Virus record (IMG/VR): IMGVR_UViG_3300031992_000089 | Coordinates: 1,911-65,910 of that record | Length of the DNA stretch: 64,000 bases | Source of the DNA: a virus | Taxonomy: Duplodnaviria > Caudoviricetes | Strand: one strand, 5' to 3' | In this document: piece by piece, positions 1 through 64,000 of the stretch | How positions within the stretch are numbered: the first letter of the stretch is position 1 | Layout: every line of letters begins with the position of its first letter | Made by a program: the position numbers and the translations under genes | The notes under the pieces: model-generated | What the model was told of the DNA's origin: nothing | Databases searched by the model: none | What the model saw: the letters and a program-made list of their open reading frames with translations, nothing else

Positions 1-47
1 CTCGCTGATTAGTAGTCAGCCCCCTTACCAATTAGGGTTATATGAAC
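1..47 (-). tRNA. Partial tRNA cut by the window edge; anticodon ACT (would read AGT, Ser)
   Basis: Minus strand reads GTTCATA TAA CCCT AATTGGTA AGGG G GCTGA CT-ACT-AA TCAGC GAG: a 4-bp D stem with AATTGGTA loop and a perfect 5-bp anticodon stem with a 7-nt loop. The T arm and 3' acceptor strand lie outside the window. Confidence 0.7.
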
Positions 48-54
48 GTATAAA

Positions 55-165
55 TTCTAGGGTGAGGATTTGTCACCTCACATAAACAATAGCGTCCCTG
101 TTGCAACATCGAGGGGTCGAATTGTTCTTGCTGACTCTAGCGTCTACCTATTCCGCCACCTAGAA
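55..165 (-). ncRNA. tRNA-like RNA with a non-canonical central domain
   Basis: Acceptor stem TTCTAGG/CCTAGAA; Leu/Ser-type D arm TG-GCG-GAATAGGTAGA-CGC; T-like arm GTGAGG-TGACAAAT-CCTCAC. The ~58 nt between D and T arms form no standard 5-bp/7-nt anticodon arm. Confidence 0.65.
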
Positions 166-191
166 TATCAAAATCATGTTCTAATTATATC

Positions 192-2185
192 TTAATCCTC
201 ATCTTCTGACAACTCGGCATCGATGTCCACATCAAACCCAACATTTTCAAGTGCTGACTCGATGGCATGTCTCATTGGCTTCCATGCTACCTCTTTCGGA
301 ATATCTGCCTCTTTGGCAAGATTAAAATAGGTTTCAATAGCCGAAACAGTAGCGGCACCACAAATACACACAGCATCCATAGGTTTCGCATGAACCTGTA
401 CACTACACTTCTTTGGTGTGCAGTCGAAACTCACAAAGGTATCGTGCGAGCCATCAATTTCAAAAAAGTCCTTATCCATTTCACATCACCCCCAAAACAT
501 CAAACACATAGTCCATCTCTAAACCCAGGTCACCAGACATTAAATCTTCTACCAAATCATAATCTCCACAAGCGATGGCATCTTCGATTTCATCCTTAGT
601 GTCCTGAATTGTCTCTCTTGCATCCTCTTCGGTCATGTTGTCTCTGTCCATTAAAATCTTAACTACTCGGTTCATACATCAGCCTCCTCCAATTTAGTTT
701 CCCACGGGGTATCAAACTCAAAGTTAGACAGTCCCCCTAATACATTATCCTCTATCCAGTTCTCTTCATCAGTAGATAACCCGAACACTTCTACATACCA
801 GTAGCTTGGTGCAAAATCAATGGTCACGTCTCCGGTCTCATACGCGGTTTCCATGTAATCCCCGGCAATATTAGGGGTGAAAAATATCTGAATGTCCTTT
901 TCACCTTCCGTAGAATATGTGTCCTGAATGAATTTAAGAACCCGACGTACTCTATCCTTATTCATATTATTCCTCCTCATACTGTTCTGCATTGGTCTCA
1001 TCGATGCAGGTAAACATTTCTATTAGGCAGTCAAAACAAACCTGACCTTCATCTGTAATGTACAACTCATCCACGTTCTCCCCACACTTGTCACAGTACA
1101 GGTGTATGGCATCTTTTTTACCACAGTTGAGGCAGTGTTCACAACCTACACAGTCATTTTCTCGCCTAATCATGCTTGACCTCCTCGACTGAAATTATAC
1201 GGTATTCACAGTCAACACCGAGTCCATATAATTTCTTACACTCTGCCACGGAACTTACAGAACACTCTTGCCTATTCCAGTTCCCTTTGGTATATGCATC
1301 CTTATACTCGAAAACAACATGCACCATATTACTCTACCTCCACGATTTCTTTATGGGTAGGGGTAATATGACAGAACTTTGTTACCCCGTCCTTCTCAAA
1401 CAAAAATCCGGCAGTAAACATATAGGTATTCTTCGTGATTACTCGAAGTCCCCAACCGCCTAAAACATAGCAGGTCTCTTTACAATGCTCCCAGGCTCTC
1501 CACTTTGCCGCAGATGCATTACCGTATGCTTTATACAGTTCGTCCATGTCACTTCTCTGCCAAATCTCGTAGGCATCTCTTGCTTGCTTCTTATAACTTG
1601 CCATAGTGTTCATCTCCTTCATCATTTATTGACCGTAATCATCATTTGATTACATATATAGTATAACATACACGAACGCAAATAGCAAAAGGCGAATTAG
1701 AAATCTCTCAACTGGTAAGGATCCTTCGGCTTTACAAGAAGTTTAACCTCTTCCCATCTCTGTCCCGCAAGACACTCCCATCTATTCATAGCATGGTCAG
1801 ACTTTACATTCTTGGTAAACTTCCTAACATCATCCCAGAAAGTATCGGGATCCCGCAAAAGGTTGAGTTTATCAATTCTACCATAATCATGCTTCTCAAA
1901 TGCCATACTGTAATCCATATTATCCTCTCCTCTCACTTACACTTTAAGGCACTGGTCAAGATACATATTGTGCCCATAGATAATCACATAAGGTCTACCA
2001 CCTCGGGTAGTCTTAATCTTCAGGTAATGTACTTTTGGCGTATCTGTTGTAGCGAAGGACACGCAAGTAAGGTAATCATCAATACCATAATCAATAGTCT
2101 TTACTTCAACGCCTCCGAAATCTGTCCAATAGCCTATTGCCTTCTGTTCAATAACTGCCTGTTTTTCTAGCGCGGTCATAATCAT
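192..2185 (-). other. Run of small hypothetical genes: 192-479, 481-675, 672-1001, 967-1173 (Cys-rich), 1166-1327, 1329-1625, 1697-1936, 1937-2185
   Basis: Abutting or overlapping minus-strand ORFs with GGAGG-type RBSs. 1166-1327 (53 aa, MVHVVFEYKD...) was read by eye and is not in the supplied track. Confidence 0.75.
1660..1688 (-). promoter_or_regulatory. sigmaA-type promoter with extended -10
   Basis: TTGCTA-N17-TATACT with TG upstream of the -10 box. Confidence 0.65.
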
Positions 2186-2568
2186 TCCTCCTCAACAAAA
2201 TACTTACGGTACTGATATAATGTGCTACCTGGCTTACTCTGTCTAATACGGATAATGATATTTGAAACCGAACCGTAGTTTACAGCAAACTTTTCTGCCA
2301 TCTCTCTCTGTGTCAAGCCCTGTGCCTGATAATCGACAAGTTTGCCAAGAGAATAATCATCCCAATGCATATATGCGAGGGTTCTCTTAGGTGCCTTCTC
2401 CACAGTCTTTGATTCAACTGTTTTGTTGCCAATATAATCAAGAAGCCCATCCATACACTTGTCGCATAGGTAAAAATCTTCATCCAGTACTGAAAGATTA
2501 GCCTTCACATTGTAGAACTCTTTGCCGCATTTATTACATGCCAATGCCACTCTAGTTATCAGTGCCAT
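2182..2568 (-). CDS. Zn-finger plus helix-turn-helix protein
   Basis: CNKC...CDKC followed by HTH-like LTQREMAEKFAVNYGSVSNIIIR. Confidence 0.6.
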   Translation of the reverse strand: MALITRVALACNKCGKEFYNVKANLSVLDEDFYLCDKCMDGLLDYIGNKTVESKTVEKAPKRTLAYMHWDDYSLGKLVDYQAQGLTQREMAEKFAVNYGSVSNIIIRIRQSKPGSTLYQYRKYFVEEE

Positions 2569-2571
2569 AAA

Positions 2572-2712
2572 TCATTCCTCCTCATACTGCTCGTATTCAT
2601 CCCACTGGTGTTCTTGCTCATAAACTGCCTCACGATTATTCATAGCGGTACAGGCGTTTTCAAACTCAAAATCATCCATCGCTCCACAGGCATAATCACT
2701 AAAAATGCTCAT
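2572..2712 (-). CDS. Small acidic hypothetical protein (46 aa)
   Basis: Read by eye: MSIFSDYACGAMDDFEFENAC..., with GGAGG RBS. Confidence 0.55.
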   Translation of the reverse strand: MSIFSDYACGAMDDFEFENACTAMNNREAVYEQEHQWDEYEQYEEE

Positions 2713-2804
2713 TTATTCTCGCCTCCATTTCATGTTATGCACCATACATGATGTTGTTTTACACTTTTATTATAATATGTAAGTGTATAAAAAGCGAATG
2801 GCGT

Positions 2805-3767
2805 CTATGAAATGATGGTCCCGAATTTATCTACTATATCTCTAATTTCGCCCTTATAGAATACCAATACATTTTGATGTTGCCGACCTATCTTTCTGGA
2901 TTGGTTAAAATACTTCTTGGCTCGAATCGGAAGTGAACCTAAATTGTTTACAAGGATTAACTCGTTATAATATTTCAGACCACTATCCATAAGTATCTTA
3001 ATGGTATCGGGAACTAGACCTAAATATTGACTCTTCGCCATATCCTGAGGGCTCTGTCTTATTTCTGAAACAACTATGCAATAGAAGGATGATGGTTTTA
3101 GGATGTCGGCAGACTGCCGTAGGATGGTTCCGTACTTCTGCTTAAAGCACTCGTAATCAGGTAATCGGCTTAAATCTGCCGGATTCTTGGTGTATTGCTC
3201 AAGGTTGTAATATGGTGGACAAGTAAACACCATATCAAACTCGCCATACTTATCAAGAAATGTCGGGCTTCTCAACACTACCTCAGAATCGCCTTGACAC
3301 CATTCTACGGTACCACGAATATCGGAAAACTTCTCGGCAAACTCTTTAGCGTGACGGTTATTGGTCAATACTTGGTCAGGCGACAAATCAATACCTACAT
3401 AGTTTCTACCTAAAGATTCTGCAACTAACCCTCTTACACTTCCACCAGCAAATGGGTCGAGAATCTTCATGCCCGGATTACTGAACCACTTATACATCAA
3501 CTCGCATAAAAATGGGTCAAACATAGAAATACTTTCAGCGGCTTTCTCACTGTTATAGTGGGAACTGAACAGATTAGTGGGTGTTGCATTGTATCTCTTA
3601 ACATCCCTACCTTCTACGCTATGTGGCAGTATGTGTAACCAACGGCTGCGATTATTCAGCCACTCGGGCCTAGTACTATTCAATATAGAAAATGGTGCCC
3701 ACTGTGGAGCGTCATTCAGCAACTCTACGGGCAGGCGGGATACTAAACGGTCGAATAATGGCATCAA
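2805..3767 (-). CDS. SAM-dependent amino-type DNA methyltransferase (m4C or m6A)
   Basis: Motif I ILDPFAGGSVRG precedes motif IV FTCPPYY; C-terminal RKIGRQHQNVLVFYKG is typical of phage methylases. Confidence 0.8.
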   Translation of the reverse strand: MMPLFDRLVSRLPVELLNDAPQWAPFSILNSTRPEWLNNRSRWLHILPHSVEGRDVKRYNATPTNLFSSHYNSEKAAESISMFDPFLCELMYKWFSNPGMKILDPFAGGSVRGLVAESLGRNYVGIDLSPDQVLTNNRHAKEFAEKFSDIRGTVEWCQGDSEVVLRSPTFLDKYGEFDMVFTCPPYYNLEQYTKNPADLSRLPDYECFKQKYGTILRQSADILKPSSFYCIVVSEIRQSPQDMAKSQYLGLVPDTIKILMDSGLKYYNELILVNNLGSLPIRAKKYFNQSRKIGRQHQNVLVFYKGEIRDIVDKFGTIIS

Positions 3768-4816
3768 TGAAATCCTCCTTTAATATGTCTGTTTTTGAGG
3801 GCCTCGAAGGCTTTAGATTGTTCGATAGGGTACCACATATAATTATCCCACACACTCTGAAAATCTTCTGCTGGATAGCCGCGTTCCCTATATATTGTCC
3901 TCTCTAGTATGTCGCAACAATGCAAGTAGAATACCTCATCATACTCCATCTTATCATTATCCATTAACCACATAGCCTCTAGACAGCATTTCCAACATAC
4001 ACCGCATCTGTTATCAAATAATCTCACCCTGTATTTCTGTTCCGCCCTATGTTTCCAATGGGCTCTGAATCTATAAGGGCTCATACAAGATACAGACATG
4101 GTAAATAACTTCCAGTCGTTTGACAGCAGTTCAAAGGTATCAGCATTTGTCTCTAGCGGTATCAACATGTCAAACTCTGGTATTACATTCTGGACAATCT
4201 CTTTATATGCGTCCCACATCTCTATGCAGTCACCACCACATATATCAAACTCATTCATATCCAGTACAGACTTATTAAAATTACCAAAACACAAAACAGG
4301 TCTGTAATTATGGTACAAAGAGTAGTGTAGCGCACCATTAGCGATTATATAGTTCTTCAAAGGATGCTCTATGAACTGATGGGTTCCGGCTAGTTTGATA
4401 TAGTCTATGTATAAATCACAGCCTAGATAATCTGCTATTGCTTGTGCGGCTTTCTTCTCATCACCGTACGCTTTATTTACACCAGTAGCATGATATAGAT
4501 GTACTTTGTAGCCTTTCTGAACATAGTAAAATGCGGCTGCGGCACTATCTTTACCACCCGACAAGCACACGGTTATTTCTTTTTTTCGGGAAAATTTATA
4601 ATCTACCTTAGGAAAATGAAAGTCTTTAATTAGTGGTTTTCTGTACTGTACCAACTTGGAGTCTAATATCTGGTCAAGTTTAGTGAATGACGAATCTAAC
4701 CACAACGTATCTTCTGATTCAAACATATACTCGGTATCAGATATATAAGAATACAATGCCTCTATCATACTGAATACTCGGCTCTTATTTTTGTATTCAT
4801 GTATAACCCTTTGCAT
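3764..4816 (-). CDS. QueC-like PP-loop ATPase (7-cyano-7-deazaguanine synthase superfamily)
   Basis: PP-loop VCLSGGKDS; Zn ligands SC...CGVCWKCC; 4-bp overlap with the methyltransferase gene. Confidence 0.7.
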   Translation of the reverse strand: MQRVIHEYKNKSRVFSMIEALYSYISDTEYMFESEDTLWLDSSFTKLDQILDSKLVQYRKPLIKDFHFPKVDYKFSRKKEITVCLSGGKDSAAAAFYYVQKGYKVHLYHATGVNKAYGDEKKAAQAIADYLGCDLYIDYIKLAGTHQFIEHPLKNYIIANGALHYSLYHNYRPVLCFGNFNKSVLDMNEFDICGGDCIEMWDAYKEIVQNVIPEFDMLIPLETNADTFELLSNDWKLFTMSVSCMSPYRFRAHWKHRAEQKYRVRLFDNRCGVCWKCCLEAMWLMDNDKMEYDEVFYLHCCDILERTIYRERGYPAEDFQSVWDNYMWYPIEQSKAFEALKNRHIKGGFH

Positions 4817-5121
4817 CAGAATAGCCTCCTTTGTGCATACCTACGATGAGTTGCCTGTTCCCATTCTTTCTGGTACTTTTCGTTGTCGGCCTTCCACTTC
4901 TTATAACATACGGGTCCAAATCCCAATTCTTGGGACTCTTTGGTACGCAAACGTCTACCACATTTTATACATTTTGTATATTTTTCCGACTTTTTGGTAC
5001 AGTTACAAGACCTATCAACCATCAACTCGCTTCGTTTCTTTTCCATACCGCACTTCCTACAAACAAATGTATCGTTACCCCAATTCCACGGTTCGGCTTC
5101 AAAACATAATTCCCACGACAT
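4816..5121 (-). CDS. Zn-finger protein with a DUF6011-like motif
   Basis: CIKCGRRLRTKESQELGFGPVC; ends in QRRLF. Confidence 0.65.
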   Translation of the reverse strand: MSWELCFEAEPWNWGNDTFVCRKCGMEKKRSELMVDRSCNCTKKSEKYTKCIKCGRRLRTKESQELGFGPVCYKKWKADNEKYQKEWEQATHRRYAQRRLF

Positions 5122-5122
5122 A

Positions 5123-6111
5123 TCAATAACTCACCCTTTCTTTGAATAATTTACCACATTCGGGACATCTATAAACAACAAAAAATCCTTCTTTCGCAAG
5201 TGCTTTACCTAGCATACCGTACATCTCAATACCACATTTACAATGCGGACATTGAGCCCAAACTTCACCGTGAAAACAAGCACCAGGTAAACACTCAGGC
5301 ACATTTGAATAAATTATAGGCTTTTCATCACTCATAATCAGGTACCTCAACCTCTTCTTCCTTAACAGACTTTACATTATCCCACCATATAGCATAGGTT
5401 GTCTCGTCATCATCAAAACAAGCCAAAACAGGTGAAGTAATCCCATATATATAAACAGGACTGCTAAAAGTTTTCAGCACTTTGCCCTTAAATTTACCTT
5501 TAATAACTTTAACTGTATATAATGTTGCTTTCATTTTATATGCCTCACTCTATCTACACCACGCAGTTTTTCAGAAAACTCTTTTAATCTATTAAAATGT
5601 CCATGAAAATAAGGTTGGTATCTATTAAACCTAAATCTTTGAGCATCCTCTTCCATGTATAGACAAATGGTACACATAGTCTCTATCAACTCGATTAGTA
5701 AATCCTTATAAAGTCTAATCCTCTTTCTCATTTTCATCTACTCTCCCAAATGTCTTTAATGTCTAATTCCTCACGAACCAGAGCGGTTTCTTTAATAAAG
5801 GTAGTCTCTACCTCATACTCTTCATACTCAACTGCGAGGTATCTGGTAAATACAAACCCGTTAGCAATTAAATCTAAAGCATCTTGCAAAGAATACCAAT
5901 GTGCCAAGTCTTCTTTTCTACTACAAGAGGAGTACCAGTTTCTTCCGTCTTTATGGTATCTCTCATCATAGTCCATAGGTAAATCTTTCGTCTTACAGTT
6001 AGGCAATTTACCAATTCCCCAAACTAATTTATTGTCTTGATTATACCACAAGCCATTTTCAGGACTAATTGCTTCTAATCTATATAGCCACTTTGCTTCT
6101 TTCATGTCCAA
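5123..6111 (-). other. Four small hypothetical genes: 5123-5350 (Zn ribbon), 5328-5534, 5531-5737, 5734-6111
   Basis: Overlapping, translationally coupled ORFs. Confidence 0.75.
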
Positions 6112-7049
6112 AACCTCGCTAAAACATATTCTACGGCTACTTCATCATCGATTTTGCCGGTCTTAATGCCCAGTTCTGCACTCTGGGACAGTTTCATAAG
6201 TTCTATTAACTTATCAGGACTATATGTATTCTTTCTTCCACACGCCAATTTCACTTGAAATGGGGTAAGTCCTGTAACATCGGTTAGTTTATTACTACCA
6301 CTATATGTCTGCACCTGTAAAACATATCTGGCATTATTGAACAGATTAGATAAAATGTTCAGAGTAAACTCTCCCGAAGCGTAGCACTCATCCAGTAAAG
6401 CGTACGCCTTCTTTATCTTCCTAGTCAATACGGCATCGATAAAATCAAATATCGCATCTCTAGGCGGTACATACAGAGTGTTAGACTGGACTAACTTATC
6501 GAAGGCATCATCAGCAGACAGATTACCATGCATAGCCATGTAATGCTTTACCTTATCTAATTCTAATAGTATAGCACTGTAATTTCTGTCGCAGGCGTCA
6601 ATAAGTGACTGGCAATTACGATTAGACAATGCCAACTGTTTCTTTATGTAGTTTACCAATGTACTCTCTGGCAGATATTCAAACTCTACGATTTCGTCCT
6701 TAAAATTCTTGTAGAATTTGTTTCGCTTGTCTATGTTGTTAAACACAAGAATTATAGTATCGTTTCTAAACGCTCTATCGTCTCTTAATACGCTTTGTAA
6801 CTTATCGTCTGATATAATTTGTGTATCATCAGTAACGACGTAAATTGACGCATCAGAAAGCAAAGAAACAGTACGGGCAAATTTGCTCAATTCTATGAAC
6901 GTATCGAATGTTTTTATAGGTGCTTTACGTACTTTGGCAATTTGCTCAATATATGCTGACCTAACTACTACTTCCGGCCCGGTAAAGATATAATATCTAT
7001 TAAACTTGCCAGTCTGTATGTGAGATTTTACAACTGAAACATCCATCAT
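6102..7049 (-). CDS. holA: Clamp loader delta subunit (HolA-like)
   Basis: YIFTGPE N-terminus, ILLELDKVKHY, IFDFIDAVL and C-terminal IKTGKID pattern of DNA Pol III delta; adjacent to delta' and gamma. Confidence 0.75.
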   Translation of the reverse strand: MMDVSVVKSHIQTGKFNRYYIFTGPEVVVRSAYIEQIAKVRKAPIKTFDTFIELSKFARTVSLLSDASIYVVTDDTQIISDDKLQSVLRDDRAFRNDTIILVFNNIDKRNKFYKNFKDEIVEFEYLPESTLVNYIKKQLALSNRNCQSLIDACDRNYSAILLELDKVKHYMAMHGNLSADDAFDKLVQSNTLYVPPRDAIFDFIDAVLTRKIKKAYALLDECYASGEFTLNILSNLFNNARYVLQVQTYSGSNKLTDVTGLTPFQVKLACGRKNTYSPDKLIELMKLSQSAELGIKTGKIDDEVAVEYVLARFWT

Positions 7050-7849
7050 ACTACCTCTTTAATATCTATGAGCCACGAGTCGAACAACACTGATTTATTA
7101 ACCCCGGTTATTTGTAATGCCTGTAATTTTTTATTGGTGAGTTTTACCCACTTTCCATACTTCAAAACATCCGAGCGAAGTCGGTCGATGCAAACATCAA
7201 TAAACATACGCCAGAACAGTCTCAAATCATAGCCGTCCTGTGTATCTTTGAGTTTAATCTTGGCAGAAATCTTGAACATATTTGCCACAGATACATCTTC
7301 TAGGTTATCAGCAACTTTGTTGACATACTCGGCAAACTCTGCGGGATTATATTCAAAGATATGTTTAACATCTCCAGGTGTTTCACACACATTACAGATG
7401 ATGGACTTAATTGTAGCCGAACATTCTTTATCAATGCACTGACCAATTTCATCGGCACTGTATTTATCCATGTACATAACAGTACCGCGACTTCTAATAG
7501 TCTCCAGCACAGTGTTTATATCTGACACCGTCATAATGAAGTACGCATCTTGTGGCGGTTCTTCTGTCACTTTAAGAATACAATTCTTGGCAGCTGGACT
7601 CATGTTGTCCGCATTAGGAATAACATATACATAAGGAGACGTAATCTTATTTGCGTTACCTATCATGGCTCGCATATCATCTACGCCACAAGTATAAGTT
7701 ACAATACCTGCATTAAGTTTACTGGCTATATGTTCAGCCATCAACTTTCTTCCGCTACCCGGTAAACCTACTAAAATAGTGAATCTAGGAAACTTACCGA
7801 GATAAATCATATCATCAACTGTATGAATTAAATTCTTCTGACCAATCAT
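7046..7849 (-). CDS. holB: Clamp loader delta' subunit (HolB-like)
   Basis: MIGQKNL, degenerate Walker A GLPGSGRK, ADNMSPAAKNCILKVTEEPP, ETIRSR (SRC-like motif). Confidence 0.8.
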   Translation of the reverse strand: MIGQKNLIHTVDDMIYLGKFPRFTILVGLPGSGRKLMAEHIASKLNAGIVTYTCGVDDMRAMIGNANKITSPYVYVIPNADNMSPAAKNCILKVTEEPPQDAYFIMTVSDINTVLETIRSRGTVMYMDKYSADEIGQCIDKECSATIKSIICNVCETPGDVKHIFEYNPAEFAEYVNKVADNLEDVSVANMFKISAKIKLKDTQDGYDLRLFWRMFIDVCIDRLRSDVLKYGKWVKLTNKKLQALQITGVNKSVLFDSWLIDIKEVV

Positions 7850-8883
7850 TATTTAACCTCCGTGTATAAAATCATCATCGCTTCAATAGTAGCCTTAGGA
7901 GATGTGTCCCACTTAATCTCACTGTTAAGATTGACCAGCATTGACAGCATATCTACAAACTGACCTAACGACGCATTACTACCCAGAGCATCCAACTTGG
8001 CTTTATAACTCTGTGGAATAGTGGTGAAAGAAATATCTTTAGTCTGTAAATACTTCACCAAATCTAATGTAAAATTGGTGAACTGTTTCATAAACTGCTT
8101 CAAATCTCTACCGCTCATGTGGACAGTATCAATAATCGTCAACGTGGACATACTATCGTTGGTAACAAGAGAGTTGCATAATGCAAACATCGTCTCATAA
8201 TCTGCTAGTCCTAATGCTTTCGTCACACTATCTACGGTCAACTCGGTAGAGTATGCAATACACTTATCTACCATAGTAATAGCGTCTCTCATCCCACCCG
8301 ACGCTAATTTAGCGATATACTCTAATGCACCAGGTCCGGCACTTAAACTAGGCTCATTCTTTACTTCACAGGTGATAATATAACACAGTCTATCTACAAT
8401 ACCTTGCTGACTTATCCTCTGAAAATCATAGCGTTGTACCCTGGAAAGAATTGTCTTTGGAATCTTCTGCGGGTCTGTCGTACACATGATGAAAATAGAT
8501 TTAACTGGTGGTTCTTCAAGTAGTTTAAGCATGGCATTCCAGGCTGAATTTGATAACATGTGTACCTCATCCAAGATGAATACCTTATACTCGCTATCAA
8601 TGCTTGCCGTTTTTGCTCTTGAAATAATGTCCCTAATATCTTCGACACTGTTGTTACTAGCCGCGTCAAGTTCGATAGGATTTCCTTGACCGCGGTTAAT
8701 ATCTTTTGCAAAAATTCTTGCACAGGTTGTTTTTCCTGTTCCGGCTCCGCCGCAGAATAGATAGGCATTTTTAACCTCCCCTGTTCGTAACTGGTTCTGT
8801 AATATTGTCTTAATCTCGCCCTGTTCCGTAACATCATCGAACGTCTGTGGGCGATACTTAATTGCCAAACTCTTTACTGCCAT
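7849..8883 (-). CDS. dnaX: Clamp loader gamma subunit (short DnaX)
   Basis: LAIKYRPQTFDDV, GGAGTGKTT, ILDEVHML, NAMLKLLEEPP, ILSRVQ, GGMRDA; 344 aa, lacking the tau C-terminal domains. Confidence 0.92.
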   Translation of the reverse strand: MAVKSLAIKYRPQTFDDVTEQGEIKTILQNQLRTGEVKNAYLFCGGAGTGKTTCARIFAKDINRGQGNPIELDAASNNSVEDIRDIISRAKTASIDSEYKVFILDEVHMLSNSAWNAMLKLLEEPPVKSIFIMCTTDPQKIPKTILSRVQRYDFQRISQQGIVDRLCYIITCEVKNEPSLSAGPGALEYIAKLASGGMRDAITMVDKCIAYSTELTVDSVTKALGLADYETMFALCNSLVTNDSMSTLTIIDTVHMSGRDLKQFMKQFTNFTLDLVKYLQTKDISFTTIPQSYKAKLDALGSNASLGQFVDMLSMLVNLNSEIKWDTSPKATIEAMMILYTEVK

Positions 8884-9055
8884 CGTTTAACTCCTTCTTA
8901 CGTTTTAATTCACCTTCTAGAGCATGGAATGTCCATGAACCAGAATCTGTTTTGATTTTTATGCCATACTCTATCTTGTCTTTTTCGGTAGAGGACACGC
9001 TAACAACTTTGACTTCAAGGTATACTTTATCACCTACATTAAACTTACTTTTCAT
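8858..9055 (-). CDS. Hypothetical protein (MKSKFNVGDKVY...)
   Basis: Downstream ATG chosen for coupling to the upstream gene. Confidence 0.6.
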   Translation of the reverse strand: MKSKFNVGDKVYLEVKVVSVSSTEKDKIEYGIKIKTDSGSWTFHALEGELKRKKELNDGSKEFGN

Positions 9056-9296
9056 CTCTGCTCTCCTGTTCTGTAAAACTATATCTAGCGAAGTACACAG
9101 GCTCTCCGTATCTGTTAATCGACTTCTCGGTTCTTGTAGTAATAGCAATGCCAGACTTCTTCAGTCGGAAGATAACATCTGCCAGTCTTGTCACGCCCAA
9201 GTCTCTAAATGCCTCGAGACTACTGATACTGCCAAACTCATTGATATACTTTACTACTCTTTCTTTCTGGTTCATATTATTACCTCCATTTATCAT
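9045..9296 (-). CDS. Small winged-HTH protein (HTH_39-like)
   Basis: GSISSLEAFRDLGVTRLADVIFRLKKSG. Confidence 0.75.
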   Translation of the reverse strand: MINGGNNMNQKERVVKYINEFGSISSLEAFRDLGVTRLADVIFRLKKSGIAITTRTEKSINRYGEPVYFARYSFTEQESRDEK

Positions 9297-10254
9297 CTAT
9301 AATCTCTACCCAGATTAACACAGCGAACAGTGCCACAATTAGTAGCACTGCTATCGCTGGGTAATTAGTTACAAACTCAAGCATGACCTGTCAACTCCTC
9401 ACACATCATCTGAAACTTTAGGTCTTCTACTTCTGCCTCAAGTTCTTCGATGCGCTTCTTTGCCGCGGTAAGTTCTGCTAAAACATACTCTTCACAGGTT
9501 CTGATTTCCATATTATTCATCTCCAAACTTTAGTTTGCCCATGGCTTCTTCTGACTCCGGCTGTTCTTCCGCATCAAATAACACCTTACAGATTTTAGAA
9601 GAAATAAGCGCACCCATCATAAGAACCATAAGACCTTTCTGCGGCGCATCTTTAGCCACTTCATCTGTAAGTTCATCTACAGCCTTAAATGAAATCTCCT
9701 TAAACTGCTTCTCTGTAAGTACAACGGTCTTTTCTTTATCATCAATAGTCATGTGTTCATCCTCCTCAACTATTTTCCTTATTACAATGCTTTTTAAGCG
9801 CCTCATTAAAGCAACCACGATTGTCAAAACACCAACGCTTCATGTAGCACAACGCCAGAGCCTTTTCCTCATCAAACGGGTCCATATCTTGACAGGTCAC
9901 TTTGGTTACTGTGTCATCTGTCCACTTAACTGCGGTAACTCGCTTCTCACGGTTGAAATTAACAATCTTAATCCTATCACTCGGTACAGGAAGTTCTTTC
10001 AAAGGGATAGCTTCGGTAATCTCTACTAATCGCTCGTAGTTACACCCAAAAGAGAGACGATAATCATCTGGTGTGCGCACTTCGCATACGATAACCGATG
10101 TAGAATACCACCCTTTGGTCGCACTTTCTATACGATACTCGCCTCCCTTTTGCAAAATCAACTTTGACTTATAATAGTAATGCTTCGGGTCATCTAAATG
10201 ACCGCTGTTAAACACGACACCATAAATATACATGTGTTCATCCTCCTCATTCAT
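9280..10254 (-). other. Small hypothetical genes: 9280-9384 (34 aa, single TM), 9377-9511 (coiled coil), 9513-9827, 9766-10254
   Basis: Two are read by eye (MLEFVTNYPAIAVLLIVALF...; MEIRTCEEYVLAEL...); the others are in the ORF track. Confidence 0.6.
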
Positions 10255-10570
10255 TTAACATGTTGACTAAAGTCTCAAAGAGATTCTGGTCAATAAGATA
10301 ATGTTGCTCGCCATCTCCAAAGTCTATTGCCAATGCAGAATATGACTTGTTCATAGCGAACGCCTCTTCTCTATTCTTATCTATCCATTCTCTCTTTATA
10401 CTGAAAGATTTCTTCAACTCGGTACAAGTCTTACACTCTATAAGCCAATCTTTAAGAGCGACATCGCCTTTACTGAATTTAGTAGCACCACTATTTGCTA
10501 TTCGCCTCCCCCCTAGTTGTTTTGCTACCTTATTCTCTTGTCTTTTAGAGTAGAATCGTGTCGGTCTCAT
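10247..10570 (-). CDS. PD-(D/E)xK nuclease, Holliday junction resolvase-like
   Basis: QENKVAKQLGG...SGA...GDVALKDWLIECK. Confidence 0.7.
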   Translation of the reverse strand: MRPTRFYSKRQENKVAKQLGGRRIANSGATKFSKGDVALKDWLIECKTCTELKKSFSIKREWIDKNREEAFAMNKSYSALAIDFGDGEQHYLIDQNLFETLVNMLNE

Positions 10571-10592
10571 GTATCTCTCACTTTCTATAAAC

Positions 10593-10621
10593 ATTATACA
10601 ACATATTTACTATAAAAGCAA
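10593..10621 (-). promoter_or_regulatory. sigmaA-type promoter
   Basis: TTGCTT-N17-TATAAT; shares TAAATRTGTTGTATAATGTTTA with the promoters at 24158 and 29929. Confidence 0.7.
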
Positions 10622-10652
10622 AGGGCGTAGAGTCATTCTACGCCCAAATACT

Positions 10653-11729
10653 TTACTCCTCATCGAACAGTGCGATAACCTTTGTGATATTGCCGTCTTC
10701 GATTTTAAGAATTTCAGACTTGCCGAAGAAAATCTCTACTGTATCTGCCAACACTGACTTGACCTGTGATGTGAACTTCTCAATGTCCACACAACAAGTA
10801 AACTCATCGGTAGCAATACTCTCTCGATACTCAATGACCTCTACACCATCAGTCTGTTTAGAGGCAATTTGCATCTCGCTATTACGGAATGTAATATAGA
10901 TGCCATTCTCATCCATCTTTGTCACAAACAGAGACAGTCTATCCAGTACACCTAACAGTGTGGCTTTATCTACGATACAGGATGCATTTGTATCAAGTTG
11001 AACAACCTTTTTAATAGCATCGACCTGGAAGTCATCAAGATATGGCATTAACTGACTGAATACAGTGCAACGGTCTGACTTGAACATGATATACTTATCA
11101 TTCTTTGTCACTTCGATTTCCTCGCCGGACAGCAACTCAATCATATCCATTGTTGTGGCAGTAACAAGAACTGGCTTATCAAAAACTTTAGTATTTACAA
11201 TACACACCTTGAAAGAGTCTGTTGTAATAGCCTCTTCCCCAAGATAATAACCAGTGTAGCATCCATGATAACCTTTAGTAGTGTCAAGTGATGCTCCGGC
11301 AGTAGCGTGAATCATCTTTAATGTGGATAAACTCATCTTCACTGTATCACCGTCAGTAAGTTTGCTACGAACATCGGGGAACTTAACCAGTTCACCTTCA
11401 CCATCATACGGAAGTTCCAAGGTGTAGTTGCCGTTGCCTTTGATTTCCAAAGTGCCATTAACAACTTTCATCTCAACATCTTCGCTGGTAATCTTTGAGA
11501 TGAGTTTTGAAAAAATAGCAACATCCACAACAACATAGAAATCGTCTCCAGTACAGTCCTCTGTCAAATACAGATAGGTATTCTCATCCGTCGTAGTTAC
11601 AGTAAGTTTACCTTCTTTCAGTTCAAGTGCAAGCATGCCAGTAAGCGGAATATCTCCTACACAGGATGCACATTTCATAGCTTTACTGACCATGTCTTGC
11701 AGTTTTTTGGTGTTTACTTTTAGTCTCAT
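10653..11729 (-). CDS. dnaN: Sliding clamp (DNA Pol III beta-like)
   Basis: 358 aa; N-terminal MRLKVNTKKLQDMV, LELKEGKLTVTTTD, TTDSFKV and C-terminal domain pattern of beta clamps; clamp loader genes nearby. Confidence 0.8.
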   Translation of the reverse strand: MRLKVNTKKLQDMVSKAMKCASCVGDIPLTGMLALELKEGKLTVTTTDENTYLYLTEDCTGDDFYVVVDVAIFSKLISKITSEDVEMKVVNGTLEIKGNGNYTLELPYDGEGELVKFPDVRSKLTDGDTVKMSLSTLKMIHATAGASLDTTKGYHGCYTGYYLGEEAITTDSFKVCIVNTKVFDKPVLVTATTMDMIELLSGEEIEVTKNDKYIMFKSDRCTVFSQLMPYLDDFQVDAIKKVVQLDTNASCIVDKATLLGVLDRLSLFVTKMDENGIYITFRNSEMQIASKQTDGVEVIEYRESIATDEFTCCVDIEKFTSQVKSVLADTVEIFFGKSEILKIEDGNITKVIALFDEE

Positions 11730-12244
11730 ACATCAATCTCCTTCTTACCATAGCCTTTGACAAACTCACCTGTACGGAACTTAACAGACTCCGGGTCATA
11801 CACGTAAGCCTTAATGTCTTTGTCCATAGCCACAACTTTGGCGGTAGCAATATCAAGAACATAGATGACACTCTCATCGACCGAGGTCTCATCAATTACA
11901 TCAGACGTATCAATGACCATGTAAATCTTTCTGAACTCATCGTCCACAAGTCTGAACACATCTGTCGGCTCAAGTCTATCACCAGAAATGATGGCTCTGT
12001 CATAACTATCGCTTCTTTCAAGGTAAATCTTCTGTTCTTTTGTTTCTTTTATTTCAGGTGTCTTTTCTTTCATGGTGTTCCTCCCTAATAAAATCTTGTC
12101 CCAGTCAATTCTGGGCATAACATCATACTTCTCTATAAAACCGGTACAATCGACTACTGGTGTGGTATCAGTATAATAATGCACCTCTGGTAAACCGCTC
12201 GTTGACCACGATGAGTAAGGTATTTTGCTATCCTCTGGCCACAT
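11726..12244 (-). CDS. Hypothetical protein
   Basis: ORF with RBS, coupled to the clamp gene. Confidence 0.7.
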   Translation of the reverse strand: MWPEDSKIPYSSWSTSGLPEVHYYTDTTPVVDCTGFIEKYDVMPRIDWDKILLGRNTMKEKTPEIKETKEQKIYLERSDSYDRAIISGDRLEPTDVFRLVDDEFRKIYMVIDTSDVIDETSVDESVIYVLDIATAKVVAMDKDIKAYVYDPESVKFRTGEFVKGYGKKEIDV

Positions 12245-12275
12245 ATCTAACCTCCTTTCTTCTTACTATATAAAT

Positions 12276-12304
12276 ATTATACAACATAATCTGAAACACT
12301 ACAA
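12276..12304 (-). promoter_or_regulatory. sigmaA-type promoter
   Basis: TTGTAG-N17-TATAAT directly after the glycosyltransferase stop codon. Confidence 0.65.
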
Positions 12305-12308
12305 ACGG

Positions 12309-13160
12309 CTACGTTTTCTTATATCTGCCGCTTATAATCTTTGGAACTGACAACTCCCAATTTATTCGGTGATGCAATCTAGGATGACCTACGCCTACTG
12401 TATATATCTTAACACTGGATGGATTACAAATAACTGTAAAGAATGACTTGGTATATGTTCCAAGGGCTCTATACAACTCTGTCATTCCGCCAGATGTTTG
12501 CTGTGTTTGGGATTGGTCTAACGACATATTAGATATGGTAAAGAATAGATACCCTTTTGAGCCAAGATTAACGTATGTATTTACATCTTCATTGATACGT
12601 CCTATAAAGTCGAATCGTCTCTCTGTGGTACAGAAGAATGAGTTCATAGCCTTTCTCGCTATCTTATCCTTAAAGACTTTAGAAGTCGCACCACCTATAA
12701 AGTCTCCTGTTTGTGCTAATGCTACTGATAAGGCTCCGGTGAGTTCAAGAAAGTTAATCATCAAATCAACAATGGCATCGAACTCTCTAAGGTAAATAGA
12801 AGTAAACTCACCGTTTTCTAATCTACGCTGTCTAAAGTTAGTATAGTCATCGTCAAGTTCAAGAAAATATTTATAGCCTAGTTCTTCTGCAATATCGAAG
12901 CAGGCATTTCTAGCGTAAACAATGGCACGTCTGTCTGTTCCTCTATCTATGGTATCGAACTCCATAGACTTCTTTAACTTATCAAACATGACCACATTTT
13001 CTCTGCCGAACTTCTCATAATACTGGTCAGCGGTCTTATCTTCATTATCAATTACCAATATCACTCTATTGGTATTACCGGCACGCTTCAATGCGTCTAT
13101 GGTCTTAACTCTGTCAGGTCTTCCATGCGTAAGTATGAAAATAACAAAATCATTTCTCAC
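12309..13160 (-). CDS. GT-A fold glycosyltransferase (TAGT/GREB1-like family), copy 1
   Basis: FILTHGRPD, YARNAC, DxD motif LELDDDY, NED motif, ends ISGRYKK. Confidence 0.75.
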   Translation of the reverse strand: MRNDFVIFILTHGRPDRVKTIDALKRAGNTNRVILVIDNEDKTADQYYEKFGRENVVMFDKLKKSMEFDTIDRGTDRRAIVYARNACFDIAEELGYKYFLELDDDYTNFRQRRLENGEFTSIYLREFDAIVDLMINFLELTGALSVALAQTGDFIGGATSKVFKDKIARKAMNSFFCTTERRFDFIGRINEDVNTYVNLGSKGYLFFTISNMSLDQSQTQQTSGGMTELYRALGTYTKSFFTVICNPSSVKIYTVGVGHPRLHHRINWELSVPKIISGRYKKT

Positions 13161-13512
13161 GAATAACTCCTTTCACAAACCCTAATGCGTTAGCCGTATC
13201 TTTATCTAATACCACTAATGCGCTCTCTCGCATAAGGGCTTTCATTTCATCACTGGCATGAATATAATACCGCGCTATCTTTGTATAGTCAAACTTCATA
13301 AGTCTTGCACTGGTCAGCACTAAAAATGCCTTCTCTTTATCAGGTAAAGATGACGCCTGTATCTTATCCACCAGTTTATCATACTGCTCTGTATCAACTA
13401 AATCATATACAGAAGGTTTCAAACGTGGAATTGGCTCGAATTTAGATAATTCTTCTACATACTTGCCGTTCTCATCTACTAATGATTTGCCTACTGAAAA
13501 CGCTACGTTCAT
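13150..13512 (-). CDS. Glycosyltransferase partner protein, copy 1
   Basis: EKAFLVLTSARLMKFDYTKIARYY...SALVVLD; paralog of 14342-14749. Confidence 0.7.
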   Translation of the reverse strand: MNVAFSVGKSLVDENGKYVEELSKFEPIPRLKPSVYDLVDTEQYDKLVDKIQASSLPDKEKAFLVLTSARLMKFDYTKIARYYIHASDEMKALMRESALVVLDKDTANALGFVKGVIREK

Positions 13513-14345
13513 TTCTTGTATCTCCCACTCACTATTCTGTTGATGGCAGTTTCAGTATGTGTAATAGGCTTCCAGTGGTCTTTATAAAACCCCATATCAT
13601 TACAGTCTGGATGACTAACTACTGACATAAACGCCATCTTAAATCCGTCGAAAGTCTTATAAGTGTCCGTATTTCCACCAGCTACTTTTCCATTACCCGC
13701 ACCTACATCTATCTGCAAAGGAACATAAGTTAACCACACTTGACCCATACGATTATAATCAAGGTCGGTTATTAAGTCCTCAAACATATTCAGACGCCAA
13801 TCTACTTTATGCGCCCCATTACGTAGAAAACAGTTTACACTTATACGATATTTATTTGACCACTCCAACGCTTGTACGCCACATCTATACACGTTACATA
13901 CACCCGGCATTAAACACGCTAAATTAGCGTTCTCCACGTACTGAAAGCACTTCTCTATAATCTCATCGAAGATGCCGTGAAGATGAATAGTCTTTAACGA
14001 GCCGTCCACATCTTGCCTTAGCCGAAATTTATAGATGTCATCGTCCAGCATGATAAAATATTGATAGCCTAATCTTCGGGCAATATCTTCTATAGCATTT
14101 CTAGCAAACACAGCAAACTTCGGCACAGCCTCTGCTAACCCTACATCGGTGCGTTCAATATATAGGTTCTTGTTGAACACAATAATATTCTCCACACCAT
14201 AGTTATCTATATACTGCGGGATAGTAGGGTCTTGGTCATCTAAAACAAGATATATCTTGTGAGAAAAGCCTAGTTCTTTCAAAGTATTATAGGTTTTTTG
14301 ATTATCAGGTCTCCCATGTGTAAGAATGAAGGCAGCATAATTCAT
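13509..14345 (-). CDS. GT-A fold glycosyltransferase (TAGT/GREB1-like family), copy 2
   Basis: FILTHGRPD, FARNAI, IMLDDDI, FED motif, ends VSGRYKK. Confidence 0.75.
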   Translation of the reverse strand: MNYAAFILTHGRPDNQKTYNTLKELGFSHKIYLVLDDQDPTIPQYIDNYGVENIIVFNKNLYIERTDVGLAEAVPKFAVFARNAIEDIARRLGYQYFIMLDDDIYKFRLRQDVDGSLKTIHLHGIFDEIIEKCFQYVENANLACLMPGVCNVYRCGVQALEWSNKYRISVNCFLRNGAHKVDWRLNMFEDLITDLDYNRMGQVWLTYVPLQIDVGAGNGKVAGGNTDTYKTFDGFKMAFMSVVSHPDCNDMGFYKDHWKPITHTETAINRIVSGRYKK

Positions 14346-14749
14346 TTGTCTACCCTCACACCACTTCTGTCCATAATAGTCTGAATATCTTCTGTCAATG
14401 TGACGTAGCCGTTTCTAATCGCATCCTCAAAATCAATAAGAACTAATGCTGACTGTTCCATTAACTCCTGCATCTCTTTTTCGGAGTTGGCATAGTAATC
14501 TGCAATTAAGGCATACTTAAAAGCAATATGTCTAGTAGCGGCTAGAAGTAGGAAACGCTTCTCCTCTTCCGATACGTTAGACTCTTTAATGTTCTTGACC
14601 AATTGTCCATACTTTCTAGTATCTATGAGTGAATCCAAACTAGGCTTTACGACAGATGGTGTATATTGAGGTACTTTCTCACGCTTTGTATTTGTATATA
14701 GGTCGTCACTTCTGCTCTCTCTATCTTTAGGTTCAAATAATCCTTTCAT
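14342..14749 (-). CDS. Glycosyltransferase partner protein, copy 2
   Basis: EKRFLLLAATRHIAFKYALIADYY...SALVLIDFEDA; begins MKGLF. Confidence 0.7.
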   Translation of the reverse strand: MKGLFEPKDRESRSDDLYTNTKREKVPQYTPSVVKPSLDSLIDTRKYGQLVKNIKESNVSEEEKRFLLLAATRHIAFKYALIADYYANSEKEMQELMEQSALVLIDFEDAIRNGYVTLTEDIQTIMDRSGVRVDK

Positions 14750-14758
14750 TCTATCACC

Positions 14759-17005
14759 TCACAATTCTATTGAGTCTCCATACCACTCTTTTGAAACTTC
14801 TACGTCACAACTGAATGGCATTTTTAATATTCTTTCAGCCGCCTCACTCATAACTTCGGCTAATCTTCTCGCACATTCTTTTGCGTTCTTTTCCGGGCAC
14901 TCCCCAATAAGTTCATCATGCACAGGTATCAGTAAAACAAACCCCAGTTCTCTCAACTTCTCGTCTTTAGTTACTAATATCATAGCCAGTTTAGTTAAGT
15001 CTGCGGCACTACCTTGGATTCTAGCATTGACGATTTTGGTAAAGTCTTTCTCTTTAGTATGGTCTACAATCCACAAACCCTCTTTGTTTGCTTCTTCAAA
15101 TACGCCACGCTTATACTTTGTACGGCTTAATTTAGTAAGCCATCTGTGCTGAATATCCATCGGCACTTCTGTCGATACTTCTGAATCAAATGCAAGTGGG
15201 TCGTCGTCATGTGCTACCCCATCTTTCCACTTCACTTCATAGTCAGGCAACATCATAGAAGGCAGCCGTCTCTTACGACCACATACTGTTGTTACATAGC
15301 CTAAGTTTTCTGCCATCTCGATACTTGCCTGTTCAAATATCTTAATCTCTGGGTACTTCTTATACAGATTAGCCTTTAAACGCTTCGCTTCTTCTAATGT
15401 AATGCCCATACCTTCAGCAACACTATCATCTCCACGGCCATACAAGATTCCGAGCAATACAGGCTTTGCTAAATTACGGCGCTTCTTATACTCTGGTGGA
15501 TTCTTGTGTCCATCTTTGTCAAACTCACAACACTGTTCATACGGCACATTAAAACAAGCACTAGCAACGTGACTGTAAATATCATCACCCGATTTTCTTG
15601 CTTCATATAATGTCGGATAGCCCATCTCATTACAGAATGCCGCAAGACAGGATGGTTCTTGCTGTGAATAGTCACTTGATAACAGTACATATCCTTCACT
15701 AGCCGTAAACATCTTACGAATCTCATTGTGAGGTATATTTTGCATATTAGGCTTATCACTACTGAATCTACCTGTATCTGCTCCGCACTGATTAAACCTA
15801 CAATGAATACGACCGTCGTTTGGATTTACTACTTCGGGTAACTTATCAATGAACGTACTGACCATAGTAGAAAATTCTCGATAGTCTAGAATCGCATCTA
15901 CTACTGGATGTTTTGGCTCAATAGACATTAACGATTTCTTATCTGTACTTCTTGTAGGTTGCCCTCTATTATCCGTAGCGACTAAACCTAACTGGTCATA
16001 CAACGCTGTCTGTAACTGCTGAACTGAACCTATGTTAATGTCAGCAGATAGACCGTATTCTACACAGACAGTATGAAATGCCTTTTCACGCTCATCGAGT
16101 ATAGTATGATACTTATCTTTCAATTTCTGGTTAAACTCAAAATCAAATTTCACACCAGCATCTTCCATGTCAACTACAACATCAACACACGGCATCTCTA
16201 GATTAAAAAATACCCATGCAACACCGTTCATTCCGTTACGGTCAGACAACTCACAAGATGCATCATAATACAGATACTTCTTCTGAAACTGGTACAGTTC
16301 TAATGTAATCTTCGCATCGTTAGCCGCATACACATACGCCACACTTAACGGCACAAGATTAAAACATATACCATCGAATAAATCACTGAACTTATATGCC
16401 TCTTTTGTAGGGTCACCACAGTATTTATGATGAAGTTTCTTCAAGGCATTAGATTCTTCATTCTCATTCATAAGACGGGCAGCTAAAAAACAGTCCCAAT
16501 TACAATGAAGTCGAACACCTACTTGGTTCTTTATTACCCTAATATCAAATGTCGCATTGAACATGACAATATAAATATTATTCAGTCTTGCCAATTCCTC
16601 ACGAGCAACATCCATAGGCATCTGACCACTTAATGGTGTCTGATACACATAAGATATGTGCTTCAAAGGCACATATATAGTCTTATGACCTGTAGTTGAC
16701 AGAGAGAAGCCTACAATATCATCTACCAACGGATTAAGTCCTGTCGTCTCTGTATCGATAGCAACCACACCCTCGATTATACAAGCATCAATATAATCGT
16801 GAAGTGCTTCTGGTTCAGTTACACTTTCATACTCATTCACTACATCGCCCAGACTTGTAAGCATCGACCTTGCTCGGGCTATTGTATCAAGTAATCCCCC
16901 GCCCGACTTTTTCGGTGCGGAGGACTTCTTGGTACTTTTCTTTGCTAAGGTCATATCTGAATCTTTACCAGGTCTGGCTGGGATTTCAAATAAACCTTTA
17001 GCCAT
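14759..17005 (-). CDS. polA: Family A DNA polymerase with 3'-5' exonuclease, no 5'-3' exonuclease domain
   Basis: Exo I AIDTETTG; GRFSSDKPNMQNIP; motif A SDYSQQE; motif B RNLAKPVLLGILYG; motif C VHDEL. Confidence 0.95.
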   Translation of the reverse strand: MAKGLFEIPARPGKDSDMTLAKKSTKKSSAPKKSGGGLLDTIARARSMLTSLGDVVNEYESVTEPEALHDYIDACIIEGVVAIDTETTGLNPLVDDIVGFSLSTTGHKTIYVPLKHISYVYQTPLSGQMPMDVAREELARLNNIYIVMFNATFDIRVIKNQVGVRLHCNWDCFLAARLMNENEESNALKKLHHKYCGDPTKEAYKFSDLFDGICFNLVPLSVAYVYAANDAKITLELYQFQKKYLYYDASCELSDRNGMNGVAWVFFNLEMPCVDVVVDMEDAGVKFDFEFNQKLKDKYHTILDEREKAFHTVCVEYGLSADINIGSVQQLQTALYDQLGLVATDNRGQPTRSTDKKSLMSIEPKHPVVDAILDYREFSTMVSTFIDKLPEVVNPNDGRIHCRFNQCGADTGRFSSDKPNMQNIPHNEIRKMFTASEGYVLLSSDYSQQEPSCLAAFCNEMGYPTLYEARKSGDDIYSHVASACFNVPYEQCCEFDKDGHKNPPEYKKRRNLAKPVLLGILYGRGDDSVAEGMGITLEEAKRLKANLYKKYPEIKIFEQASIEMAENLGYVTTVCGRKRRLPSMMLPDYEVKWKDGVAHDDDPLAFDSEVSTEVPMDIQHRWLTKLSRTKYKRGVFEEANKEGLWIVDHTKEKDFTKIVNARIQGSAADLTKLAMILVTKDEKLRELGFVLLIPVHDELIGECPEKNAKECARRLAEVMSEAAERILKMPFSCDVEVSKEWYGDSIEL

Positions 17006-17649
17006 TAGAACCGATCCACTCCCCCATCTCTTCTACTCGGTGTTCTTCTAGGGAACTCTTCTTCGGTAGCCTTCTCACCTACTTCGGGAAATCTACCCTT
17101 TTCTACATAGTACGCCATCTCTTCGGCGCTCTTGTCGAGAATAATCGTGCCGAGAACATCAGGTACTTCCGGCAAATCTTCAAGAGTAGTGTCGTCCTTC
17201 TTAATCTCGTACTCTTTATAAGTCGTAGTAGTGTCTCTCGGCTTGCCGTTACGCTCGATTTCAAAGACGTGAGAACAGAGAGGTGTATCAGCACTAGAAT
17301 ATCTAGAACATATAGAAGAAAGTGTGCCGAGATACTTCTTACCACGCTCCCAAATCTTAACCTCTTTCTCATCAACGTCATACAAAGGCACAAATACTTT
17401 CGCAATTTGTGTTTTGTTAGCCGCACAGAGAGGACATACATTCTTCGGGTCTGTATATTCTCTGATGCAGTTTACATAGCGTCTCTTGCCATCTACTTCT
17501 ACTTCATGCACAGCGTAGCCGAATACATCTTGCATATCGTTATACATGAATCTCACCCTTGCGGTGTCTTTGTCATTCTTCAACTGAAAGAATGAACTTC
17601 TGCCGTTTGTCCCATAATTTTCTGCGTTACTTTCTGTAAATCTTGCCAT
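17005..17649 (-). CDS. Single-stranded DNA-binding protein (gp32-like)
   Basis: FFQLKNDKDTARVRF, C...CPLC Zn site, LYDVDEKEVKIWERG, charged C-terminal tail; directly upstream of polA. Confidence 0.7.
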   Translation of the reverse strand: MARFTESNAENYGTNGRSSFFQLKNDKDTARVRFMYNDMQDVFGYAVHEVEVDGKRRYVNCIREYTDPKNVCPLCAANKTQIAKVFVPLYDVDEKEVKIWERGKKYLGTLSSICSRYSSADTPLCSHVFEIERNGKPRDTTTTYKEYEIKKDDTTLEDLPEVPDVLGTIILDKSAEEMAYYVEKGRFPEVGEKATEEEFPRRTPSRRDGGVDRF

Positions 17650-17670
17650 TTCGTTTTCTCCTTTTGTCGT

Positions 17671-18012
17671 TTAGTCGGTTACTTTATAGCCATACAGATT
17701 CAAATCTGTGCAGGCATCTTTGATAATCTCGAACACATCACTAATGGTGCAAGTCTCAAGGTCAAAATACACTGACAGAAAACCTTTTCCGTCAAAATGA
17801 ATCTGACCTACTCGGTACTCATTAGGAAAATTCGAGTAAGTAAAAATGTCAGGTAACATAGCAACTTTGATACTGCGTTCCAAAGGCTTTGCCGCGAATA
17901 CTAACAGGTCATCTATAATAAGATGTACCTCATTGTCAGTAAGTTCAAGTTTGGCATCACGCTTCTTCGCAATTTCTGCTACGACCTGACGTACTTTGTC
18001 ATCAACTTCCAT
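17671..18012 (-). CDS. Hypothetical protein
   Basis: ORF with RBS behind a promoter. Confidence 0.65.
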   Translation of the reverse strand: MEVDDKVRQVVAEIAKKRDAKLELTDNEVHLIIDDLLVFAAKPLERSIKVAMLPDIFTYSNFPNEYRVGQIHFDGKGFLSVYFDLETCTISDVFEIIKDACTDLNLYGYKVTD

Positions 18013-18059
18013 GTTATCAGTCCTCCTTGTAAAATCTGTATTATCTCTAATACGAATAT

Positions 18060-18088
18060 ATTATAACACGAATCGAAAACCCGCACAA
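18060..18088 (-). promoter_or_regulatory. sigmaA-type promoter for the SSB-polA-glycosyltransferase operon
   Basis: TTGTGC-N17-TATAAT. Confidence 0.7.
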
Positions 18089-18092
18089 ACGG

Positions 18093-19118
18093 CTAGATTA
18101 AACCGATTTGTGCATCTAATTGGTCTTCGATACTGGCAAGCATAGCCTCATTGGCTTCATCGGAAAGGTACTCATATACTTTAGCCGCGCCTTGGAACTT
18201 TTCTAATACTTCACCTGTTTCGGTATCGATGATACTGTACCATGCGCCTGTCTTTACAATAATACCTCTGTAAATAGCAAGGTCAATTAGGTCTCTCAAA
18301 TAATCCACACCATCTTCATACATAAGAGTATAGAAGCCTGTTCTTCTAGTAGGTGGACAACTCTTATTCTTGACCATACTCATCAGCACATAGTTTCCGG
18401 CCGGACTCTCTGCTTTCATGTTCAGTTCATTACCATCTGCATCGATATACTTACCCTTTGCAAACTCAAGGCGTACTGAACAGAAATGTTTCCAGCCTTT
18501 TCCACCAGGTGTTGTAGTTCCACCCCACGGACTATTCATATCTGCTCTAATCTGATTTATTCCGATACCTGTACAGTTATGAAGTCTCATTACCTTCTCT
18601 ATCTTCCTACTGAATACTGTAAGTGAGGCAGAAATGCCTGCGTATGTCTTTTCTGTAATGTCCTTATCAAGTTCCTGTTGCGAAGATAAAGCCGGAAGTG
18701 AATCAAGAACCCATAGACCTACTTCTCCACTCTCTACGGCTTCTTGAATAAATTGAAAAATCTCTTCGGCACTCTGAACAGTAGGGTTAACAATGATAAG
18801 GGCATCTACATCTACTCCCAACTTTGACGCCCACTTTGTATCTAATGTATTCTCGGCATCGATATAGAGTACCTTCTTTGCTCCTTCCATTTCTTGGTAG
18901 TTTGCAATAATATCTAATGCAGTAGTAGTTTTACCACTATGCTCTGCGCCTGAAAACTCAATGAGTTTACCGACTGGAAGTCCCCCGAAAGTACACCAAT
19001 TCATTCTAGGAGAAGTAAATGGTATTCTTGCACAGTTATAGTCGTGTAAACCTACGCTAACTATCTCCTCATTTGCCTGTTTATTCATCTTCTTAATTAC
19101 ATCATCTAGTTTACTCAT
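18093..19118 (-). CDS. recA: RecA-family recombinase
   Basis: GGLPVGKLIEFSGAEHSGKTT, YIDAENTLD, VLDSL, INQIR, PGGKGWKHFCSVRLE. Confidence 0.93.
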   Translation of the reverse strand: MSKLDDVIKKMNKQANEEIVSVGLHDYNCARIPFTSPRMNWCTFGGLPVGKLIEFSGAEHSGKTTTALDIIANYQEMEGAKKVLYIDAENTLDTKWASKLGVDVDALIIVNPTVQSAEEIFQFIQEAVESGEVGLWVLDSLPALSSQQELDKDITEKTYAGISASLTVFSRKIEKVMRLHNCTGIGINQIRADMNSPWGGTTTPGGKGWKHFCSVRLEFAKGKYIDADGNELNMKAESPAGNYVLMSMVKNKSCPPTRRTGFYTLMYEDGVDYLRDLIDLAIYRGIIVKTGAWYSIIDTETGEVLEKFQGAAKVYEYLSDEANEAMLASIEDQLDAQIGLI

Positions 19119-19134
19119 TCTTTATCACCTTCTT

Positions 19135-20237
19135 TCAATAACTGTCTTCGTCTATGCAGAAAATGAGACGGAAACATAGTAAATCGATACTAAAAGTATA
19201 TGGTCTATGATTATTCCCACAACAGGTCAATCTAAATGCTAGTGGAAATATCCAAGAGTCTTTATCCATATAAAACTTTATCCTTTTCATTCCGCTTCAC
19301 CTCTCTTTCTCATATCTGCACCGCAAGTGTCACAAAATTTCCCCTTTCTATCTGCCCCACTTCCACACCTAGAACAGTAATACTTAAACCGTTCATGATA
19401 TTTTTCTATCCACTCTCCGTGTGGTCGGTTGTGGTATGGTTCACCGTGATAAACGGCATCGCATAACATCAACATGTCTTCGTACTCCAACCCTTTTACA
19501 CCGTGACCGTAATCGCTTCTAATATGAGCATTTGTCTTTTCGGGTATCTCAATTATCAGTTTCACTTCTCGTCACCACTCTTTCCAAAGAAGTCATTGTC
19601 AAATTTAATTAGGGCTGTGGTATACTCGCCATAGCACCGTTCACACATATCATGTCCTGACTCACTGTAGTGTCTGATTTTCCATGTCGGGGTGCTCTTC
19701 TCAACCTCTATTAGTTTACCGCACTTATCACAATATATTTTTATCATGGTGACTCTCCTCTTCCCTGTATGGTGTCGGCAACGGCATCCATGCGAGGACT
19801 TCAATAAAGTTTGCTCTATTCCATATGCCATTTGAAAAAGTGACTTCTTCCACTACTGTTTGATACCGTCCATTGTGTTTTCTGTCATCTATTGCAAAAC
19901 GCTTTTCTGTGACAATATATCGCCCACTTTTTTCGGGCAACCTTTCAGAACATGGTATCCATTGTGGTCTTTCCGTTAAAATTCTATCGTGTTCGGGAAG
20001 CCATCCTATCTCTGTGAGATAGTCGATGGCACTTTCTTTTTCACACTCTCTGTGTGGTCGTTCTTCTGTTGACATTTCTTTAATCTTATTACATAGAGCC
20101 TTGTTCACTTCGAGAAGCACCTTTTCCGCTTGAGTAAAAGGTCTAGCGCCTAGTTCTCCTTCGGGAAACGGTGCGAAAAAGCCACGTAAGGTTTTATGCA
20201 CTAACTCAATAATTTCTTGTCTTTCTTTCTCGGTCAT
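19135..20237 (-). other. Small accessory genes: 19135-19290, 19287-19565 (C-terminal Zn ribbon), ~19562-19738, 19728-20237 (C-terminal DUF551-like)
   Basis: HGEW...CSRC...FCDTCGADM; QWIPCSERLP...VLAWMPLP. Confidence 0.65.
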
Positions 20238-20755
20238 CTTTGTATCCTCGTAAGTTCCATTTCGGTCATTCTTCTACTTAACACCTTTTTACATGAACCT
20301 AAAAGTTCCTGTGCGTTATCTACTTTAGCCTTCATAATCTTATAGGCTCGGTTGTAGCAGACGTTGACCAGATACTCATGCTGACTGGCAAGTTCTGCTA
20401 AACTATCCTTATCGGCAACTGTGCCTGGCTCACTACTAGACCGAGCAGAATGATATGTCTCTTTATAGATGGCTTTAGAAATGTCATCTTTAATACCTAA
20501 CTGCTCACACATCCCACCTGCAAAGTAAATAAGTGTGGACAAATTCATACAGAAATCGTCCAGTTCATCATTCGTAGGCGGCTTCTCGCCATCTGCCAGA
20601 CAATCTTTGATAAAGCCTACATAATTGTCTAAATCAGCACAGTACGGCTTAATGATACTGTCCACAATGTCGTTGATTAGTCTAGAATCATGTTCCACCC
20701 TACTCTGGGTCTGATTCAGTTTGTCGGAATCTATTGCTTCATACCCGAATTTCAT
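20234..20755 (-). CDS. Helical protein, possible recombination mediator
   Basis: Predicted all-helical; lies in the RecA/RecU/Cas4 cluster; function is inference only. Confidence 0.4.
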   Translation of the reverse strand: MKFGYEAIDSDKLNQTQSRVEHDSRLINDIVDSIIKPYCADLDNYVGFIKDCLADGEKPPTNDELDDFCMNLSTLIYFAGGMCEQLGIKDDISKAIYKETYHSARSSSEPGTVADKDSLAELASQHEYLVNVCYNRAYKIMKAKVDNAQELLGSCKKVLSRRMTEMELTRIQR

Positions 20756-20917
20756 ATATTACGCCTCCTTTTATTATTAAGGTAATCTTGCATCTGTTCA
20801 TTTCTATCCTGTTGCTTCTTGACTTCCATTATCTGTTTCCATTCTAGGTATTTCGCACAGTCAGAATGACAACCTAAATGCCTAAAATTACAGTCTTTAC
20901 AGGGTGCGTGTAACATA

Positions 20918-21409
20918 CTAGCCTCCTATAAAATCTGTTAAGTCATAATCAAATCTGACCCTTTTCTTATCACCCGGCACGATATAGAAATTGCCGTTGT
21001 AATGCTGTAAATGGTTTATGTTGAAACTCTTATTGCCGGCATCTCTAATATTCTTCATGGTTTTTGCATCAACAAAGAGCGTCATATCATGGTCGATAAA
21101 CCAAATAAAGTAACCAGCAGTGACGCCTGTAATTTCAGACTTCTCTAACAACCCATCCCATTGAGCATTACTAATCAGGCCGTACTTTCTTTTTGGGTCG
21201 TTACTATAAATACTTAAAGTATTACCGTAGCAACTCTTACACTCAAAGTAAAACAAATGAGGACAATGGTAAGCGATAAAGTCACAGATATTACATGAGC
21301 CTTTATACCCACTCATCTGGTCGTACATTCTATCAACAGACATATCAGGTATACGCAAAAGAGCCTCCCTAATATCATCTTCAAACACCTTACCTCTGTT
21401 TACGCCCAT
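20918..21409 (-). CDS. recU: RecU-like Holliday junction resolvase
   Basis: NRGKVFE...CDFIAY...FECKS PD-(D/E)xK pattern. Confidence 0.7.
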   Translation of the reverse strand: MGVNRGKVFEDDIREALLRIPDMSVDRMYDQMSGYKGSCNICDFIAYHCPHLFYFECKSCYGNTLSIYSNDPKRKYGLISNAQWDGLLEKSEITGVTAGYFIWFIDHDMTLFVDAKTMKNIRDAGNKSFNINHLQHYNGNFYIVPGDKKRVRFDYDLTDFIGG

Positions 21410-21553
21410 CTTTTTCCATAGCCTCCAACCTTGCTGGTATTACTACCTTCTCATTACAATAATCACAACATCTAGCACCGTCCCACTTCACAACCGGCCA
21501 CGGATTATTACCAAAATTACGAAGCGGGTGATTACAAATACAACAACGCTTCA

Positions 21554-22345
21554 TCACATCACCTCACATAAATTTTTATATCCACAATATCTGCATATAC
21601 GTTCCGATATATCTTCTGGTTTAGGTGGACATTCTTTCTTCGCCACATAATGCTCACAAGTATCTATAAGACCTACAAAATCATTCTTCATTTCATCTGT
21701 AGGTTCAAACATGAAGGCTTTCATGTCTAATGTGTCTCGGCTAATATAAAGGAAGATTACACCATCTAACTTAAACGACACGGAATACGCTGTGGCTTGC
21801 TTATAGTGTTTCGGGTCAACCCCTTTTCTACTATTCCACTTGCCACTTATCTCTGTTTTAATTTCTAGAATGTAATACTTACCTTTGTATCTAATAATAC
21901 CATCAGTAAGAAAATGCATCTTCAACGTCTTATGGTTAAACTTTGTTTCCGGGCCGCACTTCTCAATTACTTCTAAATCAGTAAGACCTCTCTGTTCAAC
22001 AAATTCAGCGGCATCTATATACTCACAGTCAAAGCCGTTTTCTTTCATGCCGGCTACATAATTCTGAATACGAATATGGGTATCAGTACCAGAATTACAA
22101 ATTCCGATTAGACTATAACCTGCTGGCACATCATCGACATCCGCACCTATCATTTGAAAATACATACTTCGGATGCAATTCATACCTGACGGCTTATATG
22201 ACTGCGACGGTTTTCTTCGATTCTTCAAATCATCGGCTTCAATGCTTCGTTTTAAGTCAGCCAAAAAACACTGCTCAACAGGTAATTCTTCTTGCGCCTG
22301 TTCAATTAGTTTGCAGACTTGACCTAATAACCTTCTACTACCCAT
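21554..22345 (-). CDS. Cas4-like PD-(D/E)xK exonuclease
   Basis: KPSGMNC, GTDTH, DGII...ILEIK, HYKQATAY, C-terminal C...CRYCGYKNLC cluster. Confidence 0.8.
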   Translation of the reverse strand: MGSRRLLGQVCKLIEQAQEELPVEQCFLADLKRSIEADDLKNRRKPSQSYKPSGMNCIRSMYFQMIGADVDDVPAGYSLIGICNSGTDTHIRIQNYVAGMKENGFDCEYIDAAEFVEQRGLTDLEVIEKCGPETKFNHKTLKMHFLTDGIIRYKGKYYILEIKTEISGKWNSRKGVDPKHYKQATAYSVSFKLDGVIFLYISRDTLDMKAFMFEPTDEMKNDFVGLIDTCEHYVAKKECPPKPEDISERICRYCGYKNLCEVM

Positions 22346-22992
22346 TATGCTGTTACTCTCCTTTGTTGCATGACTCTATATCCTTCTTCTCTACCCTGTT
22401 CATACACATCATTGTTATGTTGCATGGACATACTTCTATGAATTGTCCTACAACCCGCCATCATTTCACGGTGAGCAGTAGTAACATCTTCAGGCACAAT
22501 TACCATAAGTGCTGTACTCTGCTCGGCAAATGCTTGCTCTAGACCTGCACAGAAGCCTAATACAAATGTATTATACAGTCCATTATAAGGACGTCGTGCG
22601 GCTTTAGCGTGCTTAACTACTCTATTAGCAAACTTATCACCCAGTCTAAACAGATACTTAAATGTCTCTGCGGCAACTGTAACATCTGTCTTATGACCAA
22701 AGAATACGATGAAATTGACGCCATGAATATGTACGGCACATCTAAAATTCTTTGCAATAATACTTGCCAGATGATACTTCCACTTCTTCGACGGCACCTC
22801 TACGAAACTTTCTTCGATTTCTTCTACACGGTCGAGGTCTAGATTCTCTACCTGCTTCATATCGATATGATACTGGGCAAGTAATTTCTGTGCCTTCAAT
22901 GCGGCAGACTTTGCTTCTTCCTCTGACGGGTTGTTTGCCGCAAGCGAAAGCAGTTTCTTAATCTTGGCAATAATGTTCTCATTCTCTTTCAT
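22345..22992 (-). CDS. DUF2786-domain protein
   Basis: IIAKIKKLLSLAANNPSEEEAKSAALKAQKLLAQYHI. Confidence 0.8.
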   Translation of the reverse strand: MKENENIIAKIKKLLSLAANNPSEEEAKSAALKAQKLLAQYHIDMKQVENLDLDRVEEIEESFVEVPSKKWKYHLASIIAKNFRCAVHIHGVNFIVFFGHKTDVTVAAETFKYLFRLGDKFANRVVKHAKAARRPYNGLYNTFVLGFCAGLEQAFAEQSTALMVIVPEDVTTAHREMMAGCRTIHRSMSMQHNNDVYEQGREEGYRVMQQRRVTA

Positions 22993-23027
22993 GTTCTGAC
23001 GCCTCCGTTAACTTATTTTGTATCTAC

Positions 23028-23056
23028 ATTATATCATACACAAACGTATAAATCAA
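23028..23056 (-). promoter_or_regulatory. sigmaA-type promoter
   Basis: TTGATT-N17-TATAAT containing the CGTTTGTGTATG element also seen at 1660 and 62402. Confidence 0.7.
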
Positions 23057-23062
23057 CAGGTG

Positions 23063-24148
23063 TTACAACTCCGGCTCTAAAGAACTTAACTCTTCAGGCG
23101 TACACTCATTCGCATCTTTCTTGCCGTTCGGAAAGTTATATTCGAGAATAATTTTATTCGGTAATTCTCTACGTAACTTCTCTCTAGCCTTTCTTCCAGC
23201 CTCATCCATATCAGTAGCAAGAATAACAGCACGACATGGCAAATCTCTTAACTGCTGATACTGTAATTCATTCCCTAAACCATTCAATGCTACTGCATAT
23301 TTCCCTACACACCAGAAAGATAATGCGTCCAACATGGACTCACACACTATAACCTCACTAGGAAACACATTACATGCGATAGAATACCAAGTCTCTATTC
23401 CCATGTTTATGGGCTTTGGTATTGCATGTAAGTATGCTTGAAGAACTAACTCATACAGTCCATACAACGGTTTCTCTGCTCCGGCTGGGTAATTAAAGAA
23501 CTTGGTCTTTACAGAACGTCTAGCAACAAATAAACAATTACCTTCTATATCTCTAACAGGAAAGGTAATACACTCTGTCTCTTTGTCATAGCCAATATCA
23601 AACAGTTCTATAATCTCATCTGTAAGACCACGTTTATACATATATGGATGATAGTATCTATACTGACTTAATTCTTCTTCATCGACGAAGCCAGTGCCGT
23701 TATGAACTTCACCGACGCCATTATTGCTACTAGGACTATGTCCAACAGCAGTAATAAAAGTAGAGCGCCTAACATCACCTTTATGCCAATCAAAATCCAA
23801 CTCAACATCTCTTCTGTCCTCCTGTGAAATCAAAACAAAATTCTGCATTAACCATTTATATCCCAATGCACCACCATCATTCTCGCCAAAGCAGTGTGAG
23901 ATAAGTTCAGGTAGTGTATGTACTTCTCCGCAAGCAAAACAATGAAAGGTACCATCAGACTTCTTTATTCCGGCAGACGGTCGTCTTTCTTGACCGTTCT
24001 TATGATATGGGCAAGAAATCATAACATTGTCGGGTGAGTCTTTAACTGCACCGAGCAACTTTATCCCTTGCATAGCGATATGCTCTTTTAACAAAAGAAT
24101 AATATTATAGATAGAAGCATCAACTTCTATGCCGTCTTGTAAAATCAT
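23063..24148 (-). CDS. DNA primase (CHC2 Zn finger plus TOPRIM)
   Basis: SCPYH...FHCFAC; VCES..DALS; LATDMD; GKKDANE; start placed at MILQDG. Confidence 0.88.
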   Translation of the reverse strand: MILQDGIEVDASIYNIILLLKEHIAMQGIKLLGAVKDSPDNVMISCPYHKNGQERRPSAGIKKSDGTFHCFACGEVHTLPELISHCFGENDGGALGYKWLMQNFVLISQEDRRDVELDFDWHKGDVRRSTFITAVGHSPSSNNGVGEVHNGTGFVDEEELSQYRYYHPYMYKRGLTDEIIELFDIGYDKETECITFPVRDIEGNCLFVARRSVKTKFFNYPAGAEKPLYGLYELVLQAYLHAIPKPINMGIETWYSIACNVFPSEVIVCESMLDALSFWCVGKYAVALNGLGNELQYQQLRDLPCRAVILATDMDEAGRKAREKLRRELPNKIILEYNFPNGKKDANECTPEELSSLEPEL

Positions 24149-24157
24149 ATACGCCTC

Positions 24158-24186
24158 TTGTAATTTATCTAAATGTGTTGTATAAT
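24158..24186 (+). promoter_or_regulatory. sigmaA-type promoter for the rightward replication operon
   Basis: TTGTAA-N17-TATAAT. Confidence 0.75.
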
Positions 24187-24240
24187 GTTTACAGATATTA
24201 AGAAAAAGACAAAACACACTGTAAAGGACTGAAACACTGT

Positions 24241-25920
24241 ATGATTACATTAAACATTAAAACAGCGAATAAAGCAAATGGCGACTATTCTGCGTATGTT
24301 TCGTTTCCATATAATGAAGAGGTTCTGAATATTATCAGAAGTATGCCGAGTCGTTATTGGGACAATAAGACAAAGGAATGGGAAATACCACTAAAGAAAA
24401 TCGTTACTCTCATTCCGCAACTCACCAAGTATGATATTCAGATTACTGGCAAACTTGACGTTCTCGAAGAAGAAGTAAAGAAGCCAGCAAAGATTACATA
24501 CGCTTTCAAGACAAAGCCTTACGCACATCAAATCGAAGGTGTTAAGTTTGGCAACACGCATGACAGATGGCTTCTTGGAGATGAACAGGGTCTAGGAAAA
24601 ACAAAGCAGGTTATTGATATTGCTTGCTCTAGAAAGCAGACCCACAACTACAAGCACTGCCTTATCATCTGCGGTGTAAACGGACTGAAATGGAACTGGG
24701 TGAATGAAGTTGCTATACATTCTAATGAACAAGCGTTCATTCTTGGTCAGCGCACAACAAGAACTGGCAAAGTAAAGATAGGTTCAACCGCAGACAAACT
24801 TAATGACGTAAAGAATATTAAGGACATAAAAGAATACTTCATCATCACCAATGTTGAAACATTGAGAGATAAGACCATCAGTGAAGAACTTGCCAAGTTA
24901 TGCTTCAACGGTGAACTTCCTATGGTCGCCATTGATGAAATTCATAAATGTAAGAATCCGGCTAGTCAGCAAGGAAAAGGCATATTAAGACTTCAACCTC
25001 TTTGCCGTATTGCTATGACAGGAACGCCAGTTATGAATACACCTATGGATATGTATATCATTCTGCGCTGGCTCGGATTTGAAAAACACTCCTTCAGTCA
25101 GTTCAAGGCGCATCACTGCATATTTGGTGGCTTTGGTGGATATGAAGTAGTAGGCTATAAGAATATGGAAGAAATAGAGGAGCAGTTAAAGGATATGATG
25201 CTTCGCCGTCTGAAAGATGATGTGCTTGATTTACCTGAAAAAGTTTATATCAACGAATATGTTGATATGGATAACAAGCAGGCACAAATATATAGAGAAG
25301 TAACGGCAGACATTAAATCTAACATCGACCAAATTACAGTTAGTCCAAATCCGCTTGCGGCTCTTATCAGATTAAGACAAGCAACAGGCTATACTGGCAT
25401 ACTTTCTTCTACAATTAAAGAAAGTGCAAAGTTAGATAGACTGGAAGAACTGGTCGAAGATATTGTAGCCAACAACAGAAAGTGTCTGGTCTTTTCTAAC
25501 TGGACACAAATGACAGATGTGGTGCAAGAGAGACTTGCAAAATACAACCCCGCAGTCATTACAGGAGAAACTAGTGATGCTGAAAGAATGAGCATGGTAA
25601 CAAAATTTCAGAACGATAACACTTGTAATGTTATTGTTGGAACTATTGGTGCGATGGGAACTGGTCTCACTCTTACAGCCGGAACTTCTGTCATCTTTCT
25701 TGATGAGCCTTGGACTATGGCAGCAAAACAGCAGGCGATAGATAGATGCCACAGAATCGGAACTACACAGAAAATAACCATTCATACGATTCTGTGTAAG
25801 GACACTATTGACGAAAGAATACATGACATAGTAGAAAAGAAAGGACTTATGTCAGACGCACTTATCGACGGTAAACTTGTTGGAAACAAGACCGAAATAT
25901 TAAACTATCTCATTGGTTAA
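24241..25920 (+). CDS. SNF2-family helicase with N-terminal HARP-like domain
   Basis: GDEQGLGKT, DEIH, MTGTP, LRRLK, QAIDRCHRIG. Confidence 0.9.
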   Translation: MITLNIKTANKANGDYSAYVSFPYNEEVLNIIRSMPSRYWDNKTKEWEIPLKKIVTLIPQLTKYDIQITGKLDVLEEEVKKPAKITYAFKTKPYAHQIEGVKFGNTHDRWLLGDEQGLGKTKQVIDIACSRKQTHNYKHCLIICGVNGLKWNWVNEVAIHSNEQAFILGQRTTRTGKVKIGSTADKLNDVKNIKDIKEYFIITNVETLRDKTISEELAKLCFNGELPMVAIDEIHKCKNPASQQGKGILRLQPLCRIAMTGTPVMNTPMDMYIILRWLGFEKHSFSQFKAHHCIFGGFGGYEVVGYKNMEEIEEQLKDMMLRRLKDDVLDLPEKVYINEYVDMDNKQAQIYREVTADIKSNIDQITVSPNPLAALIRLRQATGYTGILSSTIKESAKLDRLEELVEDIVANNRKCLVFSNWTQMTDVVQERLAKYNPAVITGETSDAERMSMVTKFQNDNTCNVIVGTIGAMGTGLTLTAGTSVIFLDEPWTMAAKQQAIDRCHRIGTTQKITIHTILCKDTIDERIHDIVEKKGLMSDALIDGKLVGNKTEILNYLIG

Positions 25921-25933
25921 AGGAGGAATTAAA

Positions 25934-26221
25934 ATGGGAGAACAATTACTAAAAATTGAAGAAGTTGCAATTCTTGTCGGTGTCTCCACCCAAACAATTA
26001 ACATTTGGTATCGTTGGAGAAAGCATAACCCCGATAATGAGTACGCAAAGATGCTGCCTGACTTCATTCAACAGGGCAAGCGTCAGATGCGACTGTGGAA
26101 GAAAAGCGACCTGTGGGCGCTCATCGAGTTCAAGAACGCCATTCCGAGAGGTCGTAACGGAATCTTAGGTGACATCACACAACGCAGATACAAGTATAAG
26201 GAGGCTGAAAATGAACAGTGA
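25934..26221 (+). CDS. MerR/excisionase-like HTH protein
   Basis: LLKIEEVAILVGVSTQTINIWYR. Confidence 0.7.
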   Translation: MGEQLLKIEEVAILVGVSTQTINIWYRWRKHNPDNEYAKMLPDFIQQGKRQMRLWKKSDLWALIEFKNAIPRGRNGILGDITQRRYKYKEAENEQ

Positions 26222-26970
26222 ACTTCAAAAACTGGCACAGGCGTATGTCGAAAACAAAAGAGAACTCGACAGTTACACCAAACTATGCAAAAAGGAAAAT
26301 GAGGACATCAAAAAGATGATGTCGGATGAAGGTGTAGAAGAAGTTGACGTAGGTAGTGGAAAAGCATTACGACGTGTCATCACCGAATCATACGATGTAA
26401 ACGAACTGAAAATGCTACAGGTTCTGAAACAGTATGGTGTGCCGGCAGTAAAGACAGTTGAGGTCATCGATGAAGATGCGTTAGAGAAATTCCTCTACAA
26501 CGCCGACCCGAATGAGCATAGAGCCTTACTGCAAGAACTTGATGGGTGTAAAAAACTAAAGCAAGTAGTATCATTAAGAGTAGTTAATGCCAAAAAGATG
26601 GAGGACTAATCTATGAACGCTTGCCCACTTTGCGGAAAACCAGCAGACAGTAATGACCCGTACGTCACTCAAACTAAATGGAAAAGAAGAAAAGTAACCA
26701 CATACTTTCACATGGAATGTTACGAACAAATTACAAGGAGGGCTGTAAATGAAAGGCTACGAAAGTAAAGCAACTATCACCACTATCAAAGCAAACTCTA
26801 AGGTCACACTGAAAATCCGAGATAACTTCTTCTCGGTCGAATACAGTGAGGAGCGTACTATCCCAGATGTAGATGGGGTAGATATTGAAGCCGAGAGAAA
26901 ATGCCTATTTGATGATGTAAATGCCATCGTAGATGAGCAGGCGAATGAAATCAGACAGACATTCAAGTGA
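26211..26970 (+). other. Hypothetical genes 26211-26609, a small Zn-finger ORF from ~26612, and 26749-26970
   Basis: Coupled ORFs with RBSs. Confidence 0.65.
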
Positions 26971-26974
26971 CCAC

Positions 26975-27002
26975 TTGCGCTATACGTGTAGCGTGCTATA
27001 AT
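26975..27002 (+). promoter_or_regulatory. sigmaA-type promoter ahead of the replication initiator
   Basis: TTGCGC-N16-TATAAT with extended -10 TG. Confidence 0.65.
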
Positions 27003-27031
27003 AAGTACATCTCGTAAGAGAAAAACAAATG

Positions 27032-27130
27032 TTGGCTGTCTGTTAGCGCCATTAAGACAGTTGACGGACAGCCAATTAAAATCTCTTTTAGTAGTCCAAT
27101 GACGCCTTTGGGACTATTGAAAGAGATTTT
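27032..27130 (+). ncRNA. Tandem long hairpins in the initiator 5' leader
   Basis: 16-bp stem 27032-27075 and 20-bp stem 27078-27130, both with G-U pairs, ending 8 nt before the GGAGG RBS. Confidence 0.7.
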
Positions 27131-27148
27131 GTTTATTCGGAGGTATAC

Positions 27149-27970
27149 ATGGAAAGAGACTTCAAAGGTGTATGGATTCCTAAAGAGATATGGTTATGCA
27201 AAGACTTGTCCGCACTAGATAAAGTAATATATGCCGAAATCAGCAGTTTAGATAATGAAAATCATTGTACCGCAAGTAATGAATATTTTGCCGAGTTCTG
27301 CGACGTAGGCGTAGCAACTGTAACAAGGTCAATACAAAAACTGATAGATAAAGGCTATATAGAAAGAGTTTCATTCAACGGCCGACAGAGGGTGCTCAAA
27401 TTGATTAAGCAGACTAATCAAAATGATGAGTCTCCCTCATCAAAACGATTATCTAATAATATATATAGTAATACAGATAGTAATACTGATATATTATCTA
27501 AAGATAATATATACAGTACGGATGGTGTATGTTCAGAGCCTAAATCAGATGTTAGTTCAAAGGCTTACAGTAAAGAAGATTTTCTAGGTTCTAGAAAGAA
27601 AGTAAAGCAAACTAGAAAACCATCATTGTATGAAAAGTGTGTACAGGAGATAGATAATTTTACTCACTCGTTAGTTGAAAGAACCTGTCTTATAGAATAT
27701 CTAGAATTAAGACTGGCTATGAAAGATAAACCTATATATGGTGTCAGTCAGTGGAAAGGTATTCTCAATAAACTAAATGAGTTAGTGAAGTCAGGCGAAG
27801 ATATTCAGAAGGTGATAAAGCAGAGTATAGAAAAAGGTTATGCTTCTTTCTACCCGGTAAGTAGCAGTAAGAAGTATGATAAACCACAAAATAAAGACGT
27901 GTTCAGTGAATACGGTGAAGTATCATGTGAACGCTCTGGTGAGGAGGATAGAACAGATGTCGAATTTTGA
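27149..27970 (+). CDS. Phage replication initiator (N-terminal winged HTH)
   Basis: FKGVWIPKEIW, ASNEYFAEFC..GVATVTRSIQKLIDKGYI; followed by DnaC-like and DnaB-like genes. Confidence 0.8.
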   Translation: MERDFKGVWIPKEIWLCKDLSALDKVIYAEISSLDNENHCTASNEYFAEFCDVGVATVTRSIQKLIDKGYIERVSFNGRQRVLKLIKQTNQNDESPSSKRLSNNIYSNTDSNTDILSKDNIYSTDGVCSEPKSDVSSKAYSKEDFLGSRKKVKQTRKPSLYEKCVQEIDNFTHSLVERTCLIEYLELRLAMKDKPIYGVSQWKGILNKLNELVKSGEDIQKVIKQSIEKGYASFYPVSSSKKYDKPQNKDVFSEYGEVSCERSGEEDRTDVEF

Positions 27971-28625
27971 TACAGGACCAGACTGCTGGTATCGAGAAGT
28001 ATGTACGAATGAATGTAACGGTTCATGTATAAGATACCTTGAAATGTCTTATCTTATGGACCATAGTAACATTCCGAAGAATTTACAGACACCTAAAAAA
28101 TTGATACCCGATTCTTGTGACTTTGATACGTTCACAAAACTGGCAGAGATTAAAAGTAATATTACCGAGTTTGTAAAAGAAGGACGCAGTCTGTATATAT
28201 GCGGTAGAACTACTGGAAATGGCAAAACAAGTTGGGCGATAAAGATACTATTGAAATACTTCGATTCAGTATGGCCCGGAAATGGATTTAGAACTCGTGG
28301 TGTATTTGTTCATGTGCCTACATTTCTGTTAAAGTGTAAGGACTTCAACAATAAAGACCCAGAGTTTGAAGAATTGAAGCAAAGCATACTGACCGCTGAT
28401 TTAGTAGTATGGGATGATATAGCAAGTACGAATATCAGTGCCTATGATTATTCTCAACTTATTATGTGCCTTGACGCTAGATTCTCTAGTGGTCTCTCAA
28501 ACATCTATACAGGTAATATTACAGATAAAGAAAATCTCACTTCGGCTTTAGGTGCAAAATTGACCAGTCGTATATTATCTGTCGATACCGTAAAGGCAGT
28601 ATTTTTAGGTGGTGATAGAAGATGA
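27957..28625 (+). CDS. DnaC/IstB-like helicase loader ATPase
   Basis: LYICGRTTGNGKTSWA, DLVVWDDI, RILS. Confidence 0.82.
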   Translation: MSNFDTGPDCWYREVCTNECNGSCIRYLEMSYLMDHSNIPKNLQTPKKLIPDSCDFDTFTKLAEIKSNITEFVKEGRSLYICGRTTGNGKTSWAIKILLKYFDSVWPGNGFRTRGVFVHVPTFLLKCKDFNNKDPEFEELKQSILTADLVVWDDIASTNISAYDYSQLIMCLDARFSSGLSNIYTGNITDKENLTSALGAKLTSRILSVDTVKAVFLGGDRR

Positions 28626-29920
28626 TACAATTACAGATTATTTCTAAAATGCTGAATGATGGTGAGACATCTATTGTAGATGACTTTATGCTTACCAGAG
28701 AATACTTTATTGGTTATGAAACAGAGTATGACTTTATTATGGACCATAAACAGCAATACGGAGTAGTGCCAGATAAAGCAACTTTCCTTGCCCAGTTCCC
28801 TACGTTTGAAATTGTAAACGTGCAAGAGCCTAATGATTATCTTGTGGATAAGATACGAGAAGAATACACTTACTATCGAACTGTACCTATTCTCAAACAA
28901 GCCGCAAAGTTACTCGGAAAGGACAGTAATGCTGCCGCAGAGTATTTGACTAATGCATTGAAAGATATTCAGCCTTCATACAGACTGGGTGGTGTGGATA
29001 TTGTAGCCGATGCAGACTTACGATACGAACAGTTTGTAGAAAGAAAAGCGCATCCTGAAAAATACTTCTTCACTACCGGCTTTCCCGAACTAGATGATAT
29101 GATTCATGGCATAAATCGTTTGGGTGAATTGCTCGTTATTATCGCAAGAATCAACCAAGGCAAGTCATGGATTCTAGAGAAGATATGCACACACATTTGG
29201 CAAATCGGATATAACGTAGGTTATATATCTCCCGAAATGGTCGTTCAGAGTATCGGGTACAGATTTGATACTTTGTACGCCAACTATTCAAATAATGGTC
29301 TGGCGTGGGGTAAAGAAGAAATAGACCAAGACGCATATAAGCAATACATAGATGAACTGAAACAAAGGGACAATAAGTTTATTGTCGCAGAGCCAAAAGA
29401 CTTCAACCGTTCCATTACAGTGACTAAATTAAGAAACTGGATAAAGCAAAACAAACTTGACTTTGTAGCCATCGATGGCATTAAATACCTCGCAGATGAG
29501 CGTGGTAAAAAGACAGATAAAGTTACTGACAATAGGGCACATATCAGTGAGGACTTGTTAGCATTGTCTAACGAATTGCAAGTGCCTATTTGTGTTGTGT
29601 CCCAGGTAAATAGAAGTGGCGTAGTAGAGAAAGGCTCTGACGATACACCTAAACTTGAAAACATCAGTGAAAGTGACAGCATAGGTCAAGTAGCAACTAA
29701 AGTTCTCGCCATTCATCAGAAAGAATATGGAGTATTGGTCATCAGTTCTGAAAAGGACAGAGACGGCGTAGTAGGCGGAAAACTTATGTATGACTGGAAT
29801 ATCAATACAGGTGAATTTACTTTTATTCCCACCTATGATGACGCACAGCCAAAGAATAAAACAGAAGAACAAATTACCAAAGTAAAGAAATCTTACAAAG
29901 ATGCCAAAGACGTATTTTGA
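28622..29920 (+). CDS. DnaB-like replicative helicase
   Basis: TTGFPELD, IARINQGKSW, ISPEM, IDGIKYL, SQVNR, ISESDSIGQ. Confidence 0.88.
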   Translation: MIQLQIISKMLNDGETSIVDDFMLTREYFIGYETEYDFIMDHKQQYGVVPDKATFLAQFPTFEIVNVQEPNDYLVDKIREEYTYYRTVPILKQAAKLLGKDSNAAAEYLTNALKDIQPSYRLGGVDIVADADLRYEQFVERKAHPEKYFFTTGFPELDDMIHGINRLGELLVIIARINQGKSWILEKICTHIWQIGYNVGYISPEMVVQSIGYRFDTLYANYSNNGLAWGKEEIDQDAYKQYIDELKQRDNKFIVAEPKDFNRSITVTKLRNWIKQNKLDFVAIDGIKYLADERGKKTDKVTDNRAHISEDLLALSNELQVPICVVSQVNRSGVVEKGSDDTPKLENISESDSIGQVATKVLAIHQKEYGVLVISSEKDRDGVVGGKLMYDWNINTGEFTFIPTYDDAQPKNKTEEQITKVKKSYKDAKDVF

Positions 29921-29928
29921 CAGACCAT

Positions 29929-29957
29929 TTGTAAATCTACTAAATATGTTGTATAAT
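29929..29957 (+). promoter_or_regulatory. sigmaA-type promoter for the accessory gene array
   Basis: TTGTAA-N17-TATAAT, nearly identical to the promoter at 24158. Confidence 0.75.
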
Positions 29958-30007
29958 GTTTAATGTAATAGAGATATTACAGACTATATACGAAAGGCGG
30001 ATATGAA

Positions 30008-33000
30008 ATGATTATTAACGGCTACGAAACTAAAACTACATTTTGGGAGGATTTCACTATTGCCGACGCATTTGGCGTGAAGGCTATCAAAGACACTTAC
30101 AAGAAAGCCTTTGATGAGTGGAAAGAGGACTATATCTATCTTACAGAACTTGTATTGGTAACAAACTGGAAGTGCTGGCAGCATTATTCAAAGGGCAATA
30201 CAAAGATTAGTGAACTTTATGGTCAGTTATTCCACCGGGCTAGAAATTATGCATTGAGCCATCTTAAAGGTGCAGAGTTTGAATACTTCTTCAACACCAC
30301 AGACTAAAGAAAGGTGAGGAAGATGATTAAAAAAGGTAAATGGCAGACGTGGATAACAAAAGGCATTGAAAGAAAGCCTATCGGTTGGAAATGTTCTGTT
30401 TGTGATAAGAGTCCTATCTTTGCCATTAAATCAGACTTCTGCCCAAATTGTGGGACACCAATGACCGAAAAAGCATTAGAAATACTTCGTAAGAGAGAGG
30501 GTGGCAATAATGGTGATAAGAGTGAACGAGCCGACTGAAAAACAAGTAAAATTTGCTAAAGAAATAGCCGACAAACTTGATTTAGAACTTCCGAAAGAGA
30601 CCACAAAACAAGCGTATTGGAAGTTTATAAATGACCATATAAGTGAATACCGAACTCACATGTTATGCGTAGGATGCATGTGTGAAACCGAAGAGTTGGA
30701 TGAAATTTTTGGCACTATGTGTTGGGACACGGATGATTTATGGTGAAAGAGAGGTAAAGCGGAATGACTAGAGAAGAAGCAATTCGCGATATTGAAGAGT
30801 GTGTCATCCCATATGTAGGCGGTATATCTTTACGCATGGCTGTTGAAGCCTTGAAAGAGCAACGACCACACGGAGAGTGGAAGAAAGTTGGCTCATCTGT
30901 TATGTGTTCTATTTGCGAACATGGTTGGAGAAACGGTCATGCACCAAAAGATTTGAAGGATTACAACTTTTGCCCGAACTGTGGTGCTAATATGAGACCG
31001 AAAGAGAGAGAAGAAAATGATTAAAGAAGTAATCAAAAACTGGCCTGGAAAAGTAGTCATTGATGACGAAGAAATGTCGGCAGAAGAGGCATCGTCTAGA
31101 ATCGATTTTAAGACGCTTCAAACGATTAAAAGTATCTCATTACTTACTAGCAATTCTAAAGCGATTAAAAGCAATTCTGACGCTATTCAGACACGTTCTG
31201 ACAATGAAGTGACTATAACAGTAAAAGCATACATGACAAAATGTGCTACACCAGAGTTTGATTTCATGGCAAAATGGAATAATAACATTCCTATGCCTCT
31301 TTGTACGATGACAGGTTATGCTGAAAAAGAAACACCTGGTATGGTCTATATGAAACTTCATGGATTGGCAAAAAGAACTATTACTTGCATGTGTTGTGGT
31401 AGAGAACTTACTAATCCTATCTCCCGGCAGTATGGAATAGGACCTATCTGTTTAGAGAAAGTAGGTATTGCTAGAGACATAGAAGATGTTGACGGCATCA
31501 TAAATGATTTAGTCAATACAACTTGGGAAGGATGGATAATAAAATCGGCAATTATAAGTAAAGAAGGTGATAAGAAATGAAGTATATAATTGATACAGAC
31601 AAACTCCCTTGCAATAATGGGAAGAACTGTACAACCTGTCCCTTTTGGTCAGTTGATGATACTTGCGAAATTACAGAGCAAGTGAAGAAGTTGCCTAAAT
31701 ACGAAGAACAACCACACGGAGAGTGTAACCAATGCCGATATTATGATGGTGTTCAAGGTGTTCAAGGTCATGCTCCATGTTGGCATTGGAATATAGGTGG
31801 TGTCATGTGGAATGACTATTGCTCTAGGTTTGAGAAAGAAGGTGAGAAAGAATGAGGTTGATTGATGCTGATGCCTTTAAGCAAATTTTATCAGAACATG
31901 AAATGAAACATGACAAAAGAAGAAGTTTCAATGATTATGATTGTGGTTCTGCAAACGCCTATGAATATGCAGGTGACTTGCTCGATGAAATGCCAACAAT
32001 TACTATCCCTGTTGCCGAACTTGATAATACGGAAGATTTTGCAGAATGGATAGACCGAAGTGATGGTGGACGAATTAGATATCCGTTTTGGAAACGCTAC
32101 GAATGTTCTAAATGTGGGGCGAAATCTGAAAATACGAATTTCTGCCCGAACTGCGGTGCTTCGATGAAAGAAGGTGAAAAGAATGAGTAGGTGGGTAACA
32201 TTTTATTACGATATGATTCGTGAACACGTTTGGGACTTGAAAATCCACAAGGATAGAGAAACGGCATTGAAGTATTTCAATAAGCACTGTAAGGATTATT
32301 TTGAAATAAATTCACCATTTAAGGCGGATAAGTTGCCAGCATCTTACGGTGTCATATTCAGAAAATATTACGGAGTTTCGGCTACACGATTTACGAAAGA
32401 GTTTGGTATAAGTGTAGATGAAGCGTTGGGGATAGCGGTGGGAGGTAATCAGAATGAAACATAAATTCAACTTGTGGAATGATTTGATTTATCCCATACT
32501 TGCCAAAATTGTCGGCAAGAAATATGGGTGCTGTGGAAAACTAAAAAACTGTCACAAGTGTTGTGTGAAAAATGGTTGGGAAGAGTGGTGAAGCGGAATG
32601 ACTAGAGAAAAAGCAATAGATTATCTTGAATGGGTAAGACCGAAAAAGCCATATACACTAGACAGAAAGAACGTGCAAACGGCTATTGATATGGCTATCG
32701 AAGCCTTGAAAAGACCACAATGGATTCCATTAACATATAGACCAATGGACGAGGATGAATATCGTGCATTTAATGAAGAGTATGGATATCTGCCAGTAGA
32801 GGAAAGAAAGACACTTGCTTGTCAGATGCCCGAAGATGGTCAGGAAGTTCTCATTTCGACTAAGTATGGACATATTTTTCTTGATACTTGTGTGTATGAG
32901 GATGGTATTTACGGACTTGAGGAATACGGTTGTTGGGATGACGTACTAGCATGGATGCCTATCCCCGAGCCATATAATGGAGGTAAAACAGAATGATTAT

Positions 33001-33800
33001 CCCAAAACATAAGGTATGCGATATGTGCGGTCGTGAAGTAGGAACGAATCTGCGATATTTCATTATTAAGAGCAAGGTTTATTATTATGGTTATGCGGGC
33101 GGGTGTTCGGATAATAGGAAACATCACATTTGTGAGTACTGCATGGGACACATTCGCCGTTATATCGAAAAGACAGTAGGAGAAGACTAATGGCTACGGA
33201 TAAGAAAAACAAATTAGTTACTGAATGGGTACATCGTTTAGGTTTACAGGAGTGGGATATTACAGTCATATCAGACTGCACCATGTCAGATATAAAGAAG
33301 ATATTGGGTACAGATGAAGCGGCAACAGGAGCATGTGAGTGGTGTACACTTCTAAAGACGGCCAAGGTTGCTATATTGGCAGAAGATGAATATCCGAAAA
33401 TGGATGATTCTGTTCAATGGATGGCAAAATATGATTACGAGCAAACACTTGTCCATGAATTACTTCATATTAAGTTCTCGCTTTTGCAAGACAACATCGA
33501 GGATGGATTTATTCACGATTGGTTTCATCAGCAGTGTATAGAGGATATGGCGAAGGCTTTAGTTAGTGCAAAGAGGGAGGGTGAAAAGAAGTGAGCAATA
33601 AAAGACCTATAGATAGGTCAAAGAAGTCAAATATCAAATGTGCAAATTGCCTATTCTGGGACAAGAATAAAACTTGCCACGAACGTAACCAAACACATTT
33701 GAAATATTGTTCTAACAGTTGTTGCGGTATGATTTGGACGGCGTACTGGAACAGATGTTGTCATTTTAGATGGAGAGAGGTGGAAACAAATGAAAGTTAA
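30008..33800 (+). other. Array of ~13 small accessory genes, many with Zn ribbons: 30008-30307, 30314-30538, 30501-30746, 30764-31024, 31017-31580 (DUF6011-like), 31577-31855, 31852-32190, ~32183-32464, 32598-32996 (DUF551-like), 32993-33190, 33190-33594, 33591-33800
   Basis: Coupled ORFs; repeated W.CS.C...FCPNCG motifs; CMCCGRELTNPISRQYGIGPIC. Confidence 0.75.
33190..33594 (+). CDS. Putative zincin metallopeptidase
   Basis: HExxH motif LVHELLH. Confidence 0.55.
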   Translation: MATDKKNKLVTEWVHRLGLQEWDITVISDCTMSDIKKILGTDEAATGACEWCTLLKTAKVAILAEDEYPKMDDSVQWMAKYDYEQTLVHELLHIKFSLLQDNIEDGFIHDWFHQQCIEDMAKALVSAKREGEKK

Positions 33801-33825
33801 AGAAATGTGTTAGGGTTAAAAGAAG

Positions 33826-34050
33826 GTGAGACAAATGATAAAACTTCCGATAACAGGTAAACCACTAAAGCCTTGCCCATTTTGTGGTTGTGAAAAACTA
33901 TACTTGTTTGAAGATTATGTTTTTTCTTCCGCTTATGAATATACTAATTGTATTATCGAATGTGGTAGATGCAGTGCAACTATAAAAAGACCTACGGTAA
34001 TAGGAGTAAAGAGAGCATGGAATAGACGAGAGGGTGAGAAGAATGACTGA
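33826..34050 (+). CDS. Lar-like (restriction alleviation family) Zn-ribbon protein
   Basis: LKPCPFCG...IECGRC...AWNRR. Confidence 0.7.
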   Translation: MRQMIKLPITGKPLKPCPFCGCEKLYLFEDYVFSSAYEYTNCIIECGRCSATIKRPTVIGVKRAWNRREGEKND

Positions 34051-34369
34051 CATAGCGGAACTGATTAACCGAAGACGGCATCAAATGCTGGTACATTCTT
34101 ATCTTTACTACCACCTTGATTCGCCTGTTATAGATGATATGACATGGACGAAATGGGCCATGGAGTTACAAGATTTACAAGAAAAGTACCCAGACATAGC
34201 GAAGCAGGTCAAATATGCGGACGAGTTCAAAGACTGGGATGGTAGTACAGGTGCGTTTCTTGATTATATGAAACCTAATATTATGAAAACGGCTGATAGA
34301 CTTCTTCATGGATTTGGTAAAGTAAATAAGCCTAAACCTAAAACACCTAAAGCGAAGCGATTATTTTAG
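34034..34369 (+). CDS. Stand-alone NAD-dependent ligase subdomain Ia-like protein
   Basis: HSYLYYHLDSPVIDDMTWTKWAMELQDLQEKYPD resembles the LigA N-terminus; no adenylation domain; ends KAKRLF. Confidence 0.7.
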   Translation: MRRMTDIAELINRRRHQMLVHSYLYYHLDSPVIDDMTWTKWAMELQDLQEKYPDIAKQVKYADEFKDWDGSTGAFLDYMKPNIMKTADRLLHGFGKVNKPKPKTPKAKRLF

Positions 34370-34373
34370 CCTA

Positions 34374-34402
34374 TTTACACATTTTGTCCTTGTGCTTATA
34401 AT
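34374..34402 (+). promoter_or_regulatory. sigmaA-type promoter facing a terminator
   Basis: TTTACA-N17-TATAAT. Confidence 0.65.
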
Positions 34403-34443
34403 AAAAGTGTGTTCTGATTCCTTACATGAAATACTGCTTGGGC

Positions 34444-34482
34444 GAAATAAGGTGTAGCGTCTTGCTTGCTACACCTTATTTC
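34444..34482. terminator. Probably bidirectional intrinsic terminator between convergent operons
   Basis: GAAATAAGGTGTAGC-loop-GCTACACCTTATTTC. Confidence 0.8.
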
Positions 34483-34523
34483 TTTACTCTTTGATTCTAA
34501 TTCAGACCTGGAATATAGACGCA

Positions 34524-34907
34524 TCATTTCACCTCATACTTGTTGCAGAACTTTGTCCAGTAGCAGGTCAAAGTAAGTCCTTTCACGATACCCGTACGAG
34601 AGCGGGTAGAGAATTTACTCATCCAAAACTCCCAGTCTTTATCAGATACCTTAAGCACGCCCATCACTTTGAAGCACAGAGCCAGAAACTCTCCATCGGT
34701 CAGATTCTTCTCTTTGATGTAATCACTAATTAGGACGTTCTCTACAAATGCTTCGGGGGTAATGTCGCCTGACTCAATACCTGAAATATAACTTTCTCTA
34801 TCATTAAGGAAGTTATCTGGCACCTTCTTGCCGAATACAGTCTGATATACTGCGTTTACAAAATCGGCTACTCCAAATGTATATCTAGGTTTTGCCATAG
34901 TTATCAC
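34524..34907 (-). CDS. DUF4214-like protein
   Basis: FVNAVYQTVFG...GIESGDITPE...LTDGEF...WEFW...FCNKY pattern. Confidence 0.5.
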   Translation of the reverse strand: MITMAKPRYTFGVADFVNAVYQTVFGKKVPDNFLNDRESYISGIESGDITPEAFVENVLISDYIKEKNLTDGEFLALCFKVMGVLKVSDKDWEFWMSKFSTRSRTGIVKGLTLTCYWTKFCNKYEVK

Positions 34908-35701
34908 CCCTTCAGTAATTTATCCCATGTTTTCTTTCCCACTTCACCGTCAACAGTAAGACCATTCTTACGCTGAAATTCTCTTACAACGTAGTCTGTC
35001 TTACCGCCAAACTTACTATCTACATCAAGTGGGAGACCGTCTTTATCACGGTAATTTTTACCATTGAGAATGATTTGTACGGTGCGTACACTCTCATTCT
35101 TCATAGTAGGCGTAGTTTTGTATAATACTGGAAGTTCAACCATACAAGTATCTCCTTTCGGTTCTGGTTTATGGTCTGTGACATATTCAATGTCTGGGTG
35201 CTTTAACCATTTCTCCCATGGCCTGTCAGCGAGACGGGTCTTTACTGTGCCGTACGTATGACCGCGTTCTTCAATTACCCAGCCGTTTCCAACATACACA
35301 CCTACATGACCAGACTTCCACACGATAAGACCTGGAATTTCGGGAATAGTCTTAATACTGCCTTTCTCTTTTGCTTTCGCTTCAAGCATATTGGCTGAAA
35401 TGTCATACTTTGAGTTGTACTTGCTGGCTGTAAGAGGAGACTTAACAATACCGTTCTCATCGATAGTCGGGTTCATAAGATACCCTTTGATGAGACCAAT
35501 GCAGTCATGTACTTTCATGCCGTACTGACTTTCAAAAGAATACTTCGACCATTTCTCGTATCGCTCTTTGTATTGGCGCTTTTTTTCTAGGTAAAGTGTT
35601 TCACTTGCTATATTACCAAATGTGCCGTACCAATAAGGGGAGCCATAATCGAGCATGGCTTCAGAATACTTAACGAGACCTATATTAGTAAACTTTGGCA
35701 T
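34904..35701 (-). CDS. Endolysin (CHAP/NlpC-P60-like peptidase plus peptidoglycan-binding domain)
   Basis: HDCIGLIKG, GHVGVY, VIEE; C-terminal VRTVQIILN...DGEVGKKTWDKL. Confidence 0.88.
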   Translation of the reverse strand: MPKFTNIGLVKYSEAMLDYGSPYWYGTFGNIASETLYLEKKRQYKERYEKWSKYSFESQYGMKVHDCIGLIKGYLMNPTIDENGIVKSPLTASKYNSKYDISANMLEAKAKEKGSIKTIPEIPGLIVWKSGHVGVYVGNGWVIEERGHTYGTVKTRLADRPWEKWLKHPDIEYVTDHKPEPKGDTCMVELPVLYKTTPTMKNESVRTVQIILNGKNYRDKDGLPLDVDSKFGGKTDYVVREFQRKNGLTVDGEVGKKTWDKLLKG

Positions 35702-35702
35702 A

Positions 35703-35957
35703 TTACCCCACCCTCTGTTCTAGATTTTCAATGCGTCTGTCCATGTTGTCAATGTTTGCTTCGATTGCAGGCAAACGTTCTGCAAAGTTATTGTGTCTTT
35801 TTACTTCTGCCGTCAAGTTATCCAATTTGGTGTTTGTTACAGCCTGTACGATTTCGATGTTCTTATTAGCCTTTGACAGACCAACAATGACCGTAATAAT
35901 CGTACCGATTAACGTAAACACACCTGTAATAATAGCAGTTACGACACCTTCACTCAT
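35703..35957 (-). CDS. Lysis-associated membrane protein (one TM plus coiled coil)
   Basis: N-terminal TM segment; sits between holin and endolysin. Confidence 0.65.
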   Translation of the reverse strand: MSEGVVTAIITGVFTLIGTIITVIVGLSKANKNIEIVQAVTNTKLDNLTAEVKRHNNFAERLPAIEANIDNMDRRIENLEQRVG

Positions 35958-36180
35958 CTTCTTTGGCCTCTTTTAACTTCTCATCATAACGTTTCTTTGC
36001 AATAGCAACAATTCCACCAAGACAAGTATCGGCCGCAGTCAAAATAGCCGTTACTTTATCTGCATATGGAACACCAAGTACATTTATCACAGAAGCAATA
36101 AACCCGGAAACAGGAACAAAAAATAAAGCAATAGCCTTTAATGTATCGTAAGTTTTATCTGACTTAAACATAGCCCACAC
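35950..36180 (-). CDS. Holin (Dp-1-like)
   Basis: SDKTYDTLKAIALFFVP; two TM segments and a basic tail. Confidence 0.8.
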   Translation of the reverse strand: MWAMFKSDKTYDTLKAIALFFVPVSGFIASVINVLGVPYADKVTAILTAADTCLGGIVAIAKKRYDEKLKEAKEDE

Positions 36181-36202
36181 TCCTTTCTAATTCGATTATA
36201 CA

Positions 36203-37678
36203 TCATGCCTCTGAAATTGTATATTCAATTCTCATGGCGACCGTGTTTGTTTTAACTACAGGCTCGTCTAGCACATTGATAGTGGATAAGAACATGCTAA
36301 GGATTATGCAACCCTGTCCTCTGGACTCGTAGTTGTTTTCACAAGCTGGATATCCATAAGTAGCCGCCCCACGTCGGATAAGAGCAGAGGCATCTCGTCT
36401 GCTATTACTACTGGATGCGTATATCACTGTTGTTACAGCATGAGGATAAACATTGTTTCCATTGATAATATAACTGTCTCCATAAATCATGCTATCGCCC
36501 AGTACGACTGGAGTACATAATGCTTTTCCGTTACCCGCAGTTCCATCAGATAGATACAACGTTACGGTACCTGTAATCTCTTTAATTACGCCGCTGTTTG
36601 GATTTACACCCACGAAACCATCTCCTGTTGATTTGGGCAGATACAAATATGTGCCGTCATAAGGAAATCTAGGTACAGCCTTATAAATATCAGTTAAATC
36701 AAAAGAACCAGTATAAAGAGCCTCACCATCAAGACTAGTTTTATCCATCTGTGTTACAGTGAAGTCAGTTTTACTGATACGGTCAATTTGCACATCATGC
36801 GCACCTGTAATTGCATAGTAGTAATAATAGTCATCGTCTTGGAAGATTTGACCTTTAGACTTTGACCTGACAGTGCATGTTCTACTAGATACTTCTTGGA
36901 AATCATTAGCCCCTCTCATAATTCCAAAAGAAAGCCAATCATGGCGAACAGTAATCTCTTCAAAAGTAGTGCCCTTTATGTAGATGACCTTTCCTAATTT
37001 ACCGTGCTCATCAATAGAAATTGGGTACGGTAAATAACTACTTCGATTGTTTACATAAGGACGAGTATAGTTAGAACCGCTCATAACCGTATTTGGTACT
37101 GAAATAGGTGTCCAGCAATTATAAATATTACCTGCAATCGGTTTTAATCCCATATCGCCGAGTTGTTCAGGGCAAAGACATACAGTATGAATTGTACCAT
37201 TTCCGTGACTAGAGTCCCATTCCCACACCCACTTAACAGAAGTGTCGGTTTCAACAACATCAGACAGTACAGGATTACCACGGAGTGTACTTACCGTATC
37301 ATTGGGAACCTGTCCTGCGTGGGCAATAAGGGGATTAGTAATGTCATTAGGTGGTAAGTAATTATCTGCATCTTCTGTAATCTCATTTTGAAAACAGAGT
37401 ACACCCGCATATAGATTTTTGATAGGCAGCATTTTTGAAAAATCAGCCGTTCCTCCAATATTGTTGGCAAGGATAGAAGCCGCGGCATTTGTTACAAGGT
37501 TCGTAGTATCTGCAACTACTGTCTCTTTGCCTGTAACGGTGTCTGTAAAGATAATTCTAGTGTGACCTTTTAGTGGCATCTTTTTGCCAGTAAGATAAGC
37601 GGACACCATTCTGTCCTGTAACGATATGTGACGCTTGTCTTTTAACAGTGCCTTAATTAGTTTGTCGATTAGGTTCAT
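36203..37678 (-). CDS. Distal tail/baseplate protein
   Basis: Beta-rich; position in tail module; ends VVKTNTVAMRIEYTI. Confidence 0.55.
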   Translation of the reverse strand: MNLIDKLIKALLKDKRHISLQDRMVSAYLTGKKMPLKGHTRIIFTDTVTGKETVVADTTNLVTNAAASILANNIGGTADFSKMLPIKNLYAGVLCFQNEITEDADNYLPPNDITNPLIAHAGQVPNDTVSTLRGNPVLSDVVETDTSVKWVWEWDSSHGNGTIHTVCLCPEQLGDMGLKPIAGNIYNCWTPISVPNTVMSGSNYTRPYVNNRSSYLPYPISIDEHGKLGKVIYIKGTTFEEITVRHDWLSFGIMRGANDFQEVSSRTCTVRSKSKGQIFQDDDYYYYYAITGAHDVQIDRISKTDFTVTQMDKTSLDGEALYTGSFDLTDIYKAVPRFPYDGTYLYLPKSTGDGFVGVNPNSGVIKEITGTVTLYLSDGTAGNGKALCTPVVLGDSMIYGDSYIINGNNVYPHAVTTVIYASSSNSRRDASALIRRGAATYGYPACENNYESRGQGCIILSMFLSTINVLDEPVVKTNTVAMRIEYTISEA

Positions 37679-39378
37679 TATTCTTCCTCCTCGTTTAATT
37701 CGTTATTTAACTCATTGTTTAACTCGTTTGTTGAGTTAAAGCCTGAAGTCAGTAAATTAGGTGTAGCCGTAGTTACAAAAGCAATTGCCGTGTAAATCTC
37801 AAAATAACAGGACGTATGATAATTGGTAAAACCTACTACGATACTCACTTCGTCTCCTGCCACAACATCAATATCAGGAATAGTATATGATACTTTTGTC
37901 CCTGTATTGAGATTTTGTTTAACAATGAATGTGCCGTTTTTCTTAACGCCAACAAAACCATCATTACTAGATGTATTCGTGTAGGTTGCCGTGTCACTCG
38001 CAAAAATATATTTTCCAGCACTATGGGCTGTAAAAGTTTTCACTGTCCTCTCTACATTCGTTCCGCTTATATCATCGGGATATAGATATGTACGAGTTGA
38101 ACTAATAGGAGTGACGGTCACGGTCGAAGACGGCACGTTGACCACTACTTCATCATAGCCATCTGCATCATCATCTTCCGCAGAGTATGTGCCGTTCTCC
38201 GTGATTGTCTTACTGATGAGAGTAGGCACAACAGGTGTCACCGTTCCGCTCGACCTATACGTCACTTCCGTATCGCCCTGTTCGCTCCAAAACGCATTAT
38301 AACCGAGCCGTGTCGGGATTTCTTGACCTGTGAAAGTGAAGTCGATTGTCGTGGATAGTGGATAAACAATACTGCTTCCAGTTAAATAGGCGATAGCATC
38401 AGCCACATTATCTTGCGATAAGAAAATCAACAGATACCCACTAGCATTATAAAATTCGCCTACAGCACCATTAAAAGACGCTCTAAACGCAAGTAAATCA
38501 GATATAGCCTGTTTGTTTGTGTAAACATCACAATCAGCAATATTAAGCCTATACCGATATGCCCCTGTGCTACTCGTACCATTCGCCGTGAGTCCGCTAA
38601 AATCGGTAATCTTGTCATATCCATTCGACCCATCACCATTCACAATATCGACCTGTCCGCCGTGTATAGTGCGACCTAAATCAGCCGTGTACTGCGTCGG
38701 GGCGGTATAGGGTTCATAGTCGTGGGCGGTTGAGCCTATTTCTAGTTGAATAGTTCCGTATTCTGTCAAATCCGTTGGTACTTGATAAGTTGAAGAACGT
38801 GTACCGATAGCAATACGGATATAATCGCAAGCACTAAAATCGACAGTTTTTGAAGCATTGACCGCCGCATTCGTATAAACCGATAAAGCGTTGTTGGTAT
38901 AGCCATATATAAGAATTGAATTAAAATAGTCGGTATCGTTTGAAACAGACGAAACCGTAAATTTCCCACCGCCGTTATCAATTCCGAAATATGCATAACG
39001 TGTACTTGCGGTTATTGTTTCGATACTTGCCCCGACAGTAGTTGATGGTAAACCCCTTGTGAAATTTGTTCCATCAACAAGGTTTCTCCCTGTCTGCGTT
39101 TCCGTGACTTCCGAAACACCCGAAAGAGTTGGAGGAATGGTGACGACTAGCGATTTTGTCGGCACATCATCCGCACCGTCGGAAAAGGTGACGATAGTGC
39201 CAGATGCGGTTTTTTCTTCGAGGGCACCGAGTAAGTTTACCTCTTTTGCCCATTCATTAGGCGGATAAGTAGTTGATGTACCAAACTTTTTGTTAAGTAC
39301 GTTATTCATGTCAGTTTTTATGTTGTTCGGCAGACCACCGCCACCAACTCTATACCAAGCCATTAGTTCATCACCCAC
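37678..39378 (-). CDS. Tail fibre / receptor-binding protein
   Basis: TASGTIVTFSDGA..., QLEIGSTAHDYEPY, KTITENGTYSA...GYDEVVVNV motifs of Clostridia phage fibres. Confidence 0.7.
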   Translation of the reverse strand: MGDELMAWYRVGGGGLPNNIKTDMNNVLNKKFGTSTTYPPNEWAKEVNLLGALEEKTASGTIVTFSDGADDVPTKSLVVTIPPTLSGVSEVTETQTGRNLVDGTNFTRGLPSTTVGASIETITASTRYAYFGIDNGGGKFTVSSVSNDTDYFNSILIYGYTNNALSVYTNAAVNASKTVDFSACDYIRIAIGTRSSTYQVPTDLTEYGTIQLEIGSTAHDYEPYTAPTQYTADLGRTIHGGQVDIVNGDGSNGYDKITDFSGLTANGTSSTGAYRYRLNIADCDVYTNKQAISDLLAFRASFNGAVGEFYNASGYLLIFLSQDNVADAIAYLTGSSIVYPLSTTIDFTFTGQEIPTRLGYNAFWSEQGDTEVTYRSSGTVTPVVPTLISKTITENGTYSAEDDDADGYDEVVVNVPSSTVTVTPISSTRTYLYPDDISGTNVERTVKTFTAHSAGKYIFASDTATYTNTSSNDGFVGVKKNGTFIVKQNLNTGTKVSYTIPDIDVVAGDEVSIVVGFTNYHTSCYFEIYTAIAFVTTATPNLLTSGFNSTNELNNELNNELNEEEE

Positions 39379-40011
39379 ACTTTCACTGTAAGGTCAGTTG
39401 TCAGAACGTCGAACGTCATAGTAATTGTACCAGTACTTACCACACATGAAGTCGGTGCAATACCAGTAGCGTACGGGTCAACGTCCTGAAAATAGATGTC
39501 TTTAACCGTAGAAGTAGAAAGAATATTGCTGTCTGTAAGCACTAATGTAGTTTGCCCAGCAATTAGTGTACCTGTAACTTCAAAGTTCATCTTGGCAAAG
39601 GCTTCGTTGATACGACTCTCAAGACTATTCATATAGTACGCCTCAAAAGGTGTACCTTGTTCTGATACTGTACCCTCGTCTCTTGACACATAATACTGCT
39701 TTTCTTCCTGTGTGGTAGTATCAACGAGTTTTCTTCTATTGGGGTACTCACTATCTCTATCTACCCACGTGAATGATACATACGGGTTACTCATTTGTTA
39801 CCTCCCTAGACTGCTGGTACTGTACCGCCTCTTCCAGTAATATTCCATACAGTACATCTGTGGTATAGTTGCTTTCTGCTGTAATAGTCTTTACAGGCTG
39901 GCCGTACGCATAGAAAACAACGTCATGTGTCTGCTGGTTTTGTGTGACTTTATATATACTGGTCGATACTGATATTGTATTTATCATAATAACACTCCTT
40001 CTGTGCCGCAA
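39363..40011 (-). other. Two small tail proteins: 39363-39794 and 39787-40011
   Basis: Coupled ORFs in the tail module. Confidence 0.6.
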
Positions 40012-41795
40012 TAGTAGTCCTCACCGCAGAAACATATATCCTCTCTATACTTTAATTCTATATTACACGTTTCGGCTAAGGTTATCAACTGTTCTATTGT
40101 AGCCGTACATGCTGGCAGTATATCTGCAAGCAGTGTTCGCAACTCATCCATCAGCATGACGCCCACATCAGATTCAACCAAGTTCGAGATAACCGTAATA
40201 GGTGTAATGAAGTTGACAATATCTTCGAGTTCGAGAAGACCGTCCCACTTCTCCGCCTGTTCCACAAGATTCTGTCCGAATAATGTACCACGGAAATCAT
40301 ACTGGTCAATAGTGACTGTACCATTAAGCGCCGTAATATCTACTTCCCACCTATGTACGCTTTGCTCGGCAATAGATGAAATAGGGAAGAACAAAGAGAA
40401 ATCATGCTTACCATCTGTATAGTGTTCCTGTGGATAAAATGGTATCTCTGTGCCATCATATCTGTAAGTTATCTTTACATCGGTAAAGTCTGTCAGCGCA
40501 TCTACATCTACTAATATGTTCGCAAGCCACATAGCGTGTGTAGCCTGTGCAGACGTAAAGGACACATCACAAATAGTAGTAGTCTCTTGGTCATGTAAAG
40601 TAATAGTATTTGTATTAGTCACATCATATGTAACCAACTTGTTTGCATCTGTGGCTCTAGACGCCTGACGGTCAGACTCTTGCTGAATCCCAATGTCTAA
40701 CGTATTTGAGCCAATACTCTCTAACTCGGTAGAATTTCTAAACTTCCACGATACAGTGGTAAGTAGAATCTCCACGTTGTTATCAGAGTTCTCGTCGGTC
40801 TCTAATGAGATGCGGTCGCCACAATCATACATCGGATTACCAAATATAGTAGTCTTACAAGGTGTGTACTGTATCTGCTTTACATATGCACCCAGAGCAT
40901 CGATAGTAGCACGAAGTCCTTCCGCAGTACCGTAATCCCACGCCGGAGCGTCATCGATAATCATTACCATGCCTATGCCAGAACTTCTAATAGATTTGTA
41001 GGTACCTTTTACAGATGTTACCTGTATGCCTTTATAAATACATCTATAATCCGCTGGGTTATAAGACTTACGCTGAACACGAGGCAGCACATAATCTGCG
41101 GTAAGGGAATACTTGAATAATTCCAAGGCTCCTGTGGCTCGGTTAACTCTAAAACAAGCGCCAAGTAATTGACCTATATATCTAACAATATCTCTATAGG
41201 TCTTTGCACCTGTCGTCTCGTCGAATTGAAGTGCCACATTAGTATTAGGGAACATAGCATAAAGTTCTGTCTCGGTAACATCAAAAGGCAAACCAACTTT
41301 AGTACAAACTTCATTTAGAATTTCCCACGACCTTCCACCAAACACTTGTGAGCCTATAGACTGGTCAAGTTTCTTAATACCGTCATACGCAAGAATCTTG
41401 GCTCTGTTTGCCGTTGTGTCTTTCGTTACAGTTAAGGCTTCAAAAATGCCTAATGGACAATCACTGTAAATGGCATCATTAACAAGAACGCCATCTTCAT
41501 ATTCCGGCATCATATTCCACACTCTGTAATTCACGGTGAATTTTGCACCCTCTAATGCATACCGGTCGAGTGTGGTAAATAATGAGATTTCTAATTCTGA
41601 ACATAGCGAAACACCGAAAGATATGTCCTTCTTTCCGTCGCTACTGTCCCACATTATAGAAACACTGTTTTCTACAATATCGTGCAGGTCAATAGGCATA
41701 CTGACATTATCTTTCAGTACGATAGTGCCTGTAAGTTCATCCCATTTACTAGGACTTGTTAGGCAAGTTATAAAATTAGAATCTACATTCTGCAT
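39984..41795 (-). CDS. Baseplate hub / Tal-like tail protein
   Basis: Position after Dit-like gene; AKILAYDGIKKLD, YTPCKTTIFGNP. Confidence 0.7.
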   Translation of the reverse strand: MQNVDSNFITCLTSPSKWDELTGTIVLKDNVSMPIDLHDIVENSVSIMWDSSDGKKDISFGVSLCSELEISLFTTLDRYALEGAKFTVNYRVWNMMPEYEDGVLVNDAIYSDCPLGIFEALTVTKDTTANRAKILAYDGIKKLDQSIGSQVFGGRSWEILNEVCTKVGLPFDVTETELYAMFPNTNVALQFDETTGAKTYRDIVRYIGQLLGACFRVNRATGALELFKYSLTADYVLPRVQRKSYNPADYRCIYKGIQVTSVKGTYKSIRSSGIGMVMIIDDAPAWDYGTAEGLRATIDALGAYVKQIQYTPCKTTIFGNPMYDCGDRISLETDENSDNNVEILLTTVSWKFRNSTELESIGSNTLDIGIQQESDRQASRATDANKLVTYDVTNTNTITLHDQETTTICDVSFTSAQATHAMWLANILVDVDALTDFTDVKITYRYDGTEIPFYPQEHYTDGKHDFSLFFPISSIAEQSVHRWEVDITALNGTVTIDQYDFRGTLFGQNLVEQAEKWDGLLELEDIVNFITPITVISNLVESDVGVMLMDELRTLLADILPACTATIEQLITLAETCNIELKYREDICFCGEDYYCGTEGVLL

Positions 41796-41803
41796 ATACT
41801 ACC

Positions 41804-42190
41804 TCAACACTCAATGATATTGAACTTGTAGTTCTTCCATCTACCCCGCCGTGGGCTAAAGTATGCAAGACTATACTTACTGCGGTAGCAGGTAGTAGTC
41901 ACTAAAACATCTGGGTTACGTCTATCCGGTCGAGTGAACTGAAATGTACCCGCATCGGGGAAGATGCTCTCGATATACATATAGTCCTCTTTAGTAACCA
42001 GATTATAGTTAAATGACCACTTACCTACCTTATATAGGACAACATCTCTATGCATACGACCAGTTTCATCACGTCCTGTATCGGGGGAGTCGATATCCTC
42101 ATACGAATCTTCAACTTCTCCATCGGGCGCCAAAAGAGGGACGCCATTTATCAGATACAGTGGTATGACAGGTCTTCTTGTATTAGGCAT
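41804..42190 (-). CDS. Distal tail (Dit-like) protein
   Basis: DSPDTGRDETGRMHRDV; directly after the tape measure gene. Confidence 0.7.
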   Translation of the reverse strand: MPNTRRPVIPLYLINGVPLLAPDGEVEDSYEDIDSPDTGRDETGRMHRDVVLYKVGKWSFNYNLVTKEDYMYIESIFPDAGTFQFTRPDRRNPDVLVTTTCYRSKYSLAYFSPRRGRWKNYKFNIIEC

Positions 42191-42193
42191 ATA

Positions 42194-45100
42194 TTACACT
42201 CCTCTCATAGTATTCAACCTCTGCTGATAGCGGTCATTAGCCTGTGCTATATCTCTATCTCCTATTCTAACAGACATATCTTTGTTTTGTATAGCCTGAA
42301 CTACGGCTTCAAATCCGGCCATCATGCCTTCAAGGTTCTCGTTCATTACTTCTGCTACGGCTTGTCTGATAGTATCAAGCGGAGCCTCAATATTTGTACC
42401 AGACTTCTGGTCGCCTACGACAGACAGGAACGGCTGGTTAGGCGGAAGTACCGCGCCCTGTGCCAGTTTCGGAATCTTATAGAAACTCAACTTCGGCAGA
42501 GCGGAGAACGGAGTAAGACCACCAACATTCAGAGTTCTTAATCTATCGAGCAGACTTGCCAGATTCTGTAACGGTGCGATGGCTACATTGTTGATAGCAT
42601 CTACCATAGTATTTACAGAAGATTTAACCACGCTGTTTGTAGCAAGTGCAAGACCCTGTGCTAAATCTCCCGACGGTCGAAGCGTAGCGAAGAAAGCGTT
42701 TACTGCCGCACCAGTAGTTTCTTCCATATAAGGAGTTAACTGGTCAAATGCCTGTACAACGCTTGCGTATGCGCCCTGTGCCGCAGGCGCTACTGCACCC
42801 ATAGAGTTTTCCATAGCCTGTGTTGCAGTATCGAAGCCCGATGCAACAACATCTCCCATACTTACAGCACTAGCACCGATAGAACCATAAGCGGAACCAG
42901 CAGCCTCAGCCGCGGCAGATGTAGATTGGCCTATCTTATCCGTAGATGTCTGTATCTTGTCAGAACTGGTCTTTACATCACTCGACATTTTAGTGGTAGC
43001 CGACGCAGTTTTAACAGTAAGGTCGTCGAAATCATCACTATACTTCTGTAAGGCCTCTTGTGTGCCTTTGCTTATCTCATTCCAACTTTCTCGGAGGTCA
43101 GCGATATCCTTATCTGACAGCTTCTTGATGTAGTCTTCGGTTTGCATGTCCTGTATTTGTTTCTGTAAAGGGTTTAAACTATCGTCCGATACAATTTTTT
43201 CTCCAATAACTTGACCCAGGTCCCACGCGCCATTAACTAAATCTTCACCGAAGTTCCACAGGCCCTTAATCGGCCCAAATACAATATCACCAAGAGATGG
43301 CATGTTATCTTTAATACCATCCATAATGGCACCGCCTATCCACTTACCAAATTCAGTTACAGGACCTTTAATAATTGCCCATAAATCTTCTAATAACTGT
43401 TTTACGTGTGGACCCATTTTTTGTATTAAATCTTTAATAGCCGGGAACAATGTGGTTTCCCAATACTCATATAATTTAGTTTTCCACTGTGTTGCATCTA
43501 GGCTGTTTAAGAACTTATCAAAGAATGTTGTTGCGGTTTCATGGAAATCTGCGGCAGTTAAGAAATCAACAATACCATTTATGATATTGCCCATAGTTGT
43601 ACCTGCAGTCGTACTTACATCATTAACATCAATATAAGTGAAGAACTCTTTTACTTTATCTCCAAGAACTGACCATTTATTTTTCTTTACCCATTTTTCT
43701 TGTCTACCATTAGGTCCATAGCCTATAACAGAGTCAAGTACCCACGATTCTTCATTCATCTTACTGATAAATCCGTTGATGAGTTTGAGCAATGCCGCGA
43801 AGAAGTCACTTACTGCTTTACCGGCTTTTGCGGCATCAAATTTCATTACAGCGTCGATTAGTCCATCAGCTATACTATAACCTATGTTAAACCACTCATG
43901 GTCATTTACTGCGTTACTAATCATGTCCGCTAGGCCATTAACAAATTCTACAATGGTATTGAAGAACAGTTTCCAGTCAAAGTTAGCCAATGCAGAAGCA
44001 ATACCATCGCCTACAAACTTACCAACCGAATCCCAATGAACTGTGGTGGCAAATTTGTATAGGAACGTAAATGCAGTATTGAACAGGTTAGCAATAGACT
44101 TACCAAGATTCGTACCTAAGTCTTCTGTTTCTACAAAGCCATTGATGAGTGTAGCAAAGTCGGTAGCAATATTCTTGGCTACTCGTCTGACATTATTCTG
44201 AACAGTGCTACTATTCCAGGCTTTAAGAATGTCATTAAACTTCGTACCTAAAGTTTGTCCAACTTCTGTGAAGTCAGATTTAGCCCATGCTTCTTTTATC
44301 ATCTCGGCGAACTTACTAACAGCGTCCGCAGTATCGATTGCAGTTTTTGCGAAGTCTCCACCAAGACCACCACCACTACCAGAAGGCTGATTCGGTGCCG
44401 ACAGTCTGTTAATCTCATCAAAGCCCATTAAGTCTTTCTGTGCTTTCTTCGCGGCTTTACCAACTCCACCAATTCCGTCAGCGTAATCTTGCATAGCCGC
44501 GGCATAGTCGTAGTAGTAGTCACGACCTACTAATACAGCGTTGAACTTTGCGACATACGTAAGTACCTGTGCTAATACATACAGAAGTCTGGTAAGAACA
44601 GGAATAACAAAGGAGAGGATAGGCTCGAAAGCCGCAGTAAGGCTACCCTTAATTTGGTTAAGAGCTGTACTGAAATTGCTCATGTATTCATTTACTTCAG
44701 GCGCCGCAGCCGCAATATCTTTCATGCCGTCAATTACAGCCTGACGAATCTTTCTGATAAGGAAGTACGAAGACCTAAAGCCTAACAGATATCGAGTAAG
44801 AAAACCTTTTATCTTGTTCAGTGTACTCATGCTAGGCATTAACGACTTAAACAGACCAGCAAGTTTCTTTACCGCGCCAGATAAAACGCCACCAACTTTC
44901 TTTGCTACTGACAGAATTGCCAGACCTACTTGTTTGAGTAAGGCAATTAACTTCTTAACAATACTGATAAGTCGACCAAAAATGTTTATCGCAAGACCTA
45001 CAAATAGACCGACAATAGGAATGATACTATGGGCTGCCGTAGCCGCATCTCGGAACGCTTCAGTAAGCAACTGAACAATACCAATAATTTGGGCGATAAT

Positions 45101-46342
45101 AGTACCTACTGAACCTAACTGATTCAGTGTCATTATTGTTGCCGTCATTACGTTTCTAGCCGCGCTAAATGCCTGTTGCAGTTCTTTAGTATGATTCTTG
45201 GCTTTATTGATGTGTTCACTACCCTGTTCAAAGCCTTCGCCAACAGCGTCACCAGTCTCTTCACCTTTAGCGGCCATTTCACCAAGAAGTTCGATGATAG
45301 TATTAAGACTTTCAGACAAAGACACTGCAACCGCATCTGAAATCTGTAAGCCGTTAGACGCACCAGAAGAAGCCGCTTCAAGTTCTACTGTTGCGGCTGC
45401 CGCTTGCTGTGTTTCTTCCGCTACACCGTACGCCGCATCATACAGTTCTTGATACCGCGCTTCGGCTTCGGCGAGTTGTGCAACAATTTGATGTACTTCG
45501 GCTTGCATAGCCTCGATTTGAGGATTTGTGGTTTTCTCGCCACGCATCATCGTTTCGAGATTCATCTTGGCAAGTTCAAGAGAATGGGACAGTCTATCTA
45601 CTTCTGTTCTTGCGGCAATAAGGTCAGACGAAGCAGAATTACCAGAGCCACCAAATAAGAAGTTCGCACGATTAAAGTTAGCCTGTGCTGTACCCTGTAA
45701 ACTCTTGAGCATATGCATATAATCAGACGAAGATGCCTCATCTTTGCCTAACTTAAACGCTTCGCCACTTCTTACCATCTCACGAAGGTCGGCAAGCATA
45801 GACTGAATATTTGCCTTGGCAGATTTAGTGTAGATTTCCAGTTTTTCCCAATACTCACTGGTAGTATTAGAATCTTCTGATGCCTTTTCTGTCCATGCTG
45901 TATATGCCTTCATCTCTCGCATCATATCTTGAACAACAGATAAGGTATTTCTGAATTGAGGTGTAAGTGTCATTTCCGCATTAGCAGAAGAAGAAAAACT
46001 ACCATACTCCTCACTGATTCTCTTAAACGCAGTAACAACATCCTCAGCAGACTTCTCTACGCCTTTCATCGAACCAGTACCTTTATCCAAATCAGAGATG
46101 GATTTAGACAGTCCTTTTACCGCAGATTCGGCATTACGGAAACTGTTATTGATATTTGTAGCGGCTTTATTGAACTCTTTCGAGACATGCGTAGTATTGA
46201 TGGTATTCATAATATCATCAAATGCCTTACGGACACCTACAAGTTTGGCCTTCATGCCACTCTCAAGGTCTTTAGTATTTACTTTGCTAATGTCTAGGTC
46301 AGTAACTTCTAGATTTATAGGAATCTTTACCTCATCAGCCAT
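42194..46342 (-). CDS. Tape measure protein
   Basis: 1382 aa, helical, Ala/Gly-rich with aromatic periodicity; C-terminal KIPKLAQGAVLPPNQPF. Confidence 0.92.
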   Translation of the reverse strand: MADEVKIPINLEVTDLDISKVNTKDLESGMKAKLVGVRKAFDDIMNTINTTHVSKEFNKAATNINNSFRNAESAVKGLSKSISDLDKGTGSMKGVEKSAEDVVTAFKRISEEYGSFSSSANAEMTLTPQFRNTLSVVQDMMREMKAYTAWTEKASEDSNTTSEYWEKLEIYTKSAKANIQSMLADLREMVRSGEAFKLGKDEASSSDYMHMLKSLQGTAQANFNRANFLFGGSGNSASSDLIAARTEVDRLSHSLELAKMNLETMMRGEKTTNPQIEAMQAEVHQIVAQLAEAEARYQELYDAAYGVAEETQQAAAATVELEAASSGASNGLQISDAVAVSLSESLNTIIELLGEMAAKGEETGDAVGEGFEQGSEHINKAKNHTKELQQAFSAARNVMTATIMTLNQLGSVGTIIAQIIGIVQLLTEAFRDAATAAHSIIPIVGLFVGLAINIFGRLISIVKKLIALLKQVGLAILSVAKKVGGVLSGAVKKLAGLFKSLMPSMSTLNKIKGFLTRYLLGFRSSYFLIRKIRQAVIDGMKDIAAAAPEVNEYMSNFSTALNQIKGSLTAAFEPILSFVIPVLTRLLYVLAQVLTYVAKFNAVLVGRDYYYDYAAAMQDYADGIGGVGKAAKKAQKDLMGFDEINRLSAPNQPSGSGGGLGGDFAKTAIDTADAVSKFAEMIKEAWAKSDFTEVGQTLGTKFNDILKAWNSSTVQNNVRRVAKNIATDFATLINGFVETEDLGTNLGKSIANLFNTAFTFLYKFATTVHWDSVGKFVGDGIASALANFDWKLFFNTIVEFVNGLADMISNAVNDHEWFNIGYSIADGLIDAVMKFDAAKAGKAVSDFFAALLKLINGFISKMNEESWVLDSVIGYGPNGRQEKWVKKNKWSVLGDKVKEFFTYIDVNDVSTTAGTTMGNIINGIVDFLTAADFHETATTFFDKFLNSLDATQWKTKLYEYWETTLFPAIKDLIQKMGPHVKQLLEDLWAIIKGPVTEFGKWIGGAIMDGIKDNMPSLGDIVFGPIKGLWNFGEDLVNGAWDLGQVIGEKIVSDDSLNPLQKQIQDMQTEDYIKKLSDKDIADLRESWNEISKGTQEALQKYSDDFDDLTVKTASATTKMSSDVKTSSDKIQTSTDKIGQSTSAAAEAAGSAYGSIGASAVSMGDVVASGFDTATQAMENSMGAVAPAAQGAYASVVQAFDQLTPYMEETTGAAVNAFFATLRPSGDLAQGLALATNSVVKSSVNTMVDAINNVAIAPLQNLASLLDRLRTLNVGGLTPFSALPKLSFYKIPKLAQGAVLPPNQPFLSVVGDQKSGTNIEAPLDTIRQAVAEVMNENLEGMMAGFEAVVQAIQNKDMSVRIGDRDIAQANDRYQQRLNTMRGV

Positions 46343-46353
46343 TAGTAATCACC

Positions 46354-46938
46354 TCACTTGTTCCATATCTCGTCTAGCAGAGCCTTTTGTTCTGCCATCT
46401 GTAAATCTACGTTCTTCCATACGAAGTAGGTCGGGTTATCTTTTCTAAACTTTTCTTCCCACTTTTCTAATTTCTCATGCTTGTTAATCTTTGCCCTAAT
46501 TCCTACGACAGTGGCTAAAACAGATTCACCAACTGCCATAAAATATCCCATGAAAGTCCACCAATGCATATATTCAGCAAGACGGATTTCTTGATTTGCC
46601 ACTTTATTGATAGCGGAGGTAATCATGTGTTCATCCTGTTTCCAGTCAATAAGTGTACTGTTAGATTGTGCCCCGTGGGCTTCTCCTCTCTCTCCCACGT
46701 TCATAAACTGAAACATGCCAGTAAGAAGTCCCTTAAAGGTTTCCTCATCTCTTGGCAGGTCTTCTATTTCGTTAAACTCGTTATAGAATATTAAAAGAGA
46801 AGCGAGGACTCTTTCATCCTCGCTTATCTCTGCGTCGTTCAGTGCATTGAAGCAATCTAGTACCATTCGGTAGTCACCTCTCATGCGAATATTAAATTTT
46901 CTACCATTTACTTCTACATAAGTAGGTAACTCATACAT
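46354..46938 (-). CDS. Tail assembly chaperone (Gp15-like)
   Basis: MYELPTYVEV...DYRMVL...IDWKQD...YMHWWTFMGYF. Confidence 0.8.
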   Translation of the reverse strand: MYELPTYVEVNGRKFNIRMRGDYRMVLDCFNALNDAEISEDERVLASLLIFYNEFNEIEDLPRDEETFKGLLTGMFQFMNVGERGEAHGAQSNSTLIDWKQDEHMITSAINKVANQEIRLAEYMHWWTFMGYFMAVGESVLATVVGIRAKINKHEKLEKWEEKFRKDNPTYFVWKNVDLQMAEQKALLDEIWNK

Positions 46939-46939
46939 C

Positions 46940-47443
46940 TTACTTCATCCCTTTGTATTTACCTGCGTGCTTCTTCACGTTTTCCTTTACTTTCTTAAAT
47001 TCATCGGTATAACGCTTACCGAACTGTTCAATAAGAACTGTGATTACCAGTTCATATCTCGGATTTCCATCAAACAAGTCATACATAGACCCGTCGGGTG
47101 CGGCAGCCGCAGATACAGGTGCGTTAAACAGTTCATCAACAACCGCTCTCATTTCTGTATCAAGGGCTTTGAGTCGGCCTCCCATTGTGCCGAGACCGGT
47201 CATTACGTCATCAATTCCAGTGTCATCAGTCGGCTTTTCAACACCTTCTGAAACTTCTGATACTCGACCCTGTAACTCTTCCAGTTTCTTATAGGCTTCT
47301 GGCAGTCTTTCCATAAAGCCGAAGTCGGAAGTGTTGATGTAAACGATTCTAGAATCATCTTTACCAAATCGGAAGGCTCGCTTCTCAATAGGCAGTTCCA
47401 GGTCGATTACGTTAGGATTTGTGTTGGGGATTTGGGTAGGCAT
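46940..47443 (-). CDS. Tail assembly chaperone
   Basis: Position between tail tube and Gp15-like genes. Confidence 0.6.
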   Translation of the reverse strand: MPTQIPNTNPNVIDLELPIEKRAFRFGKDDSRIVYINTSDFGFMERLPEAYKKLEELQGRVSEVSEGVEKPTDDTGIDDVMTGLGTMGGRLKALDTEMRAVVDELFNAPVSAAAAPDGSMYDLFDGNPRYELVITVLIEQFGKRYTDEFKKVKENVKKHAGKYKGMK

Positions 47444-47467
47444 GGTTCAGTCCTCCTTTAAGTTAGA

Positions 47468-48139
47468 TTAAGCGTCGGCTGTGAATGTAAAGTCATCAGC
47501 CAGTTTATCAACAGAGCCCTTGATGAGGTCATTAGAATAATGTACCTCGATAGGCATGTTGACGTAAGAATCACCACCGATAGCCGTCGGAATGACGGAG
47601 CAGTGCTGATGCTTGGATGCCTTGAAAGAACCTTCGGTTGCTCCCGGCAAGAACGATGCAATAATGTAAATGTCAATGGCATTGTTGTATGCATCGATGT
47701 TGTTCTCCATGAGAGCCACAGAAAGATACTCTGCAAGGTCAGAATCCTTCATAACATAGAACGGGTCGAATGTTTGCTGAGGTTCTGTCTTGTTTACGTC
47801 TGTCCAGGTAACTCCGAGGATATCAGTAGATGTCTGAATGTCCGGGTTAGTTTCGATAGACGAATCCTCTGTACGGGAGCCAAGAATCTGACGGTACAGA
47901 GTAGTTGTTGTTTTAGAGTAATAAGTATTAGCGGCCCATGTCGGAGCGGTATCACCAGTTACCTGAACATACTCGCCAGCAACTTTTGTGTAATACGAGT
48001 CATAGTTAGTAGCCCAATCTGCGGGCTGTGATGTAGTCAGCGAATACACATCATGCGAAGCGCCTGTCCACTCGGCAACAGTAATGAGAGTTTTTCTCTG
48101 GGCTCTCTGGCCGGTCTTGGTAAGATTATTGAACGCCAT
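47468..48139 (-). CDS. Major tail (tube) protein
   Basis: EDSSIETNPDIQTSTDILG, GGDSYVNMPIEVHY; carries an internal ~45-aa insert. Confidence 0.8.
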   Translation of the reverse strand: MAFNNLTKTGQRAQRKTLITVAEWTGASHDVYSLTTSQPADWATNYDSYYTKVAGEYVQVTGDTAPTWAANTYYSKTTTTLYRQILGSRTEDSSIETNPDIQTSTDILGVTWTDVNKTEPQQTFDPFYVMKDSDLAEYLSVALMENNIDAYNNAIDIYIIASFLPGATEGSFKASKHQHCSVIPTAIGGDSYVNMPIEVHYSNDLIKGSVDKLADDFTFTADA

Positions 48140-48153
48140 ATTAACCTCCTATA

Positions 48154-48633
48154 TTAGTTCCAAATGACTTTCGTGGTATCAATGTAATCTATTTGCACTG
48201 ATACTCGGTAAATTGCTATAGGTGGATTCTGTTCTTTATCTACGCCTAAAAGCACAGGCTCTGCGGTGAGACACTTCATAGAATCTACATAGCAACGGTC
48301 ACCGAAATCGGGGTAATTTTCCGCATCCCCTTCTGCGTTTATCCAGTCGATAAGTTCTTGTACCTCATTCAGTTCATCGACGTTCTCGGCAGATAAGCCG
48401 TCAATTACTGGATTTGGTGTCAAAGACTTACAACTATCTATATTAAAAGTATAACGCTTGGCCTCACTACCGTCAATAAATGTTTTATGTAATGAAACGT
48501 CACTCCCATCTACGTTAATTTGGTTAGCGTTATTCTCTACGTTGCCGAAATTGAAGAATAAAGGATTGTTCTGAATTGTCGGGCAATTTTGTAAAAATGT
48601 CAACATAGACTGGTTTTTATCTATTCTGCTCAT
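48154..48633 (-). CDS. Tail terminator / neck protein
   Basis: Position; C-terminal AIYRVSVQIDY. Confidence 0.65.
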   Translation of the reverse strand: MSRIDKNQSMLTFLQNCPTIQNNPLFFNFGNVENNANQINVDGSDVSLHKTFIDGSEAKRYTFNIDSCKSLTPNPVIDGLSAENVDELNEVQELIDWINAEGDAENYPDFGDRCYVDSMKCLTAEPVLLGVDKEQNPPIAIYRVSVQIDYIDTTKVIWN

Positions 48634-49078
48634 GGTTCATGTCCTCAATTAAAACTCTAGCAATAGCCGCACGCTTTCTAGCTGTGCTACGTCTAATGCG
48701 GTTGTTCAGATTCAAATTACGAATTTTAGATGCGTAATGATTCTCTACGCCTTCTTTAGTAACTTGATAAGGGTCGAATACTATTCCAGTATCATCGATT
48801 TTACCATTGGCGTATCTTGATTTAGCCACGCCTAGGCCATCTTTACGTAATACGATATGGATACGGTCGTAAGACGGTAAATCTGCACTAATAGGTGAAT
48901 CTCGAAACGCACCTGTATCTACAGGTAGAGTGTCAACAAAATCCTCATAAAGTTCGTAGTTTATGCGAGCGCGGACACCGGGCTTATTTACAGACTCTAA
49001 AACTCGTCCTTTGGCCATCTTACGAATTGCGGGCATAAACTGCGATACATTACCAATATCGACTTTAATCTCACTCAT
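48617..49078 (-). CDS. Neck / minor structural protein
   Basis: Position; LPVDTGA motif. Confidence 0.55.
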   Translation of the reverse strand: MSEIKVDIGNVSQFMPAIRKMAKGRVLESVNKPGVRARINYELYEDFVDTLPVDTGAFRDSPISADLPSYDRIHIVLRKDGLGVAKSRYANGKIDDTGIVFDPYQVTKEGVENHYASKIRNLNLNNRIRRSTARKRAAIARVLIEDMNHEQNR

Positions 49079-49080
49079 TG

Positions 49081-49527
49081 TTATACCCCCTTTACTCTGT
49101 AATGCTCCATCCCTCTATCGCCTACATTGATTACGGCTTTGTCAATCTGTAAGCACTCACGCAATTTGTGGTATTTTGTGAGCAAATCAGAAGAACGTTT
49201 GCCTGTTTCGTACTCATTGATTTCATCGTCAACTTCACCAAGTACAAGAATGTCACCTACACCTAATGTAAAGTACGTCTCCCTATCTTCTGCAGGCAAA
49301 GTCTGCCAAGCCCCAGCCGGAACAAAAAGAGGGTCAATTCGGATTCTACAGGTTGTGCTTTCTGTCTCTAATACAGTATTGCCAATCTTTACCTTATCTG
49401 AAGAGTTCTTCCAAAAACAACCAGACAGGGGCTTTCTATACCAAGTAATTTGCTTGGTAGTAGGGTCAATGTATTTATTGTAAAGTGTCACATCAGCGTT
49501 CCACCAAGGCGGATATTGATTATACAT
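49081..49527 (-). CDS. Head closure protein
   Basis: VTLYNKY...FTLGVGDILVLG...HYRVKGV. Confidence 0.65.
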   Translation of the reverse strand: MYNQYPPWWNADVTLYNKYIDPTTKQITWYRKPLSGCFWKNSSDKVKIGNTVLETESTTCRIRIDPLFVPAGAWQTLPAEDRETYFTLGVGDILVLGEVDDEINEYETGKRSSDLLTKYHKLRECLQIDKAVINVGDRGMEHYRVKGV

Positions 49528-49531
49528 ACCA

Positions 49532-49957
49532 TCACTCCCCTGGATAAAGACCTCTATATAGTAGTTTTCTTCCTAGGCTATTCATAGCCGTTCTAAGGCA
49601 TTTATTGATAATGTCATCCATCTCTGCCTTGTAGTATTTGTAAGCATCTGCTAATCTTAACTGGGCATAAGTAGTAGATACACCATCATTCGACATAGAC
49701 ACGACTTGCGGGGTGATAGAGTTCTCACCCTCTACTACAGGACTGCCTAGTTTAAGAAGATTATTCTTGTCTGTAATATACCGAATCAGCATATACATAC
49801 ATTCTTTTACCTCTTCCGGCAGTTCTGTCTCATCTTTAAGTCTGTCAAATGTGTACCAGTTAATCAGACTGCGTGCCTCGAACTCGTACTCATTAAAGGT
49901 GGCTTCGTCAAGTGTACCACCCATTTCCTGGTATTCTGTATAAGTTAGGTACACCAT
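49532..49957 (-). CDS. Head-tail adaptor
   Basis: YLTYTEYQEMGG...SMSNDGVSTTY...LLYRG. Confidence 0.8.
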   Translation of the reverse strand: MVYLTYTEYQEMGGTLDEATFNEYEFEARSLINWYTFDRLKDETELPEEVKECMYMLIRYITDKNNLLKLGSPVVEGENSITPQVVSMSNDGVSTTYAQLRLADAYKYYKAEMDDIINKCLRTAMNSLGRKLLYRGLYPGE

Positions 49958-49969
49958 GTGATGCCTCCT

Positions 49970-50296
49970 TTACTCTGCTTTCTTACGACCGCGCTTTGCC
50001 GGTGTCTTTTCTTCTTCCGCAACTACTTCTTTAGTAGATTTGCCAGATTCCAGTTCAGCAACTTTTGCCTCAAGGTCAGCAATTTTCTTTTTGCTTTCAA
50101 CATAATACCGTTGAAGTGTTCCGAGGTCTCTCGGTACAGATTCTTCTATAATGTTACCAAATTCATCTGTAACATTATAGCCCAGTTGCAGGTAATGCCG
50201 TCTTTCTTCTTCAAATACATAGAGAACTACATTACCACGTTCTACTCTGATTTTGTTCTCTGCCATAATCATATCCTCCTTATAAATAACGGGCAT
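49970..50296 (-). CDS. Small head-associated protein with coiled coil and Lys-rich tail
   Basis: Position in head module; function unknown. Confidence 0.6.
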   Translation of the reverse strand: MPVIYKEDMIMAENKIRVERGNVVLYVFEEERRHYLQLGYNVTDEFGNIIEESVPRDLGTLQRYYVESKKKIADLEAKVAELESGKSTKEVVAEEEKTPAKRGRKKAE

Positions 50297-51335
50297 AGCC
50301 GCTAGATACTATTTTATCAGCACGGTCATACGTTGTATCGTACTGTTCGTTACGAGTCACCCATTTATTTAATACTACATCAAAATAGGTCGCAATAGCA
50401 ACAATTCTGACAGTTTTAGGTGGCACATACTTATAATCGCTTTTCCCAGGCAGTAATTCTGTCCACTTATCTGGTTTCTTGGTATAAGTAAACTTCATAT
50501 TGCCGGCTCGCTTATATATCGCATCAACGTCAAGGTTGGACATATCAAAGTCTAACACTATTGAGTTTTCATCAGTACAACCCAACTCTGAAAGAATGGG
50601 GAGTCGGGTGATAATTAAAGGTGTCCCTAAACAAAGGCTCTCATACGCTGTATAAGGATAACCTTCTGTGTCGCTTAACAGTACCATAAAGTCTGCGTAC
50701 TTTAACCATCTTCTCACATCGAGTGTAGGTTCATGGTACATTATATTAGGACTATTGACTGTAAGTGTTGTGTTAGAGAAGATGTGCCACACGTAAGGAA
50801 TATTAGCACTGTCTAACTCTCTAACCATTCTCTCTAAACGCTTTCCGCCTTTTTCAGAAGTTAATCTCTGGGCAGAAACAAGTGTCATAATTCTAGGCTC
50901 TTTATCTAACTGAATAGGGTTATATATTACGTCTAGTTTTTCGCCTGTTAATTCTTCCCAGGACTTGGCATTATTCTGACTTACTGCGTAACGTTTTGTA
51001 ATCTTCGGGTTGACTGTAGGTGGGTAGTTCTTTAACGACGGGTCTTTGAAGTCCGCATGAACTATCTGAATATATTCTTCGGCTTCAATATCATCGATAT
51101 GCTCTAGACCGTAATTGAAAAATGCCTTTTTGCACTTAACAGGTTTCGGAACTTCATTCCATGAGTATATCCTACAATGTTTTCTGATACGCTCTATTTG
51201 ATGTCTGTCACCACTACCATAGATTATAGTCAAATCTCTCTTGTTGGTATCGGCAAGTCTTGCAAGTTCATAGAGAAAGGTCTCTACCCCACCTATGACT
51301 GAAAGATGTGTTTGGTAAAATACATTTCCGAACAT
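50280..51335 (-). CDS. GT-B fold (GT4-like) glycosyltransferase
   Basis: IGGVETFLYEL; EX7E motif SDTEGYPYTAYESLCLGTP; extra C-terminal ~45-aa domain. Confidence 0.85.
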   Translation of the reverse strand: MFGNVFYQTHLSVIGGVETFLYELARLADTNKRDLTIIYGSGDRHQIERIRKHCRIYSWNEVPKPVKCKKAFFNYGLEHIDDIEAEEYIQIVHADFKDPSLKNYPPTVNPKITKRYAVSQNNAKSWEELTGEKLDVIYNPIQLDKEPRIMTLVSAQRLTSEKGGKRLERMVRELDSANIPYVWHIFSNTTLTVNSPNIMYHEPTLDVRRWLKYADFMVLLSDTEGYPYTAYESLCLGTPLIITRLPILSELGCTDENSIVLDFDMSNLDVDAIYKRAGNMKFTYTKKPDKWTELLPGKSDYKYVPPKTVRIVAIATYFDVVLNKWVTRNEQYDTTYDRADKIVSSGYARYL

Positions 51336-51380
51336 AGTGAAGTAGAGACCCTCCCATTAAACTTTAAGTGTTACCCTCTA

Positions 51381-52340
51381 TCAGAAAGACGGGCCAGCAT
51401 CTGTTACGTTGAACTGAATACCGTCAGCCTTCTTATTGAGAATAAATACATCCTCGAAGGATTCCTCGTAGTAGTAATACTTACCTTCAGACAGTGCAGA
51501 AGGAGCATCCAGTTTAGAGAATGTATAGGAAACAGGAGTGATAACAGATTCAGGACGAATCATCATCATGTTAACCTGCTTTGCGTCGTTAGCGACTGCC
51601 CAACCATTTGTGTCGGAGAAGTCGTACTTGGTCTTCATCAGTTCAGCCGGAACTGCGATAACCTCAACGCCGTCAAGGGACTCAACATTTCTGTTGATGC
51701 CGTCAGCGGAAGTCTGAACGTCCCATGTACGAGTGAGCATAGCGGCGTTCTTAAGGATGTTCTTTACTTCGTTGGTAACATAGAGAACACGATTAGAAAC
51801 CGGTACACGGGCGTTGTTCATAGCCAGCATCATGTTATCGAACAGAGTAAGGATGTTATCCTTTGTCGGGAGCGTGTTATCCGCCGTACGGCCTGTATAA
51901 GCCTCATGAGCGGCATCACCAGCAACGGAAGTAGACCAATCAAAGAAAATCTTGGAAATCGTATAAGCATCCATTTCGGGGAACTTATGCTCCTCGTTGA
52001 ATACCTTTGTGATATTCGCAATAGTTGTAGCCATGTTGGTCTGGTCGATGTCCTTCGGGTGAACGAGTGTGGACCACTTACGCTCATTAACGAGGGTCTT
52101 TGTCTCCCAGGCGTTGTTGTAGTTACGCTGTGCAGTACTGATAGAGTCACGGTCAGCGTTTGTTCTACCAGTTGTGCTGATAGACGGAATCTCAATGGTC
52201 TTGGAGTTTACCCACTTAAAACGACCATTGTTCGGTGTGGAATAGAGTTTACCGAAGTACAGCATGTACGGGTAAGCCTGCTCAAGGCCTCTCTGGTACT
52301 CGGTAGCGTAGTTAAGATTAGGGATCTGTGAACTAGCCAT
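51381..52340 (-). CDS. Major capsid protein
   Basis: LNYATEYQRGL, KTIEIPSI, VHPKDIDQT, PEMDAY, YYYEESFEDVFIL; follows the scaffold gene. Confidence 0.88.
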   Translation of the reverse strand: MASSQIPNLNYATEYQRGLEQAYPYMLYFGKLYSTPNNGRFKWVNSKTIEIPSISTTGRTNADRDSISTAQRNYNNAWETKTLVNERKWSTLVHPKDIDQTNMATTIANITKVFNEEHKFPEMDAYTISKIFFDWSTSVAGDAAHEAYTGRTADNTLPTKDNILTLFDNMMLAMNNARVPVSNRVLYVTNEVKNILKNAAMLTRTWDVQTSADGINRNVESLDGVEVIAVPAELMKTKYDFSDTNGWAVANDAKQVNMMMIRPESVITPVSYTFSKLDAPSALSEGKYYYYEESFEDVFILNKKADGIQFNVTDAGPSF

Positions 52341-52364
52341 AGTTAATCTCCTTTACAAAATAAA

Positions 52365-53030
52365 TTAGTGGGGCCTAATGCCCGAAAAGTTGAATTTAAT
52401 CATCGGGGGTTCTTCATCAGAGGTGCCGTCAGACTTTGTAGAGTCAACAAAATGTGGCTTCTGGGCCGGTGGAGTTTCGGGTTCTGCTTTGTCTGCCTCA
52501 AAGGAATCTTCATTCTCGGCACGGTACGCGGCAAGAAAATCTGTCGCTCCCATAATCACACCGTCAACCATCTGCAAATTCTTGGCAATAAGTTCCGCCT
52601 CAAACTGCTTTTTGGCAGCCTTACTAGAGAACTTCTGCTGGTTAGAGAGTTCCGTAACTGCAAAACGATATGCCTGTTCTTTGAGTTGCTTCTGGTATGC
52701 CTTTGTGTCTTTGTCATACTGTCTCTGCAGGTCATCGAACTTGGTCGTAAGGTCTGACAGTTTCGTAGCATCTGTGCCAGCGGCCTCTAACTGCGTGCGT
52801 AGGTTCTGTAAATCTGTGTCTCGGGCTTTTACAGTTTCGTCAAGTGCAGTAATTCGGGTATCTCGCTTTGCCAGTTCATCGTTGTACTTCTGTGTGGAGA
52901 CATATTCTCCGGTAGAAAGGTCAACAAACTTGGCATTAGGTGCAAGTGCCGTCAACTGCTCATACGTCAGTGCGCCGCCCTCGGCGTTGTCAAACAGTTC
53001 CTTCAGGTTCATAAATAATCCTCCTAACAT
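52365..53030 (-). CDS. Capsid scaffolding protein (GP20-like)
   Basis: FVDLSTGEYVS..KY, coiled coil, KFSSKAAKK. Confidence 0.8.
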   Translation of the reverse strand: MLGGLFMNLKELFDNAEGGALTYEQLTALAPNAKFVDLSTGEYVSTQKYNDELAKRDTRITALDETVKARDTDLQNLRTQLEAAGTDATKLSDLTTKFDDLQRQYDKDTKAYQKQLKEQAYRFAVTELSNQQKFSSKAAKKQFEAELIAKNLQMVDGVIMGATDFLAAYRAENEDSFEADKAEPETPPAQKPHFVDSTKSDGTSDEEPPMIKFNFSGIRPH

Positions 53031-53234
53031 TCTGGTATCAGTTTTACTTGTAAATCCGCAGTCGCTCTCTGCGTCGGAATGTGCCTTTCTTTATATGTTG
53101 TAAGGCTCAACGATATATAACAGGGAACATCCCTAGTTATCTATTTATGGGGGAAGGTAGCAAGTCAAGGAGGGGCCGAGACTTACTACCCATCTGCTAA
53201 AGAGGACTGAACCACTTTGCCATTCCCCACGTTC
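53031..53234 (-). ncRNA. Structured ~200-nt leader of the scaffold-capsid operon
   Basis: TGGGGAA...TTCCCC enclosing GGTAGTAAGTC/GACTTGCTACC; further hairpins ATAAC-AGGGA/TCCCT-GTTAT and CGCAG/CTGCG. Confidence 0.55.
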
Positions 53235-53263
53235 ATTATAAACAAATACCAATACCTTGTAAA
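53235..53263 (-). promoter_or_regulatory. sigmaA-type promoter for the head operon
   Basis: TTTACA-N17-TATAAT. Confidence 0.7.
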
Positions 53264-53269
53264 TATGTA

Positions 53270-55228
53270 TTATGATTTTACTTGGTCAGCGGTTTTGCTC
53301 TTATTCGGGTTGTCAAGACTATCTGCCTGTTGCCCGGTAGTAATCTTCTTCTGATGTGTATCAGCCGGAGACTGGGTAGCATCTTCTGAAACAGAGCCGA
53401 CAGCCTGCGCTTTAAGCATTTCAGCCTGTGCTTGCTGTTCTGCGGACTGTATAGCCTCTTCTGCAATCTTCTGTAAGGCAGCCTTAGCTTGATTCTCGGT
53501 CTCACCGAAGTACCACATTCTGTTCTCAACTTTACCAGCAAGGCCGTTCTGCATAAGGGACAGTCTCTTGGACAGTTCGGATTCACTGTCAACGATAATG
53601 CTGTCATCCCATTCAAATGATACTTCATACTCACCGTCTGGTGCCATGTCGTAAAGGTCGCAATATACGTTCATTACGTACACAACATCCTCAAGTGCAT
53701 ACTGTAAGGCACGCTGAATATCTGCATTAGTGGCATAACTTCTCTGCTTTAAGATTTTCAGTTCTGTGGCAGTCTTGGCTTCCTGTGAAGTAACTTCTGA
53801 TAATGTGCCTCTACTTAATCCAGTGGCATCTTCGATTCTGGTAAGAATGTTGTTCAGACCTTGTATGTAAGATGTGTCACGAAGGGCGGGGGCAAATACG
53901 TTGTAAGTTTCTTCATTGTTCAGGTCAACTTTACGGAACAGTCTTTCCTGGCCAACAGGATTTACAGAACCAACATCTTCTACAAATTTCAGAGCGTCAC
54001 GGTCAACATCGATAGCAAGTTCACCGCCTTCATACTCCCAAAGAAGTCTAGAATACTGCATATCGGCATCTTTAATCAGACTGACTACTCTAGAATAGCC
54101 AGATACACCGAGCGGAGAATACGGGTCAATAGTATTTGCTTCAGGCATTCTAAAATAAGCGAACAGAAGTCGGTCGCAGTCCTCGATAACGGTTTTTGGC
54201 TCAAGAGATGCCCATTCAGGTACATCTTTAAGAGAAATTTGCTTGCCTAAATTAGACGCTGACTTAATATTGTTAGAATTTGCCAGGGACATGTCGGTAC
54301 TCTCAAAAGCAAAATTCTGAACTGTAACTGTTGTGCCTACAAGTTTATGGTGCTCAAGGCGGATATAGACTTTCTCCTGTGCTTTATCTACCTTGGTCTG
54401 AACGAAACACGCTTCGGTTACTTTATCATTTGCCGCAAATGACAGTGGGAAGAATCTATCTGCCTGAATAAAGTCAACTTCAAATTCAGCCTTCGGAATT
54501 TTGCGTGTATTATTTTGCGTTTTAACGCTCGAATTGCTGTTTGAAGTATCTTTATCGTTTCCGTTGTTACTCAACGTTTTAGACACGTTCTCGCTTGTTT
54601 TAGACGTATCTGTAACGTTGCTGTTCTTGACATTGTGAATGACTGGGTAAGGCTTGATGATAATTCCGCCTTTTGCAATACCATACTCGAAATGACGGCG
54701 TAAAGGACGAATACATTTCTTCTGATAGTTATCATTCAGAAAATCGGCTCTAGCCGTATCTCCGACAGGGACCTGTTTCGTAGTAATTTTGTATGCAGTA
54801 GAGTTATCCAGACTCGACACTTTATCAGAACTGTCTGAACCAACTGCCGGCTTGCTCTGTGCGTTGCTATCTGCCCCATCTGTCTTATTATCAAGGTACT
54901 TAGGCGTTACTTCTTCGCCTTCTGTACTGACAGTCTGCATAGGTGCCGAGATTTCCGACTTCATCTCTAAAGTTGCCATTCTCGCCTTCTCGCTGGCAAT
55001 TAGCTGAGGTAAGCCCAGTGAGGTAATCCTAACAGGGCTTCCTGGATACGGTTCTTTGAGCCACGGAGCGTTGCCCTCATACATATCTGACCACAGCTGA
55101 ATGGCTTCCATCATGCGGTCGGAGATATTAGGTGTAACGTGTAAAACTTCTTCAACAGTTTTCTTTGGTAACATTTTACTCACTATCTCCTTTATCTTTA
55201 ACATTAAACCAGAGGCCAACTGCATCAC
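53270..55228 (-). CDS. Portal protein (SPP1 gp6/A118-like) with low-complexity inserts
   Basis: LGLPQLIASEKAR, PLGVSGYSR, GLSRGTLS, AKTATE, VSFEWDDSII; follows terL. Confidence 0.88.
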   Translation of the reverse strand: MMQLASGLMLKIKEIVSKMLPKKTVEEVLHVTPNISDRMMEAIQLWSDMYEGNAPWLKEPYPGSPVRITSLGLPQLIASEKARMATLEMKSEISAPMQTVSTEGEEVTPKYLDNKTDGADSNAQSKPAVGSDSSDKVSSLDNSTAYKITTKQVPVGDTARADFLNDNYQKKCIRPLRRHFEYGIAKGGIIIKPYPVIHNVKNSNVTDTSKTSENVSKTLSNNGNDKDTSNSNSSVKTQNNTRKIPKAEFEVDFIQADRFFPLSFAANDKVTEACFVQTKVDKAQEKVYIRLEHHKLVGTTVTVQNFAFESTDMSLANSNNIKSASNLGKQISLKDVPEWASLEPKTVIEDCDRLLFAYFRMPEANTIDPYSPLGVSGYSRVVSLIKDADMQYSRLLWEYEGGELAIDVDRDALKFVEDVGSVNPVGQERLFRKVDLNNEETYNVFAPALRDTSYIQGLNNILTRIEDATGLSRGTLSEVTSQEAKTATELKILKQRSYATNADIQRALQYALEDVVYVMNVYCDLYDMAPDGEYEVSFEWDDSIIVDSESELSKRLSLMQNGLAGKVENRMWYFGETENQAKAALQKIAEEAIQSAEQQAQAEMLKAQAVGSVSEDATQSPADTHQKKITTGQQADSLDNPNKSKTADQVKS

Positions 55229-55259
55229 CTCACTTTTCTTAATCTATTTGTATTATATA

Positions 55260-56612
55260 TCATTTACCTTTACGTTTCCACAGTCTTTCTAGGGCATATC
55301 TGCAAGCATCAATATTGTGGTTGTTAGCATCTGGGTAGCCACTTACAACTTCATCGTCTTTATCTCGGTCATATTCATACTCCACGAACTCTTTCAAAGT
55401 CTGTGGGCATCTGACAGGGTCTATATAGATATGATTTAGAGACTGAAGCCACTTCATTGAGTAATTTACAGAGTCAGGTCCTTTCTCGGCAGGACGACAT
55501 CCATATCCACCATAGGCTTTATAGTCTGAAATTGATTTAGGTTCCGCAGAATCAGCGGTAACAATTTCATCAGGTTCCAGTAATTTACGGTTTCGGATGG
55601 GAAGACCTGACTCCTCACGGCTCTCTATAAATTCGGCAGTGTATAAATCTGGGCCATGATAGAGATAATCGAAAGTATCTTTGTTAGTTGTCTTATTTAC
55701 CCTATACTCTGCAAAGATATATAGGTTTCTTCTCGCTAAATCGAAGTGCATTTTATTGAAGGCAAACGGGTCTGGGTACCATCCCCAGTCAATACCACTA
55801 TAAACTCTATCGAAACCTGCTATAAATTCATCTGACATATAGAGAGGTTCGACATTTTCAAAGACATTTCCGCCTGTTCCGACAGGTATTCCTAAATACT
55901 CATGTTCATAGGCTTTAGGATTCGTAGCCTTAAGGTCTAACGCTTCTTCAATAAACGCTTCTCCGAGCCAATCTTCAGGTACATCAAGATAAGTATTGGA
56001 AGAAACCAGCGTATTGTCTCGCCCCATGGCATCTACGGCGTACTGATTTGCCCAGTTCAGATTAGAAATCGGTGGGTTAAAAGAGCGAAAATCCCAAAAT
56101 AACTTACCACCACGCATGGTAGACTGTAAAACTTTACGAATTTCAGCCTCGCCTTCGAACTGGTCCAACTCCTCAAACCAAGTAATTCCTATATAGCCGA
56201 ATGGTAACTTGACAGACTTTACCTTATTCGGGTCATCCAAGCCAAAAAACAGTATTTGCTGGCCAGTAGGTAAAAACACGATAGGGTTAGAAATAGATTT
56301 AGGTATATGAAAAAGTTGAGTTAGTCCTAACTTCTCAATGCCCCATACAACCTGTGACCAGACCGAGTTTTTCATGGTATTTCCGACTTTACGAAAAACA
56401 ATACAATGGATATTCGGGTTCTGTAATATAAGTAGTGGTATGGCTTCACTGATACAAGACGACTTGGTACTACCACGCCCGCCCTTAAAGACATAATGAG
56501 TATGCCCATGAGCAAGAATATCTTGCATGATGGGCTTAAACATCGGTATAATGGCTTGTCGCATATCAATGTCAATACTGACATTTTCCACTTTAGCAGA
56601 TTTTTTAGGCAT
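55260..56612 (-). CDS. terL: Terminase large subunit (PBSX-like)
   Basis: GGRGSTKS, VFRKV, GLDDP, WFEE, SFNPP, GIDWGW, ADSAEP, NHNIDACRYAL. Confidence 0.93.
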   Translation of the reverse strand: MPKKSAKVENVSIDIDMRQAIIPMFKPIMQDILAHGHTHYVFKGGRGSTKSSCISEAIPLLILQNPNIHCIVFRKVGNTMKNSVWSQVVWGIEKLGLTQLFHIPKSISNPIVFLPTGQQILFFGLDDPNKVKSVKLPFGYIGITWFEELDQFEGEAEIRKVLQSTMRGGKLFWDFRSFNPPISNLNWANQYAVDAMGRDNTLVSSNTYLDVPEDWLGEAFIEEALDLKATNPKAYEHEYLGIPVGTGGNVFENVEPLYMSDEFIAGFDRVYSGIDWGWYPDPFAFNKMHFDLARRNLYIFAEYRVNKTTNKDTFDYLYHGPDLYTAEFIESREESGLPIRNRKLLEPDEIVTADSAEPKSISDYKAYGGYGCRPAEKGPDSVNYSMKWLQSLNHIYIDPVRCPQTLKEFVEYEYDRDKDDEVVSGYPDANNHNIDACRYALERLWKRKGK

Positions 56613-57078
56613 CAGTAGGTCCGTCCCAATGTAAGGTAATTTCGACTTTAGGTGCTTCTTTAATTTCTTCCTTTACCAGTTCTGGGTCAATGACTCTCTT
56701 GGCAAGTTCTTTAGCGGCATTTGTTCTTTCCGCTAGTGGAGCATCGAGGTTAAACTGGTCTTTCTCCTCATTTCGCATGACTTTAGTAAAATACTGCAAA
56801 ATCTCATCCGCATCCGCAATAGTCTGCTTCTTTATCTGGTCCATGCGGTATTTAATCTCATCAGCGATATAATCCTTGCCTGCGATACTTCGCATCTGTA
56901 AATGGGCTTCACGAAGTGCCTTATTCAAATCGCCAGTTTCCATATACATAGCAATAAACGCCGACTCTTTAACGGACAAAGGATAGCCGTCATGCGTAAT
57001 GTCGGCACCATCCAGGTTTTGGTGACCTATCTTCTTAATAAAATCCACATATTGTTTATCTACGCCTTTCTTTGCCAT
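56605..57078 (-). CDS. terS: Terminase small subunit
   Basis: KESAFIAMY, IADADEILQYFTKVMRNE, AAKELAKR; directly upstream of terL. Confidence 0.8.
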   Translation of the reverse strand: MAKKGVDKQYVDFIKKIGHQNLDGADITHDGYPLSVKESAFIAMYMETGDLNKALREAHLQMRSIAGKDYIADEIKYRMDQIKKQTIADADEILQYFTKVMRNEEKDQFNLDAPLAERTNAAKELAKRVIDPELVKEEIKEAPKVEITLHWDGPTDA

Positions 57079-57855
57079 TACTCATCTCGTCCTTTCTTAT
57101 TTTTATTAGTAAGTAACTTGTGGGCAATAGGGGTCAGTTTATTCTCGTCCATAGTAGATGACTGGCTCATCAGTTCCTTCATCTTTAAGGCATTGTTCCT
57201 CTCGCTGGCATTAGGGGAAGTAAGGAGTTTATTAAGAGATGGCGAAGCAGAATCGACCTTAACCTTACACTTTACTTCAGGTATACCATTCTTATACGCT
57301 GTAACAAACATCCACTGGTCATCCTTAGAAAGTTTGAACTGAAAGATGACATTGTCTTGCTTATTGATAGGCAGTTTCAAGGTAATCTTATTCGACCCGA
57401 CAGGGTCTAATCCCGAGCCAGCAGGTACTTTGCCACTGAAATTTACCGCGCCCTTTATGCCAAAAGTCTCATTATTGACGTTGCCCACTTTTGAAGTTTT
57501 AAAGGTTCCACGGCCAGTACTTCCCATCCTGAATCAACTCCTCCCTAATCTCATTCCACTTCTCCTGATCCATAGGCAATTCTCTACCTTCAAGCACGTA
57601 GTATATATCTCTTAAATACATAGTAATTCTTATCATCGAAGTGGTACTGTAAATCTCTTTATTATAATACTTATTCGTCTCTGTATTATATACTGCCTCT
57701 GATAATATATAATACGAGTGCGGTTGCTTCTCTACGCCCATGAACTGCTTCGTGGACAGCGTTAAATACTTGTCGTACTTCACGGAAATAGCCTTTAACA
57801 ACTTCTTTGACATTGTCCACATATTTCTGTTGCCCATTCGACCATCTCCTTTCAT
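57078..57855 (-). other. Two hypothetical genes upstream of terS: 57078-57527 and ~57499-57837
   Basis: ORFs with RBSs, coupled to terS. Confidence 0.65.
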
Positions 57856-58174
57856 TTTTCATTTTATACAGTACGACACGTTTTGTCAAAGCCCGGTTAT
57901 TTATACATTATCGCAATAATATACACCTACGCTACACGTAAGGACACACACCCGGTTATTTTGGTAGAATACTTAGGTTGTGTATCCTGTCCTCGCTTTC
58001 ACGGAAAGCGTCAATTCCGCTATACTTGCGTATAGCGTTTATCAGCGTGCATTTGAATTTACACTATATGAATATCATTTTAGCGTTTATCGCTTGTCTA
58101 TGCTATGAAAGAATAAAAAATAGCACTATGTATGCATGATACATAATGCTATATGTAACAAGAAAAAAGTGCAT

Positions 58175-58214
58175 AAAAAAAGAGTGTTCGCAAGCACTCG
58201 AACACTCTTTTTTT
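58175..58214. terminator. Intrinsic terminator
   Basis: 16-bp stem AAAAAAAGAGTGTTCG/CGAACACTCTTTTTTT, directly downstream of the 58230 gene. Confidence 0.85.
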
Positions 58215-58229
58215 GTTGGAAAGTGAAAA

Positions 58230-58754
58230 TCACTTTTTTGTGACTTTCTTTGAAGTCTTTTTGACTTCTTTTTTGACTTCTTCTTTCTTTTCCGCTGTCA
58301 CGTGCTTTTCAGCGTTTAACACGCTGAAAATCGTATTGATAACTTGCGGAACTTCTTCATATGCACAATATTTAATACAATGCGCACTGTCAAACTTAAA
58401 ACGTTCTTTGTACTTTTCCTCAAAAGCACTCTTAAAAGCATTGTGATATTTGACAGTAAAAACGATATCAAACGTTTTTCCGTTCTCTTTTCCGTATAAC
58501 TGAATAACACTTTTGTTATCACTTTTATCGATAACACGTGCATACGTTACATTGATTGACTTGTCACGTGTCTTTGTATCGCTATATTCAGCGTCAAAGA
58601 GTGCTACACGTTCATTGTTAGTAACAGCAGAAAAGATTTCTTCAAAAGCACTAACATACAAGCGAGAACGCTTGTTAACGCATTGTGCATTTCTTGTTTC
58701 ATTAGAAGAAACAAAATTCTTTTCGTTCGCAAGTAAAGTTTCATAAGTTTTCAT
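58230..58754 (-). CDS. Hypothetical protein with Lys-rich tail, encoded in the GG/CC-poor block
   Basis: RBS GTGAGGAA before ATG at 58754; own terminator; similar to 61594-62337. Confidence 0.8.
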   Translation of the reverse strand: MKTYETLLANEKNFVSSNETRNAQCVNKRSRLYVSAFEEIFSAVTNNERVALFDAEYSDTKTRDKSINVTYARVIDKSDNKSVIQLYGKENGKTFDIVFTVKYHNAFKSAFEEKYKERFKFDSAHCIKYCAYEEVPQVINTIFSVLNAEKHVTAEKKEEVKKEVKKTSKKVTKK

Positions 58755-58841
58755 AATAATTTCCTCACTTTCAATTCTTAAAAATTTGTTGATATTCAAT
58801 TGTCAAAGTGCTTGTCTGTTTGACACTTCAAATTGTAAAGA

Positions 58842-58882
58842 GTAATTATGAACAAATTGTATCGTAATTATGAACAAATTGT
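58842..58882. repeat. 19-bp direct repeat with 22-bp period in the promoter region of the 58230 gene
   Basis: GTAATTATGAACAAATTGT at 58842-58860 and 58864-58882; partial CAAATTGT at 58829-58836. Confidence 0.8.
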
Positions 58883-59281
58883 AAACATACACTATTATAT
58901 ATTCCTTTATAAGAGAATAGCATGGAATGACGTTGTAACCTCTCCGTAACATTTGCGTAACCTGCCCATCCTTTTCTGTAACATCCCTACCTAATTCCCG
59001 GAAGTCGCTGCCCCGGGGCCAGGGAGGCTTGGGCCACAGCCTACTCGCCAGCCCGGAGGACGGACAGCGGGACGGCTGGCTGGACGGAGGGCAATTCTGC
59101 CACCTGGCTGGAGGGCTGGCTGGATGGACCGTAGAACCAACCTCAAGGTGGGCCAGTTGGAGGGCCAGAAGGCCATAGGGCCAACCGTGCTACCCTCAAA
59201 GGCACAGGCCCAAACCTAAAGATAACTGAAAGTAAAATGCCCAGAGCGAACTCCGGGCACTAAACTACTCTAGGCTAAATA

Positions 59282-60484
59282 TCAGTAATGATAGGAAAGC
59301 CACTGACAAATGAACTCATGTTCTTCTTGGCAGTTAGGTGCTAGGCACTTATCATCTTCGAACTGTCTGCGGAACTTTGCCAGTAGTTTGTTGTACATTG
59401 TAGATGGTAATGTCACTGTCATCTGTCTGTCAAACTTAAGGGAGTAGTAAGTAAATGTGCTGTAGGATGTCATAAAAATACCTTCTTTCTGTGCGCTCTG
59501 CACTCTTTGATACTTTCATTGTAATGCCATTACTATACCCTATAATACAGGTCAACACTGAATTTATCGTATTTTTCCACCATTACTTTTTTTCAGTGGT
59601 GGGCTCGTTTTTTGTGGCAGAGGCCATTGCCGCGGGATACTAAATTGACCGTACTAATATTCTACTAATTTTAGGCTTCTGCCAGAGTACATATTTGTAG
59701 GGGCCACAGAGGGCCCCCATTGTATCAGCCTACCCCACACTGACAGTGGAAGTACACAGGGCATGTACGACCAGAGCAAGTTCCCCATGTATCACATGGC
59801 ATATTGGATACTGCATCTTCAAAGGCTGCAACATTCTCGGTAAACTCTGCATCATGTTCTACATTCTCCTGAATCCACTCATCTAGTGCATCGTCAGATA
59901 ACTGGGCGAGCATAAGCATTTCTTCCATCTCGGTGTCTGTAATAAAATCTAAATCTGTCATGGTAGTACCTTCTTTCTGCGCTATGCGCTATTTGCTTAT
60001 AAGTATAGTATGAGACCGAAGTTATGCCTAATTATACAGGATTATTAAAATAATGGTACACGATTTTCTCTGGCAAGGGCCTATACCCTAGTACTGTGTA
60101 TAAAAAAGAAAGGGCAGATTATACTGCCCTCTCCCATCATTTAGTTGTCTGATAAGGTCTAATGGTCCATGTGATAGGGTCTATCTCAAACATAGCATCT
60201 TCTGCACAGTGGGTCATGATAGCGTAGATACGGTCATTGTGGTACACACAGCACAGGTGATAATAAATAGGTTCATACTCATCTACATCGTCGGACGTCT
60301 GAACAACTGTGGCAAAACCACATTTCTGGTCATCGTAGTGTGCAAACTTAGGCTCACCTAAATCCAGGTCGCACAATTCACTATCGGTGATATCAGGCTC
60401 AAAATACTTCTCAATAGCGGTGACAGTCATAGCGACTTCATACAGGTCACGGTCTTCTGATTTATAAAGTTCTGCAAATCTCAT
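59282..60484 (-). other. Three monocistronic small early-type genes: 59282-59473, 59725-59961, 60137-60484
   Basis: Each has the RBS AGAAAGAAGGTA preceded by a small hairpin, and a hairpin after its stop codon. Confidence 0.7.
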
Positions 60485-61544
60485 AGGTAGTACCTTCTTT
60501 CCGTTCGCTCTATGCGAACTGTTTAATATGTATATAGTATAATGCCCTACACGCTGCCCTGTCGAGCGGCGAGCATATAGCGCATTTCTGGCAAGGGCCT
60601 ATACCAGCATAATGGTGATGTAACCTCGCCGTAATATGCCTGTAACACAGGGCATGGGCCGTAGCCTAATATGTATATTTTGTAGATTCTATATATTATC
60701 CTCTCCTGCACTTACTTACGGCAGACTTCCCAGGCTTGGGCCAAAACCTATATACACACGCATAAGAAGTCCCTCTGTCAGAGAAAGGTACAAAGACTCC
60801 GGCAGAGGGGACAACTGAATATCAAGTAGAGTGGTTGAATAAGACAAGGTCATCAGAGTGCGATATGACCTAACTGTGTATGAAGGATCGCGGTCGATAG
60901 AAAGTGGGAAAACATATCTACTGGCGTAACTCACTCTACATATATAGTATATCATAGGGCTATGTGCCGGTACAAATGGTGTGTTACAGCGATTTTCTGT
61001 GGCAATATAAACCATGGTAGTCTTGAAAAGTGTGTGGTTTTGACCCCTAGTAGGACACAAAATTTCCGAAATTATTGCCATGGTTTACACAAATTGCCAT
61101 GGTTTTTGCTGGTTTTGGCCCTATCTTACACCCCATTTTGCACGCTTTTTGGGCTTCGGCCAAGACCATTTTTCATGCGTGGACCTGGTCAAATATTTGA
61201 CCAGATAGGCAAAAATAACAAAATTGATTTTGTTTAATCGGACGCGCAAACGCTACGGTCCCAGTCGTTCCGGCGATTGTGATTTTTGGCGATTCTGGCG
61301 GGGATACGGAATTATATAAAGGTGTTTATATAAAAAAGGTGCTGGTAGATTCGAGATTATTAAGGGGTGCGGGCCTATCTGCTGGCTGGTCTGCTGGCTG
61401 GATGGTTATGGTCTGTATATTATTACTGTATAAGGGAGAGAGTAGTATTTGGATGTATAATAATCCTCTTTTTCTTCCGCCGCGGTGTAAGGAGATTTGT
61501 AATGGTGTATTACTATATATAGGTGTAATCCTTATTAGGAGATA

Positions 61545-61576
61545 AGAAAAAGGGTGTTGTTAGCACCCTCTTCTTT
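61545..61576. terminator. Intrinsic terminator
   Basis: AAGAAAAGGGTG-loop-CACCCTCTTCTT. Confidence 0.7.
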
Positions 61577-61593
61577 ATCGCCCGATATAGGTT

Positions 61594-62337
61594 TTATGCT
61601 GATACTGGCTCTGCTTTCTTTGCCTTTGCTCTGTTTTTGGTCACTTTCTTTGCCGTTTTAGGCTTGTTTTCTACTGCAGGCTTTGCTTCTGCTGTAGGTT
61701 TTTCCTCTGCTTTGGCTTCTCTTTTAGCCTTTGCTTCTGCTTTTGCCTTAGCCTTTTCCTCTCTCGCCTTGGCTCTGGCATCGTCTGTATTTTCGAGGAT
61801 AGCACAGACGGTCTTTACTACTTCACCGATGCCGTAGTAAGAGATGCCCTCTTTATAGGAAGTCTTTGCCTGACCTGCCTTGTTCCTTGCTACCTCAAAC
61901 CGCAGTTCCTCTTCCAGGGCAGTCAACTGCTCACGGTTCATCTCTGCACACGAGGTGCACAGGGCAAAAGAGATGTCACCCGTCTTATAGTTCGGGCGCT
62001 TTGTGTACACCTGAATCATGGAATCTCCGGCATCATCAACTACACGGTAGTAGTCAACAAGCCACTGATTACACTGCCCCTTCGCAAGTTGAGCATCGGT
62101 CTTGTTGTGGAAGCCGGACTTCTCATAGTTGGCATCGAGAACAAGGTGTCTGTTCTGTCCTTCCAGGGCTTTTGCAAGTTCGCGGTACACGAGCAAGCAA
62201 TACTTCTCCTTGTTGGAGAGTGTGGTGATGTCGATGTTCTCATTAGGTCCGAGAATGCCCTGCAAGGTATCATCTGTAACGGTAACGAGTTCCTCGGCGA
62301 GTTCATTGATGGTCTTGATGGTCTCATTGTTCTTCAT
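61594..62337 (-). CDS. Hypothetical protein with Lys/Ala-rich (histone H1-like) tail
   Basis: RBS AAGGAGG; tail AKAREEKAKAKAEAKAK...KTAKKVTK; own promoter and terminator. Confidence 0.85.
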   Translation of the reverse strand: MKNNETIKTINELAEELVTVTDDTLQGILGPNENIDITTLSNKEKYCLLVYRELAKALEGQNRHLVLDANYEKSGFHNKTDAQLAKGQCNQWLVDYYRVVDDAGDSMIQVYTKRPNYKTGDISFALCTSCAEMNREQLTALEEELRFEVARNKAGQAKTSYKEGISYYGIGEVVKTVCAILENTDDARAKAREEKAKAKAEAKAKREAKAEEKPTAEAKPAVENKPKTAKKVTKNRAKAKKAEPVSA

Positions 62338-62401
62338 GGTTTTGTTCCTCCTTTAAGGTCGTTTTAATCTGTAGGTGTATCTATCTTCACTCTACGACTT
62401 C

Positions 62402-62431
62402 ATTATAACATACACAAACGCTAAAAGCGAA
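62402..62431 (-). promoter_or_regulatory. sigmaA-type promoter
   Basis: CCTTTCGCTTTTAGCGTTTGTGTATGTTATAAT. Confidence 0.65.
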
Positions 62432-62617
62432 AGGTTTACTGAAAATTCCCACCATTATTTTATAATAAGGATAGGAGCAAGTATGCCTGATATGCGGCTA
62501 GGATTTCTTCATCTGCCCATACCATCTCGTACTCTTCATCGGTAAGGTCATCTGTATTGATACCTGTCTCGTATCTATACCACTGGTCGAAAGACATGGG
62601 CATTATTATCACCTCCC

Positions 62618-63872
62618 TTAAATCATAGCCTCAATCTTCTTGATGATACCGTTGAGGACTTGCAATTTTGCCTTATCCTCGTCATCGAGTTTTTCTTTAG
62701 GTAAGAAGTCGTAAACATCCTCGAGTACAGGATTTCCATCTTCATCCAGTACCGGAACTCGCTTATCTAACTCCCTATCCCATTTGGTCTTCTCTGTCTT
62801 TTCACCCGTAGGCTTGTATTCCTTGGTGATGTCGTCACGACGACGGTACAACTCCTTTGCCGCGCACTCCAGGTACTCAATCTCTAACTTTCTTGCCTCA
62901 AACTTGGTCATCTCATATGCCATAATAAATTCCTCCTTAATATGCCTGCTTTACATAACTATATGAAATCTGGTCTCCGAAGACCTTCTTCATACTCTTT
63001 TCTCCGTCCCTAGCCATATCTTCTGTATAGTAGGGGTAAGTGTTCTGTTCACCTGAAATCCAAATCACCACTAAATCGTATGCCATAATCATTCCTCCTC
63101 ACTTACATCTGCCGAACGCTGATAATAGGCTAGCAGTCTCGAACGGGATCGGCTCTGCTTACTCATTGTGGCGTAGGCTCTGAACTCTTCCATGGTTCTA
63201 AAGAAGCGACGGTACACTTTCTCTTGGTTCGACATGAACACTGCCATGTACGTTTCATTCATCCTCGCCATGCGGGTGTCAACGATGTCATCGATAACGG
63301 TGAGGACTACGGGGTTCTGTACTGCTACTGGATCAACTTTTTTCTTTGCCATAATTCAACATCTCCTTCATACTGTGATGGTAAGCATCTTTTATCTTAC
63401 ATACATATTATAATATACACAAACACGAATTGCAAAAGGTCTATCACAACTTCTGGTCAAAAAACGTCTCCATCAGCCTCTGTCCGTAAGATATGGATTC
63501 ATGGTCGGTTTCAATATATCCAGGCTCGGAGAATGAATACTTATAATAGGATATATATTCTGTCATACCCTCTTCACCTTCGACCTCTTTTGCCAGCGAA
63601 TGAGATAATCCCCAGCCCATGATATACACACCCGAATTATTAGCGAGTGACCCAGACCGTTTGTAGAAAATACCCTTTATCTTCCAGTCCAGCATCGGGA
63701 TAGTAATAAAATCTTCGGCATACGTATAGCCATGCTTCATCAGCTGGTAAATAAACTCTTTAGGTAAACTTTGTAACTGGTTAACTTCTCTTGGCTCTTT
63801 CATCTTCATTTCCTCCTTACTGGTAATCTTCATCATGTCCTGTATAGGACGTCTCAACGTATCGCCACTCAC
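62618..63872 (-). other. Small hypothetical early-type genes: 62618-62923, 63089-63352, 63444-63872 or a downstream start, plus short ORFs near 62460-62605 and 62920-63085
   Basis: Minus-strand ORFs with GGAGG RBSs. Confidence 0.65.
63407..63435 (-). promoter_or_regulatory. sigmaA-type promoter
   Basis: TTGCAA-N17-TATAAT. Confidence 0.7.
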
Positions 63873-64000
63873 CTTTAAACTCGCTTAATAACTTGGTGAC
63901 ATCTGGCTTCCACTCATCAACTCGGCAGTCATAATCCCAAAGTCTTCCATTATATGAAAGAGTACCTACAACGGCATCATCTTCCATAACAAGACCTTCA

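Follow-up and report, generated by a model that had tools for sequence, protein, structure and literature searches.

The short Leu-Phe (LF) peptides found at the ends of five proteins of this uncultured phage, among them a family A DNA polymerase (PolA) and a DNA methyltransferase, are most likely hooks for the phage's own sliding clamp, through which new DNA would be modified during copying. We place the probability of the whole reading, in which the LF peptides are a trimmed β-clamp-binding motif docking PolA and modification proteins on the phage clamp, at about 0.7. The stretch of DNA analyzed, referred to here as the window, comprises 64,000 nt of IMG/VR record IMGVR_UViG_3300031992_000089. 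The LF motifs are present and conserved, shift from one protein end to the other and turn up in relatives on enzymes that modify DNA, and a clamp and clamp loader are encoded as well. The preliminary description of this DNA had proposed such a network; its core, a conserved motif together with a phage clamp and loader, was upheld, while clamp binding is a modelled prediction and the phage-specificity and novelty which it claimed were overstated.

LF peptides in the window

All genes named in the preliminary description were found on the strands and at the coordinates it gave (Table 1), and translation placed an LF core in each of the five proteins (5/5), while the Gln of the canonical motif was absent from the window's copies. 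As had been described, PolA begins MAKGLFE followed by the Lys/Ser/Gly-rich linker IPARPGKDSDMTLAKKSTKKSSAPKKSGGGLLD, the partner of the glycosyltransferase begins MKGLFE, the zinc protein ends QRRLF with its stop codon directly after LF, and the ligase-Ia-like protein ends PKAKRLF and then a stop codon. The methyltransferase, which was said to begin MMPLF, does have LF near its start; the start residue is ambiguous, as the protein may begin MMPLF (TTG at 3767) or MPLF (ATG at 3764), both codons lying downstream of AGGAGG. The span originally assigned to the feature, 14735-17005, takes in all of PolA and only the first codons of the partner gene.

PolA is the sole replicase seen within the window. 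Its start codon shares nucleotides with the stop codon of the gene upstream (TAATG), and its exonuclease domain begins at residue 59 by Pfam. A GGTGA ribosome site is located 5 nt upstream of the partner start.

Table 1. Window features discussed in the text, with position, strand and the match or other basis for each.
Feature	Position	Strand	Match or basis
N6/N4-type DNA methyltransferase, N-terminal (M)MPLFD	2805..3767	(-)	Pfam PF01555 E 2e-13
Small Zn-ribbon/DUF6011 protein, ends QRRLF	4816..5121	(-)	Pfam PF19474 E 4.4e-11
Clamp-loader delta-like subunit	6102..7049	(-)	Pfam PF21694 E 2.3e-18
Clamp-loader delta-prime-like subunit	7046..7849	(-)	Pfam PF13177 E 1.2e-16
Clamp-loader ATPase, gamma/tau-like	7849..8883	(-)	Pfam PF13177, PF12169, PF22608
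β-type sliding clamp, 358 aa, proposed LF receptor	10653..11729	(-)	Pfam PF00712 E 6.9e-7
TAGT-family DNA glycosyltransferase 2	12309..13160	(-)	Pfam PF20691 E 1.6e-34
Partner paralogue, 120 aa, starts MNVAFS, without LF	13150..13512	(-)	BLASTP 42% identity to L003 partner homologue; same family cluster
TAGT-family DNA glycosyltransferase 1	13509..14345	(-)	Pfam PF20691 E 1.1e-22
Small helical partner protein, 135 aa, proposed clamp adaptor	14342..14749	(-)	Encoded directly upstream of TAGT gene; N-terminus MKGLFE
Partner N-terminal peptide MKGLFE	14732..14749	(-)	Translation
Family A DNA polymerase (PolA), 3'-5' exonuclease and polymerase domains	14759..17005	(-)	Pfam PF00476 E 6.5e-86, PF01612 E 3.5e-18
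PolA linker, about 33-35 residues, Lys/Ser/Gly-rich, from LF peptide to exonuclease domain	16886..16984	(-)	Translation
PolA N-terminal peptide MAKGLFE, proposed clamp-binding motif	16985..17005	(-)	Translation
Stand-alone NAD-ligase domain-Ia-like (Nlig-Ia) protein, Lys/Pro tail ending KRLF	34034..34369	(+)	Pfam PF22745 E 2.4e-28

Conservation and mobility of the motif

The preliminary description had taken the five peptides for one shared motif and proposed that orthologues be aligned. The motif was kept in relatives of each of the five proteins, which supports one recurring short linear motif of the form M-x(0-5)-L-F at the extreme N-terminus or [KR]-x-[KR]-L-F at the extreme C-terminus. 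A 10-kb Megablast query had no match in the phage collection; of the relatives from IMG/VR, one came from a single-protein scan, and about 20 of the 80 loci from an alignment-based scan proved useful.

Because a codon-usage gene caller placed the PolA start at an internal TTG, family alignments served as the source of the N-terminal statistics. In these, LF lies no more than 7 residues from the PolA start in 119 of 120 homologues (50–94% identity), with a consensus of M[AP]LF[DKN][IV]PxRxG[RK]. Some homologues start MEQ[VIL]SLF, MAQLSLF or MAQRSLF, which corresponds to QxSLF, the canonical bacterial β-clamp motif. The peptides had been called phage-specific, but the motif is better read as a shortened bacterial clamp-binding motif than as an invention of the phage. 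The N-terminal LF is also kept in the PolAs of the distant relatives Streptococcus phage MS1 (MAQKGLFG), Clostridium phage FA88 (MALFNF) and L003 (MGTIDLFD), all three of which encode a homologue of this phage's clamp.

Within the partner family LF falls in the first 11 residues of 100 of 120 homologues (a hydrophobic residue followed by Phe in about 112); nothing else is conserved in this N-terminus, which varies and is disordered. In the AF2 model of the partner residues 1–21 had pLDDT <50 and a helical domain extended over residues 38–130; a Foldseek search of this model against the PDB returned nothing at E ≤ 0.001. No Pfam family, ParB included, matched the partner, which weakly matched the C-terminal part of PHROG 620 'ParB-like' (E 6e-7). 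TAGT systems combine the enzyme with a source of hydroxymethyl-pyrimidine such as a TET/JBP dioxygenase; TET/JBP (PF12851) and hydroxymethylase (PF00303) were both absent from this 95%-complete genome despite its two TAGT genes. In the closer relative L159 the partner gene adjoins that of a methylase ending SRKLF.

The methylase orthologue of FA88 starts MKNRLFDF, and among 24 methylase relatives from IMG/VR 14 begin M..[LI]F(G), three instead end KYLF and four instead have an N-terminal ParB-like domain. Small DUF6011 homologues were taken from assembled relatives, the IMG/VR protein scan having yielded two weak domain-level matches only; five of eight carry a [KRS][KR]LF-type tail behind the zinc domain (SRLF, FRLF, KKLF), 0–14 residues from the C-terminus, and another two have RLW or LLGRF. 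All six local Nlig-Ia homologues have a terminal LF, four at the C-terminus and two at the N-terminus. When 150 Nlig-Ia representatives were considered, LF was terminal in 45 (27 C-terminal, 22 N-terminal, five with both), one of which reads MFEQLSLF, the full canonical clamp motif, and was missing from about 70%. LF thus switches between the N- and C-terminus within protein families.

Inside the window alone the excess is modest, with exact C-terminal LF at 2 against about 0.3 expected and N-terminal LF at 3 against about 1. Across 18 related genomes and fragments, for which the enrichment test used C-terminal counts only, LF closes 24 of the 1161 called genes where the LF dipeptide frequency predicts 3.5, a seven-fold excess (binomial p about 6e-13). 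These carriers include eight of ten members of a DpdA-like family and all three of a SAM-methylase family; C5 DNA methylase, N6/N4 methylase, PAPS-reductase-like, DUF6884 and HNH proteins are also found among them. It is highly improbable that these termini arose by chance or from composition, or that they are signals for degradation or translation with no docking role. The small excess within the window would fit such an origin, and LF near a start could stem from codon preferences after ATG, but LF is nearly invariant within termini that otherwise vary, relocates between ends inside families and is restricted to replication and DNA-modification proteins. This conservation and functional restriction, together with the C-terminal enrichment, led us to reject both a degron role and an origin by chance or composition.

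A second class of terminal-Phe proteins was observed in the same genomes, in which DnaB ends EDVF, primase EEVF and an SSB-like protein D[RK]F.

The phage clamp as candidate receptor

The clamp matches three-domain bacterial β clamps along its full length, with about 25% identity to cellular clamps, and a profile built from 75 homologues matches the solved β clamps 7evp (E 2.9e-15), 3t0p and 4tr6. By these sequence matches it is a true β-clamp homologue.

The complex of the clamp dimer with partner residues 1–45 was modelled, as the preliminary description had recommended for peptide and clamp, and gave an ipSAE of 0.66 in each of three runs; the best of 3 controls had 0.00. The score of 0.66 may be due in part to likeness to, or the model's memory of, solved β-clamp/peptide structures. 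Of 80 solved complexes 58 had attained the mark applied, as had 2 of 110 mismatched pairs; these counts are only roughly valid here because the model was run on our own alignments. The runs had at least 37% of contacts in common, with partner pLDDT of at least 44. The modelled interface brings partner residues 1–10 against clamp residues 154–158, 170–175, 230–242 and 351–356, which form the canonical peptide pocket. Within it, partner L4 and F5 are predicted to contact clamp residues 170–175, 235–242 and 351–353 with an expected error of 1.1–1.5 Å; residues 170–175 read TDSFKV and align with the TDxHRL stretch of solved clamps. The model seats LF in the predicted pocket between clamp domains II and III.

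If LF is a clamp-binding motif, its receptor might be host DnaN instead of the phage clamp, or both, which we consider unlikely. Some homologues do carry the full bacterial consensus QLSLF, and a distant group of PolAs starting M..Q[IM]PLF or QPSLF is encoded on contigs with no clamp seen. Two methylase relatives with N-terminal (D)LFG belong to near-complete viral genomes (G039 and G041) in which no clamp was detected by the clamp profile or PF00712, so the LF motif also occurs outside the clamp-encoding phages and in some cases the receptor may be that of the host. Every complete or long relative keeping the PolA motif nevertheless encodes a phage clamp, mostly near PolA; the present phage carries the cost of a three-subunit loader, and the model docks the peptide in the phage clamp's own pocket.

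Docking on a different replisome hub, whether the SSB-like protein, the helicase or the clamp loader, appears less probable still. There is a parallel in phage T7, where the acidic tails of gp4 and gp2.5, each Phe-terminated, bind T7 polymerase, and the second class of tails on DnaB, primase and the SSB-like protein makes terminal-Phe docking on non-clamp partners likely in this replisome. The LF class, however, is basic rather than acidic, is present on PolA itself and grades into the canonical clamp motif QLSLF, and the model which seats LF in the clamp pocket scored 0.00 when the clamp was replaced.

Known systems and proposed function

The bacterial β-clamp-binding motif (CBM), QL[S/D]LF or QLxLxL, is carried by Pol II, Pol IV, Pol III alpha, delta, Hda, MutS/MutL and others; its Gln raises affinity and is not essential (PMC11139829). 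The words methyltransferase and glycosyl are absent from this 2024 review of the β clamp (PMC11139829). Like bacterial CBM clients, the proteins studied here have a hydrophobic LF core in short peptides on flexible, exposed and disordered terminal segments (in the partner, the PolA linker and the Lys/Pro-rich Nlig-Ia tail), a β-type clamp is available, and the pocket between domains II and III is the predicted site. Both N-terminal (Hda-like) and C-terminal (Pol II/IV-like) placements occur among the homologues, some with the exact consensus. The peptides differ from bacterial CBMs in being mostly LF alone, flanked by basic residues or the initiator Met and in most copies without Gln; the proposed receptor is phage-encoded, and the clients would include the partner of a glycosyltransferase, DNA methylases and, among the relatives' proteins, DpdA-like enzymes.

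In T4 and RB69 gp43, gp33 and gp55 have C-terminal clamp-binding tails of the SLDFLF type. As in the present phage, terminal hydrophobic peptides ending in Leu/Phe are thereby common to several phage proteins, those of T4/RB69 competing for one clamp; the two cases differ in clamp family and in the length of the motif, and the T4/RB69 set is not known to include DNA-modifying enzymes. Binding of T4 α-glucosyltransferase to the clamp gp45 (Sommer et al. 2004) was confirmed by pull-down, although the glucosylation ratio was set mostly by expression level and this contact was not its main determinant (PMC13216743). The arrangement proposed here likewise ties a DNA sugar transferase to the phage's own sliding clamp, but contact would be made by a separate small partner protein where in T4 the enzyme itself contacts gp45. 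The receptors also differ, gp45 being trimeric and PCNA-like with two domains and the 358-aa clamp matching the dimeric, three-domain β type. DNMT1 binds PCNA by a PIP box, which brings a DNA methylase to newly replicated DNA (PMC9690074); since motif, clamp and domain of life all differ, this is analogy and not homology. By analogy, α-glucosyltransferase/gp45 and DNMT1/PCNA are conceptual precedents for clamp-tied modification, an idea for which the preliminary description knew of none. Our literature searches found no account of a system in which phage methylases, DpdA or hypermodification enzymes bear clamp-binding motifs.

ParB-like activators and fusions accompany phage DNA-modifying enzymes (PMC13229309). 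The partner resembles these activators as a small accessory protein encoded beside a DNA-modifying enzyme and in its weak ParB-like PHROG match, and methylase relatives without an LF peptide resemble the fusions in having an N-terminal ParB-like domain; the partner nevertheless is without the ParB nucleotide-binding domain. The term 'sliding clamp' in that paper was considered as a β-clamp precedent and set aside, as it refers to ParB's own CTP clamp (PMC13229309).

In the clamp-docking reading the phage would supply a dimeric β-type clamp with its three-subunit loader, and PolA would hold the clamp via its N-terminal peptide on the flexible linker. The partner would seat on the clamp behind the fork via LF and act as clamp adaptor for the TAGT sugar transferase, while the N6/N4 methylase, the DUF6011 zinc protein and the ligase-Ia-like protein would take clamp places behind the fork by the same peptide. 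Methylation and glycosylation would in this way reach nascent DNA during its synthesis. Both this coupling of modification to replication and the function of the partner as an adaptor are inferred. Points that weigh against the reading are the partner paralogue without LF, the many Nlig-Ia representatives with no terminal LF, the missing Gln in most copies, the LF-bearing methylases of G039 and G041, the lack of TET/JBP and hydroxymethylase genes beside the TAGT genes, and the minor part of the gp45 contact in setting the T4 glucosylation ratio.

If the LF peptides bind the clamp, DNA modification in this phage would be wired into the replisome and not act on free DNA, which would explain the quick protection of new genomes against restriction enzymes. 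Methylases, a glycosyltransferase adaptor and DpdA-like enzymes would be gained as clients of the β clamp, and a terminal basic-LF or M-x-LF would provide a sequence rule for fork-associated phage proteins of unknown function such as DUF6011 and ligase-Ia-like proteins. We see about even odds that, across a large group of siphophages of the Firmicute type, DNA hypermodification uses the phage β clamp as a tool-belt, into which interchangeable LF end-peptides, portable between ends and enzymes, would plug methylases, DpdA-type base-swapping enzymes and, via a dedicated small adaptor, TAGTs, so that nascent DNA would be shielded from host restriction within seconds.

Terminal LF peptides in the window

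The IMG/VR virus record is 65.9 kb long (estimated completeness 95%), is covered nearly completely by the window and carries a siphovirus-like structural module. The nearest cultured relatives of its replication module are Streptococcus phages MS1 and Dp-1 and Clostridium phages phiCTP1 and FA88 (PolA 38–41% identity). All five terminal Leu-Phe (LF) peptides listed in the preliminary description were confirmed in the translations. The PolA start codon overlaps the stop of the upstream gene (TAATG), a GGTGA ribosome site lies at the start of the partner, the small protein encoded beside TAGT glycosyltransferase 1, and AGGAGG precedes both possible methylase starts. In the window alone the LF termini were in only modest excess over chance; the evidence comes from comparison with relatives.

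Replication and DNA-modification genes of the window and the termini of their products
Feature	Position	Strand	Terminus or remark
N6/N4 DNA methylase	within 2.8–24 kb	-	N: MMPLF (TTG 3767) or MPLF (ATG 3764)
PP-loop (SGGKDS) QueC/PAPS-reductase-like protein, 350 aa	3764–4816	-	C-terminal part Cys-rich
DUF6011 zinc protein	within 2.8–24 kb	-	C: QRRLF, then stop codon
Cys-rich protein, 70 aa	5123–5335	-	C: CPECGKLFKERVSY
Three-subunit clamp loader	within 2.8–24 kb	-
Delta-like loader subunit	6102–7049	-	FARTVSLLSDAS near residue 60
Beta-type clamp, 358 aa	10653–11729	-	PF00712 match
Two TAGT glycosyltransferases	12309–14345	-	small paralogous protein before each
Second TAGT partner copy	13150–13512	-	N: MNVAFS, without LF
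TAGT partner, 135 aa	14342–14749	-	N: MKGLFE
PolA	within 2.8–24 kb	-	N: MAKGLFE, then Lys/Ser/Gly linker of 33 residues
SSB-like protein	17005–17649	-	C: GGVDRF
RecA, Cas4-like nuclease, resolvase, primase	within 2.8–24 kb	-
SNF2 helicase	24–34 kb	+
HTH_36 initiator-like protein	27149–27970	+	C: RTDVEF
DnaB	28622–29920	+	C: KDAKDVF
Stand-alone ligase domain-Ia protein (Nlig-Ia)	24–34 kb	+	C: PKAKRLF, then stop codon

The methylase and PP-loop genes are translationally coupled, and a PAPS-reductase-like protein of one relative (G016) ends RNKLF. The Cys-rich protein, whose gene adjoins that for DUF6011, has K-L-F nine residues before its end, like the near-terminal KLF/RLF of DUF6011 relatives. 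Neither a Tet_JBP (TET/JBP) protein nor a thymidylate-synthase-like hydroxymethylase was found in this genome, despite the two TAGT genes.

Conservation and mobility of the peptides among relatives

Conservation in orthologues, a check proposed in the preliminary description, was borne out for PolA and the partner. LF was present within the first seven residues in 119/120 of the best PolA homologues (50–94% identity), usually as M[AP]LF[DKN][IV]PxRxG[RK], and the starts MEQ[VIL]SLFDD, MAQLSLFSD and MSQLSLFDD of a subset match the canonical clamp motif of bacteria, QL[S/D]LF; a relative of 67% identity starts MAQRSLF. More distant PolA proteins start MAQKGLFG (MS1), MALFNF (FA88) and MGTIDLFD (IMG/VR locus L003), and all three of these relatives encode a homologue of the window's clamp. 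A still more distant PolA group (26–28% identity; IMG/VR fragments L044, L045, L049, L052–L055, L060, L065 and L068) also has clamp-motif-like starts (M..Q[IM]PLF, MRQPSLF, MT.DLF, LQMAMF) followed by a conserved EW[VI]xPxE[FY]P block; these contigs are short and showed no clamp. Partner homologues carried LF within the first 11 residues in 100 of 120, and a hydrophobic residue then Phe in about 112; the stretch from LF to the following conserved block (Y-T-x-K...P-Q-Y-x-P) varied freely. In the AlphaFold2 model of the partner, residues 1–21 had pLDDT <50 and were followed by a confident helical domain.

The methylase had an M..[LI]F(G) start in 14/24 IMG/VR relatives (e.g. MEVDLFGNEI, MPLFDVGPQ), and the FA88 orthologue starts MKNRLFDF. 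Relatives without this form (L136–L138, L134, L135, L140, L146) have either a C-terminal KYLF (3/24; DWKYLF in the 460-aa forms) or an N-terminal ParB-like domain in place of LF (4/24), and these may be alternative ways to bring the methylase to DNA. Nlig-Ia had a terminal LF in 6/6 local members, at the C-terminus in four and at the N-terminus in two (FA88, MS1). Among 150 Nlig-Ia representatives (50% clustering) exact C-terminal LF was found in 27, mostly behind Lys/Arg, N-terminal LF in 22 and both in five, with one MFEQLSLF, while about 70% had no terminal LF. Five of eight small DUF6011 proteins from related genomes had [KRS][KR]LF 0–14 residues before the C-terminus in otherwise dissimilar tails.

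An unbiased screen was then made of 18 related genomes and fragments, in which genes were called and clustered. C-terminal LF ended 24 of 1161 genes vs 3.5 expected from LF dipeptide frequency (p about 6e-13), and was the fourth commonest C-terminal dipeptide. By Pfam, the carriers were a ~305-aa family with weak DpdA similarity ([KR]x[KR]LF end in 8/10, MS1 protein included), a SAM-methylase family (3/3), C5 cytosine and N6/N4 DNA methylases, PAPS-reductase-like, DUF6884 and CxxCxxCC proteins, an HNH endonuclease and the Nlig-Ia family. These identities mark the LF tail as a portable module, almost confined to replication and DNA-modification proteins.

A second class of acidic C-terminal Phe tails ends DnaB, the SSB-like protein and the initiator-like protein. 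Such ends recur among relatives: [DE]x[VAL]F in 12/16 DnaB, EEVF or KEIF in many primases, and D[RK]F or DVF in most SSB-like proteins. These tails resemble the acidic Phe tails known on T7 gp4, T7 gp2.5 and E. coli SSB, and probably serve a docking site other than that of the LF class.

The clamp as probable receptor

A profile of 75 clamp sequences matched solved beta clamps over the full length (7evp, E 2.9e-15). The docking check proposed earlier was performed with the partner peptide only, as a clamp dimer with partner residues 1–45 and our own alignments for clamp (A2) and partner (A3). The model placed LF in the clamp pocket with ipSAE 0.66 in 3/3 runs, and the highest of three controls scored 0.00; the threshold it passed is reached by 58/80 solved complexes and 2/110 mismatched pairs, counts which are only rough here because own alignments were used. 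Runs shared at least 37% of contacts, partner pLDDT was at least 44, and the confident interface comprised partner residues 1–10. Partner L4 and F5 contacted clamp residues 170–175, 235–242, 351–356 and 154–158; residues 170–175 (TDSFKV) are by alignment the counterpart of TDxHRL in solved clamps, and the modelled site is the canonical domain II/III pocket. Since beta-clamp/peptide complexes are common among solved structures, the model indicates a clamp-motif-like peptide and pocket pair rather than binding. The FARTVSLLSDAS stretch near residue 60 of the delta-like subunit is a candidate counterpart of the AMSLF plug by which E. coli delta opens the clamp, which lies at about that place.

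Conserved, mobile terminal LF peptides thus occur on PolA, accessory and modification proteins of a phage with its own clamp and loader. Together with the modelled pocket fit, this partly supports the proposal of a shared clamp motif; its description as phage-specific does not stand, as the motif reads as a trimmed bacterial clamp-binding motif. We consider it likely (probability roughly 0.7) that the clamp is the receptor. The expectation that LF is confined to clamp-encoding genomes failed: two near-complete viral genomes (G039, G041) encode methylases with N-terminal LF, and no clamp was detected in either by clamp profile or PF00712. In some phages, therefore, the LF peptides may dock on the clamp of the host. 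A third genome with such a methylase (G042) has only a weak PF00712 match, in a 349-aa ORF that closely follows the methylase gene.

Proposed clamp-tied DNA modification

With the phage clamp as receptor, the N-terminal peptide of PolA would hold the polymerase on the clamp and so raise its processivity, the methylase would dock onto the clamp directly, and the partner would serve the neighbouring TAGT enzyme as a clamp adaptor; the genes of partner and TAGT enzyme adjoin in the window, L003 and a further IMG/VR locus (L160), and are two genes apart in L159. As the paralogous partner has no LF, only a single glycosyltransferase module of the two would be clamp-tied. Proteins with LF at each end could fill both pockets of the clamp dimer.

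T4 alpha-glucosyltransferase was reportedly found by Sommer in 2004 to bind gp45. A 2026 study confirmed this interaction by pull-down and put the glucosylation ratio down mainly to expression (PMC13216743), and DNMT1 binds PCNA (PMC9690074); both are conceptual precedents for clamp-tied DNA modification. According to a 2024 beta-clamp review, Gln raises affinity and is not needed, and terminal LF is equivalent to LGL; neither 'methyltransferase' nor 'glycosyl' appears in it (PMC11139829). In full-text literature searches, no paper was found that describes such motifs on methylases of phages, on DpdA or on glycosyltransferase partners. What is new here, at the strength given above, is that DNA-modification enzymes of phages and a dedicated adaptor would join the clamp-motif clients.

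Follow-up and report, generated by a model that had tools for sequence, protein, structure and literature searches.

Results

Organization of the locus

The window is a 64,000-nt stretch of a 65.9-kb phage genome, and its positions 58021-58920 hold a block in which the gene for a 174-aa protein is accompanied by its own promoter, terminator and trailer (Table 1). On its upstream side this cassette is flanked by an array of GTTAC motifs, a patch dense in GG/CC and a terminator-like hairpin; downstream, the module ends at the promoter of the late/packaging operon. The promoter repeats and the terminator stem, both mentioned in a preliminary description of this DNA, proved to be real. Three of the four GTTAC motifs are phased at 11 bp, the GTTAC block is invariant in an alignment of five relatives, and GTTACC occurs twice in the patch of a distant locus (L016). 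A search of positions 57800-61650 against Rfam, at the gathering threshold and at E <= 1, returned no credible match. From the block to the contig end is 5.2 kb; in a circular relative (G002), the sequence runs on across that end into the other.

Table 1. Positions in the window of the cassette, its flanks and other genes discussed in the text
Feature	Position	Strand	Remarks
Generic PP-loop ATPase	3764-4816		QueC-like N-terminal similarity weak, below cut-off (E 9e-4)
TAGT glycosyltransferase	12309-13160		PF20691, E 1.6e-34
TAGT partner	13150-13512		Paralogue of 14342-14749; no match
TAGT glycosyltransferase	13509-14345		PF20691, E 1.1e-22
TAGT partner	14342-14749		Weak match to phrog_620 (ParB-like), E 6e-7
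Late/packaging operon promoter	57889-57861 (feature 57861..57961)	-	TTGACA-17-TAAAAT; downstream module edge
AAATAACCGG, two copies (+ strand CCCGGTTATTT)	57892-57902, 57951-57961		By late/packaging promoter
GG/CC-free trailer	58021..58174	-	Second hairpin at 58120-58152
Invariant palindrome	58021-58038		In trailer; 7-bp arms, GCAA centre
Bidirectional intrinsic terminator	58175..58214	.	16-bp perfect stem without GG/CC, flanked by A run and T run
GG/CC-poor cassette gene, 174 aa	58230..58754	-	RBS GAGGA at ~58762-58768
Third repeat copy	58778-58794		Inverted, partial
Cassette promoter	58885-58856 (feature 58842..58885)	-	TTTACA-18-TACAAT; overlapped by the two direct repeats
Perfect 20-bp direct repeats	58842-58861, 58864-58883		Over cassette promoter
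Four GTTAC motifs	58935..58982	-	+ strand GTAAC at 58935, 58946, 58957, 58978; candidate protein-binding array
GG/CC-dense patch, period 4	58985..59250	.	(GGNN)n on + strand, (NNCC)n on gene strand
Terminator-like hairpin	59236-59261		Upstream; patch sits between it and the cassette
Paralogue of cassette gene, 247 aa	61594..62337	-	Normal GG/CC; internal control, 3 kb from block

A single zone depleted of GG and CC

The block contains 2 GG and 6 CC dinucleotides, where its own base content predicts 19.1 and 26.0 (Poisson P(<=8 | 45.1) = 1.4e-11); the preliminary description had counted 8 and estimated about 50. All eight sites (58218, 58292, 58348, 58418, 58480, 58492, 58763 and 58904) have the context TCC/GGA, and our recount agrees exactly with the distribution given previously: within the gene, two GGA codons (Gly), one CCG codon (Pro) and two codon junctions; one site in the RBS and two in non-coding DNA. 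The GC content of the block is 31.6%, against 40.5% for the genome. The dinucleotides CG (32) and GC (35) are, as had been claimed, plentiful, both exceeding the expectation of 22.3, and none of the dinucleotides other than GG/CC has a comparable hole.

The sliding-window comparison proposed in the preliminary description singles out the block, with an observed/expected ratio of 0.19 for GG/CC against a mean of 0.92 (sd 0.13) for 900-bp windows of the 64-kb stretch; the next-lowest independent window reached 0.62. The genome as a whole is normal (GG 1.06 and CC 0.88 of expectation) and has no comparable hole elsewhere, so the block is a single zone. Its edges are sharp, the count per 100 bp rising to 27 GG/CC immediately upstream and to 6-14 on the downstream side, which bears out the abrupt return to normal frequencies described on both sides.

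Selection against GG/CC at the DNA level

The depletion reaches into the protein, which has 2 Gly, 1 Pro and 0 Trp; these residues make up 3 of its 174 amino acids as against 10.6% genome-wide. It is also evident at synonymous sites. The cassette gene has 5 GG/CC, whereas synonymous resampling gave 20.8+-3.8 and none of 3000 resampled genes was as low. By the same procedure the paralogous gene, whose product aligns with the 174-aa protein end to end at ~30% identity and has the same KT(A/S)KKVTK tail, contains 74 against 59 expected. Orthologues that differ by 26-33% of their bases retain 5-11 GG/CC, whereas a random placement of those changes would be expected to give 21-25; the depletion is therefore kept despite divergence. 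Codon junctions have been purged independently of codon choice (1 against 15.8 expected in locus L013, 3 against 24.2 in L014). In untranscribed promoter DNA (-200 to -60) there were 45 GG/CC against 89 expected (P 2e-7), and in the trailer of the block, between +60 and +200 past the stop codon, 0 against 6.1. With 11 blocks pooled, 76 GG/CC remained of 648 expected, GG and CC both having been removed, and no other dinucleotide fell below 0.72. The ban occurs in blocks of 26% to 46% GC, with edges at the cassette limits. A shortage of tRNAs or amino acids is rejected as the cause, since codon junctions and promoter DNA are purged as well.

The ban is thus a widespread, selected property of double-stranded DNA that does not extend beyond the cassette. 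The earlier proposal of strong selection against target sites is strongly supported by amino acids, synonymous codons, junctions and promoter alike. It is highly improbable that no selection on sites was involved and that the block arose by import, by mutation of a local kind, for instance deamination specific to CC, or through avoidance of a ribonuclease motif at the RNA level. The block is indeed more AT-rich than the genome. However, blocks of 45-46% GC show the ban with CG and GC doubled, which is the opposite of deamination decay and leads us to reject both deamination and import, and GG/CC is not regenerated as orthologues diverge. A recent import from a donor poor in GG/CC, named in the preliminary description as an outcome that would overturn its reading, is also rejected by the normal paralogue in the same genome, by conserved synteny and by the recurrence of the ban across that range of GC content, while a cause at the RNA level leaves unexplained the purge of both strands and of untranscribed promoter DNA.

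The sites that remain give some indication of the motif. The preliminary description had seen in the sequence a clue to the target and had pointed to ACC, GCC and CCC contexts; these are absent among the residual sites of the phage's own clade, where 0 of 73 are RCC. The refined banned motif in the clade is RCC/GGY, and a context rule of this kind is typical of an enzyme motif.

Distribution among related phages

Seventeen of 26 relatives identified by terL have a GG/CC-free cassette of 0.4-1.0 kb located 1.1-2.3 kb upstream of terL. The sequencing-run data covered were Logan contigs from sheep and bovine gut. These cassettes encode at least 10 protein types without detectable mutual similarity, many of them without any Gly, Pro or Trp, and many members combine the loss of all three amino acids with 0-3 GG/CC in 0.7-1 kb. 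Such a depth of purging fits an agent whose effect is felt at every site and in each infection better than one that targets sites now and then. Because the ban recurs across the phage group and on unrelated proteins, something that reads the GG/CC step must exist in these infections. In a family tree made by a quick method and poorly resolved, the Gly/Pro/Trp-free members are scattered, with at least 2 forced changes. Two relatives, G001 and G002, lack a GG/CC-poor zone altogether, and a third, G008, has none before terL. A contrast of gene content between G000 and G001/G002 yielded as G000-specific candidates only small ORFs that could not be annotated (e.g., 11726-12244 and 9535-10029). The trait attaches to the genomic slot rather than to the protein.

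The patch next to the block is equally distinctive. It has 45 GG/CC per 150 bp, where the next-best region of the genome has 26, and a period-4 score of 35, where all other regions score at most 8. Autocorrelation peaks at lags of 4, 8, 12 and 16 are present in the patch of all five clade members, and the conserved columns of their alignment are CC dinucleotides. In 9 of 17 loci, the densest GG/CC window within 4 kb lies upstream of the block and stops 31-61 bp short of it. No period-4 array of this kind is present in G001/G002, so that patch and ban are both absent from these genomes. Folding of the patch as RNA found no covariation support; as the RNAalifold covariation term was positive and many pairs were broken, we make no claim for an RNA structure. 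The block would be best explained as one copy of a conserved two-part module in a group of rumen/gut siphophages, in which the dense patch precedes a cassette with a strong promoter and terminator boundaries.

A patch and phased repeats at such a position raise the question of packaging. The patch and the GTTAC repeats might form a pac/cos site or an origin, with the terminase, portal or replication machinery requiring that the neighbouring kilobase lack GG/CC and the gene merely residing there. The fixed position 1.1-2.3 kb before terL in 17 loci, the phased and invariant repeats together with a unique GC-rich patch where cos/pac sites usually lie, and a quick turnover of the encoded proteins, as for a gene of secondary importance, are all in keeping with this explanation. 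We nevertheless regard it as very unlikely, for the edges of the blocks follow the expression unit, from promoter to gene end or terminator, rather than a set distance from the patch, one locus (L033) has its GC-rich block downstream of the gene, and the orthologues are well conserved as proteins. Furthermore, no step in packaging or replication is known to us that would read GG/CC.

The cassette protein

The 174-aa protein is predicted to be small and of alpha/beta type (AF2 model, pLDDT 88); it has a long helix at the C-terminus and a tail rich in Lys. Its five orthologues are 65-92% identical and all begin with MKT. There was no family match in Pfam (E <= 0.1), PHROG (1e-3) or NCBIfam (1e-2), no usable match in the ESM Atlas and no relative of the family in the genomes of 185,579 prokaryote species. 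Searches of IMG/VR with the 174-aa protein and with P0035 gave no match, and among cultured phages there was neither a DNA match nor a protein match for the 174-aa protein, its paralogue or P0021. The first model resembled MotA (Foldseek prob 0.66), and T4 MotA (5jlt_A) was aligned over 101 of 114 residues with a VIA Z of 6.0 and an rmsd of 3.5 A; 6k4y_M (Z 5.9) and the YjbR and DUF1801 folds (Z 5.0-5.8) were close behind, all below the noise guide of Z 8. The modelled fold is hence weakly MotA-like, with a score inside the chance range.

If the likeness were real, the product might itself bind or act on GG/CC-containing DNA, landing on the patch, while the gene that encodes it is kept free of sites so that expression can continue. 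This form of self-avoidance would accord with the weak but repeated similarity to the DNA-binding double-wing domain of T4 MotA, the Lys-rich tail, the joint appearance and loss of patch and ban, and the unpurged state of the paralogue elsewhere in the genome. We consider it improbable, as the mutually dissimilar proteins under the same ban would all need one DNA specificity, the protein core is close to neutral, with acidic tails in many cases, and the fold match stays under the level that excludes chance (Z < 8).

Candidate DNA-marking genes

Two TAGT glycosyltransferase genes, each with a partner gene, are present in the window (Table 1). The complete genomes of the group all have such putative orphan ParB-like/TAGT pairs, at 2-3 TAGT genes per genome. 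The phage also has a pair consisting of an MTase and the PP-loop ATPase. Whole-genome searches with PF12851, PF00145 and PF00303 at E <= 10 found no match; with no TET/JBP, C5-MTase or thymidylate-synthase homologue, the maker of a hydroxymethyl acceptor base was not found. DpdA/TGT (PF01702) was absent from G000 and from five complete ban-bearing relatives, on which ground a link with deazaguanine modification is rejected. There was no FolE, QueD or QueE among the ORFs scanned. The same TAGT/ParB-like genes are carried by G001, G002 and G008, which lack the ban, and G002 also has the MTase/PP-loop pair, so that the marker genes do not predict the ban unless their specificities differ. The preliminary description had suggested a boot sector kept free of the phage's own modification; candidate marking genes are indeed present, but their occurrence in the three ban-less relatives counts against it.

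Genome-wide, GATC (8 against 234 expected) and AGCT (15 against 257) are avoided almost totally, which shows that the phage DNA enjoys no general protection from restriction, while GGCC and CCGG stand at 0.64 and 0.91 of expectation. A protective mark would be expected to spare palindromes that contain GG/CC. None of these 8 is strongly avoided, as against 16 of the 88 others, a difference that is not significant (P ~0.2).

Discussion

Our best reading of the ban, held tentatively, is avoidance of a phage-borne DNA mark, or reader, directed at GG/CC. An agent active in every infection would read the GG/CC step, most strictly GGY/RCC in the clade; every such site in the cassette transcription unit would be costly, and the unit would be kept blind to the agent. 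The agent would most likely be carried by the phage. It could be a mark of dinucleotide specificity, made by the orphan ParB-like/TAGT pairs or by the MTase together with the PP-loop ATPase, or else a factor that coats the DNA, with the GG/CC patch as its nucleation site. The cassette would then be the sole unit that host RNA polymerase can read unhindered, and its product, a fast-evolving small protein, would be a candidate regulator or anti-defence factor at the entrance to the late/packaging operon. It is possible, if somewhat doubtful, that the group as a whole marks its DNA, or has it read, at GG/CC and keeps one unit blind, with the dense pad as loading site or insulator. A mark that blocks RNA polymerase would also hit other early genes on the incoming DNA, and the mark model therefore needs an extra assumption, concerning either timing or the role of the product. 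The phage-mark reading is further weakened by the ban-less relatives with the same modification genes. The failure to find an enzyme that makes a hydroxymethyl acceptor and the near-total loss of GATC and AGCT also count against it.

Avoidance of host defence is the other explanation of some weight, and we consider it somewhat unlikely. Here the cassette would be a first-acting anti-defence or take-over unit purged of minimal PAMs and of GG/CC restriction sites, and until its product is made only its own DNA would matter to CRISPR or restriction. The commonest minimal PAMs are NGG for Cas9 and CC for several type I systems. A slot that holds many mutually dissimilar small proteins behind a strong sigma-70 promoter has the pattern of an anti-defence locus. 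Among close relatives some have the ban and others lack it, and the palindromes avoided also differ from one to another, a sign of different hosts; the loss of GATC and AGCT points to heavy defence pressure on the group. However, cuts elsewhere would still kill the genome unless entry were staged, and there is no sign that the cassette enters first, as in the second reading of the preliminary description, a first-injected end free of CC/GG-containing restriction sites. The contig end, 5 kb from the block, joins the other end in the circular relative, and the cassette adjoins terS, usually the side that is packaged first and injected last; cos/pac sites usually lie near terS, and in lambda-like phages they mark that end. 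PAM pressure varies with the spacers that hosts carry, and reports of PAM depletion in phage genomes describe a weak effect, whereas three amino acids have been eliminated here. The stricter ban on GGY than on GGA in the clade does not match the common PAMs and, to our knowledge, has no counterpart among NGG or CC PAMs. In addition, palindromes without GG/CC (GCGC, CGCG, ACGT and TGCA) are normal or raised inside the blocks, and the neighbouring GG/CC-dense patch would stay unexplained.

For defence pressure confined to one part of a genome there is experimental precedent in the pre-early (first-step-transfer) region of T5, the part injected first: spacers protect the cell only when they target this region (PMC5389539). 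Both would be small, first-expressed parts under a defence pressure from which the remaining genome escapes, and this would give a reason to purge sites locally. In T5, injection is staged and the region concerned is a terminal repeat of 10 kb that holds many genes, unlike the present case of one gene beside terS with a ban at the dinucleotide level and no sign of a terminal position or staged entry. The ban also resembles restriction-site or PAM avoidance in that a short word is removed on both strands, including at synonymous sites. Known avoidance in phages is genome-wide and concerns words of 4-6 bp or weak PAM biases, whereas here a 2-bp step is banned in one cassette of 0.4-1 kb and the rest of the genome is normal. 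Likewise, mRNAs without ACA escape the MazF endoribonuclease, the recognition word having been removed so that the gene alone is still expressed. The MazF case is strand-specific and acts on RNA, in contrast to the purge of both strands and of untranscribed promoter DNA seen here.

For the preferred reading, a phage-borne mark or reader, the relevant comparison is with hypermodifying phages. Their post-replicative enzymes mark contexts of 2-3 nt, and ParB-like partners and TAGT-type glycosyltransferases are found here as well. In CAjan, preQ0 is placed at GA and GGC (PMC7544227), and the 5mYOX thymine dioxygenases prefer NTC or NTG, have ParB activators and feed glycosyltransferases (PMC13229309). 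Unlike in these systems, no DpdA/TGT, TET/5mYOX, C5-MTase or hydroxymethylase was found in our phage, and we found no description in the literature of a mark-free island in a motif-specific hypermodified phage.

Whatever the agent, the rule operates at the DNA level and is strong enough to strip three amino acids from proteins. If the group does mark its DNA, or have it read, at GG/CC and keep one unit blind, this would represent a new regulatory and anti-defence architecture, and the GGY/RCC footprint would give the target motif of widespread orphan ParB-like/TAGT glycosyltransferase pairs. What the orphan ParB-like/TAGT or MTase/PP-loop modules do, and at which motif, becomes a testable question, as does the alternative question of which host defence reads GG/CC. 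The cassettes also form a catalogue of small, fast-evolving and strongly promoted phage proteins with possible roles in regulation or anti-defence, and a scan for local dinucleotide bans is a simple finder of such modules in metagenomes.

With regard to the product, the small alpha/beta, saddle-like fold of the model may recall the C-terminal double-wing domain of T4 MotA, at a score within the chance range. RinA/ArpU/LtrC-type late activators are encoded just upstream of terS in Gram-positive phages, and the cassette gene is like theirs in lying directly before the late/packaging operon, whose promoter has paired upstream repeats. Unlike MotA and the RinA/ArpU/LtrC proteins, the 174-aa protein has no sequence similarity to either group. 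Paired repeats of other sequence precede the late promoter in L029 and G002.

A selected absence of GG and CC

The block at 58021-58920, which holds a minus-strand gene for a 174-amino-acid (174-aa) protein with its promoter and terminator, contains 2 GG and 6 CC dinucleotides where 19 and 26 are expected from its own composition (31.6% GC); the probability of eight or fewer sites against 45 is 1.4e-11. GC and CG (35 and 32, against 22 expected) are both above expectation. In 900-bp windows, the observed/expected ratio for GG/CC is 0.19 in the block; the mean is 0.92 (standard deviation, 0.13), and the next lowest of the independent windows reaches 0.62. Genome-wide ratios are 1.06 for GG and 0.88 for CC, and no comparable hole was found for any other dinucleotide. 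All eight sites are TCC/GGA. Their placement in the preliminary description, which read the hole as selection against target sites, was borne out: two glycine codons (GGA), one proline codon (CCG), two codon junctions, one position in the ribosome-binding site (RBS) and two noncoding positions.

This depletion, hereafter the ban, is kept by selection on the DNA itself. Glycine, proline and tryptophan account for 3 of the 174 residues of the cassette protein, whereas they make up 10.6% of residues in the remaining proteins of the phage. The gene has 5 GG/CC where synonymous codon resampling yields 20.8 ± 3.8, with none of 3,000 resamples as low; among the other genes of the window, the largest shortfalls were 75 to 107 observed against 96 to 134 expected, none of them proportionally close. 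The preliminary description had proposed looking for the depletion in diverged orthologues, and all five orthologues (65 to 92% protein identity, same synteny) prove to be depleted at the codon level (z, -1.7 to -4.4). Although 26 to 33% of their DNA positions differ from the window's, they have 5 to 11 GG/CC, against 21 to 25 if the same changes were randomly placed. GG/CC is also avoided across codon junctions relative to permuted synonymous codons, which excludes a tRNA or amino-acid explanation. Untranscribed promoter DNA (-200 to -60), taken family-wide, holds 45 GG/CC against 89 expected (P = 2e-7). Taken with the loss of GG as well as CC, this purging favours double-stranded DNA over RNA as the target. 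A paralogue at 61594-62337, 3 kb upstream of the cassette gene, is about 30% identical to it end to end and shares a KKVTK tail, with normal composition. The ban is equally present in blocks of 45 to 46% GC, where CG and GC are doubled. The evidence of selection on amino acids, codons, junctions and promoter therefore leads us to reject both import from a GG/CC-poor donor, for which the diverged orthologues and normal paralogue are further obstacles, and mutational decay, which the GC-richer blocks also contradict. Taken together, an import, mutational or RNA-level cause is extremely improbable.

Distribution among relatives

A profile search gave 44 representative relatives. About twenty have no glycine, proline or tryptophan in 155 to 244 residues, and their genes hold 0 to 7 GG/CC over 0.7 to 1.1 kb, against 43 to 97 expected. 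In relatives the ban has sharp edges, which coincide with the promoter on one side and with the gene end or terminator on the other. When 11 blocks were pooled, GG/CC stood at 0.12 of expectation and every other dinucleotide at 0.72 or above; the rarest trinucleotides were ACC/GGT and GCC/GGC (0.03 to 0.04). In the window's clade the strict ban is GGY/RCC: none of 73 residual sites is RCC, and the surviving C runs all start after T.

A terL-based survey covered 26 IMG/VR relatives whose upstream sequence was long enough, some of the open reading frame (ORF) choices in the blocks being automatic. Seventeen have a GG/CC-free block of 390 to 1027 bp (observed/expected, ≤0.11) ending 1.1 to 2.3 kb before terL, and nine do not. 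The proteins in this slot are all small and poor in or devoid of glycine, proline and tryptophan, with tails rich in K, T, S, A and Q whose final residues are frequently TA, SA or EA. None of the block proteins matched the family profile even at an E value of 10, apart from L035 (the same contig as locus L029), and no mutual BLASTP matches were found among slot proteins, apart from one trio. At least ten types without detectable similarity to one another occur in the cassettes of loci L041, L042, L046-L048, L051, L053-L055, L058, L063, L069 and L073; they may be analogues or members of a single family that evolves very fast. Because the slot proteins show no such similarity and lie outside the profile, the ban, to judge from these comparisons, belongs to the slot and not to one recognizable protein family. 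Two related genomes, G001 and G002, have a family member of normal composition in the slot, and neither a period-4 patch nor a GG/CC-poor zone anywhere. The G001 protein has only 2.5% glycine, proline and tryptophan despite its normal DNA, as if a former ban had left its trace in the protein. Resolution of the family tree is poor.

Features of the module and its flanks
Feature	Coordinates	Remarks
Small early-type genes	64000-59282	followed by the block in gene order
Terminator-like hairpin	59261-59236	first part of module
GG/CC patch	58985-59250	period-4 (NNCC)n on gene strand; densest in genome
Four GTTAC motifs	58935-58982	three phased at 11 bp; invariant in relatives
AT-rich cassette promoter	58885-58856	overlaid by two perfect 20-bp repeats
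RBS and 174-aa gene	58754-58230 (gene)	minus strand
Bidirectional terminator	58214-58175	
Second hairpin and invariant palindrome	down to 58021	
Two AAATAACCGG repeats and late promoter	within 57892-57961 (repeats)	downstream end of module
Late sigma-70 promoter	57889-57861	TTGACA-17-TAAAAT; after block

A proposed reader of GG/CC

The ban is strand-symmetric, acts at the DNA level, is limited to the cassette, is under selection and is usually paired with a GG/CC-dense patch. The patch has 45 GG/CC per 150 bp (the next-best region of the genome has 26), and its conserved feature across relatives is the CC dinucleotides; at 9 of the 17 loci that have a block, the window richest in GG/CC within 4 kb stops 31 to 61 bp before the block. 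An agent would thus be expected to recognize GG/CC in double-stranded DNA during every infection, with a cost attached to any such site in the cassette.

We tentatively suggest that this reader is phage-borne, either a mark placed on the DNA at a specific motif or a factor that coats the DNA. The purge is near-total, with an enzyme-like three-base context rule, and patch and ban appear and disappear together; phage DNA-modifying enzymes with 2- to 3-nucleotide specificity are documented (PMC7544227; PMC13229309). Orphan ParB-like/TAGT pairs, found in the whole group, also argue for such a reader. Here, two tandem pairs of a small partner and a TAGT glycosyltransferase lie directly behind PolA (12309-14749), one partner gene (14342-14749) being weakly ParB-like (phrog_620), and every complete relative has two or three TAGT genes. 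Further candidate DNA-modifying genes lie at 2805-4816, where those for an N6/N4-type DNA methyltransferase and a 350-aa PP-loop ATPase overlap. The ATPase resembles QueC, TtuA and MnmA only generically, and the pair is conserved in G002 (52% and 67% identity). However, the same genes are present in relatives without the ban, and for a putative mark the acceptor-making enzyme is absent. The phage genome has no TET/JBP, C5-methyltransferase, thymidylate synthase homologue or TGT/DpdA, nor an oxygenase or hydroxymethylase anywhere; TGT/DpdA is also absent from five complete ban-carrying relatives, so that a link between the ban and deazaguanine modification by DpdA fails here.

A second reading, a first-acting anti-defence cassette that avoids host defence, is somewhat less likely than a phage-borne reader. 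It would fit the replacement of one slot protein by another and the host-like distribution of the ban, and T5 offers a precedent (PMC5389539). Against it, the patch and the GGY rule are left unexplained, and a cut elsewhere might be expected to be equally fatal. A constraint imposed by packaging or replication is quite improbable.

The cassette protein

The 174-aa protein matched no family in Pfam, PHROG or NCBIfam. An AlphaFold model built with a 36-relative alignment (pLDDT, 88) has helices, a five-stranded sheet and a long C-terminal helix. Its best structural matches are middling, all below the level that excludes chance; among them are a Pyrococcus hypothetical protein (Z, 6.2), the C-terminal domain of T4 MotA in structures with DNA and without it (Z, 6.0 and 5.9; alignment over 101/114 residues), YdhG and YjbR (the last two at Z, 5.0 to 5.8). 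MotA, YjbR and DUF1801 had matched an earlier, poorer model as well. That the product binds GG/CC and the cassette avoids its own protein is improbable.

Late activators of many Gram-positive phages sit just upstream of terS. The 174-aa gene resembles them, in position only, since it closely precedes terS and a late promoter that is itself preceded by paired repeats; a role as late activator is a lead suggested by that position. Each lineage has its own direct-repeat pair upstream of a late TTGACA promoter (AAATAACCGG here; 1440-1620 in locus L029 and 10780-10860 in locus L018), consistent with a lineage-specific activator site co-evolving with the adjacent cassette gene.

Genome setting

The window covers bases 1911 to 65910 of a single 65.9-kb phage contig. 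Nearly all genes of the phage lie on the minus strand, and the late promoter drives terS, terL and portal together with genes for proteins of 118 and 149 aa that come ahead of them. The terL product is 43 to 49% identical to those of Clostridium phages, Blautia phages and human faecal phage contigs, and the phage DNA is also present in sheep and bovine gut metagenomes. PolA, a clamp, a clamp loader, SSB, a UvsX-like recombinase, a primase and helicases are encoded. Genome-wide (window, 1-64000), GATC (8 against 234 expected) and AGCT (15 against 257) are nearly gone, and ATTAAT, GAATTC and TTTAAA are likewise avoided. G001 and G002 avoid other palindromes (CTAG, CATG and ACGT), a contrast suggestive of separate hosts and of strong pressure from type II restriction.

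About 1.1 kb at 60550-61590 lacks a convincing ORF, is also gene-free in loci L001, L003 and L006, and gave no Rfam match even at E ≤ 1; a novel RNA or regulatory region is possible. A 518-bp insertion at 60076-60595, with a 115-aa gene (60137-60484), is missing from bovine-gut relatives, whose contigs join across it. A GP20-a RNA motif (RF02991, 73 bits) lies at 53017-53115 on the minus strand, just downstream of portal in transcription order.
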